Source of the DNA: a virus
Direction: 5' to 3' (one strand)
IMG/VR virus record: IMGVR_UViG_3300037499_000265
Span: 1 to 64,000 of that record
Length of the DNA stretch: 64,000 nucleotides
In this document: positions 1 through 64,000 of the stretch, one piece after another
Numbering within the stretch: the stretch's first letter is position 1
Layout of the letters: each line of letters begins with the position of its first letter
Program-made: the position numbers and the translations under genes
The notes under the pieces: model-generated
Databases searched by the model: none
Told to the model about the DNA's origin: nothing
Seen by the model: the letters and a program-made list of their open reading frames with translations, nothing else

Positions 1-70
1 GGCCGCCCGTGACGCCGACGCGGAAGCCGTTGAACGGGGTGACGCGCTGATCGTTTCACTTCGCCAGGAA

Positions 71-739
71 GTGGATCACTACTACGAGCGAGCACGACGC
101 GCCGAGGTCGACCTGGCCGCCGCCAACGAGCGGGCAGAACGACGGCTCCGCGAGACCGAGAACTCGTGGGAGCAGCTGTCCGGCGAGTACCACGCCGTCG
201 ACGCCCGCGCTGAACAGGCCGAGGCGCGAATTGCGGCCGTGGATGCAGAACTAACCCGCTGGGAACGGCACGCACCCGATGGCTATCCCATCGAGCCAAA
301 AGCCATCGACTACGCCAACCGAATGCGGCGTGTCATCAACGCCGCCGTCCAGCTAGCCGAGACTCGGTTCTCATTCGGGACTGCCGCAATCAAGGAACGA
401 GACCGCGCTGAGGCCGATCTGGCCGAGCTGCGGGAGCGAATCTTAGACATCGACGCCCACGCGACACCTTTCGGAGACATTCCTGACGATCCAGGCTGGA
501 TAGGTACTTACCTTGTTACTGCCGGTGCCCTACATCGAGCACTAGGGCGAATCGGCACCACCGCTCCATCGTGCAAAGCCGAGGCCGACCTGGCCGCCGC
601 GCGGCAGCAACTCGACCAGGTGCAGGCTCTGCTCGACGAGTGGGAACGGCTCGGCAGAGGTGCTGGTGTCCACGGTAAACAGCTTCGTGCCGTCCTGAAC
701 GTAGCTGCGGACGAGACGGGAACGAGAGACGATGAGTGA
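71..739 (+). CDS. phage hypothetical coiled-coil protein with shared C-terminal ADLAAARQQLDQV module
   Basis: ORF track; ATGA overlap with next gene; module shared with neighbours. Confidence 0.7.
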   Translation: MDHYYERARRAEVDLAAANERAERRLRETENSWEQLSGEYHAVDARAEQAEARIAAVDAELTRWERHAPDGYPIEPKAIDYANRMRRVINAAVQLAETRFSFGTAAIKERDRAEADLAELRERILDIDAHATPFGDIPDDPGWIGTYLVTAGALHRALGRIGTTAPSCKAEADLAAARQQLDQVQALLDEWERLGRGAGVHGKQLRAVLNVAADETGTRDDE

Positions 740-1358
740 GCAGCACCTGGGCAGTAATGACGAACGGCGAGCATGGCGCGAGGAGATCTCTTCGGTGCTG
801 AGTCACTTCATCGACGATAACGACAAGCTGCTTCAGGCCACCGACGCTATAGAACAGGCCACTGACGCTATAACGGTCTTGGGTCGCTCGTATCCAACAC
901 CAGATGCGTATGAAGCAGCCTGTGCCGCATTGCACAAGCACCGCCAGCGCGCTGATCAGGCCGAGGCCGAACTCGACGGATTGATCCGTGATCTCCGATC
1001 GTGGCAGGAGGGGTACAAAGAGCAGGCCTGGAGACGTAACGTCGCTGAGAACCGTGCCGAGCGCGCGAAAGATCAGCTTGCCCTACAGAACGACGACATC
1101 AGCCGCATGATGAACGATTTGAACGCGGCACGGCGACAGCTCAAGCAGGTACGGGATGAGATAGAACGGTTGCGGACCGAGGACTCCAAGCTGGCGAATT
1201 GGATGTTGGAGTTGCTTGATCTGCCCACCAACCCAGAGACGCGTTCTGTCGTGGAGAAGGCATATGCGGCAGGTCGTGCGGACGTCCTATATGCCATCAG
1301 GCGAGCATGGCCGGCACGTGCCGACGCCACGCCAGTGAACGGTGACGACGATGACTGA
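732..1358 (+). CDS. phage hypothetical coiled-coil protein
   Basis: ORF in overlapping gene chain. Confidence 0.7.
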   Translation: MSEQHLGSNDERRAWREEISSVLSHFIDDNDKLLQATDAIEQATDAITVLGRSYPTPDAYEAACAALHKHRQRADQAEAELDGLIRDLRSWQEGYKEQAWRRNVAENRAERAKDQLALQNDDISRMMNDLNAARRQLKQVRDEIERLRTEDSKLANWMLELLDLPTNPETRSVVEKAYAAGRADVLYAIRRAWPARADATPVNGDDDD

Positions 1359-1677
1359 AATCACCACGACCGGGCTTGCTGCCCACCCGGCGCGTTCCGC
1401 GGCCGGCTACCCGCACGTCCAGGGCAAGTGTCCGGCCTGCGGCGACGCCAGCCTGTTCCTGGCGTCGGGCGGTTACGTCACCTGCGCGTCCCTGAGCTGC
1501 ACCGACCCGTCCCGGGCGAGTGATCTGCTCAGCGTCGCTCGCGAGCACCACCGGGTAGGCCCGGGCCGCTGCGCGTGCGGCTGGGACGCCTACAAGCAGA
1601 GTGCCTTCATCTACGACTACGGAGACGCGCTCGAGGCACATATCACTTCTGCGAAGCGGGCAAGGAGGACTCGATGA
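1351..1677 (+). CDS. zinc-ribbon phage protein (DUF6085-like)
   Basis: VQGKCPACG...GGYVTCASLSC motif; ATG at 1351 overlaps upstream stop. Confidence 0.6.
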   Translation: MTEITTTGLAAHPARSAAGYPHVQGKCPACGDASLFLASGGYVTCASLSCTDPSRASDLLSVAREHHRVGPGRCACGWDAYKQSAFIYDYGDALEAHITSAKRARRTR

Positions 1678-2267
1678 CGACTGAGGAAGAGCCCCCGTGG
1701 GGCACTCAACGGCAGGTCGACCCGTCCGAACTCCCTTCTGTGAAGGGCCAGAGCGCTCCTCCGGACGAGCAGGCCCACGTGTCGGAGCGACGTGAGCTTT
1801 GCGGCCATCGGTGCCTGAAGGAAGCCGATCACGACCCTCCGCATTTCTACGGCTACGCGCTAGGCCCGGTCGTTGATCTGGATAGTGCTGAGTCGCGAGG
1901 CGTCCGAGCTTACATCGAAGGGGACGACGATCTGCGCCGTAAGTTCGGGGGCGCCTTCTACGAGGACGACGAGCCTGTCGAGCAGGTCAAGGCCGCATTC
2001 GACAATGGCGACAAGAGCGTGATTGCCGCACCAGTGGACGGCGAGCGGATGTACACCGCATCCGAGATTGCTTACTACCAGACTTCAGAAGCCGAGATTG
2101 TGTCGAGGCCTCTGAGACGTCGGCTCGATCGGGCCGAGGCCGATCTAGCCGTTGCGAAGAAGCAACTCGATCAGGTGCGGAAGTGGACTGAGCGTCCCGT
2201 CCCACGGCTGTCCGACCTGTTCGACATTCTCGACGCCGCACCTGCCGGGGAGGCCGTCGATGAGTGA
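1674..2267 (+). CDS. phage hypothetical protein with shared C-terminal module
   Basis: ATG 1674 after AGGAGG; ends RAEADLAVAKKQLDQV...ILDAAP. Confidence 0.7.
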   Translation: MTTEEEPPWGTQRQVDPSELPSVKGQSAPPDEQAHVSERRELCGHRCLKEADHDPPHFYGYALGPVVDLDSAESRGVRAYIEGDDDLRRKFGGAFYEDDEPVEQVKAAFDNGDKSVIAAPVDGERMYTASEIAYYQTSEAEIVSRPLRRRLDRAEADLAVAKKQLDQVRKWTERPVPRLSDLFDILDAAPAGEAVDE

Positions 2268-2898
2268 GCATCCGATAGTCAGGGGTTTCTGCCCTGCGTG
2301 CCGGCGTGGCGGTCTGATGGTCGGCGACGAGGGACACATCACCTGCACGCACGTCGACTGCCCGAATCGGGCGGCTGCCGACGAGCTGCTGCGGGGCATG
2401 CTCGCATCTCAACGTGACGGCTTGATGGAATCAGGTCGCAAGCTTGCGTCTGAGCGTGAGGATCTGATCGCGCAGGGTGTTGACCCGGCTGAGCTGGAGA
2501 TCCCGCTCGCCCCGGCAGATCCGGACGTCTCGCTCGCCTCGGTGGACGGCGAGGACGAGCTGCGGGAGCAGTTCCGCGGACTAATTGACGAGGAAGCGCT
2601 TATAGGTGAGCCTGTGCGCTTGAGCGACCTCATGGCCACGGTCCTGCCGCTGCTGGCCGAGCGTGACGCCGCCGTCGAACGAGCCGAGCACAAGTCGGCG
2701 CTTGCAGCGAAGCAGCTACTACGGAGCGCGCGCCTGCGTGCCGACCTGGCCGCCGCGCGGGAGCAGCTCGACCAAGTGCGGGCGGACATTGACGACTGGG
2801 CCGAAGGCATAGCCCTGACCCACGACGAACTGGTCCGGCTTGAGGCCATCCTCGACGCCGCGCCTGCAGACGAGACAGGCGGTGCGTTCGGTGAGTGA
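2260..2898 (+). CDS. zinc-ribbon (DUF6085-like) protein with shared C-terminal module
   Basis: VRGFCPACR...GHITCTHVDC resembles 1351..1677; ATG 2260 after GGGAGG. Confidence 0.65.
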   Translation: MSEHPIVRGFCPACRRGGLMVGDEGHITCTHVDCPNRAAADELLRGMLASQRDGLMESGRKLASEREDLIAQGVDPAELEIPLAPADPDVSLASVDGEDELREQFRGLIDEEALIGEPVRLSDLMATVLPLLAERDAAVERAEHKSALAAKQLLRSARLRADLAAAREQLDQVRADIDDWAEGIALTHDELVRLEAILDAAPADETGGAFGE

Positions 2899-3133
2899 CG
2901 GGCGCACGCCAACGACCGCCCAAGTGCGTATGGACTTCGCCTACCTCGGCGGCTACAGCCGTGAGGCCGAATTCGACGATCGAGTTGCGCAGTTCAACCG
3001 TTGGCTGCGCTGGGTCAAGGCTGAAGTGTGGAGTGAGGCGTACCAGGACGGCTGGTCCGATCGTGCGCATCCAGGCGAGGACGTTCAGCGCAACCCGTAT
3101 CGCGCAGATGCCGCGCCTACGGACGAGGAGTGA
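2891..3133 (+). CDS. phage hypothetical protein
   Basis: GTG overlapping upstream gene end; ends DAAPTDEE. Confidence 0.6.
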   Translation: MSDGRTPTTAQVRMDFAYLGGYSREAEFDDRVAQFNRWLRWVKAEVWSEAYQDGWSDRAHPGEDVQRNPYRADAAPTDEE

Positions 3134-3139
3134 GATCCG

Positions 3140-3391
3140 ATGGATGCCGATCCTGAACATATCCTCGCCCGCGTCGCCGTAGCCATCGGCTTCAGTGAGT
3201 TCGAGCGCCGAAGCGGACCGCCGAACGTCCAGCCGCGACACTTCGAGACCGCTCGCGATGTTCTGGAAGAACTGGCGGGCGCTCTCCACACCCAAGGTTT
3301 CGGCGCGCGCGTCAACGTGCTCAACACGACATCAGACCTGCTGACCGAGGCTGCCCACGCTCCCGGTCCCGATGGAAGGGGTAGTACGTGA
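3140..3391 (+). CDS. hypothetical protein
   Basis: ORF after GAGGAG. Confidence 0.6.
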   Translation: MDADPEHILARVAVAIGFSEFERRSGPPNVQPRHFETARDVLEELAGALHTQGFGARVNVLNTTSDLLTEAAHAPGPDGRGST

Positions 3392-3567
3392 TGCGACTTG
3401 TCAGACGGCTCTTGCAACGGACCTGTCCTCAGTGCGGCACCAAATTCGACCGCGGCACCGGCAGTCCCGGACTGTTCACCAATCGTGAGACGTACTGTCG
3501 AATTGAGTGTTTGGGCAATGCGTGGCGTGAGGATATCGAGCGGCGCGACGAGGTAGGAGAGCGATGA
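3391..3567 (+). CDS. small CxxC zinc-finger-like protein (58 aa, not in ORF track)
   Basis: TGATG coupling; MRLVRRLLQRTCPQCGTKF...YCRIEC. Confidence 0.5.
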   Translation: MRLVRRLLQRTCPQCGTKFDRGTGSPGLFTNRETYCRIECLGNAWREDIERRDEVGER

Positions 3568-4043
3568 TGAATGATCATCCAACACGCGCGAGGAACCCCG
3601 ACCCCGGGTCCCTGTTGGATCTGGACGCCATCGAGCGGCGGACCGGGGCCGCGACGCCCGGACCCTGGACAGCAGAGCACAGAGGTTTCGACGTGTACGA
3701 GACGCAGACCGACCACGGCGATGTCGTAGCTGAAGCCGGTCTGTCGACCAACGACGCCGCATTCATTGCTGCTGCCCGCTCGGATGTACCGGCACTGGTC
3801 GCCGAGGTGCGTCGCCTGCGACAGCAACTCGACCAGTCACGGCTTGAGTTGTCAGCGGCAGTCGAGAGTTACACCAACATGGTCGAAGGCATGATCGAGG
3901 CGGAGATCGGCGAGGGTGCGCTCGCGCTGGCCATGCTCCGGTCTATGGAGGGCGCGCTGGACATCGTTGATCAGGATCGGCCGAGACCAGTCGGACAGAG
4001 ACTGCTCGTCGCTTTCGACGCCGCGCCTGTAGATGAGACGTGA
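3564..4043 (+). CDS. conserved phage protein (ead/Ea22-like ATPGPW family)
   Basis: LDAIERR..AATPGPW...NDAAFIAAARSDVPALVAEVRRL. Confidence 0.65.
   Translation: MMNDHPTRARNPDPGSLLDLDAIERRTGAATPGPWTAEHRGFDVYETQTDHGDVVAEAGLSTNDAAFIAAARSDVPALVAEVRRLRQQLDQSRLELSAAVESYTNMVEGMIEAEIGEGALALAMLRSMEGALDIVDQDRPRPVGQRLLVAFDAAPVDET
3573..3605 (+). repeat. 33-bp dispersed repeat, copy 1
   Basis: GATCAT-NN-AACACGCGCGAGGAACCCYGACCCC; also at 6160 and 10860. Confidence 0.9.
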
Positions 4044-4189
4044 TGGCCGACGTGATCATGGCATTCGACTCGCGTTGCAGGGACTGCCGCGCGTTGCTGC
4101 TGCTTGGAACGACCGCGCGGCGTGTCCTTGATCGCCTCCTGTGCGCAGAATGTGCGCCAGCGATCGCCGAGATGGAGGAAACACTGTGA
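4043..4189 (+). CDS. small 2xCxxC protein (48 aa, not in ORF track)
   Basis: TGATG and GTGA overlaps at both ends; RCRDCR...LCAEC. Confidence 0.5.
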   Translation: MADVIMAFDSRCRDCRALLLLGTTARRVLDRLLCAECAPAIAEMEETL

Positions 4190-4557
4190 GTGAACAGGAT
4201 CTGAGTCACTCGATCGCCAGCGTCAGCGCATGGATCGACAACGCACCGGTCAACCGGCAGCGCGACAGCGAGGCTGCCACGTGGGGACGCCTAGCCAAAG
4301 TCGCCGAAGAATCCGGCGAGGTCATCGCCGCGTACATCGGTGCCACGGGACAGAATCCGCGCAAGGGTGTGACGAACGACGAGCACGCTGTTGCACGGGA
4401 GCTGATGGATGTCGCGGTCACAGCACTCGCCGCGTGGGAGCACATGACCGGCCACCGGGGCGTGTGCATCGACGCTCTCGCCTCGCACGTCCAGGGTCTT
4501 ACTATCCGGGCAGGGCTAGATATCCAAATCGTGCACTCATACGGAGGCACCTCTTGA
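4186..4557 (+). CDS. MazG-like nucleotide pyrophosphohydrolase
   Basis: KVAEESGEV...ELMDV acidic motifs; GTG after GGAGG. Confidence 0.75.
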   Translation: MSEQDLSHSIASVSAWIDNAPVNRQRDSEAATWGRLAKVAEESGEVIAAYIGATGQNPRKGVTNDEHAVARELMDVAVTALAAWEHMTGHRGVCIDALASHVQGLTIRAGLDIQIVHSYGGTS

Positions 4558-4949
4558 TCGAACTGTTCCTGCTTCTGATCGCTGGCCACTACCTGGCCGA
4601 CTTCGGTCTCCAGCCGGACTTCGTCGCCAAGATGAAGTCTCGGGTGTTCTTCGAGGCGATGGGGTTCCACTGCCTGACCGCGCACGCCATGATCCATGGC
4701 CTGGTCGCGGCGGCTGTCGCCGGCGTACTCGGCTACGGCTGGTTGATGCCGTTCGTCGTGGTCGCGATCACGCACTGGCTGATCGACTTCGGCAAGGCAT
4801 GGGACGGCTGGCCTGATGCCTGGCGGATTACCCAGGGCGCCAAGCAGTCGGGCAAGCCGGACGCTCGCGGGCTGTACGGCATCAACGCCGACCAGGCGTT
4901 GCACATCTTCGTGCTGATCATTGTCGCGCTGGCGGTGGTCGCGTCATGA
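4554..4949 (+). CDS. DUF3307 family membrane protein
   Basis: GHYLADFGLQ...HAMIH...THWLIDFGK...DQALH; TTG start overlapping MazG stop. Confidence 0.8.
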   Translation: MIELFLLLIAGHYLADFGLQPDFVAKMKSRVFFEAMGFHCLTAHAMIHGLVAAAVAGVLGYGWLMPFVVVAITHWLIDFGKAWDGWPDAWRITQGAKQSGKPDARGLYGINADQALHIFVLIIVALAVVAS

Positions 4950-5524
4950 GCGGTTCCAACATCCCCGCGATCGACTGCCCGAAGTGCCTGCACGGAGGCT
5001 TGGTCACCGGGGTTCAGATCATGACAGAGCCGGAACTTGACGACTTCTACGATCTGTTGGTGAAGGGTGAGGTGTACACGAGAGTGCCGCCGCGAAATCG
5101 GGTCATCGGTTGGCGGATGCTGCCTTGCGAGCACGAACTCTCCGTCCAGGACTGGGTATTCATCGGTGACGAGGAAGGTACCCGTCTAGAGGGTCGGGAT
5201 CGTGTGCTCTTGCTCGATGACTCTGGGGCGGTGAAGCAACCGATGCTGGACTACTGGCGCAACCGGGCGAAGAACGCGAAGCAGGCGGAGATCGACCTAG
5301 AAGCCGCGCAGGCGCAGCTCCGGGCCGTGCGGCGGGTGGCCGACCTGCACTCCAAGCGTGGTGGCAAGGGTAAGGCCGCGTTCATTTCTGACTTGCGTCG
5401 TGCTCTGGATACTGCCCCAGTCAAGCCTACGGATGAGACAGAGGGTATCGACGTTCACAACATCGAGATGCAGGAGGTCCGAAAGGGCGACCGCAGCGAC
5501 ACCAGGACTCGGGGAGGCACCTGA
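4946..5524 (+). CDS. hypothetical protein with degenerate shared C-terminal module
   Basis: ORF chain; AEIDLEAAQAQLRAV...ALDTAP. Confidence 0.65.
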   Translation: MSGSNIPAIDCPKCLHGGLVTGVQIMTEPELDDFYDLLVKGEVYTRVPPRNRVIGWRMLPCEHELSVQDWVFIGDEEGTRLEGRDRVLLLDDSGAVKQPMLDYWRNRAKNAKQAEIDLEAAQAQLRAVRRVADLHSKRGGKGKAAFISDLRRALDTAPVKPTDETEGIDVHNIEMQEVRKGDRSDTRTRGGT

Positions 5525-5796
5525 TGGCCGATGACAAGGTCAAGACCGCGATCGACGTGCTAGCCAGGTGGGTCATGCACTGGGAGATGCTCGGGCTGAT
5601 CGAGGACGACGATACCGATTTGAACCGATTCGGCCCCGCGATCGGCAGGCCTGGTGCGCGTCCTGCTGATGACTGGGCCGACGAACTCGACTGGAGCCTC
5701 GTCATCCAGCGGATCGAACAGATCACAACCGGCCTCAAGCCGACCAGAGACCAGTTCAACGCCGCCTACGAGTTCCTGGCCGAGCGGGGCAAATGA
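5524..5796 (+). CDS. hypothetical protein
   Basis: TGATG coupling. Confidence 0.65.
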   Translation: MADDKVKTAIDVLARWVMHWEMLGLIEDDDTDLNRFGPAIGRPGARPADDWADELDWSLVIQRIEQITTGLKPTRDQFNAAYEFLAERGK

Positions 5797-6134
5797 TGGC
5801 CGAGCTACCGATCCGCGTCCGTGTCACCGAGGTGACCGTCACCTGCATGCCGGAAGGCAGTCCTGACGAGCACATCTTGTCGCTCAAGGTTGTCGAACGC
5901 AGTCCCGACCGCTATGCCGTGCTGCACGCAGGCTTCGCTCTCGGCAGCGACGGTAACTGGGACTACGAAGGGCACCCCAGTGAGCGCCGGGAGGAGTGGC
6001 TGGCGACCCACCGGTTCGACTACAACACCGCGCTACGGCTGGCCGCTGAGTGGGCGCCGAAGATTCGTGTCAACGGTCAGACCGCCGGCGATGTCGTCGG
6101 CTGGTACGAGTTCCAAGCTGGTAAGGAAGCGTGA
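5793..6134 (+). CDS. conserved actinophage hypothetical protein
   Basis: ORF chain, typical codon usage. Confidence 0.65.
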   Translation: MMAELPIRVRVTEVTVTCMPEGSPDEHILSLKVVERSPDRYAVLHAGFALGSDGNWDYEGHPSERREEWLATHRFDYNTALRLAAEWAPKIRVNGQTAGDVVGWYEFQAGKEA

Positions 6135-6159
6135 CGACTGACCGGTTCACCAGCTAGTT

Positions 6160-6192
6160 GATCATGTAACACGCGCGAGGAACCCTGACCCC
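6160..6192 (+). repeat. 33-bp dispersed repeat, copy 2
   Basis: GATCATGTAACACGCGCGAGGAACCCTGACCCC. Confidence 0.9.
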
Positions 6193-6207
6193 GTCTTCTC
6201 TATCGAG

Positions 6208-6237
6208 TTGACACAACTCGTGTCTACCCGATACTGT
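6208..6237 (+). promoter_or_regulatory. sigma70/HrdB-type promoter
   Basis: TTGACA-N18-TACTGT upstream of GGAGG RBS of 6278. Confidence 0.75.
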
Positions 6238-6277
6238 AGAGCCTGATAGAGACAACCGACGACTCAGGAGGTCGCCC

Positions 6278-6928
6278 ATGAACTATGCACCGAAGCACGC
6301 AAAGCTCAAGACATCGTCCCATCGACTGCTCGTACGCCTGTCCGCCTTCCTCGCCGCGTTCGGACTCGTGCTCGGTGGCACTCTCATCGCAGCGCCGGCC
6401 GCCAGTGCTGGTCACAACGAGCCTGGCGTTTACGTCGGAAGCATGGGCGTCGACGGCAGTTTCACCATCGATACATACTGGCAGGACGGTGAACATCTGG
6501 TCACCAACGCAGTCCTGGTCGTTGAGATCGATGGTTCCGTGACGACGTACCCATTTCCCGCTCCAACCGACTTGACGATCACCGTTCCTGACCCCTACGA
6601 GCCAGTGACTGTCAGTTATCGGGTGTTCGGTGGAGGCGAGCGCAGCTACGATCTTCCACTCTGGAACGGCTACGGCGGCTCGGCGTTCACGGCTGACATC
6701 AACGACTACGGAGCAACGAACGGCTGGGGCTGGGTGACGGCAGGCACCAGTGACGACAATCCGTTCGTCAACTGGCTCGAGACGACCGTACAGCCCACCG
6801 CGACACCTCCTGTAGACGAGGATGGCCCACCGCACGAGGGTGGCGATGTTGTCTCCGAGCAGGCGAAGTCCGGCGCCCCGATTGCGCATGCCAACGGTCA
6901 AGGCAAGCGGTTCCAGGTCGACGAGTAG
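6278..6928 (+). CDS. secreted protein
   Basis: basic N-terminus, hydrophobic helix, AxA cleavage site (APAASA). Confidence 0.75.
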   Translation: MNYAPKHAKLKTSSHRLLVRLSAFLAAFGLVLGGTLIAAPAASAGHNEPGVYVGSMGVDGSFTIDTYWQDGEHLVTNAVLVVEIDGSVTTYPFPAPTDLTITVPDPYEPVTVSYRVFGGGERSYDLPLWNGYGGSAFTADINDYGATNGWGWVTAGTSDDNPFVNWLETTVQPTATPPVDEDGPPHEGGDVVSEQAKSGAPIAHANGQGKRFQVDE

Positions 6929-6954
6929 CTGAACGCTCGGGAGAGTGAAGTAGC

Positions 6955-7137
6955 GTGATGAGCTCCTGGGGCGTGCATCGCCGTCGCATGCCTCAGGACT
7001 CATCGATGTGGGCACGACCGCCGGTGGCCTCGAGCTTCGCGGCACGACGTCGCTGGTGGCCGTGCGCCGTCAGTCATCTTGTCGTCGTCATTGCCACCAT
7101 CGTCATCATGTACCTGATCGGAGGCGTGACATCGTGA
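6955..7137 (+). CDS. small membrane protein
   Basis: C-terminal hydrophobic stretch; overlaps next start. Confidence 0.45.
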   Translation: MMSSWGVHRRRMPQDSSMWARPPVASSFAARRRWWPCAVSHLVVVIATIVIMYLIGGVTS

Positions 7138-7346
7138 GCGTCACCACTCGTGTCGCCACCGTTATCCGTGAGCACGCTCGAGCTGGTCTCAGCGGTCGTT
7201 GCAAATGTTTCGAGGCCTGGACCCCTGAACACGTCACCGAGCGGCTCTACACCTTGGGCCTGCTCGCCGACGGTCGGCCCCCACTGAGACCGGCGCCGGC
7301 CGATAAGAGCTGGCTGACCGAAGATCCGGAACAGGTGCCGTTCTGA
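7134..7346 (+). CDS. hypothetical protein
   Basis: GTGA overlap, GGAGG upstream. Confidence 0.55.
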   Translation: MSVTTRVATVIREHARAGLSGRCKCFEAWTPEHVTERLYTLGLLADGRPPLRPAPADKSWLTEDPEQVPF

Positions 7347-7552
7347 TGAGCTTTCAACCCTGCCCGGTCGACAACTGCGGCCGAGAAGCTCAGTTCGGAC
7401 ACCTACTGTGTCGTGACTGCTGGTTCCAGGTACCCGTCACGCTCCGGCGCGAGGTCTGGCGCACCTGGCGACGCTACATGCGCTCCCACAGCGACAACGA
7501 CTTCGCTGCCTACGATCAGGCCCGCGAGGCCGCGATAACGAGTGTGCCATGA
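7346..7552 (+). CDS. small Cys-rich phage protein
   Basis: CPVDNC...LCRDCW...VWRTW. Confidence 0.65.
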   Translation: MSFQPCPVDNCGREAQFGHLLCRDCWFQVPVTLRREVWRTWRRYMRSHSDNDFAAYDQAREAAITSVP

Positions 7553-7688
7553 GTCGGCTACGCAGGTTCAATATCAGGCAGTTTCTATGTCGGCACGAAT
7601 GGGACTGCGACTGGTCGCGGTTGTGCGTTGGAGACCACACGTGCCGGAAGTGCGGATACACACCTGCTTCGCAGGACGGTGATCGGAA

Positions 7689-7916
7689 ATGGCTGACACG
7701 ATCTTGAGGCCTGGCGATCGGGTGCTGGTCCGCGACGCTGGCGGCGAGTGGCACGAGGCTGTAGCCGACAGCGAGGTCGAGCTTGAGCGCGAAGTCGACA
7801 CTCGAACCGGCCGATACAGGAAGCTTCACGACTTCCCGGTGATATGGGTCCGGTTCCGTCCTGGCGGTGAGCGCATGCCATGGCCTGCTGAAGACGTGAA
7901 GCTGACCGAGGCATGA
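7689..7916 (+). CDS. SH3-like hypothetical protein
   Basis: [11 protein letters not shown]...WPAEDV. Confidence 0.6.
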
Positions 7917-7993
7917 GCAAAAAACTGTCACCAGCGTCTTTGACTGGTACAGTCCGGGCCATCAAGTTAGATCGTCTACGAAGGGAGCACCGC

Positions 7994-8947
7994 ATGAGAA
8001 AGATCATCATCGCCGTCATCGCCGCCTTCGGGCTGCTGATGCTCGGCACCATATCGGCACAGGCCGACGAGCATACGGACTGCCAGACCGTCACCACGAC
8101 CCTGGTCGACCGGCCTGACAGCGCGGTCGGCGGAGGCACGTGGGCGTTGGACGCCATGATCCGCACCACTGTGGTCTGTCAGACCGACCAGGGTGTCTAC
8201 TCCGCACGGGTCGATGACGACGGTACATTCGTCACTCTCGCCCTGGACCACACCCCAGCCGGGGCAGCGCAAGCATTGCCGGCTGGCGTCGAGGGCACAG
8301 TGGTCGGCGGGTTTGACACGATCACCTTCCAAGCGGCAGCGGACTGGGAGACATTTGATGCCAGCGTTCTCGACGGTGTGACCGTCATCGGCGCTGACCA
8401 TCCGTCTGGCACGTGGGTCTCGGAGCTGTTCAGCGACGTCGACGCTTCGACGCTGGACGGTGACGCCTGGTCGTGGACCTACACCACGTGCTCGGAGTCT
8501 TGGACCAACCAGGCCGCCGCTCTGGGCGGAAACTTGGGTGACATTACCGGTCTCCCAGGTTGCGATGGACAAGACGGCGAGGATGGGGATGATGGTCAAG
8601 ATGGAGAGCCTGGCCCACCGGGACCGGCTGGACCAGCTGGACCGGCTGGACAAGACGGCAAGGACGGCAATACCGATCTTTTGAACTGCGACGATTTTGA
8701 GTTCCAGGAAGATGCTCAGGCTGTTCTCGATGCCGACCTGTCCGATCCCAACGTCCTCGATGGCGACAACGACGGTATCGCGTGCGAGAGCCTGCCACAT
8801 GAGCCGGATGCCGCCGTGCCGACCGCCATCCCGGCTGGCACAGCCGGTGGGGAACTGCCGAAGACCGGCTTCCCCGTCCCGCTGATCGCGCTGGGCGGGC
8901 TGGCGTTGGCCGCCGCTGGCGCACTGCTGCGCAAGTTCGCCAGCTAG
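7994..8947 (+). CDS. sortase-anchored surface protein: signal peptide, collagen-like Gly-X-Y, Excalibur Ca-binding domain, LPKTG
   Basis: MRKIIIAV...SAQA signal; [22 protein letters not shown]; LNCDDF...[15 protein letters not shown]; LPKTG + hydrophobic helix + RK tail. Confidence 0.85.
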
Positions 8948-8957
8948 CTCTGTAGGT

Positions 8958-9001
8958 GGCAGGGAGAGGGCGCCAAGGCTGATCGTCGCCCTCTCCCCGC
9001 C
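8958..9001 (+). terminator. inverted repeat after surface protein gene
   Basis: GGCAGGGAGAGGGCG / CGCCCTCTCCCCGCC. Confidence 0.55.
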
Positions 9002-9005
9002 TTCA

Positions 9006-9809
9006 ATGATAGGAGAACACGTTGTGGTTGATGACAAGGCCACCCACGCCGAGCTTGCCGACCGTGGCGAGATCCTGCGTACTCAGGTCGGCTCTGGCGT
9101 GCACGGCATCGCTGTCGCCGGCACCGACGACCGGGACGAGATGGGCGTCTTCATCGAGCCGCCCGAGCGGGTGATGGGCGTCAACTCGCCGATCGACACC
9201 GTCACCTGGCGCTCCAAGCCGGAGGGCGAGCGCTCCGAGCCCGGCGACCTGGACCTGGTACGTCACTCGCTGCGTAAGTACCTTCGCCTGGCGGTCAAGG
9301 GCAACCCGAACTTCCTGCTACCGCTGTTCGCACCGAAGGACCAGATAGTCATTCGCTCTCAGTTCGGCAACGAGCTTCGCGCGTTGCGCGGCGCCATCAT
9401 CAGCCGGAAGGCCGTTCACCAGACCCTTGGGTACCTGGCTGGGCAGCTCGAGCGACTGACGAAAGAGCGCAAGCTGCCGAACCGGCCGGAGTTGATCGAA
9501 AAGTACGGCTGGGACACCAAGTACGGCTCTCATGCCGTCCGGCTGGCCTACCAGGCATACGAGTTGGCCACTTCGGGCGGGATCAAGCTGCCGATGGATC
9601 CTGTGTATCGGCAGGTCGTGCTGGATGTCAAGACCGGCAAGCGAACCAAGGCCGAGACTCTGGAGCTGGTCAACGAGACCGCGCACATGGTCGAGAAGGT
9701 CATGGAGTCGGACCGCGGCTGCCCACTGCGGGCTGAGCCGGATTACGCCTCGATCAACATCTGGGCGGTCTCGGCCCATCAACGATTCTGGACAGGGGAG
9801 ACGAGTTGA
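9006..9809 (+). CDS. nucleotidyltransferase, DNA pol-beta superfamily (RlaP/Nuc-transf-like)
   Basis: VGSGVHG...TDDRDEMGV; SLRKYLRLAVKGNPN; KYGSHAVRL. Confidence 0.8.
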   Translation: MIGEHVVVDDKATHAELADRGEILRTQVGSGVHGIAVAGTDDRDEMGVFIEPPERVMGVNSPIDTVTWRSKPEGERSEPGDLDLVRHSLRKYLRLAVKGNPNFLLPLFAPKDQIVIRSQFGNELRALRGAIISRKAVHQTLGYLAGQLERLTKERKLPNRPELIEKYGWDTKYGSHAVRLAYQAYELATSGGIKLPMDPVYRQVVLDVKTGKRTKAETLELVNETAHMVEKVMESDRGCPLRAEPDYASINIWAVSAHQRFWTGETS

Positions 9810-10108
9810 ATAAGATCAGCGTCAGCGATTACGTCCGTCCACCTAGCTCTCACGAGCTGCCCAGTCCGATCGAGGTCGATCTGCTGGCCCAGAACGGGAT
9901 CAACGTCCAGCACGACAGGTACTTCCACGAGGACGTCGTCAAGGCCCTGCGCGTCGGGTTCGAGGCGGCGTCGCTGGCGACCAATGCCACCTATGACGAC
10001 GGGTACGACGACGGGTACGAAGTCGGCAGAGGTGACAGCGCTTCTTACGACGACGGGTATGACGTTGGCTACAAGGAAGGTCTCAAGAAGGCTCCACGGA
10101 CAGAGTAG
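9806..10108 (+). CDS. hypothetical protein with YDDGY repeats
   Basis: overlap chain; YDDGYDDGY. Confidence 0.6.
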   Translation: MNKISVSDYVRPPSSHELPSPIEVDLLAQNGINVQHDRYFHEDVVKALRVGFEAASLATNATYDDGYDDGYEVGRGDSASYDDGYDVGYKEGLKKAPRTE

Positions 10109-10117
10109 GGAAGGTCG

Positions 10118-10402
10118 ATGACTGACCGCTGCTCGCGCGAGCTACCGGAGTGGTGGCCAGACGATCATCACACTCATCGGCCGGCGGAGACGTGCTGTGT
10201 TGGTCGGCCGTGGAAAGTCGCCAACGTCAGGCTTTGGGGAGAACCACTTCCGCAGGCCGTCATCGACGTCGCCGCCGAACACGGCATTGATCCGCACATC
10301 CTTGACTGGCATGTGGAAGCAGAACACGGCTGGGAACCCCACGACAGTGGTTACGATAACGCTGTGAGAATGGCCGCCGACTGCCTAGGTGAGAGACGAT
10401 GA
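10118..10402 (+). CDS. hypothetical protein
   Basis: ORF chain. Confidence 0.55.
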   Translation: MTDRCSRELPEWWPDDHHTHRPAETCCVGRPWKVANVRLWGEPLPQAVIDVAAEHGIDPHILDWHVEAEHGWEPHDSGYDNAVRMAADCLGERR

Positions 10403-10869
10403 CTGAACACGCGGACCACGTGCTGGCCGCCATCGACGGGGCGATCGCGGACTGGGAGACGTCTGACGACGCGGTGCGTTGGGTGCCGGAGGACGATCGT
10501 ACCGACGAGCTGCGTCCTGACGAGCCTACGAGCTTGCGTCCTGGATCTGCTGGCACACTGGTGGCCTCCGCCGGTTGGTGTGCCCCCGTGAGCCACCGGT
10601 ACGAGCTCTTAGACGGCATATCTGAAGAGCGGCCGGAGCTGCTTCCCAGGATCCGAGCCAGTCGTGGCGACATCCGCTATCCAGAGATTGCTGTCGTGAG
10701 GGTGACTGAACTCGACGAGGCTGGCCAGCCTACCGGCGAGACTCGCATCGTCTATGGCATCGATCCAGCGGCGCCAGTTGACCGATGGAGAGGACCTACG
10801 TCTGACTTCGCGTGGGCAGATGAGATAGCTGCGTGGCAGTGCCCAAGTCCGCCTACCAAGATCATCTAA
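10399..10869 (+). CDS. hypothetical protein
   Basis: ATGA overlap. Confidence 0.55.
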   Translation: MTEHADHVLAAIDGAIADWETSDDAVRWVPEDDRTDELRPDEPTSLRPGSAGTLVASAGWCAPVSHRYELLDGISEERPELLPRIRASRGDIRYPEIAVVRVTELDEAGQPTGETRIVYGIDPAAPVDRWRGPTSDFAWADEIAAWQCPSPPTKII

Positions 10870-10892
10870 CACGCGCGAGGAACCCTGACCCC
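10860..10892 (+). repeat. 33-bp dispersed repeat, copy 3
   Basis: GATCATCTAACACGCGCGAGGAACCCTGACCCC. Confidence 0.9.
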
Positions 10893-10970
10893 CGGTTTCG
10901 ATTTTTGTGCTGAAATCGACCAGTTCTCTCTATCAGAAATTCATGATCCTGAGACCGGCTACTATTAGAG

Positions 10971-10999
10971 TTGACACGTCTACTCGAACCCGCTACAGT
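10971..10999 (+). promoter_or_regulatory. sigma70/HrdB-type promoter
   Basis: TTGACA-N17-TACAGT. Confidence 0.75.
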
Positions 11000-11038
11000 C
11001 GTATCGACATCAAGAACACCGACTCCTGGAGGTAGCCC

Positions 11039-11446
11039 ATGATCAGAGCAGTAAAGATCGCCGCGTTAGCTTCGGTGCTGTTCGTCGGCGCATGCGGATC
11101 TGACACCGGCGCCACCGAGGAGGCCGTGTACCCGGAGGGGGCCGTCATCATCGTCCCAGACGAGGGACCAGATCCAGCGGACCGCAAGCGCGGGGCTTTC
11201 GAGGAGTGGCTGGTTGGCACTCTCGGTCAGTTGCCGCCTACCGAGCAGGAAGAGATATGTGATTTGTTTGCCGACTGGAGAGGGTCTGACCGAGAAAAGG
11301 GGGCGGACCAGGCGTTGATGCTCACGGTGGAGTATTACTACCACACCGACGACCTGTTCTTCGGCGACGGCCCGATGAAGGGTGTGTCTTGGGATAACGC
11401 GATCGCCGGTCGCGTCGGCAGTGACTACATCGCAGAGAACTGCTGA
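11039..11446 (+). CDS. lipoprotein
   Basis: lipobox LFVGA-C; GGAGG RBS. Confidence 0.75.
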   Translation: MIRAVKIAALASVLFVGACGSDTGATEEAVYPEGAVIIVPDEGPDPADRKRGAFEEWLVGTLGQLPPTEQEEICDLFADWRGSDREKGADQALMLTVEYYYHTDDLFFGDGPMKGVSWDNAIAGRVGSDYIAENC

Positions 11447-11454
11447 CCGAATCG

Positions 11455-11937
11455 ATGAAAGAGCTGCGCAACGCACTCTACGTACTGGTCGGCCTGCTGT
11501 TCACCCTGTCCGGCTGCGCCGACGACGAGGCATCTAAGCCAGCCGAACTGGTTGAGCCGACTGAGGTCGTCGCTGACGCTGAGCCGACCGAGTCGATCGA
11601 ACTGGTCGGGCCGACTGCGAGTACAGCTGACATCGTCGACGGTGTTTTGACGCTCGGTCAATTCGAGCTGAGCGAGATCGAGATAGTGGAAAACCCCTTT
11701 CAAGGGGGACTCACCGTCACTTCGACCATCACCAACAATGGTGAGCGGGTCGAGTACGTCAAGTTCGTAGCCACGTTCATGCTCGACGGGATGTCGATCG
11801 GTCAGGTCGACACCTTCCCTTGGGACGGCATGGACCCCGGGTACTCGATCTGGGGGGTCGAGTGGTGGGGGCTCGACAAGGTCTATGAGTACGACGACGT
11901 GATCTTCAGCATCGAGGAGGATCTAGACGATCTCTAA
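11455..11937 (+). CDS. lipoprotein with beta-sandwich (FxLYD-like) domain
   Basis: lipobox LSG-C; VTSTITNNGERVEYVKFVATF. Confidence 0.7.
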   Translation: MKELRNALYVLVGLLFTLSGCADDEASKPAELVEPTEVVADAEPTESIELVGPTASTADIVDGVLTLGQFELSEIEIVENPFQGGLTVTSTITNNGERVEYVKFVATFMLDGMSIGQVDTFPWDGMDPGYSIWGVEWWGLDKVYEYDDVIFSIEEDLDDL

Positions 11938-11973
11938 GACAAGTCGAGACGGGCCGACTCGCCTCGACTTGTC
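11938..11973 (+). terminator. 11-bp perfect inverted repeat
   Basis: GACAAGTCGAG / CTCGACTTGTC directly after stop. Confidence 0.65.
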
Positions 11974-12043
11974 TATTCCCTTCGGTACCTCCGCAGCCCT
12001 ACGATTAGCTCGGCACTCCGCCATCGATCGAAGGGATCCCACC

Positions 12044-12205
12044 ATGAAGCGCGCCATCGTCACCGCTGTCCTCACCCTCGTCACCGTCGGCTTCGGAGTC
12101 AGCGTCGCTGACGCCAATCCAGGCCCGGGCGAGTCCAACCAGTGTGCGCCCGGCCAGCACGGCAATGACGAGCCGGGATTCAAGCCAGCAGCGTGTGGCA
12201 ACTGA
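12044..12205 (+). CDS. small secreted two-Cys peptide
   Basis: MKRAIV...VADA signal; mature NPGPGESNQCAPGQ...AACGN; AAGGGA RBS. Confidence 0.7.
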   Translation: MKRAIVTAVLTLVTVGFGVSVADANPGPGESNQCAPGQHGNDEPGFKPAACGN

Positions 12206-12220
12206 GTTAGGCTCTAGCTA

Positions 12221-12253
12221 CCTCGCCGACGCGCCCCACGCGTGTCGGCGAGG
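12221..12253. terminator. inverted repeat upstream of tRNA
   Basis: CCTCGCCGAC / GTCGGCGAGG. Confidence 0.55.
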
Positions 12254-12258
12254 CTCGA

Positions 12259-12332
12259 TGCGGAGTGGGGGAGTTCGGTACCCCGCTGGCCTCATAAGCC
12301 AGAGATCGCGGGTTCGAATCCCGCCTCCGCTA
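12259..12332 (+). tRNA. tRNA-Met(CAT), initiator-like; CCA not encoded
   Basis: full cloverleaf: GCGGAG/CTCCGC, GGGG/CCCC, CTGGC-CTCATAA-GCCAG, GCGGG-TTCGAAT-CCCGC; U1:U72 mismatch. Confidence 0.92.
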
Positions 12333-12391
12333 CTCACAGTTGTGCACAGTTGTGCCCGCGTCAGGTGTCTGACACGGGCACGCTGGTGTGA

Positions 12392-12583
12392 CTACTTGCA
12401 CTCGGGTCGTTCGTCGGTCTGGCCTGGTGGGTGACACTTCGCACCCTGGTCTTGTGGTTCGTTGTTCCCGTTGCCGCTGCCGGCGCCCGGGCCGAACGAC
12501 GGGTCGGCGAAGGCGGACGTCGCACCGAGGCCGGACAGGCCCACCACTGCGGTGAGCACCGTTACTGCGATTCGCTTGCGCAT
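12392..12583 (-). CDS. small secreted two-Cys peptide
   Basis: MRKRIAV...SAFA signal; mature DPSFGPG...KCHPPGQ...PECK. Confidence 0.75.
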   Translation of the reverse strand: MRKRIAVTVLTAVVGLSGLGATSAFADPSFGPGAGSGNGNNEPQDQGAKCHPPGQTDERPECK

Positions 12584-12720
12584 TTTCTCACCCCCTCCCC
12601 GTGTACCAGCAGTCTATCTCGGGGATGGCCTGTCGATGACCTCTGCTACTTGATCATCGCCATTCCTCGTCGAGATGGACTCTATGGCCGGTGCCCGCTC
12701 CATGCGCCGTGGCCCACACA

Positions 12721-13257
12721 TCACGCTCGGGCTCGTCGTAGAATGGCATCGGCAGCATCGGCTGACAGTCGAGGCAGAGGGCCAGACCAACACGTCCTAC
12801 CACCTAGTCGGTACTCGGCCTTCAGCTCGGAGATACGAAAGCGGATCCCCTCTACCAGATTCGGCCCGGTAGTGATCGCTCGCTGCGGCTCAGCGTGGAG
12901 GAACGAGTCGTACTCATAGCCGCCCCAGCAGTCCCAGCATCGGTATTCCTCGACCTCGACCCACGTCCGATAGATACCGGGCAGCAGGCGTTCGGGCTCA
13001 CTCACGATCGGTGAGGACCAGACCTCGTCGAAGGCGTGGATGTAGTCGTTGTCCAGGCCGACCGAGTCGATGTGCCAGGCGACGTCGCAGTCGTACGAGA
13101 CGGACTTGATGCCGTCACCCCAGTCGACGGTCTCGCTCTCGCATCCGGCCGGATGCAGGACGTCGTAACCTTCCTCCGGGTGCTCGTGCATGACGAGTCG
13201 GTGGATGCCCGGCGCGGGCTTCGGCGACTCGGGGGGTGGTCCGAAGATATCCGTCAC
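12721..13257 (-). CDS. hypothetical protein
   Basis: GTGA overlap, RBS GAGGTGAG. Confidence 0.6.
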   Translation of the reverse strand: MTDIFGPPPESPKPAPGIHRLVMHEHPEEGYDVLHPAGCESETVDWGDGIKSVSYDCDVAWHIDSVGLDNDYIHAFDEVWSSPIVSEPERLLPGIYRTWVEVEEYRCWDCWGGYEYDSFLHAEPQRAITTGPNLVEGIRFRISELKAEYRLGGRTCWSGPLPRLSADAADAILRRARA

Positions 13258-13448
13258 GAGCCTCTCACCTCACGGCGCCGACGGAGAACGCTGATCCGAC
13301 CGCCGAGGTAGTAGCGCCACTCGACGTAGCCGTAACGCTCAGAGAACAGTGGGTGACGATGGCGGCCGAACCGGATCGTCCAGTACGGAAAGACGACGTA
13401 GACGCATCGGTTCCGATGCCCGCCTCTATAGATGTGCTTCATCGTCAC
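13254..13448 (-). CDS. hypothetical protein
   Basis: ORF chain. Confidence 0.55.
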   Translation of the reverse strand: MTMKHIYRGGHRNRCVYVVFPYWTIRFGRHRHPLFSERYGYVEWRYYLGGRISVLRRRREVRGS

Positions 13449-13974
13449 TGCCTCGATCGCTGTCGAGCTGGTAGTGGTGCTCGATCAGCCAGGTGAGCTG
13501 GTCCCGCAGCTTGATGGCGTCGTTGATGTGAAGATGTGCCACCGCCTCTTTCGTCGGTCCGTCCAGTTCGTTCAGGTCCTCTGGGCAGGTGACGCTCACC
13601 CACACGTGCGGCGCCGTAGCGGCGCTCGACTCGTATGCCTTGACGTGTCCGCCGTAGGCGCTCGGGATCTTGTCGAAGTGGGCGAAGCCTCGCTGGCTGA
13701 TCGTCGGCTCGCTGTCGCTCGGTGCGGTCGGGGTCAATCCGACGATCTGTCGGACCAGGAGGTTCGGCGGACCCTCGATGACGGATCTGGGGCTGGAGAC
13801 GGTAAATCCTGAGATCACGTCGACGATCGCACCGAAGATCTCGATCTCCTCGTCCGCCTTTGTCCAGGCCTTGTCGGTGACCCGGAACCAATCCACCACA
13901 CCCTCGAAGGTGATGACGATCAGGTCACCCTTCTTCAGCCCGTCCAGGCTCTGCCATCGTTCGGTCGTCATCAC
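13426..13974 (-). CDS. hypothetical protein
   Basis: ORF chain; C-terminal GGHVKAYESSAA..PHVW region. Confidence 0.65.
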   Translation of the reverse strand: MMTTERWQSLDGLKKGDLIVITFEGVVDWFRVTDKAWTKADEEIEIFGAIVDVISGFTVSSPRSVIEGPPNLLVRQIVGLTPTAPSDSEPTISQRGFAHFDKIPSAYGGHVKAYESSAATAPHVWVSVTCPEDLNELDGPTKEAVAHLHINDAIKLRDQLTWLIEHHYQLDSDRGSDDEAHL

Positions 13975-14375
13975 ACACCCTCTCTACCTTCGGCCAGCTG
14001 TTTGCGGCCGGTGTCGGTTAGTGCCAATACCCCGCGGCGTGCCTGGTGAAGGTAGCCAATCGCGTAGTCCTTCTTAGCCAAATCCGCCTTGAGGACTGCC
14101 TGTATGAGCTTTCGCTCGCCAGCAGTCAGGAGTCGGTAGCTGAACAACGTGGTCCACCAGCGAAGCCGGAGTTGGCTGCCGTGCCACCTGAAGCTGACCT
14201 GCTCGTCGGCGATCGCTTGCAGGACCCTGAGCGTTGGGTGAGCTTCCTGGTACGAGTGGCACGGGCAGTCCGGGCAGCACAACGGTGGCCAGTGCCAGGC
14301 AGCCTCGCAACCACCGGCATGGCACTGGTCGCTGTGGTAGATCGATTCCGTGCCGCAGATGCAGACGTGTGTCAT
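13971..14375 (-). CDS. Cys-rich hypothetical protein
   Basis: ATG 14375 overlaps TGA of orphan helicase tail. Confidence 0.6.
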   Translation of the reverse strand: MTHVCICGTESIYHSDQCHAGGCEAAWHWPPLCCPDCPCHSYQEAHPTLRVLQAIADEQVSFRWHGSQLRLRWWTTLFSYRLLTAGERKLIQAVLKADLAKKDYAIGYLHQARRGVLALTDTGRKQLAEGREGV

Positions 14376-14425
14376 CGCACGATCCCCGGAGCGATGATTG
14401 TCTGCTTTGCGGCTCTCGTCACGGC
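14372..14425 (-). pseudogene. orphaned original 3' end of RecD-like helicase (AVTRAAKQTIIAPGIVR*)
   Basis: 16 consecutive identical aa with 15225..15278, 8 synonymous differences. Confidence 0.85.
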
Positions 14426-14566
14426 ACATGCCTCACATCGAATGCGTTTTGGTGCTGATAGTGCTTCATACACGGGGTCCTCCCAGTCAGCTCGGTTCTT
14501 GTTCATAGAGCCAAGACGCACCCGACGTTCTGTTTCGTGTCCGCAGGCAAGATGAAGACTCCACCA

Positions 14567-15238
14567 TCATTCATTGGGACTCAGTTCTGCGTATTCAACA
14601 GTGATGAAAGGCGGTGTCCCAACCCGAGCCTGTCGAACAGATCGATCAAGAACTGTATGACAAGGTCGACACATCGGTTCATAGTAGGAAAGATCCGAAC
14701 TATATACCAGTGAGAACTGACCAACGATTTCAACAGATTCGTTCGGGTCGTTGTACTGATATGCCCAATCTCGTGCACGTTTCCCACACTTAATGCATAC
14801 CTGATCGGACGCCTTTCCACGTTCCCGGCTTAAACGAAAGTGAACGGCGTTGTATGTGGCATCTGACCCGCCATATCGCGGTTCTGCTTCACCAGGATCG
14901 CCGTCACTCCTCCATCGTTGGTAGTGAAGACTGCACCAGCCTCGGGCTAGAACTTCTTCATCACAGCCCTCAACACTGCAGGCTTGACGTGGCTTGGGGT
15001 AGATCGTTTTCTCTGGATCGCCGTTGCGTAGCCAGCGACGATAGTGAAGATCACAGTAGCCTTTGCTCCGAGCCTTTTCGTCGCAGCCAGATGCCTCACA
15101 TGTTGATTGAGGTTGACGCTCTAGTTGCTCTGGGTCACCGTTACGTTGCCAACGGCGGTAGTGGAGGTCGCACCATCCGCGAGCTTTCAGCGGGCCTTTG
15201 CACCCGTCAATAGAGCATGTCTGTTCAGCCACGAACAA
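14567..15238 (-). CDS. HNH-type homing endonuclease with three N-terminal C-x4-C...WC.LHY zinc-finger repeats
   Basis: CSIDGC..ARGWCDLHYRRW x3; YNAVHFRL...CIKC...CRPCH; AT-richer than flanks. Confidence 0.75.
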   Translation of the reverse strand: MFVAEQTCSIDGCKGPLKARGWCDLHYRRWQRNGDPEQLERQPQSTCEASGCDEKARSKGYCDLHYRRWLRNGDPEKTIYPKPRQACSVEGCDEEVLARGWCSLHYQRWRSDGDPGEAEPRYGGSDATYNAVHFRLSRERGKASDQVCIKCGKRARDWAYQYNDPNESVEIVGQFSLVYSSDLSYYEPMCRPCHTVLDRSVRQARVGTPPFITVEYAELSPNE

Positions 15239-16511
15239 TCCCTGGTGCGATGATTGTCTGTTTTGCAGCTCTTGTCACAGAAGTATACAGCCAGGCCCGG
15301 GCTTGATCGTCGCCAGACATGTAGCGAACTCCGTGTGACTCGTCGATCACCAGGACCTTATCAGCGTCGCTGCCCTGAAACTTATGCGTCGTGATTGCGT
15401 AGGAGAACGTCGCCACGCCGGTGCCTCGTCCGACTCGCATCCCGCGGGCCTCACGCTCGGCCTGCTCCTGCTGCTTCTTGCCGAGGAACCCACCGAGCAG
15501 GACCGGGATCTCGTACGGCGCGTCCTCGCCGTCCATGTCGACACCGGTCAGGTCCATGATGCCGTCGCGAGTCCTGGCGCCGGTGACGCGGAGCTGCTGG
15601 CCGTTGTAGACACCCAGGTCGTAGTTGTTGGCCAGGATGATGACCTTCTCGCCCGGGTTGGGGATGTCGCCGTCGTATCCGTGTGCCGCACGCAACATCC
15701 GGTTGATCCGCCAGCGGGTGTCATTCTTCCAGCACACGATGGCGGAGAAGCGCATCGCCTGCTCTACGGTGATCGGCCGGTCCCAACGTCCGGACGGCGG
15801 GCCGTCGTCATCGCCGGCGATCATTCCGTCGACGCCGAAGTTCCGGCCGTCGCCGTGCCGGATCGCGGTGGCCACCTTGATGACGCTGGACAGCCCTCCG
15901 AAGCGCTGAGGCTCGGTGAGCAGCACGTCGGGCTCGTCGTTCATGAAGTAGCCGGTGCCGCGGACCGGGGGGAGCTGGGCCGGGTCACCGATCACCAGGA
16001 CCGGTACGCCGAAAGACAGCAGGTCTGCTGCCATCTTGTCGTTGACCATGGAGACCTCGTCGATCACGACCAGCTTGGCGTCGTTCAGCGGGGAGTCCGG
16101 GTTGAGCACGAAGCCGGGCTGGGACAGCGCCTTGCGCTCTTCCTCGATCAGCTTGGCCAGTTCGAGTCGGCGAGCCGTTCCGGCCTTCTCGTGCTCGCGC
16201 AGCAGTTCCTCGAGGCGCTGCTTCGCACGCATTACCGGGATGTAGATCAGTTTGTGGATGGTCATCGCGCCGAAGCAGCCCTTCTGGCGCAGCCGATACG
16301 CAGCCTTCCCGGTGAACGCGGCGTAGTAGACCTCGTTCGGGGCGATGCCGAGCTCGGCGACGATGTGCTTGGCCAGGAACGTCTTGCCGACGCCGGCGTG
16401 GCCGAACAGCCTGAACACCTGGCGATCCTGGTCCGTCCACCACTGTTTGACAGTTTCGACCGCGCGGAGCTGGTCGGGTGAGAGCGTGACGGTGTCGTTG
16501 ATCAGACTCAT
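15225..16511 (-). CDS. RecD/Dda-like SF1B helicase
   Basis: GHAGVGKT, VIDEVSMV, GDPAQLPPV, YAITTHKFQGS, LYTSVTRA. Confidence 0.9.
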   Translation of the reverse strand: MSLINDTVTLSPDQLRAVETVKQWWTDQDRQVFRLFGHAGVGKTFLAKHIVAELGIAPNEVYYAAFTGKAAYRLRQKGCFGAMTIHKLIYIPVMRAKQRLEELLREHEKAGTARRLELAKLIEEERKALSQPGFVLNPDSPLNDAKLVVIDEVSMVNDKMAADLLSFGVPVLVIGDPAQLPPVRGTGYFMNDEPDVLLTEPQRFGGLSSVIKVATAIRHGDGRNFGVDGMIAGDDDGPPSGRWDRPITVEQAMRFSAIVCWKNDTRWRINRMLRAAHGYDGDIPNPGEKVIILANNYDLGVYNGQQLRVTGARTRDGIMDLTGVDMDGEDAPYEIPVLLGGFLGKKQQEQAEREARGMRVGRGTGVATFSYAITTHKFQGSDADKVLVIDESHGVRYMSGDDQARAWLYTSVTRAAKQTIIAPGIVRG

Positions 16512-16738
16512 AGCTTGTCCTTCCAGGGAAACTGCTCGGGATTCAGCGGTCGGGCGTGCTCATCGGTCGCGATACGGCGAGCGTCCTCGAGATTGTCAGG
16601 GTAGAAGACCTCGTCGTGGTTGTTGACCATGGCGTAGGGCGTCTGCTTCGCCACCTCGATGCAGGTGATCGAGTGCAGGGTGTCGTAGCCACAGTGCTCG
16701 CAGATCACCACTTCGTGACCGTCGTTCTGGCTCATCAA
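16508..16738 (-). CDS. hypothetical protein
   Basis: ATGA overlap. Confidence 0.55.
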   Translation of the reverse strand: MMSQNDGHEVVICEHCGYDTLHSITCIEVAKQTPYAMVNNHDEVFYPDNLEDARRIATDEHARPLNPEQFPWKDKL

Positions 16739-16971
16739 TGGTTCTCCGCAGGCCGGTACAACAACAGGACGTTGTCACTGTCGGATATCGAGATGTCCAA
16801 GACAGATTCTTGATGGGTCTCGCTAGTCAAGTCGCCAGCGCCAAGAACAGTCTCGATGATCTGTCTGGTCGGCCAGGCACCGTTGATCGAGATGACCGTG
16901 CCGATGTGTCCAGACGGGCTGACGATGACGTCGCCGTTCCGGATCTGATCGAAGCGGATGAGTTGTGCCAT
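16735..16971 (-). CDS. hypothetical protein
   Basis: GGAGG RBS behind promoter at 17008-17036. Confidence 0.6.
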   Translation of the reverse strand: MAQLIRFDQIRNGDVIVSPSGHIGTVISINGAWPTRQIIETVLGAGDLTSETHQESVLDISISDSDNVLLLYRPAENH

Positions 16972-17007
16972 AGGACCTCCCTCGGTACGTCCGAACTCTA
17001 CCTTTTA

Positions 17008-17036
17008 ATTGTATCAGACCTCAACGGGAGTGTCAC
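17008..17036 (-). promoter_or_regulatory. sigma70/HrdB-type promoter
   Basis: GTGACA-N17-TACAAT. Confidence 0.65.
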
Positions 17037-17044
17037 TACTCAGC

Positions 17045-17677
17045 TCATTGTCGCGGTCCGTGACGCCATACCTCGTCGGCATTCATCTCGTGGTCAGAGT
17101 AGTAGTCGCAGTCCGGGTGGCGGCAGTTCCCGCTGGCGTCGATGTCGTGGGCGTGTCTGATCGAGGTGGGAGGGGCGTAGACGGTGTCGTGGTACTTGGT
17201 CGGACAGTAGCCGCGGATGCGCCAATCCTCATCATGTTCGCGGACGTAGTCGGGATCTGGCGGGAACACCGGCCAGACACGCAGCACATCATCTTTGGCG
17301 ATGGTCTTCAAACCACTGGTAGATGCCTCGATCGTGAACTCGTCAGACTGGACAGTGATGATCTTTCCGTAATCCCGTCTAACCGAACCTTCCCAGCGAT
17401 AGTCGACACCGATCTTCTCACCGACCTTCAGGAGGGAGTCTAGGTTCTGCAACACGGTGGGTGTCGGCGTTGGCGCCCAGTTGTCGGCCGCCGACGTCGT
17501 CTCGCCGTGCATCATAGCCGCGGCGCACGGCTGGCACATCCACAGCCGGATCGGACGGTGACCTCCCACCGCGTCGCCCTCGGTCTCGAGCAGTTTGAAG
17601 GCGCCCTCACCGACCTTGTTCGGGCAGGTGAGGTTCGCGCAGTTCTCGGGTAGGTTCACCGGAGTGAGTTCGATCAT
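17045..17677 (-). CDS. hypothetical protein
   Basis: ORF chain. Confidence 0.6.
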   Translation of the reverse strand: MIELTPVNLPENCANLTCPNKVGEGAFKLLETEGDAVGGHRPIRLWMCQPCAAAMMHGETTSAADNWAPTPTPTVLQNLDSLLKVGEKIGVDYRWEGSVRRDYGKIITVQSDEFTIEASTSGLKTIAKDDVLRVWPVFPPDPDYVREHDEDWRIRGYCPTKYHDTVYAPPTSIRHAHDIDASGNCRHPDCDYYSDHEMNADEVWRHGPRQ

Positions 17678-17877
17678 GATGTCATCTCCATGATGTCGGG
17701 CGGGTCGTCAGTCGGTTCGATCTCGTCTCGGGTGTACCACCTGCGAGTCCGGTCGAAGACCCGGTGGCCACGACGATGTTCGACCAGGAACCTGCCGTAT
17801 CTGATCTTCTCGATCTGACCGACGTGGTTGCCCGGGACGATGACTCGGTCACCGACCATGAGTTCTTGATCAGACAT
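17674..17877 (-). CDS. SH3-like hypothetical protein
   Basis: MSDQELMVGDRVIV; ATG 17877. Confidence 0.55.
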   Translation of the reverse strand: MSDQELMVGDRVIVPGNHVGQIEKIRYGRFLVEHRRGHRVFDRTRRWYTRDEIEPTDDPPDIMEMTS

Positions 17878-18052
17878 ACTGTCGACGTTCCTCGGCCGCG
17901 ATGGCACGGTCCAGATCGTCGAGTGGTTGCCGTTCGGCATCGGTGACCTCGACGACTTCCGAACCCCAGATCGTCAGGTTGTCGATGGCGATCTCGATAT
18001 CGTCGGTGATGATGACGTCGCCGTCATCGTCGATGATCTTCCAGAGTCTCAT
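17870..18052 (-). CDS. hypothetical protein
   Basis: GGAAGG RBS, overlap chain. Confidence 0.55.
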   Translation of the reverse strand: MRLWKIIDDDGDVIITDDIEIAIDNLTIWGSEVVEVTDAERQPLDDLDRAIAAEERRQYV

Positions 18053-18582
18053 GGCCGTCCTTCCTCCAGTCTGGCGATTGCGTCGACGATCGTGGCGCTG
18101 GTCGGCAGAGCCTCTAGGTACGCCTTGATCCCGATCTTCAGCCCGTGAGCGGTGCCGAGACGAATCATGCTCGAGTCCTCGCCATCTTCCTCCCTGATGA
18201 CGAACCCGTGAGCATGCCCCAACCCGCTCGCACGCATGTCACGCATCATCACCAGGGTGTCTTCAACGGCCGCATGGGCCTTGGCCAACGGGGGAACGTC
18301 GGCCAACTCGTCCTCGGCGATCCGTGCCGCCGCTGGCACCGTTGTCGATGGTGCGGACTTGGTGAAAACGGTGCGTTGGATGTCATCGTCGTCCTTGACA
18401 ATGACCTTGAAGACGTTCTCGGCGAGCTGGACGTGGAAGATGACCTGACCGGTGATCACAGCAGCCCCGCAGAGGTCACGACGAGCAGAGCTAGGCTGCT
18501 GATGATCGCCACCTGTATCGTGACCAGCAGTGTCCGGTAGAACCAGACGATCGCTGTCGTGTTCAGAGTGTTCATCGCTCAC
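18049..18582 (-). CDS. hypothetical protein
   Basis: ORF chain. Confidence 0.6.
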   Translation of the reverse strand: MSDEHSEHDSDRLVLPDTAGHDTGGDHQQPSSARRDLCGAAVITGQVIFHVQLAENVFKVIVKDDDDIQRTVFTKSAPSTTVPAAARIAEDELADVPPLAKAHAAVEDTLVMMRDMRASGLGHAHGFVIREEDGEDSSMIRLGTAHGLKIGIKAYLEALPTSATIVDAIARLEEGRP

Positions 18583-18892
18583 CGTCCTTACGTCGTTCGT
18601 TCTTGTCGATCCACGGCCCGCGTTTGTCGCAGCGCAGCGAGCCGCAAGCGCATCGCTCGACGCGGGTGAACCAGTTCGTCCAGGCCCTGGTCTGCGCTTG
18701 GCATCGGTGAATGCGGTCAGGTAGTGGTGCGTCGTGCCATGCCACTCCGTCTAGATGGAAGACCTCGAGTCGACGGTCCTTGGAGCGGTACTTCAACTGC
18801 CAGCGACTCTCATCCGGCTCCGGTTCGGAACCAGGCGGTTTGGTGGAACGGCGGTCGAGAATGGCTTCGAGGATCTCGTCGATGAAATTCAT
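18572..18892 (-). CDS. conserved actinophage hypothetical protein
   Basis: HRCQAQTRAW...ERCACG. Confidence 0.65.
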   Translation of the reverse strand: MNFIDEILEAILDRRSTKPPGSEPEPDESRWQLKYRSKDRRLEVFHLDGVAWHDAPLPDRIHRCQAQTRAWTNWFTRVERCACGSLRCDKRGPWIDKNERRKDGER

Positions 18893-19290
18893 GACGATGC
18901 CTCGTGTTCTGACCTGGGCAGGTTGCAGAAGTCGACGTATTCGAAGTCGCCGGAGTCGTACGAGCAGTACCGGCCATCCGGCAAACCTTGATAAGGATGA
19001 TCAATCTTCAAACGGGGGGCCGCGTCATCGCTCGACTGAGGCTGCGTGATCTGTTCGAGCAGGTCGCGTCGTTCGCGGTCGAGCTGGGCGAGGTTGATGC
19101 CGAAGAACTCGGCGAGCAGAGCCTCGTTGGTCTTGCGGATCGGCACTAGCTGCGGGGCATCGTAATGATCGAACTTGACGTACTCACTGACCCAGTAGCC
19201 GTTCTCGCCCAACCAGTCGACGAAGTCGCCGATCGTCTGGTTGTCGCCGGACTTGACGACCTTGGTGAACTTCTCGAGTTCAGTGGTCAT
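18889..19290 (-). CDS. hypothetical protein
   Basis: AGGAGGTCCGACATG start. Confidence 0.7.
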   Translation of the reverse strand: MTTELEKFTKVVKSGDNQTIGDFVDWLGENGYWVSEYVKFDHYDAPQLVPIRKTNEALLAEFFGINLAQLDRERRDLLEQITQPQSSDDAAPRLKIDHPYQGLPDGRYCSYDSGDFEYVDFCNLPRSEHEASS

Positions 19291-19300
19291 GTCGGACCTC

Positions 19301-19423
19301 CTACGAGAAGAAGCTGTAAACGGCCATGCCGGCGAGAACGAGAAGTCCGCCGATAGCGATGGCGACGATAGTGCCCCACGAGTTGGGCTCGCACTCGGTC
19401 GCGGTTGTAATGATCATGTGCAT
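19301..19423 (-). CDS. small membrane protein (40 aa, not in ORF track)
   Basis: identical AGGAGGTCCGACATG start; one hydrophobic helix. Confidence 0.6.
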   Translation of the reverse strand: MHMIITTATECEPNSWGTIVAIAIGGLLVLAGMAVYSFFS

Positions 19424-19462
19424 GTCGGACCTCCTGTTCGTTCGGTGTCTATGTCGAGACCA

Positions 19463-19491
19463 ACAGTATCAGGCTTTGTGGTCAGTGTCTA
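19463..19491 (-). promoter_or_regulatory. sigma70/HrdB-type promoter
   Basis: TAGACA-N17-TACTGT. Confidence 0.7.
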
Positions 19492-19520
19492 CAGACTCCC
19501 CGACGATAGATGGGACATAT

Positions 19521-21311
19521 CTAGTCTTTTCTGTACACATCGCCCCAAGTAGGACCTCTACGGCCGACGTCGGCAAGGATCTGGATGGGACGAGCGTTCG
19601 GCATGTTCTCCGGCGCCCACTCGAACGACAGTGCCTCGATGACTGACTTCTCAACGTCCTCAACTACCTCAGTTGGGACAGATAGGACAATCTCGTCGTG
19701 GATGATGCCACGCAGGAACGGGTGCAGGATAGCTGGCAGCCGAAGCAGGCCCTCGCAGATCAGGTCCCGGGCGCAGCCCTGGCCCATCAGCGCTGGCCCT
19801 TGGGTATAGGCGCGCATCCGATCTGGGCGCATCTTCCGGCCGAACCCATTGTCCAGCAGCCGGCCGGACTCAGCGATCTCGGCCTGTTCGTTCTTCCAGA
19901 CGTTCAACCGGGGAAACTGCTCGCGCATCTGCCGGTAGAACTGATTCGCAGCTTTAGGATCAATTCCCATCTCAATGGCGTGTTTCATCCCGAGACCATA
20001 GTTGTAGCCGTGGTTCAGCGGCTTGACCTGCTCACGCATCTTCTCGGTACCGAACACCCGCTTGGCCACCTCGGCGTGCAGGTCCCGATCCGGTCCGAAC
20101 AGGTCCATGTAACCGCGGTCCTGGCTGAGCACGGCGACCGCTCTGGCGTCGACCTGGGACAGGTCGGCGGAGATGATGACGTGGCCGGGTTCGGGCAGGA
20201 AGATCTCACGTTCGATATGGCGTCCGCCTCGCTTGCCCATCACGGTCAGGCCGGGCTTGGTGAACGAGAGCCGTCCCGAGGCCTGACGTCCGGCGATATT
20301 GGGATGCACCCGCCAACCGACAGAATCTTGCACCATGTTGTTGGCGACGGTCTCGTACACCGTGCGCACGCCGTTGAGATCCTGGATGGTCTCGGCCAGC
20401 GCGGCGATCTCCTCCTGCTGAGCCGATGGCAGTCCGCCCTTGTCGGTGCCGTAGTGGGCGATCATCTTCTCCATCGCCTCTTTGCCGGTCGCCCAAGCAC
20501 CCTTCGGGGTCTTCGGCATGTACTTGGCGCCGATCGCCTCGAACGCTTTCCTGACCGCCAACCGACCGGCCTGGGTGTTCTGTGGCGCAGCCGAAGGCTG
20601 CCCGTCCTTGCGGGTGGTGGGCAGCCCGTACTCCGAGGTCAGGCGTTTCAGAATCTTCGCCCGCTTGGCCCGGCCGGCGTCGACTCGCTTGACGACCTCG
20701 TCACGATCCACTCGGAAGCCATTGAGCATGATCTGCGCGCAGATCGCGGCGATGTGGTGCTCGCGCAGCGCGTACGGCCAGAGCGAGCGGTTCTCGCCGC
20801 ACAGTCGGTCCGCTACTTCGTCGGTGAGTGCGACGTCCTGGTCGAGGTACGCCTGGAACCTCGGCTCCCACCGCGGGATCCCACCCCAGGATCCGTACTC
20901 GCGGACCAGCTGCTTGGACACGTCGACGTGCTTGCGCTCGCCGTTCAGACGGGTCGACACCGAATCGAGCGAGTAGTGCTTGTTGACCTGGCCGGCGTTC
21001 ATCCGCGCGGGCGGTGGATCGTCTAGGAAGGCGATCAGCATGGTGTCACGCAGCTTGCCTTGTTTGGCCAGCTCGACGAGGTTGTCCAGGCCGAAGTGCT
21101 TGGCGAGCACGAGGAAGTCGAAGCCCAGGGTGTTGTGCCCGCCGAGGGTGGCTCCGTACTGCAGGGCTCGGACGATCTCATGGCCGTCGGTGGTGATGTG
21201 CACACCCTCGCCGGTGGAGTAGCCCCCGACCCGGAAGAACTCCGGCCCCATCTGCCAGAGTTTGGACGAATCGTGTGTCTCTAGGTCAAAAGAGATATGT
21301 GGGCTGATCAT
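19521..21311 (-). CDS. polA: DNA polymerase, family A (3'-5' exonuclease + polymerase)
   Basis: FDLET, GHNTLGFDF, SADLSQVDAR (motif A), REQVKPLNHGYNYG (B), IIHDEIV (C); likely start ATG 21311. Confidence 0.92.
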   Translation of the reverse strand: MISPHISFDLETHDSSKLWQMGPEFFRVGGYSTGEGVHITTDGHEIVRALQYGATLGGHNTLGFDFLVLAKHFGLDNLVELAKQGKLRDTMLIAFLDDPPPARMNAGQVNKHYSLDSVSTRLNGERKHVDVSKQLVREYGSWGGIPRWEPRFQAYLDQDVALTDEVADRLCGENRSLWPYALREHHIAAICAQIMLNGFRVDRDEVVKRVDAGRAKRAKILKRLTSEYGLPTTRKDGQPSAAPQNTQAGRLAVRKAFEAIGAKYMPKTPKGAWATGKEAMEKMIAHYGTDKGGLPSAQQEEIAALAETIQDLNGVRTVYETVANNMVQDSVGWRVHPNIAGRQASGRLSFTKPGLTVMGKRGGRHIEREIFLPEPGHVIISADLSQVDARAVAVLSQDRGYMDLFGPDRDLHAEVAKRVFGTEKMREQVKPLNHGYNYGLGMKHAIEMGIDPKAANQFYRQMREQFPRLNVWKNEQAEIAESGRLLDNGFGRKMRPDRMRAYTQGPALMGQGCARDLICEGLLRLPAILHPFLRGIIHDEIVLSVPTEVVEDVEKSVIEALSFEWAPENMPNARPIQILADVGRRGPTWGDVYRKD

Positions 21312-21348
21312 CGGTACGGTAGCGAGGTAGCGGGAGTAGCGGCGTCCA

Positions 21349-22419
21349 TCAGTCCCCCTGGTTGGCGATGCGAAGCAAGATCGATGCGTGACAGGGAGCC
21401 GGAACGCACCAGCAGACCAGGTCTTTGCCGCGGAGTTCTTTCCTCGCTGCGGCGACCAGTTCACGCTGGGTCGGCAGCCACTCCTTGTAGCGTTCGATGC
21501 TGGTTCGCTTGGACTGTCCTCGCCACGGGTTCGACCACCTGGTTCCCGGCCCGACATAGACGGCGTCCAGCGGGACTTTGTCAAGCTGCTTGTTGAACAC
21601 CTTCGGAGGTCGATGAGGCTCGCTGCGCTCGCTCTCATCTGACCGTGCTCGCTCAACCTCTTCAACGACGACCGGAGTCTGTGACGTCGGAGTGATGCGG
21701 GTCATCAACGGGACGTTGCGATGCTCGACAGTCGGCGCATCCTCCGGCGCCAGGTCCTCATCGGAGGCTGCTATCTCCAGTAGGTTGTCCGCGTGGCAGG
21801 GGAGAGGGGCGCACCAGCACACCAGATCCTTGCCGCGCAGTTCGTTGCGGACCTTCTCGACGAGGTCGGGCTTGTTCAGCAGCCACTCCCGGTGCCGGGC
21901 GACGTTGATCTCTCTGGTCTGCCCGCGGAACGTGCTGTCCCACGGCGACGACCGGCCGACATAGACCGCTTCTTCCGGGATGTAGTCTCTGGACTTGTTC
22001 AGTACCTTCGGCGGGCGGTCTTCGCTGACACGCTCGATCTTCGGTCGTTCGACCAGTTTCTCGATGGGGTTCTGGGTGGTCGTGATGACCGGTCTGGCGA
22101 TCGGTTCCGCCGCGCGCTCGACGGTCGGCTTGTCCGGCTCGGCGATCGGTTCGTCGGAGTTGCTGACCTCTAGTAGGACGTCCGCGTGGCAGGGTAGCGG
22201 CGCACACCAGCACGTCAGGTCGTGGCCGCGGAGCTCACGACGGGCTCGTTCGACGAGGGCAGGCTGGTTCAAAAGCCAGGCACGGTAGCGTTGGATGTTC
22301 GTCGCGCGATTCGAACTGGAATAGGGATTGCCCCAAGGTGATCCGCGACCGACGTAGATTGCATCGCGGCCGATATGATCTTTAGTTCGGTTTAGCACCC
22401 GCGGAGCTTGATCGCTCAC
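21349..22419 (-). CDS. protein with three tandem DUF4326 domains
   Basis: 3x V(L/F)N...YVG.G(S/T).W...ELRG.DL.CWC.P.PCHA. Confidence 0.85.
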   Translation of the reverse strand: MSDQAPRVLNRTKDHIGRDAIYVGRGSPWGNPYSSSNRATNIQRYRAWLLNQPALVERARRELRGHDLTCWCAPLPCHADVLLEVSNSDEPIAEPDKPTVERAAEPIARPVITTTQNPIEKLVERPKIERVSEDRPPKVLNKSRDYIPEEAVYVGRSSPWDSTFRGQTREINVARHREWLLNKPDLVEKVRNELRGKDLVCWCAPLPCHADNLLEIAASDEDLAPEDAPTVEHRNVPLMTRITPTSQTPVVVEEVERARSDESERSEPHRPPKVFNKQLDKVPLDAVYVGPGTRWSNPWRGQSKRTSIERYKEWLPTQRELVAAARKELRGKDLVCWCVPAPCHASILLRIANQGD

Positions 22420-22463
22420 GATATACTCCAGACGCTTACATCGGATATGATACTGTCGATACT

Positions 22464-22958
22464 ATGGCATCCATCCCAACTAAGCAATCTGGCCAAACCT
22501 GTGCGTTTCCAGGCTGCAACAAGCCGACCCGTGCACGTGGGTTTTGCGTGGCTTGTTACTATCGCCAGCTCCGAGCTGGAGAGATAGTCTCGGGTACTCC
22601 GACAGAGCGGTTTAGGCACAGGCTGTCCGATATCGATTCTGAAGTTGGGACAGCTATATGTGCTGTCTGCGGTCCTACCAAGGTCTATCGAAGAAGCGGT
22701 GGGGGCAAGCAATTTCGATGTGGAACTGAGGCGAATGAGCGTTCGAAACTTTACAAGCGAGCATATAGAGCTAGTAGAAAAGTAGTGATGGGAGACGAAT
22801 GCGAAATTTGTGGTAATTCTGACAATCTTCGCTGGGACCATGATCACGCCACCGAAGAATATCGAGGAACGCTCTGCAATACGTGCAACCTAGGACTAGG
22901 TTCGTTTCGAGACGACCCAGAGCTGTTGATGAAAGCGGCTAAGTACCTACACAGGTAG
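22464..22958 (+). CDS. HNH homing endonuclease, endonuclease VII-like
   Basis: CEICG...WDHDHAT...RGTLCNTCNLGLG..RDD; opposite strand, AT-richer. Confidence 0.85.
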   Translation: MASIPTKQSGQTCAFPGCNKPTRARGFCVACYYRQLRAGEIVSGTPTERFRHRLSDIDSEVGTAICAVCGPTKVYRRSGGGKQFRCGTEANERSKLYKRAYRASRKVVMGDECEICGNSDNLRWDHDHATEEYRGTLCNTCNLGLGSFRDDPELLMKAAKYLHR

Positions 22959-22999
22959 ATCGAGTCGCGACCGACATGGTCCTTGGTCCGGTTCAGCAC
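22955..22999 (-). pseudogene. orphaned original 5' end of DUF4326 gene (VLNRTKDHVGRDSIY)
   Basis: 13/15 aa identical to the gene at 22419; 7 synonymous differences. Confidence 0.85.
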
Positions 23000-23178
23000 G
23001 CGTGGTTCTCGTCGTACCTCCACAGTGCGATCACCACCCTCCCGGTTATCGTCCATCCCAGCATGACGGTCCAGCGGCCCCACTCGTCCGAGCCATAACG
23101 GACAGGCCACAACGTGGACCAACCGTGCCAGTACCACTCGGGATGGTAGAGCCAGACTCTAGGTTTGCGTTCACTCAT
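22993..23178 (-). CDS. small Trp-rich hypothetical protein
   Basis: ORF chain. Confidence 0.6.
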   Translation of the reverse strand: MSERKPRVWLYHPEWYWHGWSTLWPVRYGSDEWGRWTVMLGWTITGRVVIALWRYDENHAC

Positions 23179-23179
23179 A

Positions 23180-23614
23180 TCAGTCCCACTCTGTCTCTTC
23201 GGCCTGGATCTCGGCCCTGATCTTCATCAGGATCCGCCCGAGTATGTTCTCACCGACACCGTTCACCGTGCCCCAGTACCTGTCGCCCCAAGTGTTGTCC
23301 TCTTCAAGGTGGGCGTCGCCGGTGGCGAGCAGCATCCGTCGCAGCTTCGGGACGGCAAACTTGTCCCGAACGCAGAGTTCCATGATCCCATTCTTCCGTT
23401 GCTCCCAATCCTCGCGTATCGCCACCTGTCGTCCGCGACGCTTGGCCTCGGTCGGGCTCGGCGCCGAGCGGACCCAGGTCGCTTCCTTCGAGGTCGCGGC
23501 CTTGATGCACTGGAACCGATGCTCGACGGTGGCGTGGTGCTCGCTGCCCGAGACCGGGTAGAAGTTGGACAGCCATCGGTACTTCCCGGAGAACGAGGTG
23601 ATCGCCTCGGTCAT
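23180..23614 (-). CDS. NADAR (YbiA-like) family protein
   Basis: LSNFYP...TVEHRFQ..K...KF...LLATG...EDNTWGDRYWG...GENILGRILMKIR. Confidence 0.9.
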   Translation of the reverse strand: MTEAITSFSGKYRWLSNFYPVSGSEHHATVEHRFQCIKAATSKEATWVRSAPSPTEAKRRGRQVAIREDWEQRKNGIMELCVRDKFAVPKLRRMLLATGDAHLEEDNTWGDRYWGTVNGVGENILGRILMKIRAEIQAEETEWD

Positions 23615-23904
23615 AGTGTCTCGAGCCTCAGCAGTCGATCGATCTCGGCGGCGATGAGCGCGCCGGCCTTGGCCAGCTCGCGGATCCGGTCGTCCGGCAA
23701 CGGCTTCCAGTCCGAGTGTCGCCACGGCCAGGTGACAGGCATGCCTCCCGGTGGTCGCCATCCACGCGGTGCCGCATAAGAGACTGCAGCGAGTGCCAGT
23801 TCGTCATTGTCGTGACGATCGTCATGCTCGCGGGTGTAGTGTTCCTGCCCGATCTGCCGAAAACGCTCTGCAGCGATCAGACCCGATCCAATCTCACTCC
23901 CCAT
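23611..23904 (-). CDS. conserved phage hypothetical protein
   Basis: ERFRQI...EHDD.H...ELA.AA..Y...WPW...RELAKAGALIAAEIDR. Confidence 0.75.
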   Translation of the reverse strand: MGSEIGSGLIAAERFRQIGQEHYTREHDDRHDNDELALAAVSYAAPRGWRPPGGMPVTWPWRHSDWKPLPDDRIRELAKAGALIAAEIDRLLRLETL

Positions 23905-24229
23905 CGGACAACTCCTCGACGCCGAGCAGGGAGAACACCACGTAGCCCTCCAGGTTGTGGCCAGGCCGGTAGGTCACGCCGAGACGTTGGTGCGACGTCG
24001 GGACGACGTGCAGTACATAGCCGATCTTCGCACCCAGCCAACGACCGGTGTACTGGGTGTCTTTCGAGGACAGCCCGAGTGTGAGTTTGTTCGGATCCCA
24101 CTCGCGGAGGACCACTCGGTCGCCGGCTTGGAACCCGCGGTCGTCGTAACGGACCTCGAAGTTCTTCCGTCCATCGATGATGGCCTGAAAGAAGTCCGGC
24201 CAGGTCTTCAGTTCGTGAGTGGCGCTCAT
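23894..24229 (-). CDS. ASCH/PUA-like (DUF3850) protein
   Basis: HELKTWPDFFQAIIDGRKNFEVRYDDRGFQAGDRVVLREW. Confidence 0.85.
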   Translation of the reverse strand: MSATHELKTWPDFFQAIIDGRKNFEVRYDDRGFQAGDRVVLREWDPNKLTLGLSSKDTQYTGRWLGAKIGYVLHVVPTSHQRLGVTYRPGHNLEGYVVFSLLGVEELSDGE

Positions 24230-24480
24230 GTCTCCTCCGGCGAGCAGTCGGTGGCGCAGCGTTCCGGTTCCGCTATCCACGCCTTACCCTTGGCGATGAC
24301 GTCCTGGAGGACCTCGTCCCAGGTCTCCTGGGTACCATCCTCATTCTGGTTGAACGGGTTGACGGTGTGCTCGATCGTCCTCTGCCGGCGCAGTTTCTTG
24401 CCGCAGACATGGCACGGCACGGTCTTGCGGAACGTCCTCCGTGGGCCGTCGTACCTGTGGGTGATCGTTCGAAAGCTCAT
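24226..24480 (-). CDS. CxxC hypothetical protein
   Basis: VPCHVCGK...IEHTVNPFN. Confidence 0.65.
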   Translation of the reverse strand: MSFRTITHRYDGPRRTFRKTVPCHVCGKKLRRQRTIEHTVNPFNQNEDGTQETWDEVLQDVIAKGKAWIAEPERCATDCSPEET

Positions 24481-24683
24481 CCGGTTGTCTCCATTCGCAG
24501 TACAGCGTGGGCAGGCAGCATGTTCCAGGTCATCGAGACCACCCAGAACGTCTTCGGGACACGACAGAAGTAGACCGGGTGTCCGTCACTGTTGACCCCG
24601 ATGTAGTCGGCCTGGACGGGGATCTTCTGGCCATCTGCGGCCTTGATCTCACCGAACAGTCTGCCGGGGGTGTCCTCGTTCAT
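24477..24683 (-). CDS. hypothetical protein
   Basis: first gene of leftward block. Confidence 0.55.
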   Translation of the reverse strand: MNEDTPGRLFGEIKAADGQKIPVQADYIGVNSDGHPVYFCRVPKTFWVVSMTWNMLPAHAVLRMETTG

Positions 24684-24711
24684 GGACACACACCCTACAC
24701 TCTGATACAGT
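24683..24711 (+). promoter_or_regulatory. sigma70/HrdB-type promoter
   Basis: TGGACA-N17-TACAGT at strand switch. Confidence 0.6.
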
Positions 24712-24748
24712 CTGTGTCGACACAGGCATCGACGAGAGGAGTCATCGA

Positions 24749-25207
24749 ATGAGCAAACCCCTTGGACGAGTGGTCGACAGGAGTTCCACCGTCCAAACCA
24801 CTGTCAAGATCATCGGCGACGTGGGCCGGCGAGCGTATCACGGCATGGAGACACTCAAGTATCGTCCGACAGAGATCGCCATACGGCACGTGAGGAAGTC
24901 TCTCACCGACGTCGACGACGCCGAGTCCTTCGTGGTCTATCTGATCGGCGAGGATGACCTCGGTGCTACCACTGAGGTGTTCACTGATGCTTCCTACGGC
25001 AAGATGAGGCTAGGCGACCTACCGCTGTGGGCGCTCGAGGTGCTGATCTCGGCCGGCGTCCGGATCCCGAAGTACGTCGTCAATCAGGTCCTAGACGGTG
25101 AGGTTCGATCGGCCTTCGACGGACACGAGTCCAAGCCGCAGTTGACACTCGTCGATGGAAACGACGACCTTCCTGACACCCCGTCCGACACCATCGACAA
25201 GGACTGA
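24749..25207 (+). CDS. hypothetical protein
   Basis: GAGGAG RBS. Confidence 0.7.
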   Translation: MSKPLGRVVDRSSTVQTTVKIIGDVGRRAYHGMETLKYRPTEIAIRHVRKSLTDVDDAESFVVYLIGEDDLGATTEVFTDASYGKMRLGDLPLWALEVLISAGVRIPKYVVNQVLDGEVRSAFDGHESKPQLTLVDGNDDLPDTPSDTIDKD

Positions 25208-25209
25208 TC

Positions 25210-25470
25210 ATGGCCGACATCACCGTCATCCCCACCAGTGAGATCACTTCGCACATCGCCGCGACGACGTTGTGGTTCTTCGGGTTCCGCACTCCGGCCG
25301 CCTACAAGCCGAGCGACTGGCGCGAAGGGCTGATCAGGCTGATCAGTATGTCCGACGAGGAGAATCAGGGCAAACTTGCGACCGTCTACCCCGGCGAGGT
25401 TGCCGCCGTCGCGCTGGCCAAGACATTCCTCGGCGGGATGGATGAGCTAGGTCGGATCGCAGCCCCATGA
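25210..25470 (+). CDS. hypothetical protein
   Basis: AAGGA RBS. Confidence 0.65.
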   Translation: MADITVIPTSEITSHIAATTLWFFGFRTPAAYKPSDWREGLIRLISMSDEENQGKLATVYPGEVAAVALAKTFLGGMDELGRIAAP

Positions 25471-25631
25471 GCGAACAGGACCACCGGATCATCATCTTCA
25501 CCGAAGTCGATTGGATTCAGGCCTGTACATGGGGCTGGATGTGTGCCGTCGACAAGGCTGAAGGCGTCGGCTTCGAGGACCGTGACGCCGCGGAGTCGGC
25601 ATCCCAGGAGCACGTACGGTGAATGTGTCTG

Positions 25632-25661
25632 TTGACATGCGGGGATGGACTCCGATACTGT
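25632..25661 (+). promoter_or_regulatory. sigma70/HrdB-type promoter
   Basis: TTGACA-N18-TACTGT. Confidence 0.75.
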
Positions 25662-25699
25662 CAGGGACGACACCTGATACAGAGAGGACGTGATATCTC

Positions 25700-25951
25700 G
25701 TGAGTGAATCGCACACATCTTTGCTCGTCGGCGACGCCGACCGAGGCGTACGCCTAGAGCTGGACACCGTCCTCGGCGAGGTCCGGCTGACCGCGTCTCG
25801 AAATGCTGGAGACGTCGTGAAGACTCGGATGACACCGAACCAGGCACGCTATCTCGCCGTTCTTCTCGGCCGGATGGCTGGCGAGGCGGACGAATACGCC
25901 GAGTCGGCCATCGAAGACGAAGCGGTCTCGACAGTCATGGCGAAGGACTGA
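25700..25951 (+). CDS. hypothetical protein
   Basis: behind promoter; small beta-rich protein. Confidence 0.6.
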   Translation: MSESHTSLLVGDADRGVRLELDTVLGEVRLTASRNAGDVVKTRMTPNQARYLAVLLGRMAGEADEYAESAIEDEAVSTVMAKD

Positions 25952-25953
25952 CA

Positions 25954-26136
25954 GTGGTCAAACTTGACGATCAGCAGGTCAAGACCCATCTTCGTGCGGC
26001 TGAGAAGCTGCTTGATATAGACCCTGCCCGGGATATCGGCCTCCTGCAAGAGCAGCACAAGATCCAGCTCGCGCAGGCGCACTCGCTTCAAGCGATCGCG
26101 ATCCTGCTCAGGACATGGGTCGAATTCCATGAGTAG
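25954..26136 (+). CDS. hypothetical protein
   Basis: ORF chain. Confidence 0.55.
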   Translation: MVKLDDQQVKTHLRAAEKLLDIDPARDIGLLQEQHKIQLAQAHSLQAIAILLRTWVEFHE

Positions 26137-26406
26137 TGTCTTCGATAAATCAACAGACAAGGCCAACCGTGCCGTCGATCAAGTCGTTCAGATCCTGGTC
26201 AGCGTCATCGTGGCCGCGCCGCTCTTGGCGTTGTCCGTCGGACTGGCGGTCAGGCTGTTCCATTGGGCAGCCGGCCTGTGAAGGAGGAACGTAATGGGTA
26301 AGGACACGACTCCTAAGAACGGCAGCGAGGCGGACTCGGTGAAGGCGATCCGGGCCGAGCTGGCCAAGGAGCAGAAGATCCAGCAGCAGAAAGGAGGCGA
26401 ATCTGA

Positions 26407-26814
26407 GTGTCGATGATGACGTCCCGGGATGACCTTCGTGAAGCTCTCGTCGGCACCTGCATGGGCCTGGCCGCGGACGGTCACCGAGAAGGGGCCGAGC
26501 GGATGGCCGACCTACTGCTGGATGGCGTCGTCGAGGGTTACGTCCGAACCCTTCTGAGCGAAGCTCGATCGGACTACTACAAGCCTGACGAGGTCGAGCG
26601 GCCCAAGACCGTCGGTGATATCCGTCGGGCCGTCGCGGGGCTGCCGGACGACGCCCAGGCGTTCGTCAACGTCTCCGGCCACGGCGAGGACTACGCGATC
26701 GAGGACGTGTTCCCGTCCAAGCAGATCCCGGACGGTGAGTCCTGGCCGACCGACAAACGAACGATCGGGCTGGAGATCTCGCTCGGCCTGTTCAAGGTGG
26801 CTGTCGATGAGTGA
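26407..26814 (+). CDS. hypothetical protein
   Basis: ORF chain. Confidence 0.65.
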   Translation: MSMMTSRDDLREALVGTCMGLAADGHREGAERMADLLLDGVVEGYVRTLLSEARSDYYKPDEVERPKTVGDIRRAVAGLPDDAQAFVNVSGHGEDYAIEDVFPSKQIPDGESWPTDKRTIGLEISLGLFKVAVDE

Positions 26815-27004
26815 GCAGAGTTTGCGGCAGTGGGCGCTCTACTGGGGCGGCCCTGACGCTGACAACGCTGCCATCGTCGAGACCTTCATGGATCTTGACG
26901 AGGCACTAGCCGATCAACAGTTCAAGGGTGGACAACTAGCATGGCGAGACATCATCACCCAGCCGTGGCAGTACGAGGTCCTTACCAACAAGGAGGCTGA
27001 ATGA
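26807..27004 (+). CDS. hypothetical protein
   Basis: ATG 26807 overlapping upstream stop. Confidence 0.55.
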   Translation: MSEQSLRQWALYWGGPDADNAAIVETFMDLDEALADQQFKGGQLAWRDIITQPWQYEVLTNKEAE

Positions 27005-27192
27005 GGCTGCTCGCCGATAGCCAGGCGTACTACGAGATCAACTGGCCGCCCTGGTGGCAGATCGTCGGTCTGGTGGTCGCCGGACTGGCCTACTGGGACG
27101 CTGTCAAGTGGGTCAGCCGCCAGATCCGCTCACGGCGCTCGACGACAGATCCACCAAAGTCGAAGAAGAAGGAGGCTCGTCATGTTCGGTAG
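27001..27192 (+). CDS. small membrane protein
   Basis: WWQIVGLVVAGLAYW helix; GGAGG RBS. Confidence 0.6.
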   Translation: MRLLADSQAYYEINWPPWWQIVGLVVAGLAYWDAVKWVSRQIRSRRSTTDPPKSKKKEARHVR

Positions 27193-27520
27193 GAAAGGGC
27201 CGGTCTCCCGTCGCAAGTACGACCGCGCGGTCGACCAGACGAATTCCCTCCGCGCCCGGCTGGACGAGGTGCTCGTCCTTCACCAGCGAGCCGACAAACC
27301 GACCCGTCACTGGGAGCCGTGCAGCAAGCACGTCGGGACGCCGGAGAACCGTCGTGAGCACGGCGGCTGGATCCCACTGACGACCGCGATGGAGCTGTGC
27401 AGCGACTGTACCTTCACCGATCTGTATCACTGTACGTACGACTCGCATGTCGAGTGTGGCCACGAAGGCTACCCGTGTGCTACTGCGCGAGCCGCGCGAG
27501 ATGGAGGAGATCGTGATTGA
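27182..27520 (+). CDS. Cys/His-rich hypothetical protein
   Basis: GGAGG RBS; YPCATA. Confidence 0.65.
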   Translation: MFGRKGPVSRRKYDRAVDQTNSLRARLDEVLVLHQRADKPTRHWEPCSKHVGTPENRREHGGWIPLTTAMELCSDCTFTDLYHCTYDSHVECGHEGYPCATARAARDGGDRD

Positions 27521-27773
27521 GTTAGCCATGGTTGAAAACCTGATCGAAGGACTACAGCGTCCGAGCGTCATCGTCCTGATACTGATCGCCTTGCTGTTCG
27601 CATTGGCCGCCCGATGGTGGCGTAAGACCGGTCGTCGCCGGATCGTCGGTGAGACACTGTCCGTGGAGCCACGATGGATACTCCGCCGCGGCCATCAGTT
27701 GATCGGGTCGTACGAACGCGAGTCCGACGCGATGGTCGCCCTGCTCGACCAAGCCCGACAGCGGTCGATATGA
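27513..27773 (+). CDS. membrane protein
   Basis: VIVLILIALLFALAA helix. Confidence 0.55.
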   Translation: MIELAMVENLIEGLQRPSVIVLILIALLFALAARWWRKTGRRRIVGETLSVEPRWILRRGHQLIGSYERESDAMVALLDQARQRSI

Positions 27774-28048
27774 GTAGCTCCGACAGGCCCGACGTCACGC
27801 CCATCAGCCCGGAAGCGCTCGACGAGCTCGACGCCGCGGTTCGCAAGTACGCTGCGACCGAGGGCGACTACGTCACCGGCTGGGTGATGGTCGCCGCAGC
27901 TGCGCCGGACGACGACCCGAACGCGGTCGCCTACCATTTCGGTGAGTCGGCTCACCCTCCGCACGCGCTGGTCGGATTGCACATGGCCGGTCTCTGGCGG
28001 ATGGAGAAGATCATGAAAGGTGAGGGAGGAGAGCCAGACGATGCGTGA
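27770..28048 (+). CDS. hypothetical protein
   Basis: YVTGWVMVAA; overlap chain. Confidence 0.6.
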   Translation: MSSSDRPDVTPISPEALDELDAAVRKYAATEGDYVTGWVMVAAAAPDDDPNAVAYHFGESAHPPHALVGLHMAGLWRMEKIMKGEGGEPDDA

Positions 28049-28379
28049 ACCTGTGATGCCAACCACCCAACCGACGTCACGGCGTCCGGACAAGCCACGG
28101 GGTAGGTACAGTAAGCCCTCGGCACCTCCGTCCGGTGGCAGTGGGGTCTCGAACAGCAACAGCAGCAAGGTCGTTTCCGAGGCCTGCTCGTGCGGCGCGA
28201 GCATCTCAGTTCCGATCCAGGCCGACGGTATTACCGCGATGCTGTCTGACTGGCGAAACACACACCCCCACTGGAACGCCGAACCGACCACCCAGCCGCC
28301 GGCCGATCAATCTCAACCAGTAAGTCTGCCGGCCACCGGGACGTTCATGGCCAGTACGCGGCCGTTTGGATTCTCATGA
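28041..28379 (+). CDS. hypothetical protein
   Basis: GGAGGAG RBS. Confidence 0.5.
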   Translation: MREPVMPTTQPTSRRPDKPRGRYSKPSAPPSGGSGVSNSNSSKVVSEACSCGASISVPIQADGITAMLSDWRNTHPHWNAEPTTQPPADQSQPVSLPATGTFMASTRPFGFS

Positions 28380-28382
28380 GCC

Positions 28383-28610
28383 ATGGCTACCACCGAATCG
28401 AGTTGCCCGTCGGGCAAGCAGTGGTCCCTGCTCTCGCAGCAGCAGGCCGAGAACACCGCCCTGTTGATCGAGTGGGCGGAAGGCGACGGCGTGAAACGCT
28501 ACGCCTACGAGTGCGATCAGTGCTCGTACTGGCACGTCACTCGCAGCGAGCCTAGAGGTCAGGAGGTATCTCATGCCACGCAGACCGCCACGGGTCCTAT
28601 CGATCGATGA
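28383..28610 (+). CDS. small zinc-finger phage protein
   Basis: CPSGK...AYECDQCSYWHVT. Confidence 0.65.
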   Translation: MATTESSCPSGKQWSLLSQQQAENTALLIEWAEGDGVKRYAYECDQCSYWHVTRSEPRGQEVSHATQTATGPIDR

Positions 28611-28857
28611 CGATCGCATCGTGGTCGCCGGAACGAGGACCGTCGAGCAGGCCCGAGAACTTGTAGTGGCCGCCGGCGCAGGCTGTACGTGTGAGCCCAC
28701 CGTGTTCACAGTGCATTCCTGTACGCCGAGACGAGGGTACGTCCGCTGGTTCCGCGACATCCCGGCCAACTGGCCGGACCCGTGTGGGCACGAGCGTCAT
28801 CTCATCGACGCGAGACGAGGGGAACGGGGCGCGTTCGTCGCCGTGGTGTTCGGATGA
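28573..28857 (+). CDS. hypothetical protein
   Basis: GGAGG RBS; ATGA overlap with methyltransferase. Confidence 0.55.
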   Translation: MPRRPPRVLSIDDDRIVVAGTRTVEQARELVVAAGAGCTCEPTVFTVHSCTPRRGYVRWFRDIPANWPDPCGHERHLIDARRGERGAFVAVVFG

Positions 28858-30842
28858 TCCATGTCATCGTCACCTCGTCGCGGACTTGGCGAAACCCCAC
28901 GTTGGTGTACCGCGCGCTGCACGCCGCCAGGCGGGCGTCTAAGGATGGGAAGGTCAAGGTCACCCATGGCGACTGCCCGACCGGTGGCGATCACTACGCG
29001 AGCATCTGGGCCGACGCCTGCGTGAGCGCGATCAACGATCCACACCCGGCCGACTGGGACACTCACGGCAAGCGAGCCGGTCCCATCCGGAATGAGGAGA
29101 TGGTGGATCTCGGGCCTCAGTTCGCTCTGGCGTTCGTCAACCCGTGTGCCAAGCCGAACTGCCCGGACGGCGGCGATAGCTCGGACGAGCACGACTCGCA
29201 CGGCGCCGCGCACACGATCGGGCTGTGCGAGTTCGAGAAGATCCCGATCGAGGTCTTCCGGGAGAAGTCCGATGGCAAGTACTGGTCTCCGACGTCTCCG
29301 ACCGACGAGCAGGTGGTGCCGGGAAAAGACGAGTCGGCCACTGACCAGGTGGTCGACTTGTTCGCCGGTCCTGGTGGTTGGGACGTGGGAGCGCGCTGGC
29401 TCGGTCTGGATCCACTCGGCGTCGAGAACGACACAGCGGCCTGCAAGACCCGAGAGGCAGCCGGACTGCGAACGCTGCAGTCCGATATTCGCACCGTCGA
29501 GCCCATGCCTGCGACGGGCCTGATCGCCAGTCCGCCCTGCCAGTCTTTCTCGGCGGCCGGAAAGGGCTCTGGCCGGAAGAACCTCGACCAGGTGTTCATC
29601 CTGGCCCGCCTGCTCGTGCTCGGCGAGGACTGGCGGAAGTTGACCGAGGGCCTGGACGACGAGCGGACCGCACTCGTGCTCGAGCCGCTGCACTGGGCCT
29701 ACGAGATGTTCAAGGCCGACACACCGTATCGTTGGCTCGCGCTCGAGCAGGTACCCCCGGTGCTACCGGTCTGGGAATTCTATGCCGAGATCCTACGCAG
29801 CTGGGGGTACTCGGTGGCCACCGCACACTTGCAGGCGGAGATGTACGGCGTCCCACAGACCCGGAAGCGAGCCATTCTGATCGCCTCGCTAGATCACGAA
29901 GTGTCGATGCCTACGCCGACGCATTCGAAGTACTACCCTCGCGATCCACAACGTGTGGACGAAGGTGTGGACAAGTGGGTCTCGATGGCTGAAGCACTCG
30001 GATGGGGGATGAACGGGCGCCCATCCACGACTTTGATGACGGGAAACAATGGCGGCGGTCCGGATCCGATGAGCGGGGGATCTGGCTCTAGAGCCGTCCA
30101 TGCCCGAGAGCAGGTCGAGGGCCGATGGATAGATCGCGACACCGAAGTGGTCGGGTTTCCGAGATTGGCGGACGGCAATGACGTTGTCGAACTCGACGGA
30201 GTCCAGTACCGAAGCCGAGACTTACGACCGGTGGATCTACCGGCTCAGCATGTCACTGAGAAGGTTCGCTCATGGCGTCGTTGGCCAGTCGCCATGCGTC
30301 AGAGCGCGCAGACCAGGGCCACCGTTCGCGACGAGGACCAGCCTGCCCCGACCATCACCGCCGCTCACGATCGGAACGAGCGGGTCTGGCTGGTGAACAA
30401 CACCTCTGAGAAGGCCGGAGTTCGTGAGAGTGATGAACCTGCTCCGACGATGTACTTCGGCGAACGCCTGAACAAGGCCGTTTGGACCCATGAACGCCCT
30501 GCCACGACCATCACCACGACGAGGCGCTCGTCTGAGGGCGGTCTGGTCGGCTACTCGTTGGACGAGTTGTGGCCGGACCGCAGACCTGCGACCACGGTGA
30601 ACGGCGACCCACGCATCTCCAAGCCCGGCCACCACGACGAGAACACCTCCGGGTCGCAGCAGGCCGGGGCGGTCCGTGTCACCATCCAAGAAGCAGCGAT
30701 CTTGCAGTCGTTCCCGCAGGGATATCCCTGGCAGGGATCGAAGACTAGACAATACTCGCAAATTGGAAACGCGATTCCGTGCAGGCTCGCCTATCACATC
30801 CTGAAGGCAGTGACACGTGACGGAAACCCTGATACGATTTGA
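28854..30842 (+). CDS. SLOG (DUF2493-like) domain fused to DNA cytosine-C5 methyltransferase
   Basis: N-term VIVTSSR...VTHGDCPTGGD...AGPIRN...GAAHTI; C-term DLFAGPGG, SPPCQ, LEQV, PQTRKR, QEAAILQSFP...QIGNA. Confidence 0.85.
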   Translation: MIHVIVTSSRTWRNPTLVYRALHAARRASKDGKVKVTHGDCPTGGDHYASIWADACVSAINDPHPADWDTHGKRAGPIRNEEMVDLGPQFALAFVNPCAKPNCPDGGDSSDEHDSHGAAHTIGLCEFEKIPIEVFREKSDGKYWSPTSPTDEQVVPGKDESATDQVVDLFAGPGGWDVGARWLGLDPLGVENDTAACKTREAAGLRTLQSDIRTVEPMPATGLIASPPCQSFSAAGKGSGRKNLDQVFILARLLVLGEDWRKLTEGLDDERTALVLEPLHWAYEMFKADTPYRWLALEQVPPVLPVWEFYAEILRSWGYSVATAHLQAEMYGVPQTRKRAILIASLDHEVSMPTPTHSKYYPRDPQRVDEGVDKWVSMAEALGWGMNGRPSTTLMTGNNGGGPDPMSGGSGSRAVHAREQVEGRWIDRDTEVVGFPRLADGNDVVELDGVQYRSRDLRPVDLPAQHVTEKVRSWRRWPVAMRQSAQTRATVRDEDQPAPTITAAHDRNERVWLVNNTSEKAGVRESDEPAPTMYFGERLNKAVWTHERPATTITTTRRSSEGGLVGYSLDELWPDRRPATTVNGDPRISKPGHHDENTSGSQQAGAVRVTIQEAAILQSFPQGYPWQGSKTRQYSQIGNAIPCRLAYHILKAVTRDGNPDTI

Positions 30843-30860
30843 TCGTCAAGGGAGGTTGCT

Positions 30861-31460
30861 ATGCAACTCGACACGATCGTGATGGAACGAGAGGACGCTC
30901 GCGAGCGTCTGGGCGAGTACGAGAAGCTGGCTGCCGGGGAGCGCACCGCCGAGGACGAGCGGATCAAGGCCGGCTACCGAGCGGCGGCACGCGGCATGCC
31001 GATCATCCGGCTGTCCGAGTCGATCCACGCGGGCGGGTACTTCGACAACGGGCTGCCGCGGATCGCGGTGGTCCGGGCCGACTCGCTCGGCTGCTGGGTG
31101 TATAGCGAGCGTGCTGGGGAGGACCGGAGGGCGTTCGTGTTCACCGGCGATCCGGACACGACGAACCGAGGTGCACTGGTGGGTCGAGACTCGGTCCGAG
31201 TAACTGTCCCCGGGCTGGATACATCACGTAGAGGCATCTGGAGCCGTGCGTCGACGATCGTCCCGATCATCCCACCGCAGCATCGACCGAAGCGTCGCCG
31301 GCTACCTCGGTTTCATATCATCTGGGAGGTCGAGTCCTGGACTCCGGAGCCGCCGAAGGATCCCGCATTGCTGAAATGGATCGGCGGAGATCTGTGGGCG
31401 GTGGTCGCAGCTTGGGATCTCACCGAACTCGAGCGTGCGGTTCTGATCGGCCATCGGTAG
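30861..31460 (+). CDS. conserved hypothetical protein
   Basis: GGAGG RBS; KDPALLKWIGGDLWAVVAAWDLTELE. Confidence 0.75.
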   Translation: MQLDTIVMEREDARERLGEYEKLAAGERTAEDERIKAGYRAAARGMPIIRLSESIHAGGYFDNGLPRIAVVRADSLGCWVYSERAGEDRRAFVFTGDPDTTNRGALVGRDSVRVTVPGLDTSRRGIWSRASTIVPIIPPQHRPKRRRLPRFHIIWEVESWTPEPPKDPALLKWIGGDLWAVVAAWDLTELERAVLIGHR

Positions 31461-31798
31461 TGAAGCCGGGCTACGAGTTGCCGCCGGGCTGGCCGAAACG
31501 TGACACCGTCGAAGCCGAGTGGTGGAGTAAGGGCGCCCATGCCGAGGTCGTCGCCACCAGAGAGGGCATGACCAAGGAAGGCCTCCAGTTCTACGAGTGC
31601 GTCGAGACCCTCGCCCAGCGTGGTGACAGTCCCGAACAGATGGCTCGTTGGCTCGTGATGGTGTTTACCGCAGGCAAGCCGTACCGCCGTCGGCTCGGGC
31701 TGGCCTGGGAGATCCTGATCCACCCGGTTCGCATGTGGATCGTCACCCGGAAGGCTCGTCGCCGTATCCGTCAACGAGAAGCAGCAAAAAATGGCTGA
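31460..31798 (+). CDS. hypothetical protein
   Basis: TAGTG coupling. Confidence 0.55.
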   Translation: MKPGYELPPGWPKRDTVEAEWWSKGAHAEVVATREGMTKEGLQFYECVETLAQRGDSPEQMARWLVMVFTAGKPYRRRLGLAWEILIHPVRMWIVTRKARRRIRQREAAKNG

Positions 31799-32153
31799 CG
31801 TCCGAACCAACGCTTGTCCCGTCGAGGTGATCGAGATCGGTGACCAGGTCTTCTATATCTCGCTCGTCGAGCACTATGAGATCATCGATCCGAATCTTCC
31901 CTACAAGGATCGGTTCCGGACCCTGTTCAACACCTTGAAGATCAGCACTGATAGCCGAGAGTTGCTCTCCCTGAAGGTGGATCGTGAGATGATCACCAAT
32001 CTTGGCATATCACTCTTGATTGCCAGTCGGAGCGTGCCATGGACGTCACCGCCGTCGTTGAGATCGGATGGACTTCGCATCGGCCCGTCCGAGTCGACGA
32101 GCACACTTCCTGGGTGGTCGCGACCGGACGCACCGTCACCGAAGCCTGCCTGA
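31791..32153 (+). CDS. hypothetical protein
   Basis: ORF; atypical codon usage. Confidence 0.45.
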   Translation: MADVRTNACPVEVIEIGDQVFYISLVEHYEIIDPNLPYKDRFRTLFNTLKISTDSRELLSLKVDREMITNLGISLLIASRSVPWTSPPSLRSDGLRIGPSESTSTLPGWSRPDAPSPKPA

Positions 32154-32223
32154 TCGCCTGTCAGATCGCCGTGGCCGTCCGCCCGTGCGTCATGGTGACG
32201 TCCTCGAGAGTCCTGGAGGTGAA

Positions 32224-32697
32224 GTGGACCCCTTAGTCATCGACGTCCGTGGCGAACGCGCTCCGCAAGGCAGCAAGGTCGCGCTCGGACGGACCAAGAA
32301 GGGTAAGACGATCCTCAAAGAGTCCTCGGACAAGCTGCCGGACTGGCGCCACGACGTCAAGGCCGCCGCGGAGAAGTCGATGGCCGAGGCGGGCTGGGAA
32401 CGCCCGCTGGCCGGCCCGGTCGTGGTGAGAATGGCGTTCTACTTCTACCGTCCGAAGAACCAGCACCGCACCGGCAAGTTCTCCCATCTGCTCCGCGACG
32501 ACGCTCCAGTACGCCCAATCGGCTCGGTGAACGACCTCGACAAGCTCGTCAGGGCTGTCTTCGACGCTCTCACGGGCGCCGGCGTGTGGTACGACGACGG
32601 TCAGGCTGTTCTTCAGGTGGCCGACAAGTGCTACACCTCGCCGGCTCGTGAGTTTCACGGCGCACTGATCACCGTGGCTCCGTACCTCGAAGACTGA
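32224..32697 (+). CDS. rusA: RusA-like Holliday junction resolvase
   Basis: APQGSK...DLDKLVRAVFDALTGAGVWYDDGQ. Confidence 0.88.
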   Translation: MDPLVIDVRGERAPQGSKVALGRTKKGKTILKESSDKLPDWRHDVKAAAEKSMAEAGWERPLAGPVVVRMAFYFYRPKNQHRTGKFSHLLRDDAPVRPIGSVNDLDKLVRAVFDALTGAGVWYDDGQAVLQVADKCYTSPAREFHGALITVAPYLED

Positions 32698-32722
32698 CAA
32701 CCTTGTTGGACTCTGATACTAT
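32694..32722 (+). promoter_or_regulatory. sigma70/HrdB-type promoter
   Basis: CTGACA-N17-TACTAT. Confidence 0.6.
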
Positions 32723-32754
32723 CGGGTTTTGACAACGACGAAGGGAGTGTCGAT

Positions 32755-32946
32755 GTGACCACGAGCGATCCGAGCCAGGCTCACCAGTTCGCGGCCTCGA
32801 TCACCATCCGTGCCAGCTATCGTGAGGTCGGAACCGGTCTCGACGAGATCGAGATCTCATGGGAAGAAGGCACGAACATGCCCAGCACCACCGGCATCTG
32901 TGACGTGATCCGCGCTCTCGCCTTCGCCAAGGGCGGTTCGGCGTGA
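32755..32946 (+). CDS. hypothetical protein
   Basis: AAGGGAG RBS. Confidence 0.55.
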   Translation: MTTSDPSQAHQFAASITIRASYREVGTGLDEIEISWEEGTNMPSTTGICDVIRALAFAKGGSA

Positions 32947-33224
32947 ACAACCAGATGCCTCTGGTCGGACTGACCGAGATCGCTCAGCGCGCCGGCGTGC
33001 AGAAGCCCGCGGTGGCCATGTGGCGAACTCGCCATCCGGACTTCCCGCGACCGGTCGCCGAACTGCACGCCGGAGCAGTCTGGTGGTGGCCGCAGGTGAG
33101 GTCCTGGCTGCGACGGACCGGACGGAACTGGGACGAGAGCTGGACGCCTCAGCAGGTCAACTCCTCGTCCGGATCGACAAGACGGCGAGAACGAGAGATA
33201 GGGCTGGTGGGCGTCGATGGATGA
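32943..33224 (+). CDS. AlpA/MerR-like HTH DNA-binding protein
   Basis: LVGLTEIAQRAGV..PAVAMWRTRHPDFPRP...VWWWPQV. Confidence 0.75.
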   Translation: MNNQMPLVGLTEIAQRAGVQKPAVAMWRTRHPDFPRPVAELHAGAVWWWPQVRSWLRRTGRNWDESWTPQQVNSSSGSTRRREREIGLVGVDG

Positions 33225-33399
33225 GCAGCTGCCGGTTTTTCAGGTCGTGTTCCGCGATTCGTACAAGCCGAGTCTGGAGATGTGGTTGCGTGCTCACGGC
33301 ATGATGTTGGTCCAACTGCCACAAGAGGTGGTCGGCGAGGATGACCTCGTCACGTATGTCATTTACCCCATCGACGTCCCGCAGGGTAGCCATGTCTGA
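33217..33399 (+). CDS. hypothetical protein
   Basis: overlap chain. Confidence 0.5.
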   Translation: MDEQLPVFQVVFRDSYKPSLEMWLRAHGMMLVQLPQEVVGEDDLVTYVIYPIDVPQGSHV

Positions 33400-33658
33400 G
33401 ATCTCCGATCAGAAGCTCGCCAAGGCGATCGCTGAACTGACACTCAACCTGAGCAGATGGGTCGATGACACCAGTGCCGAGGCTGAAAAGGTGCTCCGCC
33501 AGGAGGCTCTCCGGCAAGGTATCAGCTTGTCCGAGACAGAACTGGAGATCGCCCGCGCGTCAGCGAGGACCGGCGTGGCCACGTGTCTGGACAAGCTCCA
33601 GAACGCTCTTGGAGAAGGTTTCGTCATGCAACTCAGTGAGATGGTCAACGATGACTGA
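33392..33658 (+). CDS. hypothetical protein
   Basis: overlap chain. Confidence 0.55.
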   Translation: MSEISDQKLAKAIAELTLNLSRWVDDTSAEAEKVLRQEALRQGISLSETELEIARASARTGVATCLDKLQNALGEGFVMQLSEMVNDD

Positions 33659-34046
33659 ACGAGCTTTCGATCCGAACTGTGTCTTCTGCCGGGTCGTGGT
33701 CGGCGACGCGCCAGCGGAGGTCTGGGCCGACGGCATCTCGAGCCTAGCCATCGTCCCGCTCAACCCAGTGGTCGACGGCCACTTCCTGGTCATCCCGAAG
33801 ACTCACGTGAAAGACGCGTACGCCGATCCTAGAGTGACCGCGACAGCGATGCATGACGCGGCGCTCTGGGCGAGAATACGGGCTGACCGGGACTCCCGGT
33901 TCGTCAGCGTCAACATCATCACCAGCGTAGGCCGACCTGCCACGCAGTCGGTGTTCCATCTACATATTCACGTAGTGCCACGCGTCGAGAACGATGGACT
34001 CGCGCTGCCGTGGACCGGACAACAAGAAGTTCAAGTCGATGACTGA
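33651..34046 (+). CDS. HIT family nucleotide hydrolase
   Basis: CVFC...LNPVVDGHFLVIPKTH...QSVFHLHIHVVPR. Confidence 0.9.
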   Translation: MTERAFDPNCVFCRVVVGDAPAEVWADGISSLAIVPLNPVVDGHFLVIPKTHVKDAYADPRVTATAMHDAALWARIRADRDSRFVSVNIITSVGRPATQSVFHLHIHVVPRVENDGLALPWTGQQEVQVDD

Positions 34047-35682
34047 GCTACTTCCGCTCCGCGGCTACCAATCCGACTGCATCGCCGCAGTGCGCAGGGA
34101 CTGGGCCGACGGCTATCAACGACTGGCCGCCGTACTCTCAACCGGCAGCGGGAAGACCGTGATCTTCAGTCACCTGATCGCCGAACAGCATCAGATGAAA
34201 GGTCATCGTCGCTCGGTCGTGCTCGTACATCGTGATGAACTGGTGAACCAGGCCGTCGACAAGCTCACCCAGGTCGCGCCACATCTGTCGATCGGCGTGG
34301 TCAAAGCCGAGCGGAACGAGGTCGAGGCCGACGTCGTGGTGGCCAGCGTGCAGACGCTGAGCCGGCCGGGACGTCTCGAGCAATTGCAAGATGTCGGACT
34401 TGTTATAGTTGACGAAGTCCATCACGCTGCCGCCAAAACGTGGCAAGATGTCCTATCAGGCCTAGGCTGCTTCCAACCCGCCACCGGTGTGGCGATGCTC
34501 GGCGTGACCGCCACTCTCGCGCGCAACGACGAGAAGCGCCTGTCCGAGACGATCGAGAAGGTCTCCTACACCCGTGACATCCTCGAGCTGATCCAGGACG
34601 GCTACCTGGTGCCGGTCCGCGGGCGGCGAGTCAGCGTCGACGGACTGACGCTCGAGGACGTCCGAATCACCCGAGGTGACTTCTCCGACGATGATCTCGG
34701 TGACGAGTTGGTCGACGCCGGCGCCGGGCAGGTCATCGCCAAGGCGTATCGCGAGCATGCCTCAGAGCGGCAAGGCGTGCTGTTCGCGCCCACCGTAGCC
34801 GCGGCTCACCTGTTCGCCGAGGATCTGAACTCGGTCGGTATCACCGCGCAGGCGGTCTGGGGTGCCATGCCGTTGGAGGACCGTCGGCTCACGCTCAAGC
34901 GTTTCGCCGCCGGCGACATCCAAGTGCTCTCCAATGCCATGTTGCTCACTGAGGGCTGGGATGCGCCATACGTGTCCTGCGCGGTCATCGCCCGACCGAC
35001 CACGTCCGCCTCGCTCTACATCCAGCAGGTGGGCCGGATCCTGCGACCGCACCCCGGCAAGCACGACGCGCTCGTGCTTGACGTGGTCGGGGCGTCGACC
35101 GACCACCGGCTGGCCAACCTGTCTGACCTGTCCGAGCGCACTCGCGACGAAGACATCGAGATCATCTACGGCGAGGGCGAGTCGGAGGCCGATCTGCTCT
35201 CGCTCATCGACAAGGCGTACTCGGACCGGCGCAAGGGTGCGTCCGGCAAGCTCACTTACGACGAGGTCGACCTGTTCTCTGCGTCGCGCTCGGCCTGGTT
35301 GCAGACCTACAAAGGGATCTGGTTCGTGCCGACGGCGACATCGGTGTTCTTCCTGTTTCCAGAGCGTGACGGTGTCACCTACCGGGTCGCTCAGCGGACC
35401 CGCACCGGTGGGTACAACCGGCTGCACAAGAGCCTGACGCTCTCGTATGCGATGAGCTGGGCGGAGAAGTACGCCAACGAAGAGGACGACGACTCGTCGT
35501 ACTCGATCTCTGGTCGGCAGGCGTCCTGGCGCCGGAAGAAGGCGAAAGCGACTGCGGCCCAGCTCGAGTACGCCGAGAATCTCGGTGTCGAACTCACCGG
35601 CTCGGAACACAAGGCCGAGCTGAGCGACAAGATCTCGGTTGCGATCGCGTCGAAGTATCTCGACAGATGGATCAAGGAGTAG
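34039..35682 (+). CDS. SF2 DEAD/DEAH-box helicase (Res_III type)
   Basis: LRGYQ, STGSGKT, IVDEVHH, GVTAT, LTEGWD, YIQQVGRILR. Confidence 0.92.
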   Translation: MTELLPLRGYQSDCIAAVRRDWADGYQRLAAVLSTGSGKTVIFSHLIAEQHQMKGHRRSVVLVHRDELVNQAVDKLTQVAPHLSIGVVKAERNEVEADVVVASVQTLSRPGRLEQLQDVGLVIVDEVHHAAAKTWQDVLSGLGCFQPATGVAMLGVTATLARNDEKRLSETIEKVSYTRDILELIQDGYLVPVRGRRVSVDGLTLEDVRITRGDFSDDDLGDELVDAGAGQVIAKAYREHASERQGVLFAPTVAAAHLFAEDLNSVGITAQAVWGAMPLEDRRLTLKRFAAGDIQVLSNAMLLTEGWDAPYVSCAVIARPTTSASLYIQQVGRILRPHPGKHDALVLDVVGASTDHRLANLSDLSERTRDEDIEIIYGEGESEADLLSLIDKAYSDRRKGASGKLTYDEVDLFSASRSAWLQTYKGIWFVPTATSVFFLFPERDGVTYRVAQRTRTGGYNRLHKSLTLSYAMSWAEKYANEEDDDSSYSISGRQASWRRKKAKATAAQLEYAENLGVELTGSEHKAELSDKISVAIASKYLDRWIKE

Positions 35683-35684
35683 TC

Positions 35685-35966
35685 ATGCACGAAACAACGT
35701 CGGGCCTCGAGCCTGATATCGGAGACATCGTCCACTACCGCTCGCGCGGATCGTCCGACGGGAAGTTCCCACCGGTCTGCGTGGCCGCCGCCGTGACTAA
35801 GATCTGGACGACCGTCCACCACGGAACGACACCTGACGAGACCTCACAGTTCGTCGGTCTCGCAGTGCTCAATCCGGCTGGGCTGTTCTTCCAAGACAGG
35901 AGTCCGCAGGATGAGGAGCGAACTCACGGTGGGACATGGCACTGGAAGCACGAAGGAGACGAGTGA
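35685..35966 (+). CDS. conserved actinophage protein
   Basis: PDIGDIVHYRSRGSSDG...AAAVT...GLAVLNPAGLFF...GTWHW. Confidence 0.75.
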   Translation: MHETTSGLEPDIGDIVHYRSRGSSDGKFPPVCVAAAVTKIWTTVHHGTTPDETSQFVGLAVLNPAGLFFQDRSPQDEERTHGGTWHWKHEGDE

Positions 35967-35967
35967 G

Positions 35968-36198
35968 ATGAGCGAAGACCGGATCCACAACGCCTGTCCG
36001 CTCTGCCTCGAGCCGCTCACGGCGACCTATGGCGGCCGACGCAAGACGGTGCTCGACGTGCCCGGCTCCAAGAAGATCAAGTTCTACAGATGCGAGCCGT
36101 GTGGCTGCGTGGTCGATGTCAACGACTGGGATCGGGCCGTCGGTTTCGGGACCGAGGGAACGATGAACGTCACCTGGACCCGTCGAACGACATCGTGA
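35968..36198 (+). CDS. zinc-ribbon hypothetical protein
   Basis: CPLC...CEPCG. Confidence 0.6.
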   Translation: MSEDRIHNACPLCLEPLTATYGGRRKTVLDVPGSKKIKFYRCEPCGCVVDVNDWDRAVGFGTEGTMNVTWTRRTTS

Positions 36199-36521
36199 TT
36201 CTCGCGGTGCGTCAACACATCGTCGAGCGAACTCGGCTCTTCAGCGCACTCGATGTGTTGCCAGATTCTTGGAAAGTGGGTGCGAAGGTGGGTTACGACG
36301 ATCTGGACCTCGCCATCGCGGCCGAGGAGCATCGACAGGGTCGCGGGTTCGGCGTGCCGAAACACTGCTCTCGATGCGATACCACCATCGAGAATGCTCG
36401 TCGAGCACGCCTTTTAGCGACTTGCAAGCACTCAGACACCATGACAATCAGGACAGTAAGCGACATTTTTATAGACACGTACTGCACGACATGTGGTGTT
36501 CGGGTAGACACTTGTATCTGA
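36195..36521 (+). CDS. hypothetical protein
   Basis: GTGA overlap; CSRC...CTTC. Confidence 0.5.
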   Translation: MILAVRQHIVERTRLFSALDVLPDSWKVGAKVGYDDLDLAIAAEEHRQGRGFGVPKHCSRCDTTIENARRARLLATCKHSDTMTIRTVSDIFIDTYCTTCGVRVDTCI

Positions 36522-36533
36522 ATCCGATACGGT
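36505..36533 (+). promoter_or_regulatory. sigma70/HrdB-type promoter
   Basis: TAGACA-N17-TACGGT. Confidence 0.65.
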
Positions 36534-36556
36534 TAACGATCTGACATCGAAGGAGC

Positions 36557-38308
36557 ATGATGGCCAAGTCCACTACCCCTGATCCGTTCGAAGACAAGCG
36601 CACGCCGGGCGAACCGCCTCCCGAAGTGAAACGAGATCAGTGGGGCCGGTATCTGCTGCCGCATCCGGAGACCGGCAAACTGCAGGCCTGGACGCGGGCG
36701 ACCACGTTTGCCAACACGGCCGCCGACCAGTACAACATCGGTCTGTACAACGAGCGCCTGGTCGCCAAGGGCATGGCGATGCGGCCAGATCTCTACGCCG
36801 AGGCCGCCAGCGCGCACATCGACGACAAGGCAACGCTGCAGAAGATCTCCAATCTGGCCAAAGAGGCTGCTGGCGGCAGCGCCAAGGCTCGTCTCGGTAC
36901 CGCGTTGCACACCTTCACCGAGAAGACCGACCTCAACGAGAAGATCACCATCCCGGCTCCATGGGACGCCGACGTGAAGGCCTACACCGCCAAGCTGTCC
37001 GAGGAGAAGGTCGAGGTCCTGAAGGAATACATCGAGGCCACAGTCATCGTGCCGTCGCTCGGTGTGGCTGGCACGCTCGACCGACTGATCAAGATAGACG
37101 GGCTGGACGGCATCGTAGTAGGGGACCTCAAGTCGGGTCATTCGGTGCAATACGCCTGGATGGAGATCGCCTGCCAGCTCTTCCTCTACTCCCGAGCCAC
37201 CCACATCTATGACCACCGGACCGAGACGCTGTCCGAGATGCCGGAAGTCAACCAGGACAAGGCGATCGTCATCCATCTGCCAGTGGGGGATGCGGAGTGT
37301 GAACTCTACGAGATCAACCTCGAGTTAGGCGCCCGTGTGGCTGCGGCGTGCGAGGTGGTCCGCGAACTGCGCAAGCGTAAGAACTTCTCGATCCCGTGGG
37401 AAGGCTCGGTCTCCCGTGCGGTGGCTCTCAGCGGTGACGATGAGCCTGTCAGCGACGATGCCGACTGGACTGACGCAGAAGACGTCAAGGTGGCGTCCGA
37501 CCAGCAGGCGTCGCAGGACGCCAAGGCGGATGAGGACGAGTGGGGAGACGGTCCTAGCGCGGAAGCTACAATGGCCGCTCAGGCCGCCGAGGACGACGCA
37601 CAGGCCATGCAGCCCGCTGACGGGTGGGATGAGGACGAGCCGCCGTCCGCCGCGCAGGCCACCGCAGAGAAGATCGCACTGTCGGACAGCTGGGTCGCCG
37701 CCGGCATCGATCCCGAGGGCAAGCGGTTCCAACGCGCCAAGCTCGCCAAGAGCATGTACATCGCGGTCGACGTGACCACCGGCAAGCATGAGACGTTCAA
37801 GCTGCTGCGTGAGGCCAAGGACCGTGTCGCCGAGCTGGACGACACACTCGTCACTCCGGACTCCGACGTTCGTCCCATCGGTGCAGACGAACCGGCCGGC
37901 TCTGGTGATGAGTGGAACGAGCAGGAAGGCGAGGTCCGACCCGCATCGACACCTCCGTCGGCGGATGACGAGCAGGAGAAAGCAGACGAGATCGCTCTGC
38001 TCAAGGTAGAACTGGCCAAACTACGCGGCGAGGGGGGCGAGGAATCCACTCCAGTGGCGGTCAAGAAGGCTGCGGTGCCGGGAGTCAAGCCGACGAAGGA
38101 GTCGACGAAAGAGCAGGCTAAGCCCGCCAAGCGCAAGTGGATGGCCGAGGTGCTCGAGGCCGACAGCGAGGATCGACTGCTCAAGCTGTACCGCAAGGCC
38201 AAGGCCGCCGGCGAGTGGAACGACAAGCTCACCAAGGCCGCAGCGACCGTCAAGGCCAAGCTGCTGGCCGCCGAGGCAGCCGAGGTAGACGACGATGACA
38301 ACTGGTGA
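36557..38308 (+). CDS. PD-(D/E)xK (RecB/Cas4-like) exonuclease with long acidic C-terminal extension
   Basis: RDQWGRY...GTALH...AGTLDRL...GDLKSG...QLFLY. Confidence 0.82.
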   Translation: MMAKSTTPDPFEDKRTPGEPPPEVKRDQWGRYLLPHPETGKLQAWTRATTFANTAADQYNIGLYNERLVAKGMAMRPDLYAEAASAHIDDKATLQKISNLAKEAAGGSAKARLGTALHTFTEKTDLNEKITIPAPWDADVKAYTAKLSEEKVEVLKEYIEATVIVPSLGVAGTLDRLIKIDGLDGIVVGDLKSGHSVQYAWMEIACQLFLYSRATHIYDHRTETLSEMPEVNQDKAIVIHLPVGDAECELYEINLELGARVAAACEVVRELRKRKNFSIPWEGSVSRAVALSGDDEPVSDDADWTDAEDVKVASDQQASQDAKADEDEWGDGPSAEATMAAQAAEDDAQAMQPADGWDEDEPPSAAQATAEKIALSDSWVAAGIDPEGKRFQRAKLAKSMYIAVDVTTGKHETFKLLREAKDRVAELDDTLVTPDSDVRPIGADEPAGSGDEWNEQEGEVRPASTPPSADDEQEKADEIALLKVELAKLRGEGGEESTPVAVKKAAVPGVKPTKESTKEQAKPAKRKWMAEVLEADSEDRLLKLYRKAKAAGEWNDKLTKAAATVKAKLLAAEAAEVDDDDNW

Positions 38309-38555
38309 GGTTCAGATCCTCGGCATCCGTCGATTCGGCGAGGATGGCATCACACCCATAGTCATCGATGGCAAGCGGACGTGTGGCACTGTTTCAGATC
38401 ACATTCGTAACGGATGCATCGGCCTGGAGATCACCTACCCAGGCCGTGGAGGAACTGGGCTGTTTCATCTGAATTCGGCAGATGCGCTTCGACTGTCCGA
38501 CCTGCTTCGCGCAATGGCCTCGACGAATGAGGAGATCCATGGCTGCCCAGTCTGA
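38295..38555 (+). CDS. hypothetical protein
   Basis: overlap chain. Confidence 0.5.
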   Translation: MTTGEVQILGIRRFGEDGITPIVIDGKRTCGTVSDHIRNGCIGLEITYPGRGGTGLFHLNSADALRLSDLLRAMASTNEEIHGCPV

Positions 38556-38790
38556 GCCTGAGACCGTCCTGCCTGAGCCCGAGTACGAGGACGTTCTGAC
38601 GGTTCTTCAGCCGCCACACCAGTTCTGGGGCCATGGTCTGTTCTACATCGAGCGGAACGGTGGGGCCTCACACGACCTGCTCACAGAGGACCCTAGCAAT
38701 ATCTCTCGCCCAGAGCGGGACGTGCTCCAGGCATTGCTCACCTACGTTCTCGACCAACTGAAGAACCCGTGGGACCGCGATGACGTCTGA
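38539..38790 (+). CDS. hypothetical protein
   Basis: GAGGAG RBS. Confidence 0.6.
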   Translation: MAAQSEPETVLPEPEYEDVLTVLQPPHQFWGHGLFYIERNGGASHDLLTEDPSNISRPERDVLQALLTYVLDQLKNPWDRDDV

Positions 38791-39013
38791 GCTGTGCATC
38801 CATGACATGAACCCGGACTGGTGCGGGGACTGCAATTCGCCGGTCGTCGAGAAGGACCCTGGCACGGTCATCGTCGCCCAGTTCGACAGCGAGTGTCACG
38901 AGTGCGGCGGAGACATCCTCGCCGGCGACCGGACGCTTGTCCGGGACGAGATGTACCTGTGTTCCGATCACATCGTCGAACCTGACGGTGATCCGGATCC
39001 GTTCGCCTGGTAG
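38780..39013 (+). CDS. Cys-rich hypothetical protein
   Basis: CIHDM..DWCGDC...CHECG. Confidence 0.65.
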   Translation: MTSELCIHDMNPDWCGDCNSPVVEKDPGTVIVAQFDSECHECGGDILAGDRTLVRDEMYLCSDHIVEPDGDPDPFAW

Positions 39014-39039
39014 ACACCAGGGGAAAAGTTCGATAGTAT
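39011..39039 (+). promoter_or_regulatory. sigma70/HrdB-type promoter
   Basis: TAGACA-N17-TAGTAT. Confidence 0.65.
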
Positions 39040-39072
39040 CAGGCCCGAAAGGGCTCAACGAAAGGGAAACAC

Positions 39073-39567
39073 ATGTCCGACGACCCATTCGAACAGCCAG
39101 AACGTCGACCGGCGTATTCGTGGAAGGGTGCCAAGGTCGGCACCGTCATGGATGCCACCGTCGTCGAGGCGCCACGTGAGGTTCAGTCCCGGGAGTTCGA
39201 ATCCGGTGAGCTGGCCTACTGGGACGACAAGAAAGAACAGCCGAAGATGTCCGTCGTGGTCGGCGTCAAGACCACCGACGGCGAGGAGTACTCGCTGTGG
39301 TGCCCCAAGCCGTCTGCCATGTTCCGGGCGATCGCCGAGGCTCAGAAGGACGCTGGCGATCGGATCGCCGAGGGTGGCCGGCTGAGGGTCAAGCTGACCG
39401 GTCGCAAGAAGGACCCGAAGCGGCCCAAGCTCAACCCGCAGAACCTGTTCAAGGCCAAGTACAACGCGCCTGACGCGTTCGCCGAGGCACCCGAGCCGGA
39501 ATCGGAACCGGAGCCGGAAGAGCCGGAAGTAGCCGATGAGGGCTTCGACGACGAGCCGCCGTTCTAG
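39073..39567 (+). CDS. putative single-stranded DNA-binding protein
   Basis: OB-like beta content; acidic tail ending DDEPPF; near exonuclease. Confidence 0.65.
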   Translation: MSDDPFEQPERRPAYSWKGAKVGTVMDATVVEAPREVQSREFESGELAYWDDKKEQPKMSVVVGVKTTDGEEYSLWCPKPSAMFRAIAEAQKDAGDRIAEGGRLRVKLTGRKKDPKRPKLNPQNLFKAKYNAPDAFAEAPEPESEPEPEEPEVADEGFDDEPPF

Positions 39568-39693
39568 GGTTGGGGTTGGACGTTCTCCCTTACGGGTAAC
39601 GTCTAATCTCAAGGGGGCACCCCCCGCCCCCGATGAGAGGGTCTCCCAAACTTCCCCCGGGAGGCCCTCTCGCTCAACGAAAGGAGACCGCTT

Positions 39694-39903
39694 ATGTGGA
39701 TCAAGAGTTCGTTCTGCTCGGCCGACAAGCCTCAGTGCGTGGAGGTCAAGCTCACTGACAGCGGGGAGGCTGAGCTTCGCGACAGCAAGCTCGGCCCGCT
39801 GTTCTCTCCTGTCCTGAGCTTCACCGCAGGCGAGTGGGAAGCGTTCGTCGCCGGCGTCAAGGCTGGCGAGTTCGATCGCCGCAAGGATCTGATCGACGCC
39901 TAG
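39694..39903 (+). CDS. DUF397 domain protein
   Basis: WIKSSFCS...CVEV...LRDSK...LSFTAGEWEAFVAGVKAGEFD. Confidence 0.9.
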   Translation: MWIKSSFCSADKPQCVEVKLTDSGEAELRDSKLGPLFSPVLSFTAGEWEAFVAGVKAGEFDRRKDLIDA

Positions 39904-39913
39904 GCGACGAGTG

Positions 39914-40141
39914 CTAGCGAGACGCTCGGCGGAACCTCAAGAGCAACCCTGACTTTCGAGGCTTCCGTCGGGCGTCTTTGTGCGTCTTGAGTTGATCAAG
40001 TTCTTCTACGCTGAATCGGATGACCTTGTTCCCAGACGAGCCGATCACGTCGTGTCCGATCAGACCGTCGGAGCGCCAGCGGTCCAGTGTCCGGACACTG
40101 ACGTTGAGATGCTCAGCAGCTTGTTTACGAGTCAACGACAT
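39914..40141 (-). CDS. excisionase-like HTH (HTH_17) protein
   Basis: LTRKQAAEHLNVSVRTLDRWRSDG...IRFSVEELD. Confidence 0.8.
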   Translation of the reverse strand: MSLTRKQAAEHLNVSVRTLDRWRSDGLIGHDVIGSSGNKVIRFSVEELDQLKTHKDARRKPRKSGLLLRFRRASR

Positions 40142-40200
40142 ACCTCATGATGACTCACCCTGTCCGCTCCTGTCTACTTTTTCAAGATCGTATCAGGCAC

Positions 40201-40230
40201 TTGACACAGCGATCTACGATCAGATACTGT
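40201..40230 (+). promoter_or_regulatory. sigma70/HrdB-type promoter
   Basis: TTGACA-N18-TACTGT. Confidence 0.75.
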
Positions 40231-40262
40231 GACCCTTGACATAGACAACCGACAGTGGGAGA

Positions 40263-40928
40263 GTGATCGCCATGATCGAAAGGGAAGACGAGACCGTCAT
40301 CGACGAGGTCCCAGCTGAAGCTGAAAAGACCCAGCGGTCGAGACTGAAGGTCCTCGGCATCGTCCTCGGAGCGTTGCTGATCTTCGGCGCCGGAGCGGTC
40401 GTCGGATCCGTCGGAAACGGAGTCGACACCGTCAGTCTAGACCAGGCGAGCGACGAGATCGAGCGACTGACCAACGACAACGAGACGATATCCGCCGGGC
40501 TAGACGAGGTCATTGCCGAGCGCGACGAGGCGGTCGTCACCATCGCCGAACTGAACGAGGCGGCCGACGAGATCACCGAAGAGCAGGAACGTCGTGCTGC
40601 TGACCTAGATGCGCGCGCCACGGACCTGGACGAGCTTCAGGCCGATCTGGCGATTCGCGAAGAGGTCATCCTCGGCGAAGAGAAGAAGGTCATCGACAAC
40701 ACGATCGCCGGCGACGGCATCTGGATCGTCGGTGAAGATATCGATCCCGGCACATACCGAGCAAAGGGTTCGAGTGACAGTTGCTACTGGGCTCGACTGT
40801 CCGGCCTGAGTGGCGAGCTCGACGACATCATCGCCAACCACCTCGGCTCAGCGAACACGACAGCTGAGATCGGCGCATCAGACGAGGCATTCGAGACCAC
40901 CCGATGCGGCGAATGGACCAAGCAGTGA
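40263..40928 (+). CDS. membrane-anchored coiled-coil protein with extracytoplasmic beta domain
   Basis: TM VLGIVLGALLIFGAG; GDGIWIVGEDIDPGTY...CYWARL...CGEW. Confidence 0.8.
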   Translation: MIAMIEREDETVIDEVPAEAEKTQRSRLKVLGIVLGALLIFGAGAVVGSVGNGVDTVSLDQASDEIERLTNDNETISAGLDEVIAERDEAVVTIAELNEAADEITEEQERRAADLDARATDLDELQADLAIREEVILGEEKKVIDNTIAGDGIWIVGEDIDPGTYRAKGSSDSCYWARLSGLSGELDDIIANHLGSANTTAEIGASDEAFETTRCGEWTKQ

Positions 40929-41188
40929 GTGCCGGTCTGACCGAGGTCAGGCATACCCTCATCTACGGCGCCTTGAAGGCCGCCGACGACTACTGCCTGA
41001 CCTTCGGCATCATCGACCCGGTGCGGGCCAGGTTCGTGGCCACCGTGACCGTCGACGAGGCACTGGCGTACTGGAACGCCCGCCCGCTAGACGCGCCAGC
41101 ACACGTCGTGGCCACAGATTCGTTGAACCGGCTGACCAACACCTCGTTCGTCGGTAAGTTGCTCGACGAGCACGGATTCGCACCCTGA
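40925..41188 (+). CDS. hypothetical protein
   Basis: GTGA overlap. Confidence 0.5.
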   Translation: MSAGLTEVRHTLIYGALKAADDYCLTFGIIDPVRARFVATVTVDEALAYWNARPLDAPAHVVATDSLNRLTNTSFVGKLLDEHGFAP

Positions 41189-41201
41189 GCGGGAGTCTGC
41201 A

Positions 41202-41423
41202 GTGAAACCGATCGATGTGCTGGCCGAGGCGATGGGAGTGCTCGAGGAGTGGATCGGTGACTACACCACCCCGGACGAGAATGGCATCCAACATCGGATT
41301 CGCTTGATCGATTCGGATGACTCGTCGATCCTGGTCAGTGTCGAACCGGCCACGGTCCTACGGGATCCGGACGAGACCGAACGGTTCCGGATCCACCTGC
41401 GTGTCGTGAAGGGGGAGTTCTAG
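41202..41423 (+). CDS. hypothetical protein
   Basis: GGGAG RBS. Confidence 0.55.
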   Translation: MKPIDVLAEAMGVLEEWIGDYTTPDENGIQHRIRLIDSDDSSILVSVEPATVLRDPDETERFRIHLRVVKGEF

Positions 41424-41726
41424 TTGACCAAACCCAAGTCCAAACTGCGGACCAGTGACATCGATCTTATGAGCGATCGTCACTTCCGGCCCGATGACAA
41501 CAAAGGGGTCGTCGGCAAGAATATCGATGGCGTCGGCTCTCAGATGATCACGACCGAGACGAACTCTGAAAGCATCTTCTCCGCTCGAGTGACCGTCCAG
41601 AGAAACATGATCGATGTGGCCGACGGCAAAATGCTGACCAAGCTGCTCGGGTTGGACTGGGCGACGGTGGGCGATGGGCCGACGGAGCAACCAATAAAGT
41701 CAGCTGAAACGGCTGGCGATGAATAA
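41424..41726 (+). CDS. hypothetical protein
   Basis: ORF chain. Confidence 0.5.
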   Translation: MTKPKSKLRTSDIDLMSDRHFRPDDNKGVVGKNIDGVGSQMITTETNSESIFSARVTVQRNMIDVADGKMLTKLLGLDWATVGDGPTEQPIKSAETAGDE

Positions 41727-42030
41727 GGACTGGCGTAGCGAGGCAGCTTGCCGGAACGAGGATCCGGAGAGCTTCTTCATCCTAGAACACAACGCCGCAG
41801 CCAACCTGCGCCGAGCCGAACGCATGGCCATCTGCTGGCGTTGTCCGGTCAGGCAGTGGTGCCTGCTCACCGCGATCCGACGCAGAGATCGGTGGGGCGT
41901 GTTCGGGGGCTACGACATGGAAGTCTTGAATAACCATTCCGACAAGCGGGATGCCGCCAAATCCGAGGCGACAGTCGAACTGTGGTTCGCCGGCGTCAGT
42001 CTCGATGAGGTCGAAAGCGTACTATCGTGA
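41719..42030 (+). CDS. whiB: WhiB family Fe-S transcription regulator
   Basis: WRSEAACRNEDPESFF...ICWRCPVRQWC...WGVFGG. Confidence 0.88.
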   Translation: MNKDWRSEAACRNEDPESFFILEHNAAANLRRAERMAICWRCPVRQWCLLTAIRRRDRWGVFGGYDMEVLNNHSDKRDAAKSEATVELWFAGVSLDEVESVLS

Positions 42031-42269
42031 AGTTCCAGGTGCGGACTCTAGGTGACACGTTCGTGGTGCTCTGGTCCGAGGATGGGCTCGGACGAAAGGT
42101 CTCGGCGAAGCGGGGCCGACACGGCGCCACCTACGCCCGTGAGGTGGCTGCTGGCGACTGGCGATACGCCGAACTCCGCAAGATCAGGCGGGTCGTGTTC
42201 ACCGACGTCCGTCAGCTGTCATCGCTCGTGATGAGGATGATGCGGGACGACACACTGCCCAAAGTATGA
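42027..42269 (+). CDS. hypothetical protein
   Basis: GTGA overlap. Confidence 0.55.
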   Translation: MKFQVRTLGDTFVVLWSEDGLGRKVSAKRGRHGATYAREVAAGDWRYAELRKIRRVVFTDVRQLSSLVMRMMRDDTLPKV

Positions 42270-42312
42270 TACTGTCGCTTCGACACCTGATACAGACAAC
42301 AAGGAGGTACCT

Positions 42313-42825
42313 ATGCGCGACTACACCGTACGTGACGGCGACAGAGCGCTGACGTTCTTCGGCATCGAGCTGGCATTCTCGTCGTCCGCCGGCTCTCGCG
42401 GCGGGCGGTCCAGGCCGATCGATGACCTGCGCTGGACCGAGATGACGGTTTATCGAACCATCGACGACCGATACGTCCTGGAGATGATCGGGCGGTCCGA
42501 TGTCTACCACCGTGCTGCTGGCGCCGGCGGTTGCCTCTACGGCACGCCCAGCCTCGTCAGGTTTCTGGACTCCGACCGTCGGCCATGCACAACCTGCAAG
42601 CCCCCGGCGGCCAAGGACCTCGATCCTGACGAGAACATCTCCGTCGAGCTGGACCGCTACACCACGCGAACGGTGGACACGGCCGCAGACTTGGTGGCGG
42701 CCTGCCACTCCGCCGACAACCGTGGGTATCGCTACCTCACCGACGTCGCTCGCAACGTGTTGAACGACGCAACAGTCAAGGATGCCGCCCTCTCGACGGC
42801 CTACTTCACCGAGAAGATCGCCTGA
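42313..42825 (+). CDS. conserved actinophage hypothetical protein
   Basis: AAGGAGG RBS; RWTEMTVYRT...GRSDVYH. Confidence 0.75.
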   Translation: MRDYTVRDGDRALTFFGIELAFSSSAGSRGGRSRPIDDLRWTEMTVYRTIDDRYVLEMIGRSDVYHRAAGAGGCLYGTPSLVRFLDSDRRPCTTCKPPAAKDLDPDENISVELDRYTTRTVDTAADLVAACHSADNRGYRYLTDVARNVLNDATVKDAALSTAYFTEKIA

Positions 42826-43193
42826 TGGCCAAAGTCATCAGAAACGACGATGGGGAAGAGTTCATCCAAGTCACCGACGAGGACATCGAGAACTCCCCAG
42901 CGCTGGTCTCTTTCACAGTCCGGGTGCCATGGATCGAGCTGACCGAGATCGGGTTCCAACGTTCGGTCTCGGCTCAGGATGTGGTCAGGGCATTGCAGGA
43001 GAACTGGTCTGATCCAGCGGCCGCCCTCGCTGCCATGAACCTGCTCGACGATGCGACCCTCGAAGTTCGAATCGCCCGACAGGTAGCCATCGGGGCGAAC
43101 ATGACCGTGGAAATCCGGCCCAACAATCATGCCACTTGGCCCCCGGCGGTCAGCGACGAGCCGAGAGACGACTCTCGAGGTGCGGGCTCATGA
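42825..43193 (+). CDS. hypothetical protein
   Basis: TGATG coupling. Confidence 0.6.
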   Translation: MAKVIRNDDGEEFIQVTDEDIENSPALVSFTVRVPWIELTEIGFQRSVSAQDVVRALQENWSDPAAALAAMNLLDDATLEVRIARQVAIGANMTVEIRPNNHATWPPAVSDEPRDDSRGAGS

Positions 43194-43867
43194 GGTATGA
43201 GACCCGCCGGGTCGAGATGAGTCCGGTCCAGGAGGAGGCCTATCGTGCGGCATGCTCCTCGCTACTGCGTGAGAAAGTTGATCTATTCGCACCCGGCGGT
43301 GTCGCCAGTCTGACCGTACTGTCGTTGCTCGCCGCGGGCAGGGGTGAGGCGAGTGATGGAAGCGATGTGGCGATCAAGGAGTTCGGAGCGTCGCCGTCGG
43401 CAAAGACGACCGCGATCTACCAGGTGATCAACGAGTGGGACGGGCGTCCGATGGCGGTCTTCACCATCTCGCAGCAGGTCTTGATGACGTTGGAGCGAGT
43501 CTTTCGGAATCGGAAGTTGCGGAACCGGGTCGCCTATGTCTCCGCCGAACATCGCCTCGAGCACCGAACGCGCGCGCTGCAAACGTTCTCCCGCGCTGAG
43601 CGACCGATCCTGCTGACCTCTACGAAGACCATCGGTATCGGAGTCGATCTGAGCCGGGCCGAGACTGCGGTGTTCCTGCAGCCGACGTGGTCGCTGGGTG
43701 AGAGCCGATGGGTCGAGTCCAAACTGTCACCGGACTGCACGGTCATCACCTACGTGACGACCGGGACCGTCGAAGTCCACCAGCACCTCGGTGTCAGCCG
43801 CCTGCGCGAGATCGTGACACGGAAGAACCTCAAGGACTTCCTGTACGGCCGAGAGTTGAAGGAGTGA
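43190..43867 (+). CDS. stand-alone, degenerate SNF2-like helicase C-terminal domain
   Basis: MSPVQEEAY...SAKT...ILLTSTKTIGIGVDLSRAETAVF...VITYVTTGTVE. Confidence 0.65.
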   Translation: MRYETRRVEMSPVQEEAYRAACSSLLREKVDLFAPGGVASLTVLSLLAAGRGEASDGSDVAIKEFGASPSAKTTAIYQVINEWDGRPMAVFTISQQVLMTLERVFRNRKLRNRVAYVSAEHRLEHRTRALQTFSRAERPILLTSTKTIGIGVDLSRAETAVFLQPTWSLGESRWVESKLSPDCTVITYVTTGTVEVHQHLGVSRLREIVTRKNLKDFLYGRELKE

Positions 43868-44391
43868 TCACGTTGCCGAGAAAGAAGGCTATCACCGCAG
43901 TCCCTATCAAATCTGTGAAAAAGGTGGCGAAAACCACTGAGGTCGTCGTGCCGAAGGTGATCGAGGATGAGGATCCGATCTTGGCGGCACGTTCCATCCT
44001 GTCCGCCAGAGGCCTCTACGGGATCCAAGACGCCATCACGTACCTCGAGGGCTTCGTGTGGCGCCATCCCGATATCGATCCCTTCGTCGACCGCAGCACC
44101 GAACGAGCAGCGATGTCGAGCTACCAGACATGGCTGTCGACAGACAACGGCCAGCAGGACGAGGTCTTTCTCGACACTCACTGGCAACGCTGGGGCGTGC
44201 TCGAGCGCAAGGCCGTGTGGCTGCGGCGATGGCTCAACATCGTCGATGGCGAAGCCGAGCCGCCGACTCATGAGCCGAGAGACGAGCCGCGGACCTATGA
44301 AGAGGCCTTCGCGCAGGCTCGTAAAGAGGGCTGGCTGCCGCCGGCCGACCAAGTGGAAGAAGCGAGGCAGGCACTTGAACAGCAACTCTGA
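43864..44391 (+). CDS. hypothetical protein
   Basis: GTGA overlap. Confidence 0.6.
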   Translation: MITLPRKKAITAVPIKSVKKVAKTTEVVVPKVIEDEDPILAARSILSARGLYGIQDAITYLEGFVWRHPDIDPFVDRSTERAAMSSYQTWLSTDNGQQDEVFLDTHWQRWGVLERKAVWLRRWLNIVDGEAEPPTHEPRDEPRTYEEAFAQARKEGWLPPADQVEEARQALEQQL

Positions 44392-44572
44392 AATCATCAT
44401 CGTCGTCCGCCGGGGCGACCGGAAGATCGAGTTCAAGCAGACCATCGAGGACGAGGAACTCCCCTCGTTCAAGAGCATCGCCAACGAGGTCGCAGACCTT
44501 GCCGTATCGGTTCGCAAGCACCTCGAGTCAGCCGATCCCACCGACTCTTCCATTCCTCCGCCGCCGTTCTGA
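44375..44572 (+). CDS. hypothetical protein
   Basis: TTG start; ends PPPPF. Confidence 0.5.
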   Translation: MNSNSEIIIVVRRGDRKIEFKQTIEDEELPSFKSIANEVADLAVSVRKHLESADPTDSSIPPPPF

Positions 44573-45066
44573 TGCGAGTCGTCACAGGCCGCGAGTACTC
44601 CGGTCCGGCAGGCCGCGCTACCGAGATCCTTCGTCAAGGCGAGCCTGACCGGCCGGATTGGGTCGCGACGGTGTCGTGCTGGTTCCTCGAGTGCCCCGGC
44701 CAGTCACCGGCATGGTCCCACTACGTCATGTGGGTCATCCACCTGCGGGATCTCGACGATGTTCCGCCGGCGCATATCGAGATCCCAGGGGCCACTCACG
44801 AGCTGGTTGTGGCCGCGCTGGATCCTGACTACAACCCGAAGGCGCTGAGGCTGTCCCCCTGGCGATTCCTGCGCCCGCTGAACGTCCAGGAGCAGGTCCA
44901 GCTACCGAACGACGAAACGGCCCGGAAGCTGGCCAGTATCGCCGTTCAGGCCGTTGTGAACGGAACCCTTCCGGCAGAGCCGGCTCTGTCCGGCGCGGTC
45001 GAGCCGTGGCGAACGTCGCTGATCAGGACGTCGGCCCATCTACGCGGCGAAGAACACGCATCGTGA
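44572..45066 (+). CDS. conserved actinophage hypothetical protein
   Basis: QSPAWSHY...IHLRD...ATHE...ALDP. Confidence 0.7.
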   Translation: MRVVTGREYSGPAGRATEILRQGEPDRPDWVATVSCWFLECPGQSPAWSHYVMWVIHLRDLDDVPPAHIEIPGATHELVVAALDPDYNPKALRLSPWRFLRPLNVQEQVQLPNDETARKLASIAVQAVVNGTLPAEPALSGAVEPWRTSLIRTSAHLRGEEHAS

Positions 45067-45317
45067 AGATCTCCTACCAGGTCGGACTCGCCTTCGACGA
45101 AGCTGACGATGTCGAGGCTCGTACGGGATACGAGGAGCTGGCCAACCTGTCGGACTACACCGCCGAGAAACACGAGCTGTTCGCTTACCTGCTGATGATG
45201 GCCGTGCGGCTCGAGTGGCGGATGGCAGACCGGTCCAGGGAGTACGAACTGGACCGTCAGCGACGCGAGGAACGCCGACGGGAACGAGCTGAGAAAAAGG
45301 CTGCCGAAAGTACTTGA
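45063..45317 (+). CDS. hypothetical protein
   Basis: GTGA overlap. Confidence 0.55.
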   Translation: MKISYQVGLAFDEADDVEARTGYEELANLSDYTAEKHELFAYLLMMAVRLEWRMADRSREYELDRQRREERRRERAEKKAAEST

Positions 45318-45342
45318 CACGATCGTCAGACCCCGATAGTCT
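45314..45342 (+). promoter_or_regulatory. sigma70/HrdB-type promoter of the ncRNA array
   Basis: TTGACA-N17-TAGTCT. Confidence 0.7.
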
Positions 45343-45501
45343 CGTAGGAGTAGGTCGGGTGGGGGTCAAGCCGCTTCGGTCCGGATGACTACAACTCTCC
45401 GGTCGTCGTGGTCCCCGCCCATCCGACGAAGGAGCCGACGAGCTGAAACACACTTGCCAGACCGCCAGCGAGGCGAGAAGGTGGGTAGACAACTCCACAG
45501 C

Positions 45502-45568
45502 GTGGCACAGGAGGTTCCTCCATCATCAAGCTCCGTCAGGGGCTTTCCGCAGATTTACCTCCCGCCAC
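45502..45568 (+). repeat. structured repeat unit 1
   Basis: GTGGCACAGGAGGTTCCTCCA-N33-TACCTCCCGCCAC. Confidence 0.9.
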
Positions 45569-45698
45569 GTCTTCAACAACTTCATAGATGTGCTGCGCCG
45601 GGTAGGCACGGCTGGACGGTTGGCCGGAAAGCTTCAGCGACCTAGTCGCTCGAGGTGAGTAGGTGGGACCCGGTGCAGTGCTTGACAACTGAACAGCG

Positions 45699-45763
45699 GT
45701 GGCACAGGAGGTTCCTCCATCAACGCTCCTCTCGAGGAGCTCGAACAGACTACCTCCCGCCAC
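45699..45763 (+). repeat. structured repeat unit 2
   Basis: GTGGCACAGGAGGTTCCTCCA-N31-TACCTCCCGCCAC. Confidence 0.9.
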
Positions 45764-45781
45764 CTCTGACAACTTCATAAT

Positions 45782-45837
45782 GTGGCATAGGGGGTTCCTC
45801 CACAAACCACCATGTAGGTATCCATACCTCCCGCCAC
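45782..45837 (+). repeat. structured repeat unit 3
   Basis: GTGGCATAGGGGGTTCCTCCA-N22-TACCTCCCGCCAC. Confidence 0.9.
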
Positions 45838-45854
45838 ACTGACAACTTCATAAC

Positions 45855-45910
45855 GTGGCACAGGGAGTTCCTCCACATCCGCATTTGGTTGCATATATAC
45901 TCCCCGCCAC
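45855..45910 (+). repeat. structured repeat unit 4
   Basis: GTGGCACAGGGAGTTCCTCCA-N22-TACTCCCCGCCAC. Confidence 0.9.
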
Positions 45911-45920
45911 GCCCGACGAT

Positions 45921-45957
45921 GGGCGCGGTTCTGTGCGACAGACCGCGCCCGTTTTTT
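45921..45957 (+). terminator. intrinsic terminator between RNA array and ORF
   Basis: GGGCGCGGT(T)CTGT-GCG-ACAGACCGCGCCC then GTTTTTT. Confidence 0.85.
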
Positions 45958-45995
45958 ATGTTTGATCATGTTAGACCGACGAGAAGGAGGCAACA

Positions 45996-47876
45996 ATGCG
46001 ATCCACTATCCGACTGTTCAAGGCGCTGCCGGTGTCCGGCACCGCGGGCGGTCTGCCGACAGATCCCGCGTTGGATCGGCTCACCCTGCGCCGTGGGTTC
46101 GTGTTCGACTCTAGTCTCGTCGGCGAGTACCGCAGTGTGGACCGTCTGATCTCCATGGTTGACGAGGTGTACGGCCGGGGCTCGGTCGAGCTGAACACCG
46201 CGTTCCACAAGTCCTTCGCCAAGGTCCGCGACGCCTCGATCCAGCAGCTGGTCTTCGAGCAGATCGTCCACTACTTCACCACCTACGGCGCAGAGCACTT
46301 CGGCGTGTACGACGAGAGTTCAGTCTTCGTTCCCGGTGAGCACCTCGACGCCCCGGAACTGTCCGAAGGCATTCGCGTCGTCGTCATCCGCGGGCTGACC
46401 AAGGCCGAACTCAAGACCGAGCTGCTGACGCTCGTCTCGTCCGGGATCGCCCTGGCCGAGGACACCATCGCCGACGTGCTCGACGTGGCCGCCTTCGTCG
46501 GCCTGGACGAGGCCGATCTGTCCGCCATCACCAACCGAGAGGTCCGGGCCGCGCTGTACGACCATCTCGGCATCATGCCGTCCGACCCGCAGGAGTTCCT
46601 GCGGTTCCTGGTGTACCGGGCGACCGGACAGACCCAGGTGGTCCAGAACGACTCCCTGCTCAACACTCTGCGCTCCCGGGACAACCTCGACCTGGTCCGG
46701 TACTTCCGGACGTATGAGGCTCAGACCGGCCTGCGCCGGCTCGGTGAGATCTTCCTACGGTACCGGCTGGTCTTCCTCGCCATGAAGACCAACACGGTCC
46801 TGCGCACCTACATCAACCGGATCCGTCGGGAGGCCAAGCGGTCCCACAAGCCGATGCCCGAAGACGTCCTGAACTCGGTCACGATGCACCTCAAGCGCGG
46901 CGATCTGGACTCCGGCGCGGTGTCCCAGGCGCTGGCGACCGCCAGTGTGTTCCGCAAGGCCCGGCTGGCCTACGCGCTGCGGTACCGGATGTCCGGAGCC
47001 GACGGGATCGTCTATCGGGTGCGCAACGGGCGCGCGTACGCCACCGACTTCAGCTTCCCGCTCGATATCGACGTCGAGACTGTTTTCGGCGAGGTCATCT
47101 CCTCGATCGCTGGCGACATCACGCCGAAGGTAGACGGGAAGAAGATCTTCATCCCGGCCGGACTGGCCTATGGCCTACCCTCGACCGAGAAGCAGTTCAT
47201 CGGGCACCTGCCGGCGGGGACGTCGGTGACGGTGCCGGACGGGCTAGTCGTCGGCGTGCACTGGGAAGACCAGGGCGATCACCGCATCAACCTCGACCTG
47301 TCGCTGTCCAACATCGCTGAGAAGATCGGATGGGACGGCTACTACCGGAGCAGCGGGGACGACGGAATCTACTTCTCCGGCGACCTCACCTACGCTCCGC
47401 CGCCGAATGGTGCCACCGAGGTGTTCCGCATCGGCGCCAGTGCGTACGGAACGTGGCTGCTGAACCTGAACTACTTCAACTACAACGAGGACATCGACGT
47501 CCCGTTCCGGATCCTGGCCGGACACGCCTCAGCCGTGGAGAAGAACCACGTCGTCGACCCGAACGCCCTCGTCGCGAACGCTCACGCGAGGATGGACGTG
47601 CACCAGCGGACACTCGGGATCGTCGTGTCGGGCTTCACCGAGCGACAGTTCTTCTTCGCCGGCGCCGACATCGGAGGTGGGATCACGTCCCGGCACACCC
47701 AGCGTGCCGACGTGGCGATGAAGTACTTCGAGACCTACTACGTCAACGCGATCCCACTGAACGACATCCTGGTCTCCGCCGGCGCCGAGCTGGTCGTTGA
47801 CGCTGCTGACTCGGACCTGGATCTGTCGCCGGAGGCCGTGGACAAGAACACGTTCCTCGAGCTGCTGACGACGTGA
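45996..47876 (+). CDS. 626-aa protein: long alpha-helical (ROT/TROVE-like) region plus C-terminal TerD-like domain
   Basis: AGAAGGAGG RBS; NTAFHKSF...EQIVHYFTTYG; GVHW...INLDLS...IGW...FSGDLTYAPPPNGATE; family assignment from memory. Confidence 0.7.
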   Translation: MRSTIRLFKALPVSGTAGGLPTDPALDRLTLRRGFVFDSSLVGEYRSVDRLISMVDEVYGRGSVELNTAFHKSFAKVRDASIQQLVFEQIVHYFTTYGAEHFGVYDESSVFVPGEHLDAPELSEGIRVVVIRGLTKAELKTELLTLVSSGIALAEDTIADVLDVAAFVGLDEADLSAITNREVRAALYDHLGIMPSDPQEFLRFLVYRATGQTQVVQNDSLLNTLRSRDNLDLVRYFRTYEAQTGLRRLGEIFLRYRLVFLAMKTNTVLRTYINRIRREAKRSHKPMPEDVLNSVTMHLKRGDLDSGAVSQALATASVFRKARLAYALRYRMSGADGIVYRVRNGRAYATDFSFPLDIDVETVFGEVISSIAGDITPKVDGKKIFIPAGLAYGLPSTEKQFIGHLPAGTSVTVPDGLVVGVHWEDQGDHRINLDLSLSNIAEKIGWDGYYRSSGDDGIYFSGDLTYAPPPNGATEVFRIGASAYGTWLLNLNYFNYNEDIDVPFRILAGHASAVEKNHVVDPNALVANAHARMDVHQRTLGIVVSGFTERQFFFAGADIGGGITSRHTQRADVAMKYFETYYVNAIPLNDILVSAGAELVVDAADSDLDLSPEAVDKNTFLELLTT

Positions 47877-48493
47877 GTCTTCCCCAGCCCCACGAGGGGA
47901 TCCGGGGGGTCGAGCGAGATGAAGCACTTCTCTCGCTCGACCCCTCGATGATCGGCGTCCGTGAGCTGGTCCGGATCCTCGCCATGCACGTGTACAGCGC
48001 GACACTGGTCGGCTACCCGGCCCCAAAGGTTCAACGCATGAACGACTGGATGCGCAACCCCCGGATAGGCGACCTCGTCGTCGAGGAGTCCACGTCCTAC
48101 TACCCGGTCGAACGCAAGCGGGACCGCTTCCCAGAACAGTGGCCGTTCACCCGGATGGGCTATCTGATCACCGTCCGGGAGGAGTGGGAACAGACCGACG
48201 AGCAGTGGCAGTCCGAACTCGCCGAACAACGCGAGTGGAACGCCAAGCACGGCTTCGACGGTCTCGACGAGGAACGCATGATCGAACCGAGAGCCTGGTA
48301 CATCCAATACGGACCGGACCCCGCCGACGTCGCCCGCTGGGAGGACTGCTCATTCATCGCCGTGCCCACCGAGATCCGCCAGTTCGACACTCTGACCGCC
48401 GCGGAGGACGGTCAGGTGACCATCACCCGGCAGAGCCTGGTCGACAACCTTGCCGACACAGGCTTCACGCTACGAAAAGACAACAGGAGTTGA
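47873..48493 (+). CDS. hypothetical protein
   Basis: GTGA overlap; typical codon usage. Confidence 0.7.
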   Translation: MSLPQPHEGIRGVERDEALLSLDPSMIGVRELVRILAMHVYSATLVGYPAPKVQRMNDWMRNPRIGDLVVEESTSYYPVERKRDRFPEQWPFTRMGYLITVREEWEQTDEQWQSELAEQREWNAKHGFDGLDEERMIEPRAWYIQYGPDPADVARWEDCSFIAVPTEIRQFDTLTAAEDGQVTITRQSLVDNLADTGFTLRKDNRS

Positions 48494-48498
48494 TCGTT

Positions 48499-48744
48499 AT
48501 GCCCGCACCGCACATGCCACCCGGCGAGTACACCCAGAAGGCCATCTACTGGGGCGAGAACCCTGATCAGAGCCCGTGGGACCGTGGGGAGCAGAGTGTT
48601 CACATGTTCCACGAACTGACAGGCGACGACCCGCGTCAGCAGGAGCGCCGGATAGTCAGCAGTGTCGCTGTGGATGGCGTCACGTCACGAGTCTTCCGCC
48701 GGAAGGTCACCGTTGGGCCGTGGGAGGAAGTACCTCAGGCGTGA
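48499..48744 (+). CDS. hypothetical protein
   Basis: AGGAG RBS; RRKVTVGPWEEV. Confidence 0.6.
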   Translation: MPAPHMPPGEYTQKAIYWGENPDQSPWDRGEQSVHMFHELTGDDPRQQERRIVSSVAVDGVTSRVFRRKVTVGPWEEVPQA

Positions 48745-48995
48745 CCGTGTACGGACCTGGCATGCACCCCAACTGGATCTACAACTTGATCACCGCGATC
48801 GAGGAGTGGGAGGACATCCACTCTGGCGCTCACGACGAGTCGGTAGACCAAAGGATGGCCGCCTGCTTTGATGCCGAACTGAACAAGATCCCGCAGGAGG
48901 TTCGCAGGACGGCTCGGGCCATCGCCGAGTATCGTCGCAACCAATACAGAGAGGGCTCCAATGGCCAAGCTGCACGCGGTTTCGATAGCGGTTGA
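48741..48995 (+). CDS. hypothetical protein
   Basis: GTGA overlap. Confidence 0.55.
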   Translation: MTVYGPGMHPNWIYNLITAIEEWEDIHSGAHDESVDQRMAACFDAELNKIPQEVRRTARAIAEYRRNQYREGSNGQAARGFDSG

Positions 48996-49200
48996 CTGCC
49001 TGGTCCCGGGGTGCGGCCAGGTGTTGCTGGATGTCCCGATACTGGACGAACTCGTTCGTAACGACAAAGGTGAAGTCGAGATCCGCCTCGAGCCAGACAT
49101 CAAGGCCGCTCTCGCCCAGTACCGGGCTCACCTGGCCGAGGTACACCCCGACGTGCCGGTCGACGACGACGCCTTCCCAGATGACGTCGGTAGCGACTAG
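48961..49200 (+). CDS. hypothetical protein
   Basis: GAGAGGG RBS; CLVPGC. Confidence 0.55.
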   Translation: MAKLHAVSIAVDCLVPGCGQVLLDVPILDELVRNDKGEVEIRLEPDIKAALAQYRAHLAEVHPDVPVDDDAFPDDVGSD

Positions 49201-49233
49201 GGACTAAGGTAGCGGCGGTAGCGCCCCGCGGAC

Positions 49234-49278
49234 GAGAAGACCCCGGTGGCTCGCGGGGGGAGCCACCGGGGTCTTCTC
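49234..49278. terminator. 19-bp perfect inverted repeat between convergent blocks
   Basis: GAGAAGACCCCGGTGGCTC / GAGCCACCGGGGTCTTCTC. Confidence 0.8.
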
Positions 49279-49290
49279 ACGGAAAGAGAC

Positions 49291-49677
49291 TCACTCCACG
49301 CTGGACGACGACACCGAACCGCCATTGATAGCGGGCAACTTGGTCTCTGGAGTGACGACTTGGCGCAGTAGAAGTCCGATGACCGACACCCCGGTATAGA
49401 CGCCGGCCACCTGCGTGTCGGAGAACTCGAGTCCGAACTCGACAAGAAGGACCACCACGGCCTGGACCAGTCCCATGATCACCGCGTAGTTGAACGGTCG
49501 GACCGTGATGGCTAGGAACAGTGCGGACAGCCCAGCCACAACGGCGAGTACCGCGCCGGTCTGGGCTTCGGAGAAGGCGACCAGGTCGAAGGCGACGGCC
49601 AGTCCGAGCAGAGCCCCAACGGACTGTGTCAGGATGGTCGGCTCTCGCTTGAGCCAGTTGATGAAACGATCCCACAT
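49291..49677 (-). CDS. holin-like membrane protein
   Basis: 4 hydrophobic segments; REPT...RQVVTP; lysis-cassette position. Confidence 0.75.
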   Translation of the reverse strand: MWDRFINWLKREPTILTQSVGALLGLAVAFDLVAFSEAQTGAVLAVVAGLSALFLAITVRPFNYAVIMGLVQAVVVLLVEFGLEFSDTQVAGVYTGVSVIGLLLRQVVTPETKLPAINGGSVSSSSVE

Positions 49678-49758
49678 GAGTCTCTCCTCGATTCGACAAA
49701 GAACGTCATGACGGTCCTGATACTAGCGACACTCATTCAATCTGTCGCTTACGACTGT

Positions 49759-50454
49759 TCACGACGCCTCGCTTTCAAGCGGTGCCGGACATACCAGGTA
49801 CGTCCCAGCCTCTAGACCGATCAATGTTGCTTGTGGCTCGGTCAAGGTCCACCTGACTGGGGGCGAGTCGTCAGGGCACGTCGGCCCAGGTGCTCCATTC
49901 TCGCCATCTTGACCATCATCACCGTCTTCACCAGCTGGTCCGGCCGGTCCAGTCTCGCCTTGTGGCCCAGCAGGACCAGTGATGGATTCACCGGCCGGGC
50001 CTGGCTCACCTTGTTCACCTTGCGCGCCAGTGATCGCTTCACCCAACGGTCCGGGTATGCCTTGTGGGCCAGTCTCGCCGGGTTCGCCAGCCGGTCCGGG
50101 TGGTCCTATCGGGCCAACAGGTCCCAGTGGTCCAATAGGTCCGCGTGGGCCTGGCTCACCCTGGTCGCCCTGCAGTACGACGACTTCACCGACGTCATCG
50201 GCTTGATCTTCGGGCTCCGGAACCTCGGGCTCCTGACCCAGTCCTTCGAGCTGGTTTCGGAGTGTCCGAACGTCTTCAGCGAGCAGTTCTCGTTCTGCTA
50301 CACTCTGGGCCGATCGCTCTGAAGCACGATCAGCTCTGCCAGACAGGTAGAGAAAGCTGACCAGATACAGGATGGCCAGTAGGACGATGGCGCTGCCGAC
50401 GATGATCTGAGGCAGCCATGGCCGCCAACGCGGCTCCTGAGCGTGCAGGGACAT
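49759..50454 (-). CDS. membrane-anchored collagen-like protein of the lysis cassette
   Basis: N-terminal TM, coiled coil, ~25 Gly-X-Y triplets, C-terminal Cys pair. Confidence 0.8.
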
Positions 50455-50865
50455 CTACCCACCCCTGACTAAGGTGATGACCAGTCCAACGATAGCGATG
50501 ACCGCCAGGATGCCGGGAATGAGCACGGCAGTGATCACCCAGCGCTGGCTGTCTTTCAGTTCTTTGATCGAAGCAGTGAGGTCCTTCGACATGTCTTTGA
50601 TCTCGGACTTGGAAGCCGTGCGGTTGGCGCTGACGGTTGCACTCAGGTCCGTGATGTCCTTTTCGATCTCTCGTTTGACATCGCCGAGATCTTTGGAGAA
50701 TCGAGCTAGTTGCTCGTCCATCCGGCGCTCGGACGCGGCATGGACCTGTGCGGGGACGAAGCTGTCCAGACGCTTGTTCATCTCACCGAACTGGCTGGAC
50801 ACCTGCTGGGAGAGAGACCGGATGAGGCGGCCCAACTCGCCTAGGCTCTCCGGCTCGTCCGCCAT
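50455..50865 (-). CDS. coiled-coil protein with C-terminal TM (lysis cassette)
   Basis: ATG 50865 after GAGGGG; WVITAVLIPGILAVIAIVGLV. Confidence 0.7.
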   Translation of the reverse strand: MADEPESLGELGRLIRSLSQQVSSQFGEMNKRLDSFVPAQVHAASERRMDEQLARFSKDLGDVKREIEKDITDLSATVSANRTASKSEIKDMSKDLTASIKELKDSQRWVITAVLIPGILAVIAIVGLVITLVRGG

Positions 50866-50969
50866 ACCGTCCCCTCTCGTCACCCGGTCACTAAGAGCAT
50901 GATCCCGTGTAACGACACGACAAAACAACTCAGAACGCAGTGTTGGGTACCCGCGAACGGTCAGTGCCG

Positions 50970-51140
50970 TCATAGCGACGACGATAGCCGTTGCCGCTGG
51001 GGTGAAGGAACCCCCTCACTGAAACGAGACCCTGCGAGATGTACTCGATGCCACAGCATTGCAAACACACGGATCGCGATCCCCGCCAAAGCGAATGCCA
51101 ACAAATCCAAGATCTCACCGGAGACGGCAAGCAGGCTCAC
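50970..51140 (-). CDS. small membrane protein (56 aa, not in ORF track)
   Basis: GTG just after lysin stop; LLAFALAGIAIRVFAML. Confidence 0.4.
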   Translation of the reverse strand: MSLLAVSGEILDLLAFALAGIAIRVFAMLWHRVHLAGSRFSEGVPSPQRQRLSSSL

Positions 51141-51143
51141 TTC

Positions 51144-52316
51144 TCAGCTCTCGCCAACGCCTTCGCGGAGCACCTCGCGGAACGCCTCCGCTATCGACTC
51201 CTTGTCCGCCGGCACACCCTCGGCCTGAACCCGTTCAAGAAATCGGTCGGCTACCTGATCGCCAAACTCGGCGCCCTCGGCTCGAACGGCAGCCGCGACT
51301 GCTGTTGTGATCTCAGCGACCTGCTCGGTACTTATCCCGTCAACTTTGGCGATGGCCTGCACGATGGCGAGCATCTGGCGGATGATCGTGCCGTACTGCA
51401 GATTCAGGGTCGGGTTGACCCGATTCCAGGTGTCCTGGGCCTGTCGTTGTCGACCGATCGGTGACGCCGCCGTCGCAGCGTAAGCGGCAAGATAGAACGG
51501 CGATGTGTTCCACGACGTAGTACCGTCCGCCTTCTTGGGCAAGGTGTCCTCGACCAGCCCGCTCACCGACAACTGATTCTTGAACTCCTCGCGGAATACC
51601 TTCCTGAGCATCGCTTCATCGGCCATGTCAAACCAACTCTCTTGTGGTGGTAACGGTGTCGGTCCAAGACCTTTGTCGATGTAGTGATGGATCTTGGTGT
51701 GGAGTAGGCCCATCTTGGCCCACATCTGGTTCGCCGGACAGCTCTTCGCGCTGACGCAACGATGACCGTGCAGGTTGTGCGCTGCGGCGAGTGTGATGAA
51801 CCCGGCCCGGTAGTCGGTGACGATCGCCCTGGCCATCAGGTCGACCATCGCGTCCGGCACGGAGTGGCCGACGTTCTGGCAGATCACGTACGACCGGGCG
51901 TTGTAGTTGAGGTTCCAGTTCCGATTCGGCGCGGTGATGGACGTGCCGCGACCGGGGCAGCCGGTGGTCGAACAGTCCGAACGCTTGAAGTCGTTCACCG
52001 TGTGCGCGCCGCGGCGCCCGATGGGCTGACCCTCTCGAACCACGGTGGATCCGGCCATGAACAACCGGTTGTAGCTGATACCGGTGTTCGGGAACCGGCT
52101 GATTCCGATGGCCTCGACGGCTTGAGCGTGCCGGTCGTAGCTCGAGTAGTTGCTCGGGTTGGTGATGGTGATGTGGATGAAGATCCGAGTGGCCGGCTCA
52201 TCTACCGGATTGGAATCGGTGTAGCTACGCTTCGCGCCCCACTCGTTCCGGGTCCGCATCGTCGGATGGCCAGAGACCGCGTTCCACTTGGTGCGCTCCT
52301 GCGCGATGGTGGTCAC
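51144..52316 (-). CDS. endolysin, N-acetylmuramoyl-L-alanine amidase (Amidase_2)
   Basis: RNEWGA...IFIHIT...ISYN...GAHT...HGHRCVSAKSCPA. Confidence 0.85.
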   Translation of the reverse strand: MTTIAQERTKWNAVSGHPTMRTRNEWGAKRSYTDSNPVDEPATRIFIHITITNPSNYSSYDRHAQAVEAIGISRFPNTGISYNRLFMAGSTVVREGQPIGRRGAHTVNDFKRSDCSTTGCPGRGTSITAPNRNWNLNYNARSYVICQNVGHSVPDAMVDLMARAIVTDYRAGFITLAAAHNLHGHRCVSAKSCPANQMWAKMGLLHTKIHHYIDKGLGPTPLPPQESWFDMADEAMLRKVFREEFKNQLSVSGLVEDTLPKKADGTTSWNTSPFYLAAYAATAASPIGRQRQAQDTWNRVNPTLNLQYGTIIRQMLAIVQAIAKVDGISTEQVAEITTAVAAAVRAEGAEFGDQVADRFLERVQAEGVPADKESIAEAFREVLREGVGES

Positions 52317-52546
52317 AGCTTCCGCCACTCTCCGGGCGCGTCCTCGACCCAGCCGGACACCGACTCGACGTGGCCTTCCATAGTCAGCTGGTTGAACTCT
52401 GCCACGACAAGGTCGCCTTCTGGGTGACCGTAGGGGCGAAGCACGGCGAGCGGAGCCTCATTCTCATGTCCCGGGGAGATGTCGACAACGACTCGTCGTT
52501 CTCCCTGGCAGGTCACGATGTCACCAGGTACCGGATCCTTCGGCAT
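52313..52546 (-). CDS. hypothetical protein
   Basis: GTGA overlap with lysin. Confidence 0.55.
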   Translation of the reverse strand: MPKDPVPGDIVTCQGERRVVVDISPGHENEAPLAVLRPYGHPEGDLVVAEFNQLTMEGHVESVSGWVEDAPGEWRKL

Positions 52547-52582
52547 AGCCCGATAGTATCCGGACCCGCAGGCGATGGCTAC

Positions 52583-52828
52583 TCAGACGGTTTGGGTATG
52601 ACTGGGCCGATCTCCAGATGCGTCCCTGACCCAGACCTTGACTGTCCGACCCTGGGACGGAAAGTAAGCCACGATCGTCCGGACCGGCCTCTTCCCGGTG
52701 CGGTTGATGTCCCGGAAGGCAGGCTTCCACGTCGACGGCCTGGCCTGGTCGGTGATGCCGAGATAGATCGTGCTCAGGTTGGCCGAGTCGTGCTGGTACG
52801 GGACCTCGACTTTGATGGTGGCCATCAC
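52583..52828 (-). CDS. small tail-region protein
   Basis: GGGGAGG RBS. Confidence 0.65.
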   Translation of the reverse strand: MMATIKVEVPYQHDSANLSTIYLGITDQARPSTWKPAFRDINRTGKRPVRTIVAYFPSQGRTVKVWVRDASGDRPSHTQTV

Positions 52829-52930
52829 TGCACCTCCCCGTCGTCACCGTTGGGACGAGTATAGTCATTGAGAAGCCCCCGCGCCCGCAGGCACGGGCCG
52901 GAGGCATGGCCGACTGGTGAAGGAGTCGAC

Positions 52931-53575
52931 ATGGCCCAGCGTACCTGCCTCGTCGAAGGTTGCGATCGCCCGTATCACACGAGACGAGTATGTTTCGCTC
53001 ACTACGTCCAAGCTAGGTCTGAAGGCCGTCTAGCTAGCTTTACCGTCGATTGTTCAATTGACCAGTGCGATCTTCCTCGTCATGCGCAAGGTCTGTGTCG
53101 CTCCCACTACATGAAGGAGTGGCGACTAGGCAACGATCTTTACCGTCCTCTTGCTCCTGTTGAAGATCGGTTCTGGACCTACGTCCATATCATTCATCCG
53201 TTCGGATGCTGGTGGTGGACCGGTGCGACAGCCAACCGAGGTTACAGCTCGTTTCGCTATGAGGGACGAAGCCAGCCTGCTCACCGGGTCGCCTGGAAGC
53301 TCTTGGTCGGACCGATCCCTGATGGGATGGAACTAGACCATCGTTGCCGGAACGTCTTGTGCGTCAACCCTGATCACATGAGGGTGGTAACTCACAAGGT
53401 CAACTCGCTGGCTGGATACGCCCCTCCTGCCATGAATGCTCGGAAGACTCACTGTATCCGTGGCCACGAGTTCACTCCCGAGAACACCGGCAAGACTCGG
53501 AACGGACGTCGCTGCCCGACCTGTCATCGTGAACGCGAGCGTGAACGACAACGACATAAGAGATTGTCCGATTAA
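52931..53575 (+). CDS. HNH homing endonuclease
   Basis: two zinc-finger repeats; CWWWTG...AHRVAW...LDHRCRNVLCVNPDH; AAGGAG RBS; opposite strand. Confidence 0.9.
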   Translation: MAQRTCLVEGCDRPYHTRRVCFAHYVQARSEGRLASFTVDCSIDQCDLPRHAQGLCRSHYMKEWRLGNDLYRPLAPVEDRFWTYVHIIHPFGCWWWTGATANRGYSSFRYEGRSQPAHRVAWKLLVGPIPDGMELDHRCRNVLCVNPDHMRVVTHKVNSLAGYAPPAMNARKTHCIRGHEFTPENTGKTRNGRRCPTCHRERERERQRHKRLSD

Positions 53576-53581
53576 GCTCTT

Positions 53582-53923
53582 TTATTGTACTTCGAGCATT
53601 TCTGGGGCTATTCTTACGGGTCGTTCCACCGTGTCCGTTAGGCGGATCCACGGCTGGTAGGTGTCAGGTCCGGCGAGCACGACCGTGCCGCCGCCGAATG
53701 ATCCGATGAGGATGGCGACGAAGAAGTCGCCGGTCACGCCGGAGGCCTGTGCGTCGTTCCAGAGCGGGGACTGGTCGTCCTCGACCAGGACAGCGGGCTC
53801 CCACTCGGTGGTAGGACGAACGCCGGCGTCCAGGAAGGCGACCTCCTGGTCCGTGGCGGGCGGATCACCGGTTATTCCGAAGAATACGTATTCAGTTGTC
53901 TCGCGCTGAATGACCAGAGTCAT
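53582..53923 (-). CDS. tail-region (fiber/baseplate-associated) protein
   Basis: position; RETTEYV...YQPWIRLTD. Confidence 0.7.
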   Translation of the reverse strand: MTLVIQRETTEYVFFGITGDPPATDQEVAFLDAGVRPTTEWEPAVLVEDDQSPLWNDAQASGVTGDFFVAILIGSFGGGTVVLAGPDTYQPWIRLTDTVERPVRIAPEMLEVQ

Positions 53924-53940
53924 GACGTTATGTCCTTTCT

Positions 53941-55596
53941 TTACTCCGGTCCGACCTTCGGCCCGGTAACCAACCGGCGATAACGTGGCCCAGTCATAAC
54001 CCTGCGCACCCCGACTCCGGTCGCCTCCGGTGTGTCCTTGCTACCGGCGCCTGTGACCACAATAGTGCTACCAGCACTCCCGACGTCTTGAACGTCGATG
54101 GTCACTCGACCGGGTCCGATCACGATCCGATGACCTCGAGGACCGAAGATATCCCGAGAGACTGCCAGGCCGTTCACGACCGGTTGCGCTTTGGCGGCGA
54201 TACCGGTGATGTCGACACCGGTGATGATGGCCGCCTCGGTGATCGGGCTAGCCGTGGTGACGTTCTCGTCCGGTGCGGACAGCCGGAGCCCGCTCGGCCG
54301 GTCCAGGTGAACGGCATCGAGAGTGACCACTCCGGCCGGACCGGACAGCCGGATCCCGTTCGGCGTGTCGGTGACGAGGGTGGCTGGGAACGCCTCTGTG
54401 GTGACAATCTCCGACGGGCCGGACAGGCGAACCCCGGTCGGAATGTCGAACCTGACGGTCCCGATCGTGAGCGCCTGTGACGGTCCGGACAGTCGAACGC
54501 CTGACGGATTGTCGTTCAACGTCATGTCGCCCGGCAGCGCGGTGGTGACGGTCTCTGTCGGCCCGTTGAGTCTTACTCCGGTCGGAGTGTCGGTGAGAAC
54601 GACGTCGATCGCTGTCGTCCCTGCCGGGCCGCCGAGGCGGACACCGGTCGGGAAGTCTTCCAGCGTGAAAGATACGACGACGTCCAGCGCCGTCACTCCG
54701 GACAGGCGCAGACCGGTCGGAGTGTCATTGATCACTGTGGCCGGCGCGGCGTCGGTCGTGACGGTCTCAGTCGGTCCACCAAGGCGTAGGCCGACCGCCT
54801 TGTCGTCGATGTCCGTCTCGATGATGATCTCGACATTGCTCACGCCTGCCATACGCAGGCCGGTCGGGGTGTCGTCGATCGCCACCGGGTCACCGCCGGC
54901 GGCGGCGAAGCTGAACCCTGGCGGGTCGTCGTCGGTGACTACGGCAGTGCCGCTGCGAGATACCTCGTCTGCTCCACCCCCGGTCTCATCCTCAACCAGA
55001 TCAGTGACTGCCGCCTGATTGAACAACTGGAGCATGTCTGGTGACTCGGCCAGCCAGTTCGCTGCCGAAACTTCGAGACCAGCCGCCTCAAGAGCAGCAT
55101 CGCCGGTGGCATCGGTCGACCAGGGGATCGAGTTCCATCCAGCTCGTATAGCGACCAAACCGTCGTAATGGTCGAAACTCTGCCAGCGAAACCGGATGCC
55201 CCCACCTGCCGCCGTGGGCCAGTCAGCGATCGACACCGTTCCAGCGGTATGTGTCCACGTCTCGGCAGTGAAATCATAAAGCGAGAAACGAGCCACCGAC
55301 GAACCAGCAGGCTTGCGGACAACTACCAACGCCCAGTCGGCGGTGTTGGCCCAGGTGATAGCCGAATCGGAGTCAGGACCGGTGCTCTGCCAGATGTGCA
55401 ACTGATCGGTGCCGCCGTTGAAGGCGAACTGATTGACCGGGTCACCGCTCGAATTGTGCGTGGCGAGGATGGTGTGCCAGGTACCGGTAGCGGCCCGCTT
55501 GACGATGGCAGCAAACGTTCCCGACGTACCCGACCCCAGCGTTCCAACTGCTGTGATCAGGTCGTCGGAAGACCCATTAAGCTGACGGACCGTCAC
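53941..55596 (-). CDS. minor tail protein: LamG/ConA-like N-terminus plus D.PTG.RL.GP repeats
   Basis: AAIVKR...WALVVV...RFSLY; 9 repeats. Confidence 0.75.
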   Translation of the reverse strand: MTVRQLNGSSDDLITAVGTLGSGTSGTFAAIVKRAATGTWHTILATHNSSGDPVNQFAFNGGTDQLHIWQSTGPDSDSAITWANTADWALVVVRKPAGSSVARFSLYDFTAETWTHTAGTVSIADWPTAAGGGIRFRWQSFDHYDGLVAIRAGWNSIPWSTDATGDAALEAAGLEVSAANWLAESPDMLQLFNQAAVTDLVEDETGGGADEVSRSGTAVVTDDDPPGFSFAAAGGDPVAIDDTPTGLRMAGVSNVEIIIETDIDDKAVGLRLGGPTETVTTDAAPATVINDTPTGLRLSGVTALDVVVSFTLEDFPTGVRLGGPAGTTAIDVVLTDTPTGVRLNGPTETVTTALPGDMTLNDNPSGVRLSGPSQALTIGTVRFDIPTGVRLSGPSEIVTTEAFPATLVTDTPNGIRLSGPAGVVTLDAVHLDRPSGLRLSAPDENVTTASPITEAAIITGVDITGIAAKAQPVVNGLAVSRDIFGPRGHRIVIGPGRVTIDVQDVGSAGSTIVVTGAGSKDTPEATGVGVRRVMTGPRYRRLVTGPKVGPE

Positions 55597-55613
55597 CTAC
55601 AACCTCTTTCCTG

Positions 55614-55883
55614 TCAGTCCTTCAGGAGTACGAACGTCCATACCATGGTGGTGTCGTCTATTCCGTCATGCTGGACGATTCCGATAAATCGAGGTCCTTC
55701 CGAACTAGGAGTAATACTCGCTGCGATCATTCGAACATCAGGATTACTGAAACTGGTATATCCCCAACTAATAAGGGTATATCCCTCCGGTGCGTGGAAC
55801 TCGTACTCCGATTCCTGACCCGCAGGAATAGGGAACTTCTGATGGATATAATCAAACTCTAAGACACAACGGACATCAGGCAT
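55614..55883 (-). CDS. small AT-rich inserted gene
   Basis: GGAAGAAA upstream; codon usage differs from flanks. Confidence 0.5.
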   Translation of the reverse strand: MPDVRCVLEFDYIHQKFPIPAGQESEYEFHAPEGYTLISWGYTSFSNPDVRMIAASITPSSEGPRFIGIVQHDGIDDTTMVWTFVLLKD

Positions 55884-55895
55884 TTTTCTTCCTTC

Positions 55896-57263
55896 CTATG
55901 TTACTTGCAAAACGAGGATCCAGGCATCCTCACCCAAAGAGTTCGTGCCGGGCGTGGTGTAGTTCGCCCCTACCGTCTCCGGCGTCGTCGAGCCGTCCAC
56001 CGGGTCGATCCATCGGGCCGTATAGCTTCCGACGAGTTCGGTGTCGTCGACGGTGATGGTCGTCGAGACCGGGAAGTAGATGACCGCCAAGTCGCCGGCC
56101 GCGTTGACCGCGCCGGTGACATAGTCGTCCTGGGAGTCGGAGGCGTTGTACTCCCCGCCACCGCCGCCAGATCCGCTCACGTAGTCGCCCTGGGTCCCGC
56201 GGCCGGCGGTGAGTAGGGAATCGTCGGTGTCGGGGACCAGCAGATGCCAGCCGGACAACGCGGCGAAGGTGTCCCAGACGGTCGGCTGGTCAGAGTTGGA
56301 GAAGATCTCCGACGTCAGGTTGGTCAATGCACTGGACGCCCACGCCCACGTTCCCTCGGAACCGTAGATGCTGCCTCGCGCGCCCGACGAGAGAGCCCAC
56401 CACACCAAGTCCCGCATGACCTTGCGGTCGGGAGCGCTGTTCTGGTCGAAGTGACCGTCGCCCCAGACCACCAACAGCGGGGACGCCTCGCCGTAGGCGT
56501 AGTTGATGCCGCGATAGATGACGTTATAGGAGTAGACGAAGTTGAAGTCCGCGTTGTCGTTCCCAGTGTCCTGGAGGCCGTCGTTCTCTAGGTCCCGGCG
56601 AGAAGTGGTCTCCGGATAGTTCTGCACACCGAACAGGTGGGTGTCGCCCTCGGCACGGATGGCCGTCAGCACCGCCGTCAGCCCGGTGTTGAACGTGTCG
56701 AAGTAGTCGCCGCCCACCATCCACACCAGATTCGACCGGTCCTTGTAGCGGGCGGCCAGTGAGGTTCCGTAGTCGGTGAAGTCTCCGGTGGTGAAGCCGG
56801 ACAAGACTCCGATATCAAGGTCGGTGGAATAGGCGACGTTGAAGAACACGGTGATGCCTGCGGCCTCGCACAGATCGAACAGGTAGTCCGACCGCTCCCA
56901 GAACTCGCCATTGAACGCTGCCGGGTCGCCACCGGTGAACGGCGACACGCCGTCCCAGGTGTCCCCGTTGTCGAACGCGCCGCCGTTCTGCTGGTTGCCC
57001 AGCGGCTCGGTGTACAGCACGTTGACACCGAGGGACTCGAGACCGCTGACCGCGCCTTCGAGATCGGACTCCCACGTTCCGCCCCAGCGGCCGGCGTTCA
57101 TCAGCAGGCCCCACAGCACATAGCCTCGGACGAGAATCGGGTTGTTGTGCTGGTCGACAAAGTGCTGCTCGGTTCCGGACCCACTGATCAATGTGACGAA
57201 TGACGAGTCTAGAACTGTGCGGACTGACCGGATGATCTCGATGTGCAGTTCGTCAGCCATCAT
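55896..57263 (-). CDS. DUF4038 (apiosidase-like) glycoside hydrolase with C-terminal collagen-binding-type beta domain, in tail block
   Basis: FVDQHNNP...FNGEFWERSD...YKDRSNLVWMVGGD; AVIYFP...YTARWIDP...DAWILVL. Confidence 0.7.
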   Translation of the reverse strand: MMADELHIEIIRSVRTVLDSSFVTLISGSGTEQHFVDQHNNPILVRGYVLWGLLMNAGRWGGTWESDLEGAVSGLESLGVNVLYTEPLGNQQNGGAFDNGDTWDGVSPFTGGDPAAFNGEFWERSDYLFDLCEAAGITVFFNVAYSTDLDIGVLSGFTTGDFTDYGTSLAARYKDRSNLVWMVGGDYFDTFNTGLTAVLTAIRAEGDTHLFGVQNYPETTSRRDLENDGLQDTGNDNADFNFVYSYNVIYRGINYAYGEASPLLVVWGDGHFDQNSAPDRKVMRDLVWWALSSGARGSIYGSEGTWAWASSALTNLTSEIFSNSDQPTVWDTFAALSGWHLLVPDTDDSLLTAGRGTQGDYVSGSGGGGGEYNASDSQDDYVTGAVNAAGDLAVIYFPVSTTITVDDTELVGSYTARWIDPVDGSTTPETVGANYTTPGTNSLGEDAWILVLQVT

Positions 57264-58378
57264 CCTCCTCCCGGCGGTGTCCACCACGGCGCTGCGCCAT
57301 GACGTCTCTGAATTATCACCCGATCACGTGTGTGCATCACAGCCGTCGCGATGATTTCCTCCCAGCTGTCCGGAACGGCCCAGAGACGAAGAGCGGTCGG
57401 AGTGTCGGTGATGTCCATCGGCAGGGTGGCTGCGGTCTGAACAGTCTCGACCGGACCGCCGAGACGCACGCTGTTCGGCGCGTCGACCAGCACCAGATCC
57501 GGGACCACTTCGACGCCCGGACCGTCCAGGCGTAGCCCGGTCGGAACGTCGAACAGATCGACACCGATATCCAACGACCCCGATGGCCCGAACAGGCGCA
57601 GTCCGGTCGGGAAGTCGTCCAGATCGACACCGATGTCCAACGACCCCAACGGCCCGAACAAGCGCAGTCCGGTCGGAACGTCGAACAGATCGACCGGCTC
57701 CGTGACGGGCTCGGCTGCGGTGACGGTCTCGGTCGGCCCGGTCAGTCGGGACCCGGAGGACGTATCGACAAGAACGACATCCACGACCAGCGACTCGACC
57801 GGACCTGACAGCCGGATCCCGGTCGGGGTGTCGGTAACCTCTGTCGGCGAGGGAGCGCCCGCCGTGTACTCGCCGGTCAGCTGTAGAGCGGTGACTCGTT
57901 CTTCAACTGAGTCACCGCCCTTGTTGCGAGTGATACCGAACCGCAGTCGTAACAGTGCGCCATCCCAGATGGCCTTGGCGTCGTCGGTATCGACTCCGGT
58001 GAACTGGAGGACAGCCGAGGTCGACGGCGTGTGCGCGATGTTGGACGCAATGGTCCGCTCGTTCGTCAGCGGTGTGGTCAGGTCGGATCGTAGAATTTGA
58101 ACGGTAAGGGAGTCCCAGGTGTTGTTACCAGGTGCCGCGCCCAGCCCGTACCGTATCTGAACGAACAAGGTGTCCATCGACCCGAAGTCGGCGGGCGTGT
58201 TGCCGAGCGAGAAGACGGCAGTCCCGGTGTGCGTACTGTTCTCGGTGTCGTGAACGTTGGTGCCGTCGTTAGCTCCGGCAATCGACTGGAGCACGGGCTC
58301 GGTGCCGGTGAAGTCCGTGAACTCTGCCTCGCCAGCCACGAAGTTGCCAGCGGTGATGGTCGGTAGGTCAGCCATCAC
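57260..58378 (-). CDS. minor tail protein with D.PTG.RL.GP repeats
   Basis: 7 repeats; 66-bp tandem DNA duplication at 57555-57690. Confidence 0.75.
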   Translation of the reverse strand: MMADLPTITAGNFVAGEAEFTDFTGTEPVLQSIAGANDGTNVHDTENSTHTGTAVFSLGNTPADFGSMDTLFVQIRYGLGAAPGNNTWDSLTVQILRSDLTTPLTNERTIASNIAHTPSTSAVLQFTGVDTDDAKAIWDGALLRLRFGITRNKGGDSVEERVTALQLTGEYTAGAPSPTEVTDTPTGIRLSGPVESLVVDVVLVDTSSGSRLTGPTETVTAAEPVTEPVDLFDVPTGLRLFGPLGSLDIGVDLDDFPTGLRLFGPSGSLDIGVDLFDVPTGLRLDGPGVEVVPDLVLVDAPNSVRLGGPVETVQTAATLPMDITDTPTALRLWAVPDSWEEIIATAVMHTRDRVIIQRRHGAAPWWTPPGGG

Positions 58379-58640
58379 CGATCACCTCACACACAACGCA
58401 TGTCTCTCCGGCCGGCGGCCAGTCACCACAGTTCAGCGACGGGTTGAACCGCTGCCAGAATGGACGTACGTGCTCCAGATAGCGAGAATCGGCATGAACC
58501 TTGTCCCACGAACCGAGTTCGCGGCGCAGGCCGCACACCCAGTGACGACCCTGTACGGTGTCGATCTCGAGGAACCGGCAGATCTCGCCGTCCACCCAGC
58601 AGCAGTGGTCGCCGACAGTGAGGCCAGAGCACAAGGCCAT
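58368..58640 (-). CDS. small 8-Cys protein in tail block
   Basis: GAAGGAGG RBS; HCCW...C...CG...CGDWP...CVVC. Confidence 0.7.
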   Translation of the reverse strand: MALCSGLTVGDHCCWVDGEICRFLEIDTVQGRHWVCGLRRELGSWDKVHADSRYLEHVRPFWQRFNPSLNCGDWPPAGETCVVCEVIGDG

Positions 58641-58669
58641 GGCGCACCTCCTTCGGAGCGAGTCGAGGA

Positions 58670-59299
58670 CTACGCCACGAAGAAGTGCAACAGTCCTTGA
58701 GCGTCGGGGGTAACGGTGAACGCGCCGCCCTGGCCGGTCTCGTCGGTGCCGAAGTCGACCACTCCGATGAGCGGGTTGGTCGCTGTCGTGCCGGGCTGCA
58801 CGTCGATGACGACCAGGTATCGCGCGGTGAACGTGGCGTCGGCCCAGGCGATCGGATCACAGTCGATGACCACGATGGCCCGTGCGACACACTCCCAAAC
58901 GACCGTACCGCCGTCGGCAACGTCCTCGCCGATAACAGTCGGCCAGGTCGCGGGCTCGGTACCACTCGTGGTGCCGGCGGTGACGCACCGATACAAGAAC
59001 CCGTTGCCGGTGGTCGGCCGGACCACATAGTCGGCCTCCACGGCGGTCGTGGCCGCCCAGGTGTCAGCCCAGGAGTTCGCTGAGGTCGTGACGACGGTCT
59101 TGGTGGTCAGGAGTTCACCATTGGTGGTGTACCCGTCGCCGTTGGCGACCTCGTTGGCTCCGAGATCGTCCTCGTAGTCGTGGGTGAGCCGGTCGAGCGT
59201 GTACGACGATGTGTACAGCTTGGCTCGGACGGCATCAGTCAGGAAGTTGATCTCCTCGCCGAGCATCTTGCTCGGAGCCGGAGCGTACCACTGTGCCAT
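58670..59299 (-). CDS. tail protein with inserted CBM5/12-like module
   Basis: WAATTAVEADYVVRPTTGNGFLYRCVTAGTT...WPT...DGGTVVWEC inside a ...YLVV...NPLIGVVDFG framework. Confidence 0.7.
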   Translation of the reverse strand: MAQWYAPAPSKMLGEEINFLTDAVRAKLYTSSYTLDRLTHDYEDDLGANEVANGDGYTTNGELLTTKTVVTTSANSWADTWAATTAVEADYVVRPTTGNGFLYRCVTAGTTSGTEPATWPTVIGEDVADGGTVVWECVARAIVVIDCDPIAWADATFTARYLVVIDVQPGTTATNPLIGVVDFGTDETGQGGAFTVTPDAQGLLHFFVA

Positions 59300-59570
59300 G
59301 TCAGGCCCTTCCTTCTAGAAGATCAGCGGGGAATCCAACTCGACGAGATCAGGATCTCGGGAACAGTGAAGCTTCCAACGGCGTTCTGTCACCCCGAGTG
59401 TAGCCGGTTACTACCTGCTCTACCTGGGTAATCGTGTCGCTCAGCGTCCCGGTTCCGCTGGCGCCAACACCAGACCGCAGCGTATCCTGAACATATATCG
59501 GCCCGGCCGCGAGATGGAAGCTCGCAGACCGGGCCTTGGTACCGACTAGCTAGGAGGTCAAGTCAGCACC

Positions 59571-60152
59571 ATGACTCTCATCGTAATGGCCAGACGCATT
59601 CTCATTACGGCCGCAGTTGCAGTTGTTCTCATCGCGTTCGCCGTCACCGTCTCCGCAGGCAGCGGTCCGACCGCGGCCAAGGCAACGTACGCTGTCGTGC
59701 CGGAGTACTGGCTTGGCTACTGGCCAGGCAATCCGACGCTATGCGTGCTCGACCGAACTGACGGGATTCCAGTGGCCGAGGCTGTGGCCACATTCGATCG
59801 CACCGTGGTCGATTTGGAGGTCCGGGAAGGCTGCAGCGACACCCAGACGGTCATCGTCTACCTCGATCCAGAGCCCAGCGACTATGCCGCTTATACCTAT
59901 CGTGCCGACCGTGGACGTTACGACGCCGACGGGATGTGGGCGATGGCCGGCGTCGTGTGGATGCGGGTGCACGCGGACCACTACGAGATGACGCGCGAGG
60001 ACTGGCGGCGACTGCTCGTCCACGAGCTGGGACACGCCGTCGGCCTTGCTCATACGACACGACAAGATTCGATCATGAACGTGGATCGGATCTATGAATC
60101 GGACGGTCTGACTCAGACGGATCTGACCGTGCTGGAGCGGTTGTATCGGTAG
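59571..60152 (+). CDS. secreted metzincin (matrixin-like) zinc metalloprotease, moron-like
   Basis: signal peptide; HELGHAVGLAH + Met-turn DSIMN; AGGAGG RBS; opposite strand. Confidence 0.85.
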   Translation: MTLIVMARRILITAAVAVVLIAFAVTVSAGSGPTAAKATYAVVPEYWLGYWPGNPTLCVLDRTDGIPVAEAVATFDRTVVDLEVREGCSDTQTVIVYLDPEPSDYAAYTYRADRGRYDADGMWAMAGVVWMRVHADHYEMTREDWRRLLVHELGHAVGLAHTTRQDSIMNVDRIYESDGLTQTDLTVLERLYR

Positions 60153-61251
60153 GCTTGCGCTTCGGCAGCGCAGTCGCTTCGACGCTCGGCCTCTCGGGTG
60201 GCTGGAATCCCTGGGTTGCCGCCCAGGCGGTGAGCGAATCGACCTGATGGCGTAGGGTCTTGATCTCCTCTATCGCAGGCAGGACCAGCCGGTCGTAAGC
60301 GATCGAGAATGGTGCTCCGTCTTTGTCGTAGTTGACGAACGCACCGAGCCCGATTTCGTCGAGCTCCTCGGCGATATACCCGACGTTCCAACGATCGGTG
60401 GCCGGATCCCTCTCGACCTCACCCCGGTCCCGCCAAGTTCGAGGCTTCAGATCGAAGATGGCCCGCGAGGGAATGTGGAAATCACGGATGTCGGTCTTGA
60501 AACGCCGAGCTGAGGTCTCTTCTGCAATTCGGACCCCAGTATAGATCACATTTGTGCCAGACCCGGTCGACATGTTAGCAAGAAAGTAGTCCCCTGATCC
60601 GGCATCTAGGACCACGTCGCTGGTGCCGCCGGCGATCATGAACGCGTTCCCGGCGTTTAGGGAGAACCTGCTGCCGCCTGGATCGGGCATCCCCATAACG
60701 ATATCTGCGCTGCGGATCCTGATCTGATCAGCGGGCACATCAGAATGGCCAATCTGGATCAGGTCACCAAGTACAATGATTTCCTCGGCCGGGTGTGCGG
60801 CAGTCCCCAAGTTAATCTGGTCGGAGATGGCCCAGAAAGCTCCTAGATTGCCCAGCTCGGAGCCGTTGACGACTTCTCTGGTCCCATCAGGTCTGACACT
60901 GAGTGAAACGACATTCACTCCGTTCACGTCCTGGACTACGATTCCGTGGCCCAGATCTAGACCAGGCGCCGAACTTTCCGGGCTTCCGACAAGTGTGCCC
61001 CAACTGACAGCTTGTTCCCCGCCAGCATAGAGGGCCTTGATGCTGGACCCGTTACTAGCAACGAAATCTCCACCACCGTCAACAGTGACACTGCCGCCGC
61101 CGAACACTCGTAGCCCGCCAGCTCCGATCGAGGCAGACGGTAGTCGGCGGCCGGTCTGCAGTTGACGAACGTCCGCCTGCAATGTCCGTTGGTTACGCAT
61201 GAGGTCACCACTGGAAAACGCGGCATCGCCGATATGATCAATTTCCGTCAT
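60073..61251 (-). CDS. minor tail protein with C-terminal intramolecular chaperone (Peptidase_S74-like)
   Basis: SARRFKTDI...LKPRTW...GYIAEEL...IAYDRL...EIKTL. Confidence 0.8.
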   Translation of the reverse strand: MTEIDHIGDAAFSSGDLMRNQRTLQADVRQLQTGRRLPSASIGAGGLRVFGGGSVTVDGGGDFVASNGSSIKALYAGGEQAVSWGTLVGSPESSAPGLDLGHGIVVQDVNGVNVVSLSVRPDGTREVVNGSELGNLGAFWAISDQINLGTAAHPAEEIIVLGDLIQIGHSDVPADQIRIRSADIVMGMPDPGGSRFSLNAGNAFMIAGGTSDVVLDAGSGDYFLANMSTGSGTNVIYTGVRIAEETSARRFKTDIRDFHIPSRAIFDLKPRTWRDRGEVERDPATDRWNVGYIAEELDEIGLGAFVNYDKDGAPFSIAYDRLVLPAIEEIKTLRHQVDSLTAWAATQGFQPPERPSVEATALPKRKPTDTTAPARSDPSESDRPIHRSDPRS

Positions 61252-64000
61252 CAGTCACAACCTCTCTGCCAGGTGTCAGTAGGAGCGGTGCGATGGTTCC
61301 AGCCTGCATGTCCAGTTCGAACCCGATGCACCGACCTTTACCAACAGTGCCAGCTGGATGACGATGGCCGGTCAGATCCCAGCCGATGTCGTCTCCGATC
61401 TTCCAGTCGACACCGTAGCGCGGATACTGACTCCATACAGCGTCGATTTTGAACACATTCGTACCATTGGCAAGCCGATCAAGCCCTGCAGCGGCGTGAT
61501 CGTTCAACGTACCGACCTGAGTGATGGATGATGATGGCATCCAGTGTCGTTCGAAGATCGGTTTCCCAGCGGCCAGTGCGACAGTGTCGATAGCAGGGTC
61601 GGAAACCGGCTGATCGTCACCCTCGCCAACCGCGTAGGCGACTTGATAGTTGCCATAGCGGCCTTCAGTTCGATCCTCGGTATAGGTGTAGATAGCGTTT
61701 GATGACCCGATTGAAGAGAATATGGACTGCTCTGTAGTCTGAAAGACCGCTGGTGGAGACTCTTCAGTGATTCCAATTCGTTTACGGGCACGGAAAATCT
61801 TTGCAACTGCCGTCTCGGTCGTGTCAGTCCAGTCGATGTCGATTGTCCATTCCGGACCTTCGATCACGCCCATCAGCTCACGTAACCGCTCATAGACTGT
61901 CGCATGGTCGGAGTAGTGGTAAGTTCTCGTTCTCAACGTTCCGGTCGCCGGCGCGTCCACCAGCAAACTGATTCCAACCCCGACGCCGGGGATGTCCTGA
62001 GCATCTTCAACCAGTCCGGTCAAGATTACTGAGGACTCGTCCTGTTGCGTCCAAGAATGGTCACGGACGAACCGGCGACGGAAGTACCCTTCTAGGCTCA
62101 CCGCACTGAACTCGGCCTGCGCAGGTGTGCCTCCCCGCCGCACCAAGGGGATGCCTGCCCAGATAGGAACGTTGTTCACCACCGCCACCAGCATGGTCTC
62201 AGCTGGTGTGGACAGTTGTTCGACCAGTGCAGCCTTCTGGATCAACGACAGTCCTGAGTGCCCGACAGTAGGGATAGGTAGCCTCAGGCTGGAAGACGTG
62301 TATGCTCCGAGAACTCGAGAGACCTGACCGACCAGATTCGGCAGCTCCGCGATAATTCGCCCAGTAGCCAGGTCACAAGACAGCCAGGTGACCTCGGTAC
62401 GGATCTCGGACACAGCGATCGTCGGCAGGCCGGGCTCCGGCGGCGGTGGTTCGGGCGGCTCCGGTCCAGTGTCGATGACCAGCTGATGCGAGAATGTCGC
62501 TGCCGCAGCGGTATATGCCTGGGCGGTGATCGTGATCGATGCGCCGGAATCGTTGACACTGAACGTACCGTACTGCGTCCGTGATTGACTGGCCCCGACG
62601 TCGTAGCTACCAGCGCCGGGGTCGAACGGCGTGGCGTCTATGCTTCCAACCACGTAGACCGGGAAACCACCCCATAGGTTGTTGGCTCCGGAGTCAAACG
62701 CGTTCGCATGAATGTCGGCGTTCATCATGACCATGCGATCAGACCAGCCGGTCGAGATGAGCAGGTCTGCTAATTCCTGCCGCTCGGTCATGAAACCTGG
62801 CCACGAATCCGAGCCGCCGTTGATCCATCGGATGGACGACACGACTACTAACGCATCGGCGGTGGACGTGTTTAGAAGATTGGTGAACCATACCTTCTGG
62901 GCCGCGCCGAGCATCGTCTTGCTCGGGCCGTCAGGGTCAGAGTTGGGAGAGCGGTAGAAACGGCAGTCCCAGACCACGAACAGCACGCGTCCGATTTGGA
63001 AGCTGTGGTAGATGGCGCCGCTATCATCCAGCGAATAGGACGGCACTCGCTCCCGGTAGACATCTGCGCCGTTCTGCTTGGTCGATAGTGTGCCGTCGGA
63101 GTTGTTCGGCCCGTAGTCATGGTCGTCCCACATGTAAACCAGCGGCATGTTGTGGTACAGCTCATGCTGTCGGCTCTGAAGTAGAACGTCGTCAAAGGCG
63201 CGGCGATAGTTGGCTAGCGACCCGCCACCGGTGATGCCGTGGCTCCCGGACCCAAGATCGTAGTAGTGCAGGTCCCCAGCGTGCAGGAAGAACAGTGGGC
63301 CTGACGGGTGCTCGCGGATCGTGTCAAAGGTTGGCGCATTTGACACCCGATCAGTCGCCAGTACGTTGCCTGTGGTGTCGGGGAAGTCCGGTGATAGTCC
63401 TGCATCACCGGATGCGATGAACGAGAACGAGCCGACCGATCCGGCTGGCGCTGGCGCGGTCCGGAACTGGCCGGTGGTACTGAAGATCTGTGCGGTGCCT
63501 TGGACGGTCCAAGTCTTACCGGTGGTGTCAGTGAAGGATGCCGCGTCGATGGGTGCAAGCGCAGGAAACGGATCAGTAACCACAACTCCGTCGATGCCGT
63601 TGCGGATCTCCGCGGCGTGTATCGTCCCCGCGAACGGCCGCCCGGTCCCACCGTCCACGGCGGCCAGGGAAGCCTCAGCGGTGCCACTGAAAATGGTGGT
63701 GGCCCCGGCGGTGGTGACCACCGATCCGAGCTGTGTCCACGACCCGGTGATGGCATCGGCGGTATAGAAGGTGACGTCATTCCCGGCCGCCCCGTTATCA
63801 GCGTCGAGGGTGGCCCGGACGGCCAGCTTTCCGCTGGTGATCGGGACTGAGACCGTCGACATGGGCAGAACCGAATTCGCCCCAGTGGTTGACCAGAACA
63901 GCGACAGCCGGCCGTCATTCTCAACCCCTAAGAAGTACGATCGCTGGCCCCCGGTCGTAACCCACTTCCCGAGGAGTGTAGCCCGCACACCATCCGGCGC
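61238..64000 (-). CDS. large tail protein (5' truncated): LamG-like + PhoD-like metallophosphoesterase + Gp37-like tail domain
   Basis: ASGDA, HAGDLHY, WDDHDY, WDCRFYRS, LGAAQKVW, ADIH; C-terminal LPNL...WAGI...TVYERL; frame open to window edge. Confidence 0.8.
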   Translation of the reverse strand, partial: APDGVRATLLGKWVTTGGQRSYFLGVENDGRLSLFWSTTGANSVLPMSTVSVPITSGKLAVRATLDADNGAAGNDVTFYTADAITGSWTQLGSVVTTAGATTIFSGTAEASLAAVDGGTGRPFAGTIHAAEIRNGIDGVVVTDPFPALAPIDAASFTDTTGKTWTVQGTAQIFSTTGQFRTAPAPAGSVGSFSFIASGDAGLSPDFPDTTGNVLATDRVSNAPTFDTIREHPSGPLFFLHAGDLHYYDLGSGSHGITGGGSLANYRRAFDDVLLQSRQHELYHNMPLVYMWDDHDYGPNNSDGTLSTKQNGADVYRERVPSYSLDDSGAIYHSFQIGRVLFVVWDCRFYRSPNSDPDGPSKTMLGAAQKVWFTNLLNTSTADALVVVSSIRWINGGSDSWPGFMTERQELADLLISTGWSDRMVMMNADIHANAFDSGANNLWGGFPVYVVGSIDATPFDPGAGSYDVGASQSRTQYGTFSVNDSGASITITAQAYTAAAATFSHQLVIDTGPEPPEPPPPEPGLPTIAVSEIRTEVTWLSCDLATGRIIAELPNLVGQVSRVLGAYTSSSLRLPIPTVGHSGLSLIQKAALVEQLSTPAETMLVAVVNNVPIWAGIPLVRRGGTPAQAEFSAVSLEGYFRRRFVRDHSWTQQDESSVILTGLVEDAQDIPGVGVGISLLVDAPATGTLRTRTYHYSDHATVYERLRELMGVIEGPEWTIDIDWTDTTETAVAKIFRARKRIGITEESPPAVFQTTEQSIFSSIGSSNAIYTYTEDRTEGRYGNYQVAYAVGEGDDQPVSDPAIDTVALAAGKPIFERHWMPSSSITQVGTLNDHAAAGLDRLANGTNVFKIDAVWSQYPRYGVDWKIGDDIGWDLTGHRHPAGTVGKGRCIGFELDMQAGTIAPLLLTPGREVVTDDGN

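Follow-up and report, generated by a model that had tools for sequence, protein, structure and literature searches.

The window analyzed here is a stretch of 64,000 nucleotides (positions 1 to 64,000 of the record IMGVR_UViG_3300037499_000265) from a phage genome of 127,505 bp, assembled as an IMG/VR contig. On the minus strand, a gene for a Dda/RecD-like helicase is followed by a free-standing gene for an HNH-like endonuclease, a spacer, a second copy of the helicase tail and a Cys-rich gene for which no match was found in Pfam or PHROG (Table 1). The helicase has the features of the SF1B class, with an AAA_30/AAA_19 core and a UvrD_C_2 domain that carries motif VI (TRA). It is intact through motif VI (YTSVTRA) to the normal C-terminus of its family, SVTRAAKQTIIAPGIVRG, and in an alignment it ends at the same point as 13 homologues. 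In this sense, the original prediction that the helicase stays whole after insertion of a mobile cassette agrees with a full-length protein whose motif VI is unbroken.

Table 1. Features of the helicase and DUF4326 loci, with positions in the 64,000-nt window.
Feature	Position	Strand	Basis
Downstream Cys-rich gene, 134 aa, function not assigned	13971..14375	-	ATG overlaps orphan TGA
Orphaned native helicase tail (AVTRAAKQTIIAPGIVR, then stop), GC3 0.67 (18 codons)	14372..14425	-	Direct reading, self-comparison
Putative 33-aa chimeric mini-ORF: 16 cassette codons (MYEALSAPKRIRCEAC) and the 17-codon orphan	14372..14473	-	Direct reading
Cassette spacer, GC 0.53, open in the HNH and orphan frame	14426..14566	-	Composition, folding
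Free-standing HNH-like endonuclease gene, GC 0.52, GC3 0.45	14567..15232	-	PHROG, AF2 model, structural search
Low-GC3 3' tract of helicase, putatively donor-derived (co-converted)	15225..15338	-	GC3 change-point; left boundary uncertain, ~15287 to 15398
Working copy of the duplicated 17 codons (SVTRAAKQTIIAPGIVR), AT-rich third positions	15231..15281	-	Direct reading, self-comparison
Dda/RecD-like SF1B helicase gene, 428 aa	15225..16511	-	Pfam AAA_30, AAA_19, UvrD_C_2; PHROG 325 Dda-like helicase, E 1e-78
Target gene, protein with three DUF4326 repeats	21349..22419	-	Pfam PF14216, E 1.6e-58, 3 stretches
Cassette-supplied 5' end of DUF4326 gene: GTG start 22419, SDQA, then PRVLNRTKDHIGRDAIY in AT-rich codons	22354..22419	-	
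Second homing-endonuclease gene: Endonuclease VII domain and N-terminal zinc finger, GC 0.51, GC3 0.47	22464..22958	+	PF02945, low-GC island
Orphaned native 5' end of DUF4326 gene (PRVLNRTKDHVGRDSIY), GC3 0.82	22955..23005	-	Self-comparison, direct comparison

The HNH-like protein consists of three zinc-finger repeats (CxxxGC..G.C..HYxRW) and a C-terminal beta-beta-alpha-Me-like domain. The N-terminal repeats match PHROG 5351 and 1271, described as 'HNH endonuclease', and the C-terminal domain matches PHROG 4160 and 22195, of unknown function; no nuclease domain was detected in this protein by Pfam or NCBIfam. In the AF2 model the C-terminal domain (residues 127-211) has pLDDT above 90, and the model combined with a structural search suggests that it adopts a beta-beta-alpha-metal fold, at modest Z values. 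The top VIA-align match was 5h0o (Z 5.7, rmsd 3.1, 65 aligned), followed by 8yb6, 4h9d, 5mkw, IscB, EndoVII, McrA, Cap5, Hpy99I and I-HmuI. Among the structure and PDB searches, it was the exhaustive structural search that gave the HNH assignment, since Foldseek on the whole model returned nothing significant and a profile search of PDB sequences with the protein gave spurious matches only. Residues H133, C148, C151, W158, H194 and D198 are invariant in the family, and the paired zinc ligands C148-x2-C151 and C190-x2-C193-H194 are present, all of them invariant or nearly so. The catalytic general-base His (DH/HH motif, end of strand 1) is absent: the protein has WAYQYNDP where 10 of the 19 aligned family members have WAYDH.DP, and several others have G at the position of the catalytic His. 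The present-day activity of the nuclease is doubtful, because QY replaces the canonical DH of the family. No donor of the cassette was found, and the closest homologue of the nuclease is 44% identical.

The HNH-like gene is out of frame with the helicase and begins at the helicase stop. It is likely to start at GTG 15232, which an AGGGA (15243-15239) precedes across a 6-nt spacer, and the N-termini of homologues (M..C[ST][VI][DE]GC) are consistent with this choice; TTG 15238 was also considered as a start and set aside as less likely than the GTG with its AGGGA. Both signals are housed in the working copy of the helicase tail, at the same position that the native tail gives to the signals of the next gene. 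The composition of the endonuclease gene (Table 1) is foreign to a genome with a GC of 0.62.

The second tail copy is found 856 nt downstream of the helicase end, past the HNH-like gene. On the minus strand, the helicase tail reads TCT GTG ACA AGA GCT GCA AAA CAG ACA ATC ATC GCA CCA GGG ATT GTT CGT GGC TGA (15281-15225), and the orphan reads GCC GTG ACG AGA GCC GCA AAG CAG ACA ATC ATC GCT CCG GGG ATC GTG CGA TGA (14425-14372). The copies have 16 identical residues (VTRAAKQTIIAPGIVR), that is 16/17 amino acids, and at the DNA level 41/51 nucleotides are identical and 10/51 different. The codon differences are eight synonymous and one non-synonymous (S/A), an excess with P=8e-5 under random substitution. 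This ratio supports the view that both copies evolved under purifying selection, each in its own functional helicase gene. Within the orphan, 7 nt upstream of the ATG of the next gene, lies the Shine-Dalgarno of that gene, GGGGA (14387-14383), and the orphan TGA (14374-14372) overlaps the ATG (14375-14373) as ATGA.

Third positions separate the two copies further. The GC3 of the helicase is 0.88 upstream of codon 392 and 0.46 downstream of it (change-point log-likelihood gain of 17 over none), and falls to 0.30 in the last 20 codons; the working copy has 0.33 versus 0.67 in the orphan. These values support a compositional grouping of the working tail with the endonuclease cassette (GC3 about 0.3-0.45) and place the orphan nearer to the helicase body. 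The original prediction described the duplicated tail, with its 16 identical residues and 8 synonymous changes, and read it as the replacement of the helicase 3' end by an HNH cassette. Direct reading confirmed the former, and the latter is supported by the low GC3 that the tail shares with the endonuclease, by the orphan being closer to the body and by a second cassette with the same pattern. Within the recoded tail, a promoter-like match (9/12, 15278-15250) is too weak for use.

The same prediction included a GGGAGG and a GTG, supplied by the cassette in frame with the orphan, that open a 33-aa mini-ORF whose TGA overlaps the next ATG. These elements were confirmed in the sequence: GGGAGG lies at 14484-14479, followed after a 5-nt spacer by GTG 14473-14471. 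GGAGG is rarer than expected genome-wide (255 found, 450 expected) and commoner before real ORFs, and sites with a following start codon mostly mark real ORFs; the chance of such an in-frame site (GGAGG and start) in 141 nt is estimated at 0.015-0.05. GGGAGG-5-GTG is probably a genuine ribosome-binding site. It may restart translation for coupling, but an origin as the beginning of the next gene in the donor, brought into frame by chance or by selection, is just as conceivable. No terminator or unusual RNA structure was detected in the cassette spacer (fold z-score -0.4).

A second, independent case of this layout is present at the DUF4326 gene, as a mirrored 5'-end version. Here an Endonuclease VII gene (PF02945, 57.2 bits against a cut-off of 23.6, E 1.5e-15, residues 108-163), whose product has an N-terminal zinc finger of the same type as the HNH-like protein, lies antisense to the target gene at its 5' end. 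The cassette gives the DUF4326 gene a new GTG and GGAG, and a low-GC3 tract extends ~37-62 codons into the gene. The orphaned native end keeps its overlap with the stop codon of the 61-aa gene upstream (23178-22993). Both 5'-end copies are identical at 15/17 amino acids versus 39/51 nucleotides, with GC3 of 0.53 in the working copy and 0.82 in the orphan; the codon differences are nine synonymous and two conservative non-synonymous (P=5e-5).

In a six-frame self-comparison of the whole 127,505-bp genome, duplications at the peptide level with diverged DNA were limited to these two (E 8e-10 and 3e-9), and both flank low-GC endonuclease genes; for this reason we do not consider the helicase-tail duplication a product of chance. 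In each case an AT-rich working copy is paired with a GC-rich orphan, the nucleases belonging to different families, and the orphan is found next to the neighbour gene that is not the target, overlapping the start or stop signals of that gene. When both cases are pooled, 12 of the 14 third-position differences between GC and AT have A/T in the working copy. Other low-GC islands, at 55.5, 85.8, 101.6 and 111.7 kb, showed no endonuclease cassettes with duplications. The best reading is that two selfish endonuclease genes each brought a foreign copy of the end of their target gene, the native end being left adjacent as an orphan.

The duplication, the composition, the synonymous pattern and the repeated architecture are direct observations, from which we infer the donor, the position of the break, the one-sided repair and the immunity. 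Probably, a cassette from a lower-GC donor carrying a homing endonuclease gene (HEG) replaced the gene end through homologous repair on the gene side and illegitimate repair on the other, and the native end stayed with the neighbour gene. The donor would be a related phage of lower GC, with the HNH-like gene directly behind its helicase and translationally coupled to it. The recipient helicase gene would have been broken in or beside the codons of motif VI, about the T410/A411 boundary. On the gene-body side, homologous recombination with the donor helicase may have copied in the last 20-55 donor codons, the endonuclease gene and 141 nt. On the other side there would have been no homology, because the neighbouring genes differed, and the end would have been joined illegitimately to the broken end. 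The last 17 codons of the recipient would therefore persist as an orphan that contains the Shine-Dalgarno and ATGA start of the next gene and is still joined to that gene. The helicase would thereby remain whole, ending in a xenologous tail with synonymous divergence. A target at the proposed break point would be changed in the working copy and cut short in the orphan, and the genome would then be safe from further cleavage. The second cassette would have arisen by the same process, here at the 5' end of the DUF4326 gene. For T4, experiments (Parker et al. 1999, as cited in PMC2988022) showed that a double-strand break made during homing can be repaired illegitimately on one side. Points against this reading are that no donor was found, that the nuclease has QY in place of the canonical DH, and that 80 loci with related zinc-finger endonucleases have no comparable flanking duplication. 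In addition, the protein sequences of the tail copies agree with each other at 16/17 residues, against 13/17 with the nearest known helicase, which would require a donor close in protein sequence, yet distant in codon usage.

The original prediction also assigned a function to the cassette: immunity to re-cleavage through recoding, and preserved translational coupling of the downstream gene. Synonymous recoding is plausible as a putative immunity, but the same differences are what a lower-GC donor allele would show anyway, without selection for immunity. In its full adaptive form, this idea supposes a portable unit that always travels with a recoded, immune gene end and its own Shine-Dalgarno and GTG, restarting translation across the orphan for coupling. 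Such units would be self-contained 'gene-end replacement modules', with a diverged terminus that houses the translation signals of the HEG and a ribosome-binding site and start that re-initiate across the orphan, so that the neighbour stays coupled. We consider both the adaptive unit and this general notion of modules unlikely. The GGGAGG-5 nt-GTG in frame with the orphan, the ORF ending in ATGA, and the genome-wide depletion of GGAGG together with the low chance estimate for an in-frame site in 141 nt all fit a portable unit, as do the GTG and GGAG that the second cassette likewise provides for its target gene and the fungal mitochondrial mobile ORFs that do move with gene ends (PMC3630166). 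However, the next gene already has its own Shine-Dalgarno inside the orphan, and the Shine-Dalgarno and GTG may come from the beginning of the gene that follows in the donor, a fusion that would be in frame with a prior of 1 in 3. No other cassette copy was found, among HNH homologues and 80 related loci, by which spacer conservation could be gauged, and the AT-rich 'recoding' reaches beyond the duplicated block and matches the HEG composition, as in an unselected donor allele.

Other explanations dispense with homing repair. Given that the record is an assembled contig, reads of HNH-bearing and HNH-free strains of the same phage might have been joined into an apparent duplication, but we regard this as very unlikely: the longest identical run between the copies is 14 nt, and assembler k-mers are typically longer; the junctions fall beyond the stretch that the copies share, two unrelated genes show the same layout, and there is nothing incoherent in the reading frames, the ATGA overlap or the stop codon of the HEG at the second junction. 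We give still less weight to a local tandem duplication of the gene end, with the endonuclease inserted between the copies later and divergence in place. Replication slippage or target-site duplication can indeed give repeats that flank an insertion, but an untranslated or redundant copy should gain non-synonymous changes, which makes the 8:1 and 9:2 ratios very unlikely (P about 1e-4 each), and the third-position bias of the working copy fits the foreign HEG, not the genome. Least probable of all is an intron, intein or integrase-type element with att sites duplicating the gene end. Phage HNH genes are often within group I introns, and integrative elements aimed at the 3' end of a gene bring a substitute end with them, but positions 13900-23400 gave no match to a ribozyme, intron RNA or other Rfam RNA at E<=1, the HNH gene lies past the helicase stop codon in a different frame, and the helicase needs no splicing to be complete. 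The 0.86-kb cassette has no integrase or recombinase, and neither the ribozyme core of a group I or II intron nor the in-frame splicing domain of an intein was found in it. One-sided repair during homing remains our preferred reading.

Relatives were searched at several levels. A megablast of 13400-16600 against 50,697 phage records gave no match, and an IMG/VR scan with the single helicase protein gave no relative; in profile scans with the helicase, the best match was 48% identical in IMG/VR and 40% identical in metagenome contigs. The nearest helicases (P0002, P0003 and P0004, at 78, 65 and 62% identity) are known as proteins, their contigs were not among the matches of the metagenome scan, and the locus comparisons cover distant relatives. 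Within that range, the proposed check on whether HNH-free relatives share the duplication found a second TRA tail in 0 of 160 distant helicase loci, and no HNH gene follows the helicase in the distant relatives L003 and L007, among their listed downstream ORFs. Among 80 IMG/VR loci that encode zinc-finger endonucleases of related type, none had a convincing copy of a host gene end flanking the endonuclease; the candidates were HEG-internal repeats, NUMOD-type paralogues and plain DNA repeats. Because these 80 loci are without a comparable duplication, gene-end replacement does not appear to be a routine outcome.

In limited literature searches we did not find a description of this gene-end-replacement layout in phages. 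A layout with an endonuclease ORF and a displaced native end is already known from the mobile ORFs (mORFs) of fungal mitochondria (PMC3630166), where those that carry the C-terminal end of a gene include Allomyces macrogynus atp6 and Glomus sp. atp6, atp9, cox2 and nad3 (PMC3630166, citing Paquin et al. 1994). The helicase locus has the same order, with an inserted terminus in phase with the gene body, then an endonuclease ORF at the end of a conserved gene, then the native terminus displaced downstream. In both phage cases, as in mORFs, the termini are alike in protein and diverged in DNA, and the inserted end is of foreign composition; the mitochondrial elements are likewise read as endonuclease-driven horizontal transfer. 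In contrast, the host here is a dsDNA phage, the nucleases are HNH-like and Endonuclease VII instead of LAGLIDADG or GIY-YIG, the duplication is short (17 codons), one case replaces a 5' end, supplying a new start codon with the HEG antisense, and the orphans overlap translation signals of neighbour genes.

Free-standing HEGs are also found in T4-like phages. The seg/mob genes are intergenic or at a gene end, with their target in a neighbouring conserved gene and co-conversion of donor flanking sequence (PMC2988022), and experimental repair with homology on one side gave junctions at microhomologies (Parker, Belisle and Belfort 1999, as cited in PMC2988022). The natural examples in PMC2988022 are without duplication or have a split host gene (mobE in nrdA, mobA in gene 60), whereas here the gene is kept whole by the imported end and the native orphan remains. 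In the actinobacteriophage ShiLan, an HNH homing element in a coding sequence (DNA methylase) also leaves the host gene undestroyed, but there the reading frame of the host gene runs through the out-of-frame 'hidden' HNH insertion, which adds a loop to the host protein (PMC11855218), while our helicase is completed by a duplicate end and the HNH gene is a separate downstream cistron. F-CphI of cyanophage S-PM2 is an Endonuclease VII-type homing endonuclease and free-standing, like the PF02945 nuclease next to its presumed target; its abstract describes the enzyme family and does not mention a duplicated target-gene end (PMC6083498). Compared with F-CphI as described there, the nuclease of the second cassette differs in its N-terminal zinc finger, an actinophage-type module.

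Phage genomes are mosaic, and a conserved gene such as a helicase is often placed between unrelated neighbours; therefore a HEG that moves between phages frequently meets one-sided homology. The two loci described here look like natural products of that situation, and suggest a way for HEGs to pass between dissimilar phages while the target gene and its neighbours survive. In this sense, phage HEG biology may share the gene-end-carrying behaviour of mitochondria. The orphan boundaries predict cut sites at the T410/A411 codons of helicase motif VI and at codon 22/23 of the DUF4326 gene, which makes two uncharacterised actinophage-type nucleases directly testable as site-specific enzymes. For annotation, a short peptide-level duplicate with synonymous divergence beside a low-GC ORF may serve as a flag for recent HEG invasion, and also for mis-called genes, such as a start at ATG 14429 or a 49-aa ORF. 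Furthermore, if the notion of gene-end replacement modules were true, the invasion of non-homologous neighbourhoods would be harmless by design and not by accident.

The end of the helicase gene is present twice around the HNH-like gene, as the original prediction held. The helicase C-terminus reads ...WLYTSVTRAAKQTIIAPGIVRG-stop and lies a few residues past motif VI, which is the normal end point for the family (13/13 aligned homologues). Codon by codon, this working tail and the orphan, the displaced copy beyond the nuclease gene, share 16 identical residues with 8 synonymous codons and one S/A difference, 10 of the 51 nt being different. When the whole genome was compared with itself in six frames, only two peptide-level duplicates with diverged DNA were recovered (E 8e-10 and 3e-9). 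Both adjoin low-GC nuclease genes, and a chance origin is excluded.

Features of the two cassettes and other low-GC islands of the phage genome
Feature	Coordinates	Strand	Remarks
Helicase ORF, 428 aa	16511-15225	minus	Dda/RecD-like SF1B; Pfam AAA_30, AAA_19, UvrD_C_2; PHROG 325, E 1e-78
HNH-like ORF, then 141-nt spacer	HNH 14567-15232	minus	downstream of helicase
Orphan helicase tail, AVTRAAKQTIIAPGIVR-stop	14425-14372	minus	repeat of helicase end
Mini-ORF, 33 aa, in frame with orphan	GGGAGG 14484-14479, 5-nt spacer, GTG 14473	minus	sequence reading
Low-GC island	22351-23050		second strongest in genome
Endonuclease VII-type ORF, 164 aa	22464-22958	plus	PF02945, E 1.5e-15
Three-DUF4326-repeat gene (target)	21349-22419	minus	PF14216, E 1.6e-58
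Orphan 5' end, PRVLNRTKDHVGRDSIY	23005-22955	minus	beyond Endonuclease VII gene
Low-GC island (GC <0.54)	55.5-56.05 kb		89-aa ORF between tail-fibre-like genes
Low-GC island (GC <0.54)	85.8-86.45 kb		233-aa ORF and 96-aa ORF
Low-GC island (GC <0.54)	101.55-102.05 kb		DNA repeats seen
Low-GC island (GC <0.54)	111.7-112.2 kb		internal part of 628-aa ORF, HNH-helicase fusion-like by sequence reading

The architecture recurs in a second case, in which nuclease and target are different and both the gene end and the orientation are opposite. An Endonuclease VII ORF, with an N-terminal zinc finger of the same kind as that of the HNH-like protein, lies antisense to the DUF4326 gene at the 5' end of the latter. 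This gene now starts GTG-SDQA-PRVLNRTKDHIGRDAIY..., the GTG being newly supplied by the cassette; the orphan overlaps the stop codon of an upstream 61-aa gene, and the TAG stop of Endonuclease VII falls within the orphan's last bases. Nine synonymous and two conservative differences separate working copy and orphan (P=5e-5), whose third-codon-position GC (GC3) is 0.53 and 0.82 respectively, and the low-GC3 tract extends ~37-62 codons into the gene. In both cases together, the working copy carries A/T at 12 of the 14 GC-changing third-position differences. The three tandem domains of the DUF4326 gene contain ...GKDLVCWCAPLPCHAD... three times, and the repeats are 71-79% identical in DNA.

Composition bears out the proposal of an AT-rich replacement end and a GC-rich original. 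GC3 is 0.88 over helicase codons 1-391, 0.46 from codon 392 onward and 0.30 in the last 20 codons; it is 0.33 in the working tail and 0.67 in the orphan (18 codons each) and 0.45 in the HNH gene, and the spacer has a GC of 0.53. A model with a change-point in the helicase is better by 17 log-likelihood units than one without, and plausible boundaries range from codon 372 to 409. By these GC3 values the working tail is compositionally part of the cassette, and the orphan, nearer in GC3 to the helicase body, directly abuts the next native gene. Had a local duplication come first, with the copies diverging in place, 10 random substitutions in 51 nt would be expected to hit residues freely; at most one non-synonymous codon was obtained in 8/100,000 trials, so that the 8 synonymous codon differences against one non-synonymous argue against this order of events and indicate that both tails diverged while parts of working helicase genes. 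An assembly chimera might also produce an apparent duplication, but it is unlikely, as the longest run common to both copies is 14 nt, the junctions fall outside the shared sequence and the genome holds two independent cases.

The duplication is a well-supported observation and its mechanism a moderately supported one, the simplest account being homing between phages with a common target gene but a different neighbour. Both orphans lie on the side of the non-target neighbour gene and hold its translation signals, namely a GGGGA Shine-Dalgarno and ATGA start in the first case and an overlapping stop codon in the second. A break inside the target gene would be followed by homologous repair on the gene-body side, leaving a graded low-GC3 co-conversion tract; copying would then run on through the donor gene end and the homing-endonuclease gene (HEG) until a non-homologous join to the other broken end. 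Under such one-sided repair the inner boundary of the orphan would mark the break, at the T410/A411 codons of the helicase (motif VI) and at about codon 22/23 of the DUF4326 gene. For T4, a review (PMC2988022) cites the demonstration of one-sided homing with illegitimate junctions (Parker et al. 1999). GTG 15232 is the most likely start codon of the HNH gene; AGGGA precedes it at a distance of 6 nt, and the two lie within the imported helicase tail. The equivalent P-G codons of the native tail are the Shine-Dalgarno of the next gene. Because the HNH start signals sit where the native tail serves the next gene, the donor probably had the HEG directly behind the helicase and coupled to it, which would explain the joint travel of tail and HEG. 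A weak sigma-70-like match (GTGACA-17-AATCAT, 9/12) is also found in the imported tail just 5' of the HNH start (15278-15250, minus), the scanned region having two such matches vs 0.6 expected.

The predicted GGGAGG and GTG in frame with the orphan are present, as is the resulting mini-ORF, whose TGA and the start codon of the next gene (ATG 14375) overlap in the sequence ATGA. Over the whole genome GGAGG is depleted ~1.8-fold on both strands (255 sites vs ~450 expected from composition), which suggests selection against internal Shine-Dalgarno-like motifs; GGAGG with a start codon at 4-10 nt is enriched for long ORFs and occurs mostly before real ORFs. The chance of an in-frame GGAGG/start site in the spacer was estimated at 0.015-0.05, and the GGGAGG is probably a real ribosome-binding site. 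With its GTG, it may be the donor's next-gene start, brought in with the cassette and joined in frame by fusion. Besides these signals, the gene after the orphan retains a Shine-Dalgarno of its own, and restart or coupling via the mini-ORF would be a testable extension of the cassette model. The spacer has no terminator or special RNA structure, and an Rfam search of 13900-23400 detected no intron RNA. A single reading frame (14372-15238, minus) runs through the HNH ORF, its TGA stop (14569-14567), 47 spacer codons free of stops and the orphan, and readthrough of this single TGA would join the nuclease to the orphaned tail; the shared frame may be a coincidence (prior ~1 in 3 for the frame, ~0.15 for the open spacer). 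Additionally, an ATG at the cassette/orphan junction (14427-14429, minus) opens a 152-aa reading of the next gene in the orphan's +1 frame, and longest-ORF gene callers would probably mis-start the gene there instead of at its own ATG.

The C-terminal domain of the HNH-like protein was modelled confidently (AF2), and in structural comparison it is most like HNH enzymes, though at a modest score (Z 5.7). Searches with Pfam, NCBIfam and Foldseek and of PDB sequences left it unclassified. In the family alignment the consensus WAYDH.DP, with the canonical DH general base, is WAYQYNDP in this protein (residues 158-165), and several homologues carry G at this position. Judging from these residues, the enzyme may today have little or no activity; HEGs are often described as losing activity once spread. 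In this actinophage nuclease family, many proteins may have degenerate active sites, or the role of the base may fall to another residue such as the invariant H133. Immunity by recoding would require a recognition site that spans the junction, and the synonymous differences are the expected look of a lower-GC donor allele anyway. The phage record, of which the window covers the first 64 kb, is complete (127,505 bp, direct terminal repeats; IMG/VR), with a GC of 0.62. Its host is probably an actinobacterium, since the helicase has its nearest cellular homologues in Micromonospora and its actinobacterial relatives and the nuclease domain family is found in Mycobacterium, Gordonia, Streptomyces and Rhodococcus phages.

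Close relatives of this helicase (P0002-P0004, 62-78% identical) are available only as proteins; contigs carrying helicase relatives reached at most 48% identity in IMG/VR and metagenome contig scans, and a phage-record DNA search gave no match. Each of 160 distant relatives has a single tail, and the HNH gene is absent after the helicase in the two with downstream ORFs listed. The gene-end-plus-orphan outcome is uncommon: 80 other viral contigs with related zinc-finger endonucleases show no comparable flanking duplication; k-mer and BLAST self-comparisons found none at the 55.5, 85.8, 101.55 and 111.7-kb islands. The literature searched gave no description of this layout in phages, or of its 5'-end version. 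According to the T4 review (PMC2988022), free-standing HEGs in nature either cause co-conversion of their flanks, with no duplication, or divide the host gene in two; a methylase gene can also harbour a hidden, out-of-frame actinophage HNH (PMC11855218). In fungal mitochondria, the endonuclease ORF of mobile elements comes with a foreign C-terminal end that joins atp6, atp9, cox2 or nad3 in phase, and the native gene end is pushed downstream, as in Allomyces macrogynus and Glomus sp. (PMC3630166). The phage cassettes match these elements in layout and, by analogy, both loci would represent a variant of the gene-end-carrying arrangement known from mitochondrial mobile ORFs.

What the first reader, a model, noticed from the sequence alone, without database searches (positions are those of the whole stretch)
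45314..47876. Candidate new RNA-protein system: promoter - RNA array - terminator - Ro/TROVE-like/TerD protein
Seen: TTGACA-N17-TAGTCT at 45314, ~600 nt non-coding, a strong U-tailed terminator at 45921-45957, then a 626-aa ORF with a strong RBS and no obvious promoter of its own. This would give excess RNA over protein. Established: this layout is that of type III toxin-antitoxin loci (ToxIN), but those toxins are under 200 aa. The helical + TerD-like architecture recalls, from memory, the Prok-RING_4-type family (helical, ROT/TROVE-like repeats, TerD) proposed to act in RNA processing. Ro60/TROVE proteins bind the bulged terminal stems of Y RNAs. This protein has no cysteine, so it has no RING finger. 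Inference: a phage ribonucleoprotein analogous to Ro60-Y RNA with its own multi-RNA array, perhaps for counter-defence or RNA quality control.
Basis: partly seen in the sequence, partly recalled or inferred. Interest (0 to 1): 0.9.

Follow-up and report, generated by a model that had tools for sequence, protein, structure and literature searches.

The report
Y-RNA-like array with Ro-like TerD protein
A 127-kb phage carries four small folded RNAs with one conserved "handle" in front of a gene for a helical-plus-TerD protein, and because this RNA-protein pair recurs in hundreds of phages and bacteria it is probably an undescribed counterpart of the Ro60/Y-RNA particle that handles damaged or misfolded RNA.

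Summary
The promoter (45314-45342), about 650 nt of non-coding DNA, a strong terminator (45918-45959), the RBS and a cysteine-free 626-aa ORF (45996-47876) are all there. The non-coding stretch holds four RNA hairpins (45501-45911). They share a two-helix handle, 5' GGC-AYA-GRNNGU-UCCU ... UAC-NNYC-C-GCC 3', and have variable tips.

A covariance model of the handle hits only these four sites in the whole phage. In 80 independent bacterial and archaeal loci that encode a homologue it gave 147 hits, all on the gene's strand and nearly all just upstream. In 151 genomes of one bacterial family, the same 7 carry both RNA and protein.

In related loci some units carry a tRNA-like tip that matches Rfam YrlA (bacterial Y RNA) below threshold, or a whole tRNA. 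In Chryseobacterium the operon reads RtcB, three RNAs, then this gene.

Best reading: a Ro60/Y-RNA-like particle of a new protein family. Binding and function are untested. Earlier notes of this scan describe the same pair on other DNA. I found no paper on it.

The parts
45314..45342 (+). Promoter: TTGACA, 17 nt, TAGTCT. It belongs to a six-copy phage promoter family in the window.
   Evidence: Sequence. Pattern count 6 against 0.26 expected, all on +.
45354..45428 (+). Predicted structured 5' leader element without the handle. Role unknown.
   Evidence: MFE and centroid fold of 45336-45960. No R1 or Rfam hit.
45501..45569 (+). Handle RNA unit 1, with a 33-nt tip that carries a GC hairpin.
   Evidence: R1 38.6 bits, E 2e-8; not in the training set. 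Fold -27.5 kcal/mol, z -4.1.
45589..45682 (+). Long hairpin with a 14-bp basal stem and no handle. It follows the same AU-rich spacer as the units and may be a different array member.
   Evidence: Fold. No R1 hit with filters off.
45698..45764 (+). Handle RNA unit 2, with a 31-nt tip that carries a palindromic hairpin.
   Evidence: R1 38.8 bits, E 1.8e-8; not in the training set. Fold z -3.7.
45781..45838 (+). Handle RNA unit 3. Its inner helix is GGGGGU/ACCUCC, with one G.U pair.
   Evidence: R1 44.5 bits. Fold.
45854..45911 (+). Handle RNA unit 4. Its inner helix is GGGAGU/ACUCCC, a double compensatory change against units 1-2.
   Evidence: R1 46.3 bits. Fold z -3.1. Repeat table.
45918..45959 (+). 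Intrinsic terminator between the array and the gene.
   Evidence: Fold -27 kcal/mol, z -5.9, followed by UUUUUU. Unique among 72 related loci.
45984..45990 (+). Shine-Dalgarno sequence AAGGAGG, 5 nt before the ATG.
   Evidence: Sequence.
45996..47876 (+). 626-aa protein. Residues 1-335 form an alpha-helical domain. Residues 337-380 form a beta-hairpin and a long helix. Residues about 400-580 form a TerD-fold beta-sandwich. The rest is a helical tail. No Cys.
   Evidence: AF2 model, pLDDT 84, pTM 0.83. TerD matches. At least 1392 representatives (50%-identity clusters) match at E<=1e-3. No Pfam, PHROG, PADLOC or PDB sequence hit.

Best explanation
The locus encodes a ribonucleoprotein module. 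From the promoter at 45314 the phage makes a roughly 600-nt precursor that ends at the terminator at 45959. The precursor is cut in its AU-rich spacers (GACAACUUCAUAA) into four hairpin RNAs of about 55-70 nt, plus one or two other structured pieces. Each hairpin has the same basal handle: an outer helix of about 6 bp, an AYA/C internal loop, a 6-bp inner helix of free sequence, and an invariant UCCU...U loop. The tip differs between units. The 626-aa protein is made from read-through or a weaker start. It binds the handle with its helical domain, as Ro60 binds the stem of Y RNAs. The tips then act as adaptors or gates that bring the particle to other RNAs or enzymes. In related loci the tips are YrlA-type tRNA mimics or whole tRNAs. 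The TerD domain stands where Ro60 has its vWA domain and may bind a cation or a nucleotide-like ligand, or a partner protein. The most likely job is surveillance, repair or decay of damaged structured RNA, above all tRNA, during infection, in concert with RtcB-type ligation. What is shown: the RNA family, its structure, its strict genomic coupling to the protein, the TerD fold, the YrlA-like tips in relatives, and the RtcB neighbourhood. What is inferred: binding, processing, and the biological role.
For: Structure. On 118 short units from many loci, 94.7% of cells pair against 72.8% in shuffles. The flank pairs 2-69 and 3-68 were not used to select the units, yet they show 51 and 64 double changes. 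Within the window, unit 4 has a double compensatory change.

Coupling. R1 hits only the four units in the 127.5-kb phage. On 80 independent cellular loci (881 kb, both strands) all 147 hits lie on the gene strand, nearly all within about 350 nt upstream. 72 of 80 loci are hit, and 5 of the 8 misses lack upstream DNA. 73 of 84 viral loci have units upstream, at GC contents from 24 to 63%. In 151 genomes of one family the same 7 have RNA and protein, adjacent to each other, and 144 have neither.

Y-RNA link. Tips in L014, L015, L008, L012, L013 and S-CRM01 match Rfam YrlA at 35-49.5 bits, several over model positions 1-114. A whole tRNA sits inside a handle in L074.

RNA-repair context. In 29 of the 31 Chryseobacterium loci fetched an RtcB paralogue lies directly before the RNAs, and RtcB also neighbours the gene in Tenacibaculum, L029, L033, L092 and L109. 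A canonical TROVE+vWA Ro60 lies 1.8 kb from the gene in Bythopirellula. The gene lies inside tRNA arrays in S-CRM01, S-CBWM1 and about 20 of 60 viral loci. This phage has its own RtcB.

Protein. TerD fold. Ro60 entries give the longest structural alignments. The helical domain has many invariant Arg/Lys/His residues.
Confidence: 0.62

Rival explanations
1. tRNA-decoy counter-defence particle. The handle RNAs, held by the protein, display tRNA-like or hairpin tips. These soak up or mislead host anticodon nucleases and other RNA-targeting defences, rather than serving RNA quality control.
For: The family is mostly viral (193 viral loci; the nearest ESM Atlas clusters are mostly viral). Tips mimic tRNA or are whole tRNAs. 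The gene sits in phage tRNA arrays, and the tips vary a great deal.
Against: The pair is also a stable chromosomal operon with RtcB in many Chryseobacterium species, which suits housekeeping or stress repair. The window's tips are not tRNA-like. There is no PADLOC hit and no known anti-defence link.
Confidence: 0.15
2. Cis-acting autoregulatory leader. The hairpins are binding sites in the gene's own 5' leader through which the protein represses its translation or transcription, as ribosomal-protein leaders do. They are not trans-acting RNAs.
For: The median gap from last unit to start codon is 27 nt, always on the same strand.
Against: There are 2-8 units per locus, with elaborate tips such as tRNA mimics. 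The units lie downstream of the gene in L003, L049 and L085. In this window a strong terminator separates the array from the gene. An independent promoter serves the array.
Confidence: 0.1
3. The RNAs are substrates, not cofactors. The protein is a processing, modifying or chaperoning factor for a special class of handle-tagged RNAs, including tRNAs made with a handle.
For: A whole tRNA lies inside a handle in L074. Permuted tRNA-like tips would need processing. The N-terminal motifs NxxFHKS and EQxxHYxTTYG are invariant and could form an active site.
Against: No enzyme fold was found. Most tips are short hairpins with no obvious product.
Confidence: 0.08
4. Type III toxin-antitoxin (ToxIN-like). 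The protein is a toxin that is neutralised by the repeat RNAs it processes.
For: In this window the layout is promoter, repeats, terminator, then protein.
Against: The units share only the handle and are unevenly spaced at 197, 83 and 73 nt. The protein is 626 aa with no nuclease fold. The terminator occurs in 1 of 72 loci. No PADLOC hit. The pair is common in large lytic-type phage genomes.
Confidence: 0.03

Closest known systems
Ro60 (Rsr; TROVE + vWA) with Y RNAs, especially bacterial and phage YrlA/YrlB (Rfam RF02553; Chen et al. 2014, PMC4201824; Thermus phage phiLo Ro60, PMC12135203)
   Same: A large helical RNA-binding protein is encoded next to one or more small RNAs. Each RNA has a conserved bulged basal stem and a variable or tRNA-like upper module. 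Tips in related loci match the YrlA model. RtcB is a neighbour, as in the Salmonella rsr-yrlBA-rtcBA operon (operon as described in PMC7790460 and PMC4201824). The system occurs in phages. Ro60 structures give the longest fold alignments.
   Different: There is no TROVE signal by Pfam or hhalign. A TerD beta-sandwich stands in place of the vWA/MIDAS domain. The handle sequence differs (GGC-AYA-GRNNGU-UCCU against GGUCCGA or GNCGAAN0-1G). Arrays hold 2-8 units, mostly with very short tips. Some genomes have both systems.
MXAN_6230/SCO0854 family RING-domain proteins (NCBIfam NF041916; Pfam Prok-RING_4)
   Same: The predicted body is shared: ESM Atlas TM 0.60 over 507 residues. There is sequence similarity in the TerD-like part: E 2e-8 to the HMM, and 33% identity over 96 aa to a Myxococcota member.
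   Different: This protein has no RING finger (0 Cys) and scores 32.9 bits against a cut-off of 600. Twelve Myxococcota loci of the RING family have no handle RNA within 1.5 kb.
TerD-family proteins (3ibz, 2kxt, 2qz7)
   Different: No Pfam TerD hit. The domain is fused to a 400-residue helical part, lies in no ter operon, and is coupled to RNA genes.
Type III toxin-antitoxin loci (ToxIN)
   Same: The layout of promoter, repeated RNA, terminator and protein, in this window only.
   Different: See the rival explanation: the units are not identical, the protein is large and not a nuclease, and the terminator is not conserved.

Membership tests
Ro60 / TROVE (PF05731) | TROVE domain detectable by sequence | tested here: not met
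   No Pfam hit at E<=1. No TROVE in the whole phage, while the control genomes do ring. hhalign of A1 and A2 against TROVE alignment A4 gives probability 0.05-0.11%. The TROVE alignment had only 6 rows, so very remote homology is not excluded.
Ro60 / TROVE (PF05731) | HEAT-like helical ring fold | tested here: inconclusive
Ro60 / TROVE (PF05731) | C-terminal vWA domain with MIDAS | tested here: not met
   The C-terminal domain has a TerD beta-sandwich fold. True Ro60 proteins scanned alongside hit vWA_Ro60.
Ro60 / TROVE (PF05731) | Binds adjacent small RNAs through a conserved bulged stem | not testable with these tools
   Genomic coupling and covariation are shown. Binding itself needs an experiment.
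YrlA Y RNA (RF02553) | Score at or above the Rfam gathering threshold (69 bits), with a tRNA-like T/D/acceptor module | tested here: not met
   Window: no hit at E<=1. Relatives: 35-49.5 bits, below threshold, some over the full model.
YrlA Y RNA (RF02553) | Ro60-binding motif GNCGAAN0-1G near the 5' end | tested here: not met
   The handle consensus GGCAYAGRNNGUUCCU does not contain it. Motif as given in PMC4201824.
TerD (PF02342) | TerD fold | tested here: met
TerD (PF02342) | Pfam TerD sequence match | tested here: not met
   No hit at E<=1.
MXAN_6230/SCO0854 RING family (NF041916, Prok-RING_4) | RING finger with Cys/His ligands and a score over the cut-off | tested here: not met
   0 Cys. 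32.9 bits against a cut-off of 600, matching only residues 404-479.
Type III toxin-antitoxin (ToxIN) | Tandem near-identical repeats, a small endoribonuclease toxin, and a terminator between them | tested here: not met
   The units share only the handle and are spaced 197, 83 and 73 nt. The protein is 626 aa with no nuclease fold. The terminator is present here only.

The most novel reading that the evidence does not exclude
This is a second, widespread class of Ro-like ribonucleoprotein. A protein family unrelated to TROVE by sequence, or diverged beyond recognition, has a TerD module in place of vWA and uses a universal RNA handle to carry interchangeable cargo: hairpins, permuted tRNA mimics or whole tRNAs. 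Phages and some bacteria use it as a modular adaptor system for tRNA/RNA repair, decay or counter-defence.
Probability: 0.5. Interest if true: 0.85.

Novelty: new variant of a known kind. Interest (0 to 1): 0.8.

Why it matters
Ro60/Y RNA is one of the few RNA-protein surveillance particles shared by animals and bacteria, and how its RNAs direct it is still debated. This module would be a parallel system. It has a much simpler and sharply defined handle, and natural arrays of handle-plus-cargo RNAs. It is found in at least 1392 protein representatives (50%-identity clusters), 193 viral contigs and 285 species genomes. It occurs in cultured phages (Synechococcus phages S-CRM01 and S-CBWM1) and in culturable Chryseobacterium, where it sits next to RtcB. 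That makes three questions directly testable: what the RNA tips do, what replaces the vWA domain, and whether phages use such particles to keep tRNAs working under host attack. It would also add an RNA family that is absent from Rfam and a protein family that is absent from Pfam.

Tried and rejected
- **Rfam on the window** at E<=1 gave only spurious miRNA and riboswitch matches.
- **Sequence searches with the protein** found nothing useful: Pfam, PHROGs, PADLOC and PDB, both single sequence and profile.
- **Megablast of the locus against phage records:** no match.
- **Guide-RNA idea:** the four variable tips have no match or complement longer than 12 nt elsewhere in the phage genome (best E 0.13), so nothing suggests that they target the phage's own genes.
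- **Neighbouring genes** (43967-45317 and 47873-48995) have no Pfam family and are not conserved beside the gene in any fetched locus. The module is therefore RNA plus protein only.
- **Degenerate extra handles in 45200-48200:** none found with filters off.
- **RING-family cousins:** no handle RNA nearby.
A pattern scan of viral contigs returned only more distant phages.
- **Papers not held**, so I could not check whether they mention this architecture: Burroughs & Aravind 2016 (NAR 44:8525) and Burroughs, Iyer & Aravind 2011 (Mol Biosyst 7:2261).
- **Complex prediction was not used:** it cannot model RNA, and two copies of the protein exceed its size limit.
Full report
**What is in the window.** The window is the first 64 kb of a complete 127,505-bp viral record with direct terminal repeats and 62% GC.

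- At 45314-45342 lies TTGACA-N17-TAGTCT. The looser pattern TTGACA-N16-18-TANNNT occurs six times in the window, always on the + strand, against 0.26 expected. The six copies share an extended form, so this is one of the phage's regular promoters.
- About 650 nt without a credible ORF follow.
- Next comes a hairpin of -27 kcal/mol with a U tract at 45918-45959.
- AAGGAGG lies at 45984-45990.
- The ORF runs 45996-47876 and encodes 626 aa with no cysteine.

**The RNA array.** Four units lie at 45501-45569, 45698-45764, 45781-45838 and 45854-45911. They share the 5' sequence GUGGCAYAGGNNGUUCCUCCA and the 3' sequence UACNNCCCGCCAC around variable tips of 22-33 nt.
- Each unit folds as an outer helix, an AYA/C internal loop, a 6-bp inner helix, an open loop and a small tip hairpin.
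- Unit 4 changes the inner helix on both strands (GGGAGU/ACUCCC against GGAGGU/ACCUCC). Unit 3 has a G.U pair.
- The whole region folds as separate modules (z -5.0). It also contains two structured pieces without the handle, at 45354-45428 and at 45589-45682, the latter with a 14-bp stem.
- The spacers before the units are AU-rich and alike (GACAACUUCAUAA), which is unusual in this GC-rich genome. I take them as likely processing sites; this is inference.

**The protein.** It has no Pfam, PHROG, PADLOC or PDB sequence match, yet the family is large: 1392 representatives (one per 50%-identity cluster) at E<=1e-3.
- The AF2 model (pLDDT 84, pTM 0.83) has a helical domain (1-335), a beta-hairpin and long helix, a beta-sandwich (about 400-580) and a helical tail.
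- Profile-profile comparison with a small TROVE alignment built here gives no signal.
- ESM Atlas finds the same overall body in the MXAN_6230/SCO0854 RING family (TM 0.60 over 507 residues). That family's HMM touches residues 404-479 (E 2e-8). This protein lacks the RING, and the RING family lacks the RNAs.

**The RNA and the protein travel together.** A simple motif scan found the handle just upstream of the gene, on its strand, in 73 of 84 viral loci with GC from 24 to 63%, usually 2-4 units and up to 7-8. These include the cultured cyanophages S-CRM01 (four units directly before g174) and S-CBWM1.
- On 118 short units, 94.7% of cells pair. The flank pairs that I did not use for selection covary strongly.
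- The covariance model R1 finds only the four units in the whole phage. Units 1 and 2 were not in its training set.
- On 80 independent loci from bacterial and archaeal genome assemblies it finds 147 hits. All are on the gene's strand and nearly all lie within about 350 nt upstream.
- In 151 whole genomes of one bacterial family, exactly the same seven have the RNA and the protein, side by side.

This is about as strong as comparative evidence for an RNA-protein partnership can be.

**Why Ro60/Y RNA is the right comparison.** In related loci some units carry a long tip made of a T arm, a closed acceptor stem and a D arm. This is the permuted tRNA mimic that defines bacterial YrlA Y RNAs (PMC4201824).
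- These tips match Rfam YrlA at 35-49.5 bits, several over the whole model, though below the gathering score of 69.
- One handle encloses a whole tRNA (L074).
- In 29 of the 31 Chryseobacterium loci fetched the operon is RtcB paralogue, three handle RNAs, then the gene, with a WYL/WCX regulator upstream. This parallels the Salmonella rsr-yrlBA-rtcBA operon.
- RtcB also neighbours the gene in at least five other lineages.
- In Bythopirellula a canonical TROVE+vWA Ro60 lies 1.8 kb away.
- In about a third of viral loci the gene sits inside a tRNA gene array.
- This phage has its own RtcB and a seven-tRNA array, but 44-68 kb from the locus.

**What differs.**
- The protein is not a TROVE protein by any sequence test.
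- TerD replaces vWA.
- The handle is a different sequence from the known Ro60 sites.
- The RNAs come in arrays.
- Most tips, including all four here, are short hairpins.
- The terminator between array and gene is special to this phage (1 of 72 loci; median gap 27 nt). The 'more RNA than protein' design is therefore a local refinement. Elsewhere the RNAs are probably cut out of the gene's own leader.

**Rivals.** A cis-acting autoregulatory leader fits the short gaps. It does not fit the multiplicity, the tRNA-like tips, the downstream arrays in three loci, or this window's terminator. A ToxIN-like toxin-antitoxin pair fits only the layout here. A decoy role against host tRNA nucleases is a live alternative for the biological purpose and uses the same particle. 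The tips show no complementarity to the phage genome, so a guide-RNA role against its own transcripts is unsupported.

**Novelty.** Searches of the held literature for combinations of Y RNA, YrlA, Ro60, TROVE, TerD, RtcB, phage and Prok-RING found no description of this pair. The jumbo-phage survey of the Aravind group mentions ROT/TROVE proteins and stand-alone TerD in phages separately. Two older papers from that group that might mention the architecture are not held. Neither the RNA nor the protein is in Rfam 15 or Pfam.

Earlier notes of this same scan describe the same RNA-protein pair on other genomes (74 notes in at least 56 genomes). I used them only as leads. I re-tested the RtcB link and the whole-tRNA cargo here.

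I rate it a new variant of a known kind: a Ro60/Y-RNA-like particle built on a different protein family.

**Limits.** The host is not established; high GC and closest relatives in Rhodococcus and Mycolicibacterium suggest an actinobacterium.

Noticed in passing
window 6208, 10971, 25632, 40201, 45314, 63340 (+ strand): Six copies of a promoter-like motif, TTGACAC...N...GATA(C/G)T(G)T, all on the + strand, against 0.26 expected by chance. This is probably the phage's set of host-sigma promoters.
   Followed up: partly
G000:C1:114218-116260 (outside the window): The phage encodes an RtcB RNA ligase in one 705-aa open frame. About 300 aa are inserted between Pfam model positions 50 and 49, which may be an intein.
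   Followed up: no
G000:C1:89693-90876 and 103468-103542 (outside the window): A seven-gene tRNA array, plus a lone tRNA-shaped gene that ARAGORN reads with a 4-nt anticodon (gaac).
   Followed up: no
L074:2632-2747: A complete tRNA (Rfam tRNA 56.8 bits; ARAGORN reads a 4-nt anticodon, ctat) is enclosed by a handle. The tRNA would be made as the tip of a handle RNA.
   Followed up: partly
L115:9681-11330 (-), Bythopirellula chromosome: A canonical Ro60 (TROVE + vWA_Ro60) lies 1.8 kb downstream of the TerD-type gene, with a PcfJ-like gene between them. One genome therefore keeps both systems side by side.
   Followed up: partly
window 47899-47953 (+): A strong GC-rich hairpin just after the ORF's stop codon and inside the next ORF (47873-48493). 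It surfaced only as a spurious miRNA match and has no U tract.
   Followed up: no
window 49759-50454 (-): A 231-aa ORF with collagen triple-helix repeats (Pfam E 7e-14), probably a fibre or tail protein.
   Followed up: no
BFVD hits H6SUA9 (Campylobacter virus IBB35), A0A291I9M6 (Lactobacillus phage LpeD): Full-length structural relatives of the protein in cultured phages (Foldseek E 1e-15 to 5e-14, TM about 0.5). I did not check whether they have handle RNAs.
   Followed up: no

Follow-up and report, generated by a model that had tools for sequence, protein, structure and literature searches.

What is encoded in a stretch of ~680 nt of phage DNA that contains four repeated, foldable units and no credible gene? 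The stretch lies between an open reading frame (ORF) at 45006-45317 and an ORF at 45996-47876 in the window analysed here, which is the first 64 kb (64,000 nt) of a viral record that is complete at 127,505 bp and has 62% G+C. The replication genes of this phage share ~34% identity with their actinobacteriophage counterparts. A first-pass annotation, made from the letters alone, had read the four units as an array of small structured RNAs with a common protein-binding stem and different payloads, acting with the protein encoded directly downstream.

The four copies were found exactly where they had been placed, all on the + strand (Table 1). Every unit folds as an outer helix, an AYA bulge opposite a single C, and a 6-bp inner helix, closed by a loop that starts UCCUCCA and ends U. 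The GTGGC/GCCAC pairing that had been proposed forms the outer helix both in the fold of each unit and in the RNAalifold consensus. Run on the four units alone, RNAalifold recovers both helices together with a sixth outer pair that covaries (C-G, G-C, U-A). Compensatory changes occur at three pairs among the four units, including the A-U/G-C swap of unit 4; the covariation originally noticed in the inner helix, namely this double swap and the G.U pair of unit 3, is recovered by the same program. Folding likewise yields the hairpins described within the inserts of units 1 and 2. The folding z-scores of units 1-4 are -4.1, -3.7, -1.4, and -3.1, respectively. Units 1 and 2 were absent from the training set of the covariance model R1, and their scores of 39.1 bits each correspond to an E-value of 2e-8. 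The 21-nt 5' motif of the units occurs four times in the window against 0.02 expected, and throughout the whole 127,505-bp genome both this motif and R1 hits are confined to the array's four units.

Table 1. Features of the array and of the gene that follows it, in window coordinates.
Feature	Coordinates	Strand	Description	Score
Possible promoter	45314..45342	+	TTGACA, 17 nt, TAGTCT; read from sequence	
Leader hairpin	45354..45427	+	0/200 shuffles equally stable	MFE -40.6 kcal/mol, z -2.96
Unit 1	45501..45569	+	Handle and 41-nt loop with its own 7-bp hairpin	R1 39.1 bits
Non-canonical structured element	45590..45681	+	14-bp stem, branched interior	z -4.0
Unit 2	45698..45764	+	Handle and 39-nt loop with 6-bp hairpin	R1 39.1 bits
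Unit 3	45781..45838	+	Handle and 30-nt loop, G.U in inner helix	R1 49.7 bits
Unit 4	45854..45911	+	Handle and 30-nt loop, two inner pairs swapped compensatorily	R1 51.0 bits
Intrinsic terminator	45918..45957	+	16-pair G+C-rich hairpin followed by a U run, between array and gene	
Partner protein gene	45996..47876	+	626 aa; ribosome-binding site GAAGGAGG 5 nt upstream	

Three structures that the first-pass annotation had not recorded accompany the units: a leader hairpin, a branched element between units 1 and 2, and an intrinsic terminator. The leader hairpin is no member of the handle-unit family and lies where the array transcript probably begins. Its position just after the putative promoter means that it could act as a 5' stabiliser or be a further non-canonical RNA. 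The promoter itself is no more than possible; it fits the actinobacterial TANNNT type of -10 box but falls below the threshold of a sigma-70 scan. The element between units 1 and 2 is without the AYA bulge and UCCU and is not matched by R1, and the linker box upstream of it is the same as that before the units. The terminator is strong and unusual in the family, being missing between array and gene in most relatives, where the last unit ends a median of 28 nt before the start codon.

Units 1 and 2 with their flanks look like a tandem duplication of ~196 bp (repeat families D2, D3, D6, and D7). Families D6 and D7 suggest that the duplicated block comprises the branched element plus one unit, repeated in tandem with a period of ~196 nt. 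The idea that the linker box ACAACTTCATA serves the individual units as a promoter was dropped, as consistent -10/-35 spacing is absent; the box is more simply explained as a duplicated linker. A local GGAGG/CCUCC hairpin within each unit was also rejected, being possible only in this G+C-rich phage, without conservation in A+T-rich relatives, and not the MFE fold. The loop of the units starts with UCCUCCA here instead of UCCUAUUAAA because of the G+C content. The 3' half-motif of unit 4, TACTCCCCGCCAC, recurs once in identical form at 56149-56161 of the window, 10 kb downstream; no 5' partner was found for it and it is probably there by chance.

Direct searches with the array returned little. 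An Rfam search of the window region gave chance miRNA rows only, blastn matched the array to none of 50,697 phage records, and a metagenome scan found no close relative. No match to the 21-nt motif in its exact form exists in IMG/VR, conservation being limited to the degenerate handle. This handle becomes visible through the protein gene. Homologues of the 626-aa protein at 35–55% identity were fetched from 80 viral contigs of ~25% to 60% G+C, and nearly all 80 contigs carry one to eight handle units just upstream, with arrays reaching 7–8 units. The closest relatives of the protein, namely P0002 (80% identity) and proteins of Rhodococcus and Mycolicibacterium, lie outside the loci compared. 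In the handle consensus, the outer helix ends in GGC/GCC and is followed by a 5' AYA bulge that faces one C, an inner helix RRNNGU/ACNNYY, and a single-stranded UCCU. The inserts carried by this handle range from ~12 to 160 nt, with at least 80 nt in ~7% of 268 distinct units, and include tRNA mimics. The earlier description of a common stem with differing payloads thus extends to the family as a whole. The tetranucleotide UUGG occurs in ~18% of the short family inserts, a seven-fold excess over shuffles, and is present in unit 4.

Whether pairing or sequence is conserved in the handle can be judged from units located by sequence anchors only, that is a 5' GCANA-N4-GUUCCU and the first downstream AC-N4-CGY, which avoids circularity. 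The four free positions of the inner stem are paired in 95% of cells, compared with 65% for shuffled partners (maximum 69% in 1000 shuffles), and are occupied by 47 different tetramers. Pairing rather than sequence is thus conserved, as expected of a structured RNA in the original reading. The outer helix of the same units is paired in 82% of cells versus 57% with shuffled partners. Alignment A3, which contains 44 sequences, has 94.7% of its cells paired, and both partners vary in 9 of the 12 pairs. Its covariation score is 0.66, against 0.23 for shuffled sequences (0 of 500 reach 0.66) and ≤0.20 with slid partners. The helices contain 139 G.U and 50 A.C combinations, and the 5' motif is found 222 times on the gene's strand and three times on the opposite strand. 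It follows from this excess of G.U over A.C and from the strand bias that the functional form is + strand RNA.

The units are tied to a single gene. Covariance model R1 finds them in 79 of the 80 viral loci, with all 214 hits on the gene's strand and most of them ≤500 nt upstream; the one viral locus that has no hit has just 65 nt of upstream sequence. A further 77 hits, again all on the gene's strand, are spread over 56 bacterial and archaeal loci, most of which carry units, including those of Chryseobacterium, Tenacibaculum, Planctomycetes, Ktedonobacter, and archaeal MAGs. Homologous arrays beside homologous genes, the co-occurrence that the first-pass annotation had proposed looking for, are therefore the rule in viruses and are found in most of the cellular loci. 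The linkage is also exclusive, as 18 of 18 R1 hits in five whole phage genomes (~1.02 Mb) fall within ~2 kb of the partner gene. None of the other neighbouring genes of the window is common to the relatives, hence the conserved module consists of the RNA array and this one gene.

The arrangement is not always an upstream array. Some units lie downstream of the gene, including one at 4827-4882 of locus L173 (Synechococcus phage S-CRM01) and others in L082, L046, and L034, and L006 carries a unit 1.5 kb from the gene, among tRNA genes. S-CRM01 is a cultured phage in which the partner gene, g174, sits within a tRNA cluster with three units upstream and one downstream. Its units lie at 132346-132572 and 134427-134482 of the phage record, and it infects Synechococcus sp. 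LC16. A 48-aa hypothetical ORF on the opposite strand, g173c (L173 2791-2937), overlaps two units of this phage and is probably a spurious call. The cultured cyanophage S-CBWM1 encodes the protein as gp22 with one unit. The pair carries no annotation in either S-CRM01 or S-CBWM1. In phage Phass-1 the protein homologue is present, with no R1 hit within 1.5 kb. Listeria phage CKA15 has been reported to encode an 'Rsr-like' protein and abundant RNAs (PMC12282133). Both the protein and the RNAs were examined as candidate members of the family and rejected, as tblastn with two family members finds no Listeria phage.

The partner protein has 626 residues, and an AlphaFold model divides it into a helical N-domain (~1-380) and a C-domain of TerD fold (~383-560). 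The mean pLDDT is 74.6 over the full length and 79.8 over the N-domain, with residues 66-124 at low confidence. The protein matches no Pfam or PHROG family, and a protein-profile sequence search of solved structures gave no hit. Across 22 family members Pfam gives no hit at E ≤ 1, thus neither TROVE (PF05731) nor TerD (PF02342). A profile search of 1.84 billion proteins stays within one closed family, which comprises 1,298 clusters at 50% identity. Neither Pfam nor Foldseek reveals a catalytic domain in the protein, be it a nuclease, a helicase, or another. Many Arg, Lys, and His residues of the helical domain are invariant across the family, and DLDLS- and SGD-type motifs are conserved in the C-domain. 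Foldseek identifies the C-domain as a TerD β-sandwich (2kxt, E 3.4e-5; 3ibz, 5.8e-5; 2qng, 1.7e-4; probability 1.00) and not as a vWA domain; overall, matches to TerD structures have E-values of 1.5e-5 to 1.7e-4 and TM-scores of 0.54–0.57 relative to the target. Four family members of 332–378 aa (P0250, P0275, P0323, and P0345) consist of the N-domain only and may be gene fragments or split genes, with the helical and TerD parts encoded separately.

The N-domain is harder to place. Foldseek with this domain finds nothing at E ≤ 0.001. Aligned with Ro60 (1yvp_A), whose fold is a HEAT-repeat ring, it gives a Z-score of 5.9, a value that is low for helical repeats, with an rmsd of 6.1 over 233 residues (model 28-390, chain 5-376). 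Alignment with 2nvo covers 159 residues at a Z-score of 5.0, a level that is common among helical repeats. Ro60 is the sole solved chain aligned over more than 200 residues of the domain. Comparison of A2 with the TROVE alignment A4 by hhalign gives a probability of 0.2%, A4 being of low diversity, and single-sequence hhalign is also negative. An Atlas search using features and structure returns only the protein's own family. The N-domain is therefore not called TROVE here, given the low Z-score, the negative hhalign comparisons, and the recovery of its own family only in the Atlas; such an assignment is likewise unsupported by Pfam and by the exhaustive profile search.

In Flavobacteria the RNA ligase RtcB is encoded directly upstream of the pair; in Chryseobacterium a WYL regulator comes first, followed by RtcB, three units, and the partner gene. 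RtcB is adjacent in 31 of 80 genomic loci, which belong mostly to the Chryseobacterium clade and include the independent lineages L089, L106, and L161; loci of Tenacibaculum, a Pacearchaeota MAG, and a gammaproteobacterial MAG are among the 31. Among the 80 viral loci RtcB is adjacent in two (L026 and L030), and tRNA genes lie within 3 kb in 19, of which 10 are embedded in tRNA clusters. In the phage studied here, RtcB is encoded at 114-116 kb and a tRNA cluster lies at 89.7-90.9 kb, both 44-70 kb from the array.

Several observations were made along the way on other genes. The phage RtcB gene (G000:C1:114218-116260, outside the window) is one open frame of 705 aa with a split Pfam match, profile positions 1-50 at 114218-114367 and 49-426 at 115292-116260, and the insertion of ~300 residues is probably an intein. 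At G000:C1:103468-103542, also outside the window and away from the tRNA cluster, ARAGORN predicts a tRNA-like gene whose anticodon has four bases (gaac) and whose amino acid is unassigned. Within the window, a 686-aa ORF at 28782-30842 encodes a C-5 cytosine DNA methyltransferase preceded by an N-terminal YspA/SLOG-type domain. In a Bythopirellula MAG, a canonical Ro60 gene (TROVE and vWA_Ro60 domains; L112 9681-11330) is found on the opposite strand 1.8 kb from a gene of the helical plus TerD type, so that both systems stand side by side in one genome.

Because the array and gene recur as a pair in many phages, bacteria, and archaea, an undescribed RNA-protein particle is probable. We consider it fairly probable, by analogy with Ro60 and its Y RNAs, that the array and the 626-aa protein form a particle of this kind with a different handle and a different protein. 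From the sequences compared here we infer that the units are transcribed, processed, bound by the protein, and functional. The array would give rise to four, perhaps five, small non-coding RNAs of a widespread and uncatalogued family, which would bind the protein encoded directly downstream; it is the gene linkage that suggests both the processing into separate RNAs and the binding. The handle may be the docking site for the helical N-domain. The distal module would be the variable part, a short loop or simple hairpin here and in some relatives a YrlA-like permuted tRNA mimic. If the analogy with Ro60 and Y RNAs holds, the handle would keep the RNA on the protein and the module would recruit or occlude another factor, candidates for which are enzymes of RNA processing or repair and host nucleases directed at tRNA-like RNA. 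Such a particle might serve the phage in RNA quality control, repair, or counter-defence during infection. Transcription is predicted to begin at ~45314, and most transcripts would end at the terminator, leaving the RNA in excess over the protein mRNA. Translation of the gene would then need terminator read-through or another promoter.

Other explanations fit parts of these data. The units could be cis-acting elements of an mRNA leader through which the protein or another factor autoregulates the downstream gene. Their invariable position on the gene's strand and the median distance of 28 nt from the last unit to the start codon in most relatives, which places the units in the 5' UTR, are what such a leader would look like. 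It is nonetheless unlikely, as a strong terminator parts the array from the gene in this window, units are found downstream of the gene in four loci and 1.5 kb from it in another, and an operator needs no two to eight copies with different modules, some of them tRNA mimics. Regulation in cis and the production of separate RNAs are in any case compatible rather than exclusive. The strand bias, together with the excess of G.U over A.C, also argues against repeats that act at the level of DNA, whether as protein-binding sites, recombination sites, or remnants of duplication without an RNA function. Although the apparent tandem duplication of ~196 bp around units 1 and 2 is in keeping with such repeats, pairing is kept while sequence changes across genomes of ~25% to 62% G+C, and the tRNA-like modules of relatives match an RNA covariance model (YrlA), which leaves this reading with a next to negligible probability.

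Two further readings take the units as RNAs with other roles. The first-pass annotation had listed guides, decoys, and scaffolds as possible payloads. A guide RNA, whose insert pairs with a nucleic-acid target and whose constant stem scaffolds an RNA-guided effector, would account for a constant scaffold with a variable part beside a large uncharacterised protein. However, the longest exact matches of the inserts to the phage's own genome are 9–12 nt, as long as those of shuffled controls, many inserts have internal structure or resemble tRNA, their length varies from ~12 to 160 nt, and the protein shows none of the nuclease, helicase, or other catalytic domains sought. Guides are therefore highly improbable, and a scaffold or decoy payload fits the evidence better. 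The locus follows the layout of ToxIN, with a possible promoter ahead of the tandem RNA units and a terminator between them and the protein gene, and a type III toxin-antitoxin-like locus, in which antitoxin RNA repeats precede a toxin gene as an abortive-infection or addiction module, would share it. The likeness ends with the layout. The units are unlike one another in stem and insert rather than near-identical direct repeats, and are built from long-range helices. The protein is large, and its folds, helical and TerD, are not those of an endoribonuclease. Most relatives in the handle family lack the terminator, and the pair is found within tRNA clusters and RtcB operons, in phages as well as in cells. 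A toxin-antitoxin locus is accordingly scarcely credible. The Ro60-like particle remains the preferred reading.

The handle RNA is absent from Rfam 15, the protein from Pfam and PHROGs, and the literature searched contains no description of either. To our knowledge, no bacterial or phage particle except Ro60 with its Y RNAs uses a modular small RNA to adapt a protein to other RNA enzymes. Another such family, if real, would broaden the picture by ~1,300 protein clusters at 50% identity, spread over phages of ~25–62% G+C, Flavobacteria, Planctomycetes, Chloroflexi, and archaeal MAGs. Its RNA handle would be distinct, and the TerD fold would gain a role connected with RNA. Intergenic stretches without annotation and small ORFs wrongly called within phage tRNA clusters would also find an explanation. 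Taken further, and more tentatively, the pair may be a second, independent Ro-like RNP system of phages, bacteria, and archaea, in which a helical plus TerD protein unrelated to TROVE reads a distinct handle. The exchangeable modules would then be adaptors or decoys that direct or block host enzymes of RNA repair, RNA decay, and tRNA-cleaving defence, and the handle was perhaps derived from Y RNA and co-evolved with a new partner. This extended proposal is plausible but falls somewhat short of probable. Direct testing is possible because the pair is present in the cultured phages S-CRM01 and S-CBWM1 and in many Chryseobacterium strains.

Among known systems, the resemblance to CRISPR arrays is limited to the alternation of constant and variable sequence. 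The variable part lies inside each repeat, the halves of the repeat pair with one another, inserts are often structured, and there are no cas genes or cas-like neighbours, so the earlier judgement that this is not a CRISPR layout stands. Known TerD proteins are ~190 aa, stand alone, and are encoded in ter operons, and we know of none that pairs with RNA genes. The C-domain shares their fold (2kxt, 3ibz); the difference is that none of the 22 family members gives a Pfam TerD match.

The closest comparison is with Ro60 (Rsr; TROVE and vWA domains) and the Y RNAs YrlA and YrlB, which are found in bacteria and phages (Chen et al. 2014, PMC4201824). Thermus phage phiLo, for example, encodes Ro60 with Yrl1 and Yrl2, and study of the role of Ro60 in phages is only beginning (PMC12135203). 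In both systems several small RNA genes lie directly upstream of one gene for an RNA-binding-type protein, and each RNA combines a terminal two-helix stem with a bulge and a variable module. Both occur in actinobacteriophages, and both proteins join a helical N-domain to a C-terminal domain with a fold that is known to bind metal ions. The linkage to RtcB in cells parallels the Salmonella operon rsr-yrlBA-rtcBA. The comparison also draws on the tRNA genes near 19 of the 80 viral loci, the Ro60 gene close to a family gene in Bythopirellula, the invariant Arg, Lys, and His residues of the helical domain, and the presence of RtcB in this phage; the concentration of RtcB adjacency in one clade and the 44-70 kb that part the array of this phage from its RtcB and tRNA cluster weigh against it.

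The likeness extends to the modules themselves. Long-insert units of the relatives L007 and L009-L014 match the Rfam YrlA model (RF02553) at 35–49.5 bits, below its gathering score of 69 bits, which no unit of the family reaches, and share the permuted order of the tRNA mimic, T-arm, hairpin, D-arm. Some members of the handle family thus bear the same permuted tRNA mimic as sub-threshold YrlA matches. The window's units have no YrlA match at E ≤ 10 and no tRNA-like module (T-arm, D-arm); all four are of the short class and resemble YrlB rather than YrlA. Further differences concern the handle and the protein. The Ro60-binding site is defined by GNCGAA(N)G and CGAA in the terminal stem of Y RNA (PMC4201824, PMC12135203), whereas the handle here is GGC-AYA ... 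GU-UCCU, with no CGAA at the equivalent place in its consensus GGC-AYA-RRNNGU-UCCU. The partner protein is not detectably TROVE, there is no TROVE match in the whole phage genome, and the C-domain has a TerD fold in place of vWA. Finally, the arrays of this family reach 7–8 units, which also sets them apart from Ro60 and its Y RNAs.
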